Source of the DNA: Bacteroidales bacterium
GTDB lineage: Bacteria; Bacteroidota; Bacteroidia; Bacteroidales; UBA12077
Direction of reading: 5' to 3'
Length of the DNA stretch: 12,911 nt
Assembly (NCBI GenBank): GCA_028282585.1
Contig: JANQHR010000135.1
Span: 1-12,911, forward strand
The notes beneath the pieces are model-generated. The model searched no databases, was not told the origin of the DNA, and saw only the letters and a list, made by a program, of their open reading frames with translations. Made by a program: the position numbers and the translations under genes. Positions 1 to 12,911 of this stretch are shown piece after piece; position 1 is the first letter of the stretch; every line of letters starts with the position of its first letter.

Positions 1-111
1 TAATTGATAACACCTTGCACAATCAGCCTATCAACCGAATCGGAAGAGGTCAAATCAAGGATTTCCCTGAATATTCAGCTTCAACCCTTGATTCACATAT
101 TTAAATTTTTA

Positions 112-2217
112 TTATTTCGGAGGGTGTATAATGAATTGATCATACAAGTAATTGATTGAATGTGTTTCTCCAATTATAGTGAGAAGATCATTTTCCCGAA
201 GAACGGTATCTCCTTTCGGAGGAAAGGAATGTCTCTTTCGTTCTACAAAAACGATTAACACATCTTTAGGCAATTTTACATCCATTACTTTTTTATTAAT
301 AAAAATAGTTGTAGGTGCATTTTTTGACAAGCGGAATGTTACATGCTGCTTATTGTGCAATAAATACTCAATTATCTTATTTCGGGTATTCAAATTAATG
401 ATATCCTTTACAAAATAATCTCGCTCTACAATATCAATAATACCGGCCAGCATTCGCAGCTGCTGTTTAGGTTTTTGATCTGAATTAACAAGAAAGAAGA
501 ATATTTTTACTTTCTCATTAACAACTTCACCGTTCTTTTTAATTGGTACCGTAATTCCTTTCTCTGAAATACTTATATAAAGCATCGGGTGTGACAGGTT
601 TTTAATCTTTGCATAAAAAAGTGAAACCTCTGGAATAATAATTTGTGATCCGGCAAGATTCTCTTTTAAAAAGTCAGTTTTTAAGTTATTTAAATCTACA
701 CTTACCTGTTTAGAGATGGAGTTTACAGTTTCATTTAGTAAGTTATCAAACTTCTTTTCATATACGAAATTTATCTTAGCACCAATAATGGTCTGGTTAA
801 AGGGGTCATCCTCCCGTAGCCCTTTTTCTCTCAGTATGGTCATAAATTCATTCTCCAATTCATCATACTGGTTCTTACCTAAAAGTGCAAACCAATGAAA
901 TATTGCGCCTTCTCTCTTTACTTTTGACTGAACAAAAAATTTAAACCACAAATAAGACAGGAGTATTATTGCAAAAGTAAAAACAAGTGGTCCCCACCCC
1001 ATGTATAACATTAATGCTATGGCAGATACAATTCCAAATAGTTGCATCCATGGATAAAGGGGAGAATGATAGCCTGGATCATACGATGCTATTTTACTGT
1101 TACGCAGAACAATTACGGATAGATTTATCGCCATAAAAATAAACAGCTGGAACGTGCTTGCAAGTTTTACGATTCCTTCTTCGGATAAGACAACAATAAA
1201 TAAAATGATTAAGACTGCTGTTAGTATAATTGCAGGGACCGGTGTGCCCCAACGACTAATTTTACTAAATTTCTCGGAAAAAAGATGATCTCTCCCCATT
1301 GCCAATGGGTAACGTGAAGTAGCCAACATACCGGCATTTCCAGTAGAAGCAAAAGCAAATAGCGCAGCAATAGTAATAATATATACCCCAGCTTTAGGGG
1401 GCAACAAACTAAATAGTTTCCCTGCCGCCGATGCTGCTGGTGAAAGATCGGAAGCTAACTGTTCACCATCAATTACTGCAACCATGACAAACACACCAAA
1501 AACATAAATCAAGCCTGTAACTAATAGCGACAAAGCCATCCCCAGAGGAATATTTCTTTCTGGCTTTTTAATTTCTTCGGCAACACTTGCTATTTGGGTT
1601 AATCCTAAAAACGAAACAAATACAAACCCGGTTGTGAATATTATACCTTCAATTCCACCTGTAAAAAATGGTAAAAAATCATTTTTGTCGAAATTTAATG
1701 AAGGCTGAGTACCAGCAAAAGTTGTCAATAACCCGTCTAGTATAAAACCACCTAAAACGATCAATAACCCAATAACCAATACTTTTTGTATGCCCGAGGA
1801 TTTTTTAGCTCCAAAAATATTAAGCACAGCAAATAGTATTGCAAAAATTATGGCTGTCTCTTTTAAAGGTATATCCAGGAAAATAGAACTATAAGCCCCA
1901 ATCCCAATTAATGCAAATGCTGTTTTTAATAAAAGTGCTATATATGATCCTATGCCTCCAATTGTTCCCATCATTGGTCCAAAACTACGATCAAGGAAAA
2001 AATAAGCTCCACCGGACCGTGGCAAAGCGGTAGATATTTCGGCAATACTAAACATCGAAGGCATAATGAGAAGTCCTGCAAATAAGTAAGCCAAAATTAC
2101 TGAAGGTCCGGTATATTGTGAAGCGAGTCCGGGCAATAAAAAAAAACCCGAACTAAACATTGCTCCGGTACTAACAGCAAAAACGTCAAATAATCCAAGT
2201 TCTTTTTTGAGTTTCAT
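112..2217 (-). CDS. APC-superfamily amino acid permease with C-terminal PTS EIIA-2-like and TrkA-C (RCK_C) domains
   Basis: 701-aa ORF. N-terminal LKKELGLF...GAMFSSGFFLLPG (APC TM1), LPRSGGAY, AEEIKKPERNIP and SRYPLAMGRD motifs over ~430 hydrophobic aa. The soluble tail contains VKIFFFLV...QQLRMLAGI (EIIA-like) and LPKDVLIVFVER...PKGDTVLRENDLLTIIG (TrkA-C). Confidence 0.9.
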   Translation of the reverse strand: MKLKKELGLFDVFAVSTGAMFSSGFFLLPGLASQYTGPSVILAYLFAGLLIMPSMFSIAEISTALPRSGGAYFFLDRSFGPMMGTIGGIGSYIALLLKTAFALIGIGAYSSIFLDIPLKETAIIFAILFAVLNIFGAKKSSGIQKVLVIGLLIVLGGFILDGLLTTFAGTQPSLNFDKNDFLPFFTGGIEGIIFTTGFVFVSFLGLTQIASVAEEIKKPERNIPLGMALSLLVTGLIYVFGVFVMVAVIDGEQLASDLSPAASAAGKLFSLLPPKAGVYIITIAALFAFASTGNAGMLATSRYPLAMGRDHLFSEKFSKISRWGTPVPAIILTAVLIILFIVVLSEEGIVKLASTFQLFIFMAINLSVIVLRNSKIASYDPGYHSPLYPWMQLFGIVSAIALMLYMGWGPLVFTFAIILLSYLWFKFFVQSKVKREGAIFHWFALLGKNQYDELENEFMTILREKGLREDDPFNQTIIGAKINFVYEKKFDNLLNETVNSISKQVSVDLNNLKTDFLKENLAGSQIIIPEVSLFYAKIKNLSHPMLYISISEKGITVPIKKNGEVVNEKVKIFFFLVNSDQKPKQQLRMLAGIIDIVERDYFVKDIINLNTRNKIIEYLLHNKQHVTFRLSKNAPTTIFINKKVMDVKLPKDVLIVFVERKRHSFPPKGDTVLRENDLLTIIGETHSINYLYDQFIIHPPK

Positions 2218-2303
2218 ATCAATACTACTTCAGATGCCTTAATAAACTAAATCTTCAAATTTATAACAATTGAAAATTTAAATTATTCAAAAAATCCCCT
2301 AAT

Positions 2304-2362
2304 TAGGAATAATCCTACTTATTATTTAGGCTTTTACCTTTTAACAAATAGGTCGATTCCTT
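2304..2362. promoter_or_regulatory. Three palindromic TAGG-N6-CCTW boxes, putative NarL/LuxR-family operator sites
   Basis: TAGGaataatCCTA 2304-2317, TAGGcttttaCCTT 2327-2340 and TAGGtcgattCCTT 2349-2362, with starts 23 and 22 bp apart, in the divergent intergenic region. Confidence 0.6.
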
Positions 2363-2385
2363 AAGTCTGTAATCCTCTCTAATTC

Positions 2386-2393
2386 TATTTTTG
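2386..2393 (+). promoter_or_regulatory. Putative Bacteroidota sigma70 -7 element (TAnnTTTG) for the USP operon
   Basis: TATTTTTG ends 23 nt before the ATG at 2417. No clear -33 TTTG lies upstream, which would fit activator dependence. Confidence 0.5.
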
Positions 2394-2416
2394 CCTTTAA
2401 AACCTTCAATATATTA

Positions 2417-3332
2417 ATGGGTGATTATTCCAGCAACAATGAGTTCAATATTTTAGTTTTGGCAGACTTTACAGCTGGTAGCTGGCAGGCATCAACGTTT
2501 GCAATGCAATTTTTGTATCAGCGAGAATCTTCTTTTTCCATATTGCAAACTTATCAAAAGCCAAATTTTGGATATTTTATGACCCGCAACCTTACTTCTA
2601 AGTTGAAAGAAATCACTTTGTACGAATTAAAAAAATTAAAAGATAAGCTCCTGTCCAACTACCAGATCGGATCAAAATGCATTGAAACAATATCAATAGA
2701 AGGAGAACTTAATTCAGTTTTACGCCACAATTCATTAATCAGTAGCCCTTACAATGTTATCCTGGGTACAAACAGTTCGTTTAAAGATTCCAACACGATA
2801 CAAAACAGATATATCAAAAAGTTAATTGATGCTGCTAAGTTTCCATTTTTTATAGTAACAGGTGAATTCGACAACCTACACAACAAAAAGCTTCTATTTG
2901 TGGGAAACCAGGATAAAAAACCTTCTCCCCGATTAACAAATAAAATCATGCAAATATGTGATGAAACAAATTCTGACCTACAGGTCCTTTTTGTTTTAAA
3001 TAAAAACTCTCCTGAAGTTTCAAATGTAGTTCTGGACTATTATTCCGAAGCTTTTAAAAATATAGAACTAGTGTCGTGTCACGCCTGCTCTGACAGCCCA
3101 AATATTGTTCTTTTGATTTTTGACTGCGTTAAAAAATCTTTATCCGGCAGCTGCCGGACTATGCGCAGATTTTTTGTCTTGTCAAAAACCAAAATAACTT
3201 CAACTTAACCGTCATTTCAGGCATGACATGACACTAGATATAAATCAAACATTTAATTCTTCAAAATACGCTGGTATTGAAAAACACACTCAAAAAAAAC
3301 CCAAAGATTTAATCATTATTGACAACAATTAA
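2417..3332 (+). pseudogene. Universal stress protein-like gene interrupted near its 3' end by a 166-bp insertion (current ORF 2417..3208 has a foreign C-terminus)
   Basis: N-terminal NILVLADFT (USP beta1). Removing 3072-3237 joins ...FKNIEL to DINQTFNSSKYAGIEKHTQKKPKDLIIIDNN* (stop 3330-3332), giving a 249-aa protein with a USP-like GI...DLIII segment. Confidence 0.75.
3068..3237. mobile_element. MITE-like fold-back element, 170 bp including both CTAG ends
   Basis: Terminal inverted repeats 3068-3087 and 3218-3237 (18/20), CTAG at both ends, nested internal inverted repeats and a perfect central palindrome TCCGGCAGCTGCCGGA (3143-3158). Excision restores the host ORF. Confidence 0.9.
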
Positions 3333-3366
3333 TTGGTGTGGCTAAAAACTGATTTACAATTTAATA

Positions 3367-4359
3367 ATGAAACAAAAACATTTAAATAATATACTTGTTC
3401 CTATTGTCTCGTCTTCTGATATTGAATTAGTTCTGAAGCAGGCAACCTACTTTCATAATATCTACAATTCAACAATAACTATTATGATGGTAGTACCTGG
3501 AATATCTTTTTTTAAGCGGGCACTCTACCAATATCAAAATACAAATCTTATCAAAAAACATGATGCATTTACCAAAGTTACCCTGAGCATTGGTGCTTTT
3601 TATTGCAATAATATACCAGACTTTATTCATATTAAGATTGTTGAAGGGAAATTTATAAAAGAAATAAAGAATGAATTGAAGCGTAAAAAGTACGATTTAC
3701 TGCTACTGAAAGAATTCAGCGAAGTAAGGGACTTATTGGACAAACTGCAGGCTATGTCAGACAAAATTATGTCCCGGATTGATTGCCCGGTTATGATTTT
3801 GCATGAAAAATGGACTGAAAATGGAATTAATGAAATTCTTATCCCCATTGATATAACCAGTAAGTGTAAAGACACACTATTCTGGGCTGCCCGCCATTCA
3901 AAAACCATAGGTGCCCGAATAAATTTTGTTTCAGTAATAAATTCATCTATTAATGTTTTTAATAGCTTAACATATAAAAGATCGCAACTCATCAAAGAAT
4001 GGATTGAAAATCAAGGTTTAGATTGCCACATAACAATACTGAAAGCATCTCCCGGTAAAATGGCTGACAAACTCATTAAATTCGCAGATAAAGGTAGTTC
4101 GGACCTGATCATGATTTTAACCCACAAAGAATATATAGCATCCCATAACCATTTAGGGAAATTTGCAAAAAAACTTATCCATAATTCGATCAAACCTGTA
4201 ATTAGTATGAGCATATACAATAAACCTATGTTTAAACTCATTGAAGATTATAATCAATACAGTCAGAAGCGTATTGAAACTTTAAATATTAAACACTATG
4301 AATTAGAAGATTTTTTGAAAATCAAACATCCAACTAATAAACTCTCAATACACTTATGA
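3367..4359 (+). CDS. Universal stress protein, tandem USP domains
   Basis: 330 aa. NNILVPIV, YDLLLL, IDCPVMIL, INEILIPIDIT, SDLIMILTH and KPVISM match a two-domain Bacteroidota USP layout. Confidence 0.85.
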   Translation: MKQKHLNNILVPIVSSSDIELVLKQATYFHNIYNSTITIMMVVPGISFFKRALYQYQNTNLIKKHDAFTKVTLSIGAFYCNNIPDFIHIKIVEGKFIKEIKNELKRKKYDLLLLKEFSEVRDLLDKLQAMSDKIMSRIDCPVMILHEKWTENGINEILIPIDITSKCKDTLFWAARHSKTIGARINFVSVINSSINVFNSLTYKRSQLIKEWIENQGLDCHITILKASPGKMADKLIKFADKGSSDLIMILTHKEYIASHNHLGKFAKKLIHNSIKPVISMSIYNKPMFKLIEDYNQYSQKRIETLNIKHYELEDFLKIKHPTNKLSIHL

Positions 4360-5225
4360 CCACAAAAAAGAATTGTATATTGGCCTTTGTCCAACCTGGT
4401 AAGTATGGAGAACAGGTATTGAAAGAAGCTTTGTTCTTTCAGCAAAATTTTGGACTTCGTTTAGTCGTATTAAATGTTATAAAATCGTTTACATTTTTTG
4501 AAAAAACAATCGGCAACAAAGACGAGGAAAATTTAATAACTGAAGCCAAAGATGAACTAATTGAGTTTGTTAAATCCAATATAAAAACTGAAATTCTTAA
4601 CGACATAACGATTTCAGTACAACCCGGCGATATTGAGTCTGTTTTAACCCGGGAAACAAATACCGGGAAATATGAATTTATTTTAATCGATAAAAGTAGA
4701 TGTGAAGAAGAAGGCCAGCCCTGTAAAAAACAGATTGATAAAATTGTAAGTGAATCAAGGTGCCCTGTTTTAACAGTTCACAAAGATGTTGGTGTTCCCG
4801 AAATCAAAAATATTGTTATCCCTATTGATATTACCCAATCAACAAAAAAAAGGCTTTTGTGGGCCAGTTTATTTGCAAAAAAATTCGATGCCAGGGTTTC
4901 CATTTTGTCTGTACTTAACACCAACATAAATGTGAGAAATAGCCTGGCTTATAAAAATGCAAATACCATAAAACATTTGTTATGGGAGCAAGGTATTGAT
5001 TGTGACGTTAAAGTCCTTGGTACTTTTGGGCAGGAAAAACACGAAGTTATATTAAACCATATTGAAAAGGAAAACCCACAATTGGTATTGATCAGGACAC
5101 ACCAGGAATCACTTTTAGCGAATTCAGGTATCGGAAAATTTGTATCTGAAATTGTACATGGATGCAAAGTTCCTGTATTCTCTGTAAACTATACACCCGA
5201 CCCTTTAAATTCATTCTTTTTGTAA
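4356..5225 (+). CDS. Universal stress protein, tandem USP domains (paralog of the upstream gene)
   Basis: 289 aa. SRCPVLTV, IKNIVIPIDIT, QLVLIRTH and IVHGCKVPVFSV. ATGA overlap with the previous stop suggests translational coupling. Confidence 0.88.
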   Translation: MTTKKNCILAFVQPGKYGEQVLKEALFFQQNFGLRLVVLNVIKSFTFFEKTIGNKDEENLITEAKDELIEFVKSNIKTEILNDITISVQPGDIESVLTRETNTGKYEFILIDKSRCEEEGQPCKKQIDKIVSESRCPVLTVHKDVGVPEIKNIVIPIDITQSTKKRLLWASLFAKKFDARVSILSVLNTNINVRNSLAYKNANTIKHLLWEQGIDCDVKVLGTFGQEKHEVILNHIEKENPQLVLIRTHQESLLANSGIGKFVSEIVHGCKVPVFSVNYTPDPLNSFFL

Positions 5226-5260
5226 TTACATAAAGAATAAAACGATGGCAGATAAGATTA

Positions 5261-5412
5261 GGTATGAAACAAGGAAGTGTATGTGCATCAGGCATAGCCG
5301 GTATTGGAGCCGGACATACTATTTTGGGTAAAACAATGATACAGCAGTATTTCCTGAATTATATGCGATTATTGCAATTGCAGCAACATTTTTAATTAGC
5401 ATGAGTTTGTAA
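5261..5412 (+). pseudogene. ntpK: C-terminal remnant of V-type ATP synthase subunit K (proteolipid), with one frameshift
   Basis: Translates as GMKQGSVCASGIAGIGAGHTILGKTMI, a 1-nt deletion at ~5342, then AVFPELYAIIAIAATFLISMSL*. This matches the Bacteroidota subunit K C-terminus as I recall it (RQGQVCANGIAAIGQGH...TLILAVFPELYAIVALAATFLI). Not in the ORF track. Confidence 0.85.
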
Positions 5413-5464
5413 ACTTTGTTAGCTTAACAATAGTTTGATTAGTTTTTATCATTGGTTTAATTAA

Positions 5465-5492
5465 GCAATCCCGTTGGAAACAGCGGGGTTGC
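5465..5492 (+). terminator. Probable intrinsic terminator hairpin
   Basis: 12-bp stem GCAATCCCGTTG / CAGCGGGGTTGC with two G-U pairs on the + strand and a GAAA tetraloop. The U-tract (ATTTC) is weak. Confidence 0.65.
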
Positions 5493-5551
5493 ATTTCAAA
5501 ATTATTAAGATCACATGTTATTGACTATTTTTACTTAAGAATTTAAAAACG

Positions 5552-6787
5552 GTGCGACTATTTAAATTGAAAATACAACGAAAGATATTATTGGTAATTG
5601 TAAGTTTTACAATTATTGCCTGTGCCGGATTAATTTATTCAGCTATAAAGAGTTTGAAATTAGATGATGATCACCTTGCACTTATCGAAAAATCTAAAAA
5701 CCTGGATATTGAAATATCACACAGCAGAATCTTTTTAGACGACTACTTTCTTTTTAATGATACGTTGAAAAAAAACTCAATTTTAAATAGTTTCAAAAAA
5801 GCTGAGGGCTATATCAATTCTCTTGACTCCTTTATCGTAAATAAATACCAGGTTAAAGCAAAATCCAATCTTTCAAATTCAGTATCCCACGTTAGTTATC
5901 ATGTGAAACAACTAAAAGAAAAAGTCATTTTAAGTTTAAACGGCAACAAGCAATCCATGGATATGGTTATCCTGGATAATTATAATGACTTTCAGAATGC
6001 GTATCAAAAGCTTGATAAAAATATTCATGATTACATTTTAAAAGAGAATAAAAAATTTAAAAAAGGTATTTTCGGTTTGGTGTTCCTTATTTTCTTTTTG
6101 CTGATATTAAGTCTGATTTTAGTCTATGGGCTCATAAATGCCTACAATGCAGTAGAGAAAAAACAGGCTATAAAAACAATCGAAGTTGAATATAAAGAAC
6201 GTAAACGAATTGCAGCTGATCTTCATGATGGTTTGGGCTCTATCCTTTCAAGCATCGCTTTATTTGTTAAGCTGGTTGAAAAAGACAGCACCGATGAAGC
6301 AATTAATAATAACCTTGTCAAAGTAAAAGAATTATCTGCCATAGCTCTTGAGAACCTTGAAGCAGCCATAAATAACCTTAACCCTTCTATTCTGAACAAA
6401 TATGGTTTGATAAAATCACTTGAAATTATTTGTGAAAAAATAAATGATACAGGAAAGGTCTTTTGCAGGGTTATCGCACAAAACAGGGAATTGAATTGTG
6501 ACTCAAATATTCAGATTAATTTGTACCGAATATGTAATGAACTAATAAACAATACACTTAAACATTCAGGCGCAACAGAATTATCTATAGATATTCAGAA
6601 AATAAAAAGAACTGTCAATTTAGTTTATAAAGACAATGGAAGCGGGTTTAACCCCGACTTAATTTATTCTTCGGATGATGAGAAAATGGGTTTGCGAAAT
6701 ATGATTAACCGAATTGAATCAATTGGTGGAAAGTATTATATAAATAACAAGAAAGGTGTTGATATAAGACTTTCGTTGAAAGTTTAA
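5552..6787 (+). CDS. Membrane sensor histidine kinase, HisKA_3 (NarX/DesK-type)
   Basis: GTG start, two TM segments flanking a ~140-aa extracytoplasmic region, H-box ERKRIAADLHDGLG, N-box ELINNTLKHS, G1 DNGSGF and G2 MGLRNM. Confidence 0.92.
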   Translation: MRLFKLKIQRKILLVIVSFTIIACAGLIYSAIKSLKLDDDHLALIEKSKNLDIEISHSRIFLDDYFLFNDTLKKNSILNSFKKAEGYINSLDSFIVNKYQVKAKSNLSNSVSHVSYHVKQLKEKVILSLNGNKQSMDMVILDNYNDFQNAYQKLDKNIHDYILKENKKFKKGIFGLVFLIFFLLILSLILVYGLINAYNAVEKKQAIKTIEVEYKERKRIAADLHDGLGSILSSIALFVKLVEKDSTDEAINNNLVKVKELSAIALENLEAAINNLNPSILNKYGLIKSLEIICEKINDTGKVFCRVIAQNRELNCDSNIQINLYRICNELINNTLKHSGATELSIDIQKIKRTVNLVYKDNGSGFNPDLIYSSDDEKMGLRNMINRIESIGGKYYINNKKGVDIRLSLKV

Positions 6788-6800
6788 AATAGATTGAAAA

Positions 6801-7463
6801 ATGGAAAATGGAAATACAAAAATAGTTATTGTTGATGACCATAAGATTTTCAGGGATGGCCTGATGCTTCTGTTGGATAAATTTGATTTTGCCTCTGTAG
6901 TTGGTGAAGCATCTAATGGGGAGGAATTTTTGGAGCTGATTGGAAAAGAATTGCCCGAGATTGTTCTTATGGATATCAACATGCCAAAAATGAATGGGAT
7001 TGAGGCTTCCAGGCTAGCCCTTCAAAAATATCCAGCTATAAAAATTATCGCACTTACCAGTTTTGCTGATGATGAATACATTGAGCAAATGATTTCTGCG
7101 GGTGTAGAAGGGTATATGCTAAAACGATCTGATATAGAAGATTTTGAAAAAGCAATAAAACGAGTAGCTGAAGGTGGAAGTTATTTTTCAGAAGAGATAA
7201 TAAAAGTAATTACAAGAAACTTATATAAAAACAAGGAGCATAGATCTGTAACTGACCAGTATACAAGTTTTACCGAAAGGGAGAAACAAATCCTGCAGCT
7301 AATTTGCAACGGCTTAAATAATGATCAAATAGCTGAGAAAGTGTTTTTAAGTACAAAAACAGTTGAAAAACACAAAAGCAGTTTGTTCCAAAAAACAGGT
7401 ACGTTTAATACAGTTAATTTAGTAATCTATGCTTTTAAAAACCAACTTGTTTCCTTTGATTAG
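6801..7463 (+). CDS. NarL/FixJ-family response regulator (REC + LuxR-type HTH)
   Basis: IVIVDDH, VLMDINMPKMNG (phosphoacceptor Asp), GYMLK and FTEREKQILQLICNGLNNDQIAEKVFLSTKTVEKHK. Starts 13 nt after the kinase stop. Confidence 0.95.
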   Translation: MENGNTKIVIVDDHKIFRDGLMLLLDKFDFASVVGEASNGEEFLELIGKELPEIVLMDINMPKMNGIEASRLALQKYPAIKIIALTSFADDEYIEQMISAGVEGYMLKRSDIEDFEKAIKRVAEGGSYFSEEIIKVITRNLYKNKEHRSVTDQYTSFTEREKQILQLICNGLNNDQIAEKVFLSTKTVEKHKSSLFQKTGTFNTVNLVIYAFKNQLVSFD

Positions 7464-7607
7464 AAGCAATAGTTAACCTATCAACAACTAATCTTTTCTA
7501 AAACCTAAAAAACTTTGAACGATTGGATTAGTAATTCTGTTTTAGTTGCTAATTGTTAAAATCATACTTTTAAAATGAGTAATAATAATGTAAGAATTTA
7601 GTACAGA

Positions 7608-7913
7608 ATGGTTGAAAAAATATTTATCACTCCTTTTCAGAAGTTTGCTAAAATGGAAAGCTTGAGCGGCATATTATTATTTGCAGCAACTATCATAGCT
7701 TTTATTTGGGCTAATTCCCCGTTTCAGGATGCATATCATGCGCTATGGCAATATAGGGTTGGGTTTATTAGCGAAAATTTCACTTTAAATAAACCACTTA
7801 TTTTATGGATTAATGATGGCTTAATGGCTATTTTCTTTTTTTTAATTGGCCTGGAATTAAAATTTCTTTTATTGAAACTTACAGGTGGAAAACAAATAAA
7901 CAAAACGAACTAA
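7608..7913 (+). pseudogene. nhaA: Truncated Na+/H+ antiporter NhaA (N-terminal ~85 aa only)
   Basis: ESLSGILLF...WANSP and WINDGLMAIFFFLIGLELK are NhaA signatures. The expected KRE continuation is absent and the ORF ends at 101 aa, versus roughly 390-450 aa for intact NhaA. Confidence 0.9.
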
Positions 7914-7948
7914 TTATTAGTTACTAATAGAATTTCAATAAATTGTCA

Positions 7949-9025
7949 ATGAAAGATCTAAAAACAACAAACATTTTATTACTGATAATAGTTATTCCTT
8001 TGGTTTTTTACCTTCTGAAAATTCTATCATTTATTTTCATTCCGCTGGTATTATCAATGTTCATTTCGTTGCTTTTTCTTCCTTTAATGAGGTGGTTGAA
8101 GAAAAAAGGAATTCCCAGGATAATTAGTATTATCATTGTTGTTGCAATAATCTTTGGAGGTTTAAAACTGGGTGGGGAACTGGTTCAGTTATCAAGCAAT
8201 GAGATTGTGACAGCAGCCAAAGATGGAGAATTTTTTAAAAATGCAGAACAAAAAATACTTGGTTTAATCGTAACAATTGAAAACTTTTTTGGAATTGAAC
8301 GATTGCAGGGAGAAAATGTATTTAAACATTATTTTCAGGAAAATAACTCTTTTGAGCAATTTGGTAATACGATTGACTTTATTACAAACATGCTTACGAT
8401 GACACTAATGACTGCATTTTTTGTAATATTACTATTATCAGGTTCAATAGATTTTCAAAAAATTTTAAACGGTACTCTTTTCAAAATAAAGCACTCTTCT
8501 ACAAAAACTTTCATGAGAATTGAAAAAGACATCGCTAAGTTTGTAAAGGTAAAATTTCTTATTAGCCTGGCTACAGGTATTGGTTTTAGTCTTGCATGCA
8601 TGCTTTTTGATGTGAGCTTTCCAATATTTTGGGGATTGCTTGCTTTTGTTATCAACTTTGTACAAATGATTGGTTCTGTAATCTCTGTAGTTTTACTTTC
8701 TTTGTTTGCGTTTGTTGAGCTTGACCCAAGCGGAACACTCTTATTTTTCATACTCACAATAACAGCTATACAAGTATTAATGGGAGGAATTCTGGAGCCT
8801 GTTTTTATGGGAAAAACATTTTCACTAAATGTAATCACTGTTTTAATCATGCTAATGTTATGGGGTTATATTTGGAACATTCCCGGCCTAATAATGTCTA
8901 TACCAATTACCGTTTTTATAAAGATTATTTTAGAGCAGTATCCAAAAACAAAGGTAATTGCTGACCTAATGGCAGGTTCAGAAGTTCAACTAAATTTTAA
9001 AAGAAAAACAGGTTTAAAAAAATAA
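7949..9025 (+). CDS. AI-2E family transporter (PerM/TqsA, UPF0118)
   Basis: Hydrophobic ~358-aa ORF (ATG at 7949 preferred over TTG at 7943). FWGLLAFVINFVQMIGS, LEPVFMGKTFSLN and WGYIWNIPGLIMSIPIT motifs. Confidence 0.9.
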   Translation: MKDLKTTNILLLIIVIPLVFYLLKILSFIFIPLVLSMFISLLFLPLMRWLKKKGIPRIISIIIVVAIIFGGLKLGGELVQLSSNEIVTAAKDGEFFKNAEQKILGLIVTIENFFGIERLQGENVFKHYFQENNSFEQFGNTIDFITNMLTMTLMTAFFVILLLSGSIDFQKILNGTLFKIKHSSTKTFMRIEKDIAKFVKVKFLISLATGIGFSLACMLFDVSFPIFWGLLAFVINFVQMIGSVISVVLLSLFAFVELDPSGTLLFFILTITAIQVLMGGILEPVFMGKTFSLNVITVLIMLMLWGYIWNIPGLIMSIPITVFIKIILEQYPKTKVIADLMAGSEVQLNFKRKTGLKK

Positions 9026-9075
9026 ATTATGAATTGTACGCCTAAAAAATCGTACAAACTTAAGATACAAAATAT

Positions 9076-10608
9076 ATGGCAACTAAAACAAAACCATCTG
9101 TAACACAACGTTTCCTAAATATCATTGAACGTGGAGGAAATGCTTTACCACATCCTGCAACCCTGTTTCTGCTTATGGCAGTAGCAACATTAGCAATCTC
9201 ATTATTAGGACATTTATTAAATTGGGAAGTCATTCATCCTGCAACAAAAGAATTAGTTACTACAAAAAATCTTTTGTCGGCAGATGGCTTGCATTTCATT
9301 CTTGAAGAAACAGTCAGGAATTTTACAGATTTTGCACCACTTGGTATTGTTTTAGTAGCTATGCTGGGCATAGGTATTGCCGAAAGTAGTGGTTTAATTG
9401 CAGTAGTTATACGCTTGCTGGTTTTAAAAGCCCCTAAAAACATGTTAACTTTTGTTTTGGTGTTTGCAGGTATACTCTCAAATATGGCAAGCGATATTGG
9501 CTATGTGCTCCTTATACCCATGGCAGGCGTAATTTTCATAGCTGTTGGCCGTCATCCAATTGTAGGAATGGCTGCTGCCTTTGCTGGTGTTTCAGGAGGG
9601 TTCAGCGCTAATCTTTTTTTGGGCACAATTGACCCGCTACTGGCTGGTTTATCACAGGAAGCAGCTCAAATTATTGATCCAAATTATACTGTCAACCCCA
9701 CGGCAAACTATTATTTCATGATTATCTCAACATTTATGATATCATTGATAGGTACATGGATAACTGAAAAAATTATTGCCCCTCGTTTTGGGAATTATAA
9801 TAGTGAACCTGGCGAAAATGAAAAGCTGGAGTCTTTAACTAAAAGTGAAAAAAAAGGTTTGCTAAATGCTTCCCTTGTTTTTTTAGGCTTCATGGTCCTA
9901 TTACTGATTGGTTCAATTCCAGAGAATGGTATTTTGCGGGACGTTAATGGTTCGTTGTTACACTCACCTTTATTGAAAGGCGTAGTTACCTTACTTTTTT
10001 TAATAGCAGGAGCAATGGGAATCGTTTATGGTCTTACTGTTGGCAAATTTAAAAACGACAGTGACGTCATGAACGGCATGGCTGAAAATATGAAAACCCT
10101 GGCCACATACATGGTATTGGTTTTTTTTGCTGCACAATTCGTCGCATACTTTAAAGTGAGTAACCTTGGAATAATTTTAGCTGTTAATGGAGCCGAAGCT
10201 CTGAAAGAAGCTAACCTGAACATTTACATCTTAATGATACTTTTTATTCTTTTTGCAGCAATGATTAATATGTTAATGGGAAGTGCTTCTGCAAAATGGG
10301 CCATACTCGCTCCCATATTTATCCCCATTTTCATGCTCATGGGTTATTCCCCCGAATTGTCCCAGGCCGTTTTCAGAATTGGCGATAGTGTAACAAACAT
10401 TATTTCTCCAATGATGAGCTTTTTCGCGCTTATCATTGCTTTTTTTCAGAAATATGATAAAAAAGCTGGAATTGGAACAATTATTTCAACAATGTTGCCC
10501 TATTCTATTTTATTCTTTATTGCATGGACCGTACTGCTTATTTTATGGATTTATTTCAAAATTCCTCTGGGGCCCGATTCCCCTCTTTTTTATGAAATTA
10601 ATAATTGA
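9076..10608 (+). CDS. abgT: AbgT family transporter (p-aminobenzoyl-glutamate / YdaH-MtrF family)
   Basis: FLNIIERGGNALPHP, NFTDFAPLG, GRHPIVG..AAFAGVSGGFSAN, GSASAKW and RIGDSVTNIISP are AbgT hallmarks. Confidence 0.95.
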   Translation: MATKTKPSVTQRFLNIIERGGNALPHPATLFLLMAVATLAISLLGHLLNWEVIHPATKELVTTKNLLSADGLHFILEETVRNFTDFAPLGIVLVAMLGIGIAESSGLIAVVIRLLVLKAPKNMLTFVLVFAGILSNMASDIGYVLLIPMAGVIFIAVGRHPIVGMAAAFAGVSGGFSANLFLGTIDPLLAGLSQEAAQIIDPNYTVNPTANYYFMIISTFMISLIGTWITEKIIAPRFGNYNSEPGENEKLESLTKSEKKGLLNASLVFLGFMVLLLIGSIPENGILRDVNGSLLHSPLLKGVVTLLFLIAGAMGIVYGLTVGKFKNDSDVMNGMAENMKTLATYMVLVFFAAQFVAYFKVSNLGIILAVNGAEALKEANLNIYILMILFILFAAMINMLMGSASAKWAILAPIFIPIFMLMGYSPELSQAVFRIGDSVTNIISPMMSFFALIIAFFQKYDKKAGIGTIISTMLPYSILFFIAWTVLLILWIYFKIPLGPDSPLFYEINN

Positions 10609-10748
10609 CCATTAAAATCTTCTTTGAAATTATTTTAACATCAAATTATGTAATAATATCAACTGCATTTAGGGATGTACAAAATGAGAGGCCAATTTTA
10701 ATCTATGGTAATGCAAGTTGCTTTAAAAACCAAGACTAAGATCGCTAT

Positions 10749-10861
10749 TTGCTTTTGAAAAATACAATTAATACTTCAAAATTACCTTTGAAAAATATTA
10801 TAAAACAGAAATATTTCCTTTGAAAAATTGATATATTTCCATAATATTGCTTTTGATTTAA
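10749..10861 (+). repeat. Four phased direct repeats TTNCYTTTGAAAAAT at 32-33-bp period upstream of the ATPase
   Basis: Units start at 10749, 10782, 10814 and 10847 (the last diverges after TTTGA). A weaker copy lies at 10718. Confidence 0.7.
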
Positions 10862-10894
10862 ATAAATAGTTACACCTATTTTATATTAACAAAG

Positions 10895-12208
10895 ATGTAT
10901 TTAAAGCGAAATATAGATAAGGAATTAAATAATTGGAAAGAGGAAGTAGAACGAAAACCACTACTAGTTAGAGGGGCAAGGCAAGTTGGCAAGTCTTCAT
11001 CAATAAGGAAACTAGGGGAAAGTTTTGATTCTTTTCTGGAAATTAACTTTGAAGAACACAAAAAGGTTCATTCTCTATTTGAAGGAGATCTGACCCCGCA
11101 AATCTTATGTGAGAACCTGTCTATCATGTTCGATATGGAAATCATTGAAGGAAAGACCTTACTTTTTTTTGATGAGATCCAGGCTTGCCTTCCTGCAATT
11201 TCATCTTTACGCTTTTTTTATGAAAAGATGCCCCGGTTACATGTTGTAGCTGCTGGTTCATTATTAGAATTTGCACTTGCAGAAATTCCTTCATTTGGTG
11301 TAGGAAGGATACGATTCCTTTATATGTACCCATTGTCTTTTGACGAATTTCTTTTAGGAATAGGACAAATGAAGCTTCTGGAAATTAAAAGGAAAGCAAG
11401 TGCACAAAATCCCTTATCAGTGCCGATTCACGAGAGATTATTAGATCTGCTTAAGAAGTTTCTAATTATTGGTGGAATGCCGGAGGTAGTAGAAAAATAT
11501 GTAACTCAAAATGATTTAAGGGGATGTCAAAGGATATTAGATGATCTAATAAGCTCTTTTCGAACGGATTTTACAAAATATAAGAACAAAGTACCTTCAT
11601 CACGCATTAGGGAAGTTTTTGAATCGGTTGTTCATCAGGCTGGTGGAAAATTTGTATATAAAAAAGCATCTCAAAATTTGAATACTATGCAGATAAAGGA
11701 GGCTCTTGAATTACTAATTATGGCAGGACTTGTTGTTCCGGTAACCCATACATCAGCAAATGGTATTCCGATGGGGGCAGAAGTTAACCCTAAAAAACGG
11801 AAAATGCTTTTGATAGACACTGGTATTTTCCAGCGCTTAATGCAACTTGACATTTCCGAATTACTTTTCAGTAATGAATTTAATTTGGTTAACAAGGGAG
11901 GGATTGCAGAACAGTTTATTGGGTTGGAAATATTAAAGAATACATCCTGCTACAATCAAACAGAATTATTTTATTGGCACCGGGAAGCGCTAAACAGCAA
12001 TGCTGAAGTTGATTATTTAATCCAGAAAAGTAATGACATCCTCCCTATTGAAGTCAAATCTGGCTCGAAAGGATCCATGAATAGTATGTTTTTATTTTTA
12101 AAAGAAAAAAAGGCAAAATATGGGTGCCGGCTATCTTTGGAAAATTTTGCTGAATATGAAAATATTAACGTTTATCCGCTATATGCTTTTTCAAATATCC
12201 TGAATTAA
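10895..12208 (+). CDS. AAA+ ATPase (AAA_14) with C-terminal DUF4143
   Basis: 437 aa. Walker A GARQVGKS, Walker B LLFFDEIQ, GSLL, MYPLSFDEFL, GGMPE and C-terminal FYWH...EVDY...PIEVKSG. Confidence 0.92.
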   Translation: MYLKRNIDKELNNWKEEVERKPLLVRGARQVGKSSSIRKLGESFDSFLEINFEEHKKVHSLFEGDLTPQILCENLSIMFDMEIIEGKTLLFFDEIQACLPAISSLRFFYEKMPRLHVVAAGSLLEFALAEIPSFGVGRIRFLYMYPLSFDEFLLGIGQMKLLEIKRKASAQNPLSVPIHERLLDLLKKFLIIGGMPEVVEKYVTQNDLRGCQRILDDLISSFRTDFTKYKNKVPSSRIREVFESVVHQAGGKFVYKKASQNLNTMQIKEALELLIMAGLVVPVTHTSANGIPMGAEVNPKKRKMLLIDTGIFQRLMQLDISELLFSNEFNLVNKGGIAEQFIGLEILKNTSCYNQTELFYWHREALNSNAEVDYLIQKSNDILPIEVKSGSKGSMNSMFLFLKEKKAKYGCRLSLENFAEYENINVYPLYAFSNILN

Positions 12209-12239
12209 TGCGACAAAACCGAACTTCATCCAATAGATA

Positions 12240-12816
12240 TTACAAATCAAATAATCGATTTAAATGTCGTTCATAGATATTTTCTTTAACACATTCTCCA
12301 ACCCCATCGGAATATTTTTAAAGCATATGGATGTAACCATCTCCCATTTCTGCTGCGATTTTATAAGCAACATGAATTAACTGCCTGAAATTGCGGTTAT
12401 AACCTGGGTGGTCGGGAATATGTCGAAGCGTATTTGCAAATTTCTTTCCTGTCCATTTTTCCACTTCCTCAACAGTAGGTAATTGTTCTCGTTTAATATC
12501 AATAACTGTTGCATAAGGGTCTGATAATTCTTTATTTTTTGATAATGCCTCAGAAATATATCTTTTTGGCAAGCATTAAAGACTCATCACTTGCCAGCGA
12601 AAGACCAATTACTTCCTCTAACCAAGTCGTTCCCGCAGTTTTTATATGAATACCTTTATCATGTTTTTTAATCAATTCACCCATAATTGGATAAATACTA
12701 AATTTATCACTGCCCGAATGAATACTCAGCTTCAGGTTTGCAGGTAAACCAAATTCTTTCATTGCAAAATCAACAACAAGTAAACCTTGTTCAAACTCTG
12801 TTTTAAAAAGATCTAG
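12240..12816 (-). pseudogene. uxaE: Tagaturonate/fructuronate epimerase 3' portion, with insertion, frameshift and nonsense codon
   Basis: LKLSIHSGSDKFSIY, HIKTAGTTWLEE, PYATVIDI, FRQLIHVAYK and ENIYERHL match UxaE. +1 frameshift at ~12554-12556, premature TAA at 12318-12320, natural stop at 12240-12242. Homology ends at CTAG 12813-12816. Confidence 0.88.
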
Positions 12817-12911
12817 TGCTTCAATTCATAAATCCGAACCTTATTTTCATCTCCCTTTTTCCTTTCTGCTTCGTTAAAAAATCGTTTATCCGGCAGCTGC
12901 CGGACTATGCG
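12813..12911. mobile_element. Left half of a second MITE-like fold-back element, cut by the window end
   Basis: Starts CTAGTG. 12872-12911 is identical to 3127-3165 apart from one extra G and includes the palindrome TCCGGCAGCTGCCGGA (12889-12904). It interrupts uxaE. Confidence 0.8.

What the first reader, a model, noticed from the sequence alone, without database searches (positions are those of the whole stretch)
3068..12911. Two CTAG-targeting elements share the central core and geometry but not their left arms: a possible centre-recognised mobile hairpin family
Seen: copy 1 (3068-3237) and copy 2 (from 12813) both start CTAGTG and both interrupt genes. They share 39 identical central bases (CGTTAAAAAATC[G]TTTATCCGGCAGCTGCCGGACTATGCG) and have almost the same distance from left end to palindrome centre (83 vs 84 nt). 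The ~53 nt between are largely dissimilar (TCGTGTCACGCCTG... vs CTTCAATTCATAAATCC...). Known: classical MITEs conserve their terminal repeats and vary in the middle. Inference: here the core with its asymmetric bulges (GCGTT, CTATGCG) and a fixed arm length may be what the mobilising enzyme or a host factor recognises. Alternatively, a common core is shuffled between different IS ends. Only half of copy 2 is visible.
Basis: partly seen in the sequence, partly recalled or inferred. Interest (0 to 1): 0.82.

Follow-up and report, generated by a model that had tools for sequence, protein, structure and literature searches.

The report
Two foldback MITEs sharing one core
Two small non-coding jumping elements of the IS630/mariner type have landed in CTAG sites inside two genes; they carry different ends around the same central hairpin, and the 16-base palindrome of that hairpin also turns up in many unrelated hairpins in other bacteria.

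Summary
Copy 1 (3068-3237) and copy 2 (12813 to the contig end) share 39 identical bases plus one indel, sit 83 and 84 nt from the palindrome centre, start CTAGTG and interrupt real genes. Removing 166 bp of copy 1 in silico restores a conserved 248-aa protein. A metagenome contig shows uxaE uninterrupted at the copy-2 CTAG. A full type-2 copy in another MAG (173 bp, 97% identical over the visible half) has the predicted complementary right arm and terminal CTAG.

They are IS630/Tc1-mariner-type foldback MITEs. The ends of copy 1 match the ends of ~1.2-kb IS630-family insertion sequences (HTH + DDE_3), which favour CTAG targets. The outer ~43 nt of each arm differ between the two types. An inner 84-nt module is shared, and its central 48 nt are invariant.

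Recognition of the centre by the mobilising enzyme is not supported.

Unexpectedly, the palindrome TCCGGCAGCTGCCGGA recurs in 47 different flank contexts: other repeats, RNase P RNA P12/P18, a group II intron. It gave 27 sites in 81 genomes of one family, against 0 for the reversed control. What it does is unknown.

The parts
3068..3237 (.). Copy 1 (type 1 MITE), 170 nt including both flanking CTAG. The element proper is 162-166 nt, depending on whether TA or CTAG is the duplication.
   Evidence: excision restores the gene; whole-length foldback, DNA -35.4 kcal/mol, z -7.5, 0 of 200 shuffles as good
3068..3110 (+). Left arm of copy 1: 20-nt TIR (3068-3087) plus subterminal sequence homologous to the left ends of IS630-family ISs.
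   Evidence: compare CTAGTGTCACGTCACGCA...GAACAATAT in L075/L077
3111..3194 (.). Inner module shared by type 1 and type 2: 84 nt, 87% identical to L003 element positions 45-127.
3127..3174 (.). Invariant centre: 48 nt identical between copy 1 and the full type-2 copy, apart from one 1-nt indel.
   Evidence: 48 of 49 columns; 1 of the 15 differences in the 85-column shared block falls here, hypergeometric P about 1e-5, boundaries chosen after looking
3143..3158 (.). 16-bp perfect palindrome TCCGGCAGCTGCCGGA at the apex of the foldback.
   Evidence: (terminator-like on the minus strand)
3205..3237 (+). Right arm of copy 1, homologous to the right ends of IS630-family ISs, which there hold the last transposase codons (...LYPS..*); TIR 3218-3237.
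2417..3071 (+). 5' part of the gene interrupted by copy 1 (conserved 248-aa protein of unknown function).
3234..3329 (+). 3' part of the same gene (…LDINQTFNSSKYAGIEKHTQKKPKDLIIIDNN, then stop).
12813..12911 (.). Copy 2 (type 2 MITE), left 99 nt only. TIR 12813-12832, invariant centre from 12872, palindrome 12889-12904. The contig ends here.
   Evidence: (97% to L003)
12246..12816 (-). 3' part of uxaE (tagaturonate epimerase) interrupted by copy 2. It also has a frameshift near 12554.

Best explanation
Both copies are non-autonomous foldback MITEs of the IS630/Tc1-mariner kind. Each is about 166-169 bp and inserts at the TA of a CTAG site. An IS630-family DDE transposase moves them in trans by binding their ~20-nt terminal inverted repeats (inferred). 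They are modular. The outer ~43 nt of each arm are the ends of an insertion sequence. This is shown for type 1; no parent IS was found for type 2. The inner 84 nt are a common foldback module whose central 48 nt, with a 16-bp GC palindrome at the apex, are invariant. The two types therefore arose by joining one inner module to the ends of two different ISs, for example by template switching during repair of an excision gap (inferred). The core is a passenger that is conserved for a reason other than transposase recognition. It may be a host-recognised or structure-forming hairpin, since the same palindrome recurs in many unrelated hairpins. Shown: insertion into two genes, an empty site, homology to IS ends, shared geometry, high abundance in the community. 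Inferred: which enzyme moves them, how the chimaeras formed, why the core is conserved.
For: (1) Clean insertions at CTAG were seen in 3 of 3 copies examined. Copy 1 sits in a conserved gene. Copy 2 sits in uxaE, with an uninterrupted allele in run X3 and a 446-nt contig in X1 that bridges uxaE into the element. L003 sits in an ISL3 transposase remnant. (2) In a BLAST of copy 1 against 401 genomes of the phylum, the hits to query 138-170 or 143-170 lie at the termini of ~1.2-kb elements ending ...TGACATGACACTAG. L077 encodes HTH_32 (1.3e-15) and DDE_3 (6.5e-30). Similarity extends inward to the last transposase codons on the right and to ...GAACAATAT... on the left. (3) One IS copy (L092) ends CACTAC, as expected if TA rather than CTAG is duplicated. 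IS630-family elements duplicate TA (PMC2170065, passages). That paper's reference list cites Tenzen & Ohtsubo 1991, 'TA in the 5'-CTAG-3' sequence' (title only seen). (4) Identity between types by segment: outer left 7/36, inner left 11/17, centre 48/49, inner right 11/19, outer right 12/40. (5) Same geometry: on the copy 1 / L003 / copy 2 alignment, 94% of cells pair and 18 of 55 pairs change on both sides (12 in the TIR helix, 5 in the inner arms). Controls with the partner slid by 1-3 columns give 0-2. (6) In 4 coral-metagenome runs, summed contig depth rises from 5.6-15 over uxaE to 30-1078 over 12804-12911. At least 10 contigs have different left flanks that all diverge at 12813, and further arm variants join at 12872/12874.
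Against: No IS with type-2 ends was found: not in 401 phylum genomes, not in G000 or G061, and not in plasmids. The only DDE_3 transposase assembled in G000 (contig C88) has unrelated TIRs. So no resident enzyme is shown for either type. The ISs with type-1 ends lie in other families of the phylum. Only three copies were available, so whether TA or CTAG is duplicated is unresolved for the MITEs themselves. An invariant 48-nt centre flanked by arms at about 60% identity is not what a neutral stuffer predicts, so some role of the core in mobility cannot be excluded. Depth sums all organisms in a run and is not a copy number.
Confidence: 0.75

Rival explanations
1. Centre-recognised mobilisation. 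A HUH/Y1 or other hairpin-binding enzyme recognises the central hairpin and a fixed arm length, and the ends are free to vary.
For: The centre is invariant (48/49) while the arms differ. Arm lengths are equal: 83/84 nt on the left and 87/89 nt on the right. The palindrome recurs in 47 flank families. In G301 one copy lies about 65-80 nt upstream of a Y1_Tnp gene.
Against: The elements have 20-nt TIRs and a target duplication, which are hallmarks of DDE cut-and-paste. As far as I recall, IS200/IS605-type HUH elements have neither. The ends of type 1 are IS630 ends. Of the roughly 17 palindrome sites in the four other genomes checked, only 1 is next to a Y1_Tnp gene. The 4 Y1_Tnp genes of G000 are flanked by other hairpins, and no core-like match with up to 3 mismatches lies within 330 nt of the two that were inspected. 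No recurrent neighbouring gene appeared among 66 ORFs around 23 metagenome sites.
Confidence: 0.06
2. The palindrome is itself a small REP-like unit that spreads on its own into, or replaces, the apex of existing hairpins. The MITE centre is just one such hairpin, and the two MITE types acquired or kept it separately from their ends.
For: The exact 16-mer gave 27 sites in 10 of 81 genomes of family f65, against 0 for the reversed palindrome. The 20-mer with up to 2 mismatches matched in 22 of 401 phylum genomes, about 45 matches against 1 for the control. It forms P12 of RNase P RNA in G484 and G530, and also P18 in G484, where G530 has a different hairpin. It lies inside a group II intron (L031), in an IS256-type transposase gene (L021) and in a tRNA-like fragment (L043). 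With/without pairs exist: a contig in run X1 has 10 other nt in place of the 16-mer between unchanged flanks, and tandem units in L059/L036 occur with and without it. Flanks of a site pair with each other better than with flanks of other sites (duplex energy -7.6 vs -5.9 kcal/mol; 21 of 5000 permutations reach the observed mean). There is precedent: REP dimers in the centre of long palindromes in Anabaena variabilis (PMC3733652, section 7 read).
Against: Copy numbers are low, 1-9 per genome, unlike REP families. The GTAG tag is not general. TAG lies directly 5' of the palindrome in 12 of 47 flank families, and the metagenome subset is biased because the search pattern fixed 'AG' there. Among the 24 unbiased families it is 3. 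A whole-MFE version of the flank test was not significant (503 of 2000). No enzyme is linked to it. Some metagenome hits in GC-rich coding DNA may be chance.
Confidence: 0.25
3. Copy 2 is an assembly artefact: a chimaeric join at the palindrome or a contig end created by the repeat.
For: The contig stops 15 nt past the palindrome centre. The right half and the 5' part of uxaE are absent from the assembly.
Against: An independent MAG holds the full element, 97% identical over the visible 99 nt. Contigs of four runs cover 12813-12896/12911. X1 record 2 bridges uxaE into the element.
Confidence: 0.02

Closest known systems
RUP of Streptococcus pneumoniae and IS630-Spn1 (PMC2229807, passages read)
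   Same: A short non-coding element with TIRs like those of an IS630-family IS. It inserts at TA and is thought to be moved in trans. It often lands in IS transposase genes, as the L003 copy does.
   Different: RUP is 107 bp with 9-bp TIRs, and one IS supplies its ends. Here two end sets surround one invariant core, and no resident partner IS was found.
IS630 / ISY100 (Tc1-mariner superfamily; PMC2170065, passages read)
   Same: TA duplication, a CTAG preference reported for IS630 (title of Tenzen & Ohtsubo 1991 seen in the reference list), and HTH + DDE transposases that bind TIRs. The ISs whose ends match copy 1 are of this kind.
   Different: The window's elements encode nothing. Their middle is not derived from the IS.
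Correia/NEMIS elements of Neisseria (PMC2229807)
   Same: 100-155-bp foldback MITEs with TA at the termini, subtypes that differ by an internal segment, and a functional site (IHF) inside the element.
   Different: Correia subtypes share their TIRs and differ in the middle. Here it is the reverse.
REP units inside long palindromes (Anabaena variabilis GTAG-15 dimers; PMC3733652 section 7) and REP/RAYT systems
   Same: A short GC-rich palindrome sitting at the centre of a longer AT-rich palindrome whose ends read TATAGG...CCTATA. In several contexts a GTAG lies next to the palindrome.
   Different: This is a single unit rather than a dimer, and copy number is low. There is no regular link to a RAYT gene. 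That paper reports GTAG families in Proteobacteria, Cyanobacteria, Chloroflexi and the PVC superphylum, and does not list Bacteroidetes among them.

Membership tests
IS630/Tc1-mariner-derived MITE | Terminal inverted repeats homologous to those of an IS630-family IS | tested here: met
   Met for type 1: 17 of 18 terminal nt match L080, and subterminal homology extends further; the ISs encode HTH_32 + DDE_3. Not met for type 2: no IS with its ends was found.
IS630/Tc1-mariner-derived MITE | Insertion at TA (CTAG preferred) with duplication | tested here: met
   3 of 3 copies are flanked by CTAG on the side(s) visible. The empty uxaE site has a single CTAG. Excision leaving one CTAG restores the gene at copy 1. 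TA versus CTAG as the duplicated unit is not resolved for the MITEs.
IS630/Tc1-mariner-derived MITE | No coding capacity, small size, multiple copies, presence/absence polymorphism | tested here: met
   170 and 173 bp. Depth is 20-70 times the flank in run X1, with at least 10 different flanks across 4 runs, and an empty allele in X3. Only 2 copies are assembled in G000.
IS630/Tc1-mariner-derived MITE | A cognate transposase in the same genome | tested here: not met
   G000 has one DDE_3 gene (C88), with unrelated TIRs. G061 has none. Both are draft MAGs, in which ISs are often unassembled.
REP / RAYT system | GTAG (or CGTC) tag next to a short palindrome | tested here: inconclusive
   The window has ATAG. 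TAG lies 5' of the palindrome in 12 of 47 flank families, and in 3 of the 24 families found without a biased pattern.
REP / RAYT system | Tens to hundreds of extragenic copies per genome, and copies flanking the RAYT gene | tested here: not met
   1-9 sites per genome. One adjacency to a Y1_Tnp gene (G301:C100) among about 17 sites in 4 genomes. The G000 Y1_Tnp genes are flanked by other hairpins.
IS200/IS605-type (HUH) miniature elements | No TIRs, no target duplication, subterminal hairpins at each end (features recalled, not read here) | tested here: not met
   The elements have 20-nt TIRs and CTAG at both ends, and the conserved hairpin is central.
Rfam RNA families | Match of the core or the element to any curated model | tested here: not met
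   No family covers the element or the core, either at gathering thresholds or at E up to 1.

The most novel reading that the evidence does not exclude
The 16-bp palindrome TCCGGCAGCTGCCGGA, often with TA or TAG beside it, is a tiny self-spreading hairpin cassette. It replaces the apex of pre-existing hairpins: MITE centres, RNase P RNA P12 and P18, a group II intron, a tRNA-like anticodon arm, and intergenic terminator-like hairpins, in Bacteroidota and in other phyla.
Probability: 0.2. Interest if true: 0.8.

Novelty: new variant of a known kind. Interest (0 to 1): 0.55.

Why it matters
IS630-type MITEs that hit CTAG sites are ordinary. The unusual part is the inverted pattern of conservation: the ends are swapped while the middle is invariant over 48 nt. 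A stuffer should not behave this way, and it gives a direct test of whether a MITE's interior can matter. The same palindrome sits at the apex of 47 unrelated flank contexts, including two helices of one RNase P RNA. That points to either an unknown sequence-specific hairpin reader or a way of copying a hairpin tip from place to place. Practically, these elements break genes and fragment MAG assemblies in a coral-associated community.

Tried and rejected
- Core in close relatives: 0 of 60 other genomes, with up to 3 mismatches.
- Viral contigs: 0 hits. Plasmids: 0 hits for either element.
- Partner IS for type 2: the weak BLAST hits in 401 phylum genomes were AT-rich or coding chance matches. 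G061 has neither the L077-like transposase nor any DDE_3 gene. G000 lacks an L077-like transposase.
- Right half of copy 2, or the 5' part of uxaE, elsewhere in G000: none.
- Rfam: nothing on the element. A weak Acido-Lenti-1 hit (26 bits against a gathering score of 37) lies beside the core in soil family B, not on it.
- Literature string search for the 14-mer: 0 papers.
- Neighbouring genes of 23 metagenome sites: 66 ORFs scanned, no recurrent family and no Y1_Tnp.
- Flank test based on whole-sequence MFE: not significant, 503 of 2000.
- Comparison of the restored protein with its tandem Usp paralogues: uninformative, E 0.11. Replaced by the homologue search.
- A contig end caused by a perfect palindrome at k=31: rejected, because the palindrome is perfect only over 16 nt.
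- Covariance model of the family: not built, with only 3 copies in hand.
- Earlier findings were not open.
- Complex prediction and structure tools were not used, because no binding claim is made.
Full report
**What is in the window**

The window is a complete 12,911-bp contig (C21) of a 173-contig, 4.89-Mb, 31.9% GC assembly whose smallest contigs are about 1.5 kb.

- Copy 1 occupies 3068-3237 and reads CTAGTGTCGTGTCACGCCTG...CAGGCATGACATGACACTAG.
- Copy 2 begins at 12813 (CTAGTGCTTCAATTC...) and is cut off by the contig end, 15 nt past the palindrome centre.
- The two share CGTTAAAAAATC[G]TTTATCCGGCAGCTGCCGGACTATGCG: 39 identical bases and one indel.
- The distance from the left end to the palindrome centre is 83 nt in copy 1 and 84 nt in copy 2.
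- The 14-mer CCGGCAGCTGCCGG occurs nowhere else in the assembly.
- The 27-mer core was not found in 60 related genomes, allowing up to 3 mismatches.

**Both copies are real insertions into genes**

Copy 1:
- Removing 3068-3233 in silico, leaving one CTAG, extends ORF 2417 by 31 codons.
- The N-terminal 217 residues have homologues of 248-251 aa (12 hits at E <= 1e-5).
- The excised product (248 aa) aligns with them to the last residue...NIELDINQ...KDLIIIDNN against ...EIELSINQ...RDLIIIDSK. The as-is reading diverges at the junction.

Copy 2:
- The minus-strand sequence to its left is the 3' part of uxaE (Pfam UxaE, 9.1e-16).
- tblastn with two orthologues stops at 12807, next to the CTAG. The N-terminal 245-288 residues are not in the assembly.
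- In run X3 a 1,087-nt contig matches 12300-12816 (5 substitutions, 2 indels). After the CTAG it continues with 27 nt that are not the element. Translated by hand on the minus strand they give NKGVDYISN, in frame with LDLFKTEFEQ. The orthologues read FNKGVDY(R/V)GD there. This is an uninterrupted uxaE allele, an empty site with a single CTAG.
- In run X1 a 446-nt contig bridges uxaE into the element (12396-12841).

**The unseen half of copy 2**

- One genome-collection hit, L003, is a 3,226-bp contig of another MAG. Its flanks are only about 72% identical to G000.
- L003 holds a full type-2 element of 173 bp that is 97% identical to the visible 99 nt of copy 2.
- It continues ...CTATGCGCAGATTTTTCGCC... 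and ends ...CACTTATTTATAAATTGAACCACTAG.
- It sits in the remnant of an ISL3-type transposase gene.
- A variant contig in X1 also shows ...CTATGCGCAGATTTTTCGCC after the core.

**What the elements are**

- BLAST of copy 1 against 401 genomes of the phylum gave weak hits that cluster on its last 28-33 nt.
- These hits lie at the termini of ~1.2-kb elements ending ...TGACATGACACTAG, often at contig ends.
- The L077 element encodes a 150-aa HTH protein (HTH_32, 1.3e-15) and a 220-aa DDE_3 protein (6.5e-30), the usual two-frame layout of the IS630 family.
- Similarity to copy 1 runs inward. On the right it reaches the last transposase codons (...CCGTCATTT(C/T)AG...). On the left it reaches ...GAACAATAT....
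- One IS copy ends CACTAC, as expected if TA is the duplication and the following G is target.
- IS630-family elements duplicate TA, and their transposase binds the TIRs (PMC2170065, passages). The CTAG preference of IS630 is known to me from the title of Tenzen & Ohtsubo 1991 in that paper's reference list.
- Copy 1 is therefore an IS630-type MITE.
- Type 2 has the same target, the same first bases (TA-GTG), the same size and the same fold. No IS with its ends was found.
- The only DDE_3 gene assembled in G000 (C88) has unrelated TIRs.

**Modular anatomy**

Identity between copy 1 and the full type-2 copy, by segment:

| Segment | Matching columns |
|---|---|
| CTAGTG | 6/6 |
| Outer left | 7/36 |
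| Inner left | 11/17 |
| Centre | 48/49 |
| Inner right | 11/19 |
| Outer right | 12/40 |
| CACTAG | 6/6 |

- The IS-derived parts of copy 1 (3068-3110 and about 3205-3237) end where the shared 84-nt block (3111-3194; 87% identity) begins.
- Of the 15 differences in the shared block, 1 falls in the central 49 columns (hypergeometric P about 1e-5, with boundaries chosen after looking).
- Both elements fold as whole-length hairpins. Copy 1: -35.4 kcal/mol, z -7.5. L003: -21.5 kcal/mol, z -2.8, with 2 of 200 shuffles as good.
- On the alignment, 94% of cells pair and 18 of 55 pairs change on both sides. Controls with the partner slid by 1-3 columns give 0-2. Twelve of the 18 are in the TIR helix, where pairing follows from the definition of TIRs. 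Five are in the inner arms.

**Abundance**

- In four coral-metagenome runs, summed contig depth is 5.6-15 over uxaE and 30-1078 over 12804-12911.
- At least 10 contigs with different left flanks all diverge at 12813.
- Other arm variants join the core at 12872/12874, for example ...TTTTGAATTTTGGACTA|CGTTAAAA, which resembles type 1.
- Depth sums all organisms in a run, so it is not a copy number.

**The palindrome outside these elements**

- An exact 20-mer scan of metagenome contigs gave 66 loci in about 17 unrelated flank contexts. One is a soil repeat family in which two left-arm and two right-arm types occur in all four combinations.
- In 401 genomes of the phylum, the 20-mer with up to 2 mismatches matched in 22 genomes, about 45 matches against 1 for the reversed control.
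- In 81 genomes of family f65, the exact 16-mer gave 27 sites in 10 genomes, against 0 for the control.
- Pooling all loci, there are 87 sites in 47 flank families.
- Contexts include:
  - P12 of RNase P RNA in G484 and G530 (260 and 258 bits), and also P18 in G484, where G530 has another hairpin;
  - a group II intron;
  - an IS256-type transposase gene;
  - a tRNA-like fragment;
  - intergenic hairpins next to tRNA genes.
- The flanks of a site pair with each other better than with flanks of other sites: -7.6 vs -5.9 kcal/mol, with 21 of 5000 permutations reaching the observed mean. A cruder whole-MFE test was not significant (503 of 2000).
- With/without pairs exist. One X1 contig has 10 other nt in place of the 16-mer between unchanged flanks. 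Tandem units in L059 and L036 occur with and without it.
- A link to Y1/RAYT transposases is weak. One site in G301 lies about 65-80 nt upstream of a Y1_Tnp gene. The other roughly 16 sites in four genomes do not, and the G000 Y1_Tnp genes are flanked by other hairpins.
- A TAG directly 5' of the palindrome occurs in 12 of 47 families. The metagenome subset is biased by the search pattern, and the unbiased subset gives 3 of 24.
- Rfam has no family for it, and a full-text search for the 14-mer found no paper.
- The nearest precedent I read is REP dimers sitting in the centre of long TATAGG...CCTATA palindromes in Anabaena variabilis (PMC3733652, section 7).

**Verdict**

- The finding is real. 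It is best read as two subfamilies of IS630-type foldback MITEs built from one inner module and two sets of IS ends.
- This is a new variant of a known kind.
- The reason for the invariant centre, and the wide recurrence of its palindrome, remain unexplained and are the interesting residue.

Noticed in passing
L184 (G484:C6) 1362-1798; L187 (G530:C43) 1235-1652: RNase P RNA class A (260 and 258 bits) whose P12 helix is the palindrome TCCGGCAGCTGCCGGA. In G484 the P18 hairpin is the same 16-mer, while G530 has UCCCGACUUGUCGGGA there.
   Followed up: partly
L005-L069 (about 40 soil metagenome loci, GC about 55%): A repeat family with the same 20-mer at its centre. Two left-arm types and two right-arm types occur in all four combinations, and partial units carry only the left half of the palindrome (L006, L012). 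There is a weak Acido-Lenti-1 hit beside it in L067.
   Followed up: partly
window 12540-12575: The uxaE remnant has a frameshift. A contig of run X3 lacks one base at 12554, which by my hand reading would put the two frames together. The frameshift is therefore strain-specific or a consensus error.
   Followed up: partly
window 7608-7913: A 101-aa ORF matches only profile positions 2-75 of the 374-position Na+/H+ antiporter NhaA family. It is probably a truncated gene.
   Followed up: no
G000 contig C88 (L130) about 282-1423: An IS630-family IS (HTH ORF 332-832, DDE_3 match 894-1301) with TIRs about CCAAGTTTAKTWATAARTTGG flanked by TA, on a 1,619-bp contig. The DDE part seems to be split between frames.
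   Followed up: partly
G000 C9:3844-4188 and C116:72112-72450 (L170, L178), and the other Y1_Tnp loci: Small Y1 (IS200/RAYT-like) transposase genes flanked by arrays of different short hairpins (GGGCTAAAGCCC, CCGTTGGCTTTAGCCGACGG, CCCCAGCCTTAAGGCTGGGG...). This looks like a REP-like hairpin repertoire in this phylum.
   Followed up: no
L043 4179-4300: An intact tRNA gene is followed by a partial copy of its 5' half. In the partial copy the anticodon loop and 3' strand of the anticodon stem (13 nt) are replaced by TATCCGGCAGCTGCCGGA.
   Followed up: no
L003 1560-1810 (minus strand); G000 C136:23750-23892, C38:1-250, C47:1-76: The type-2 copy in L003 lies in a decayed ISL3-type transposase gene. 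G000 carries at least three copies of the corresponding ISL3 3' end, two of them at contig starts.
   Followed up: partly
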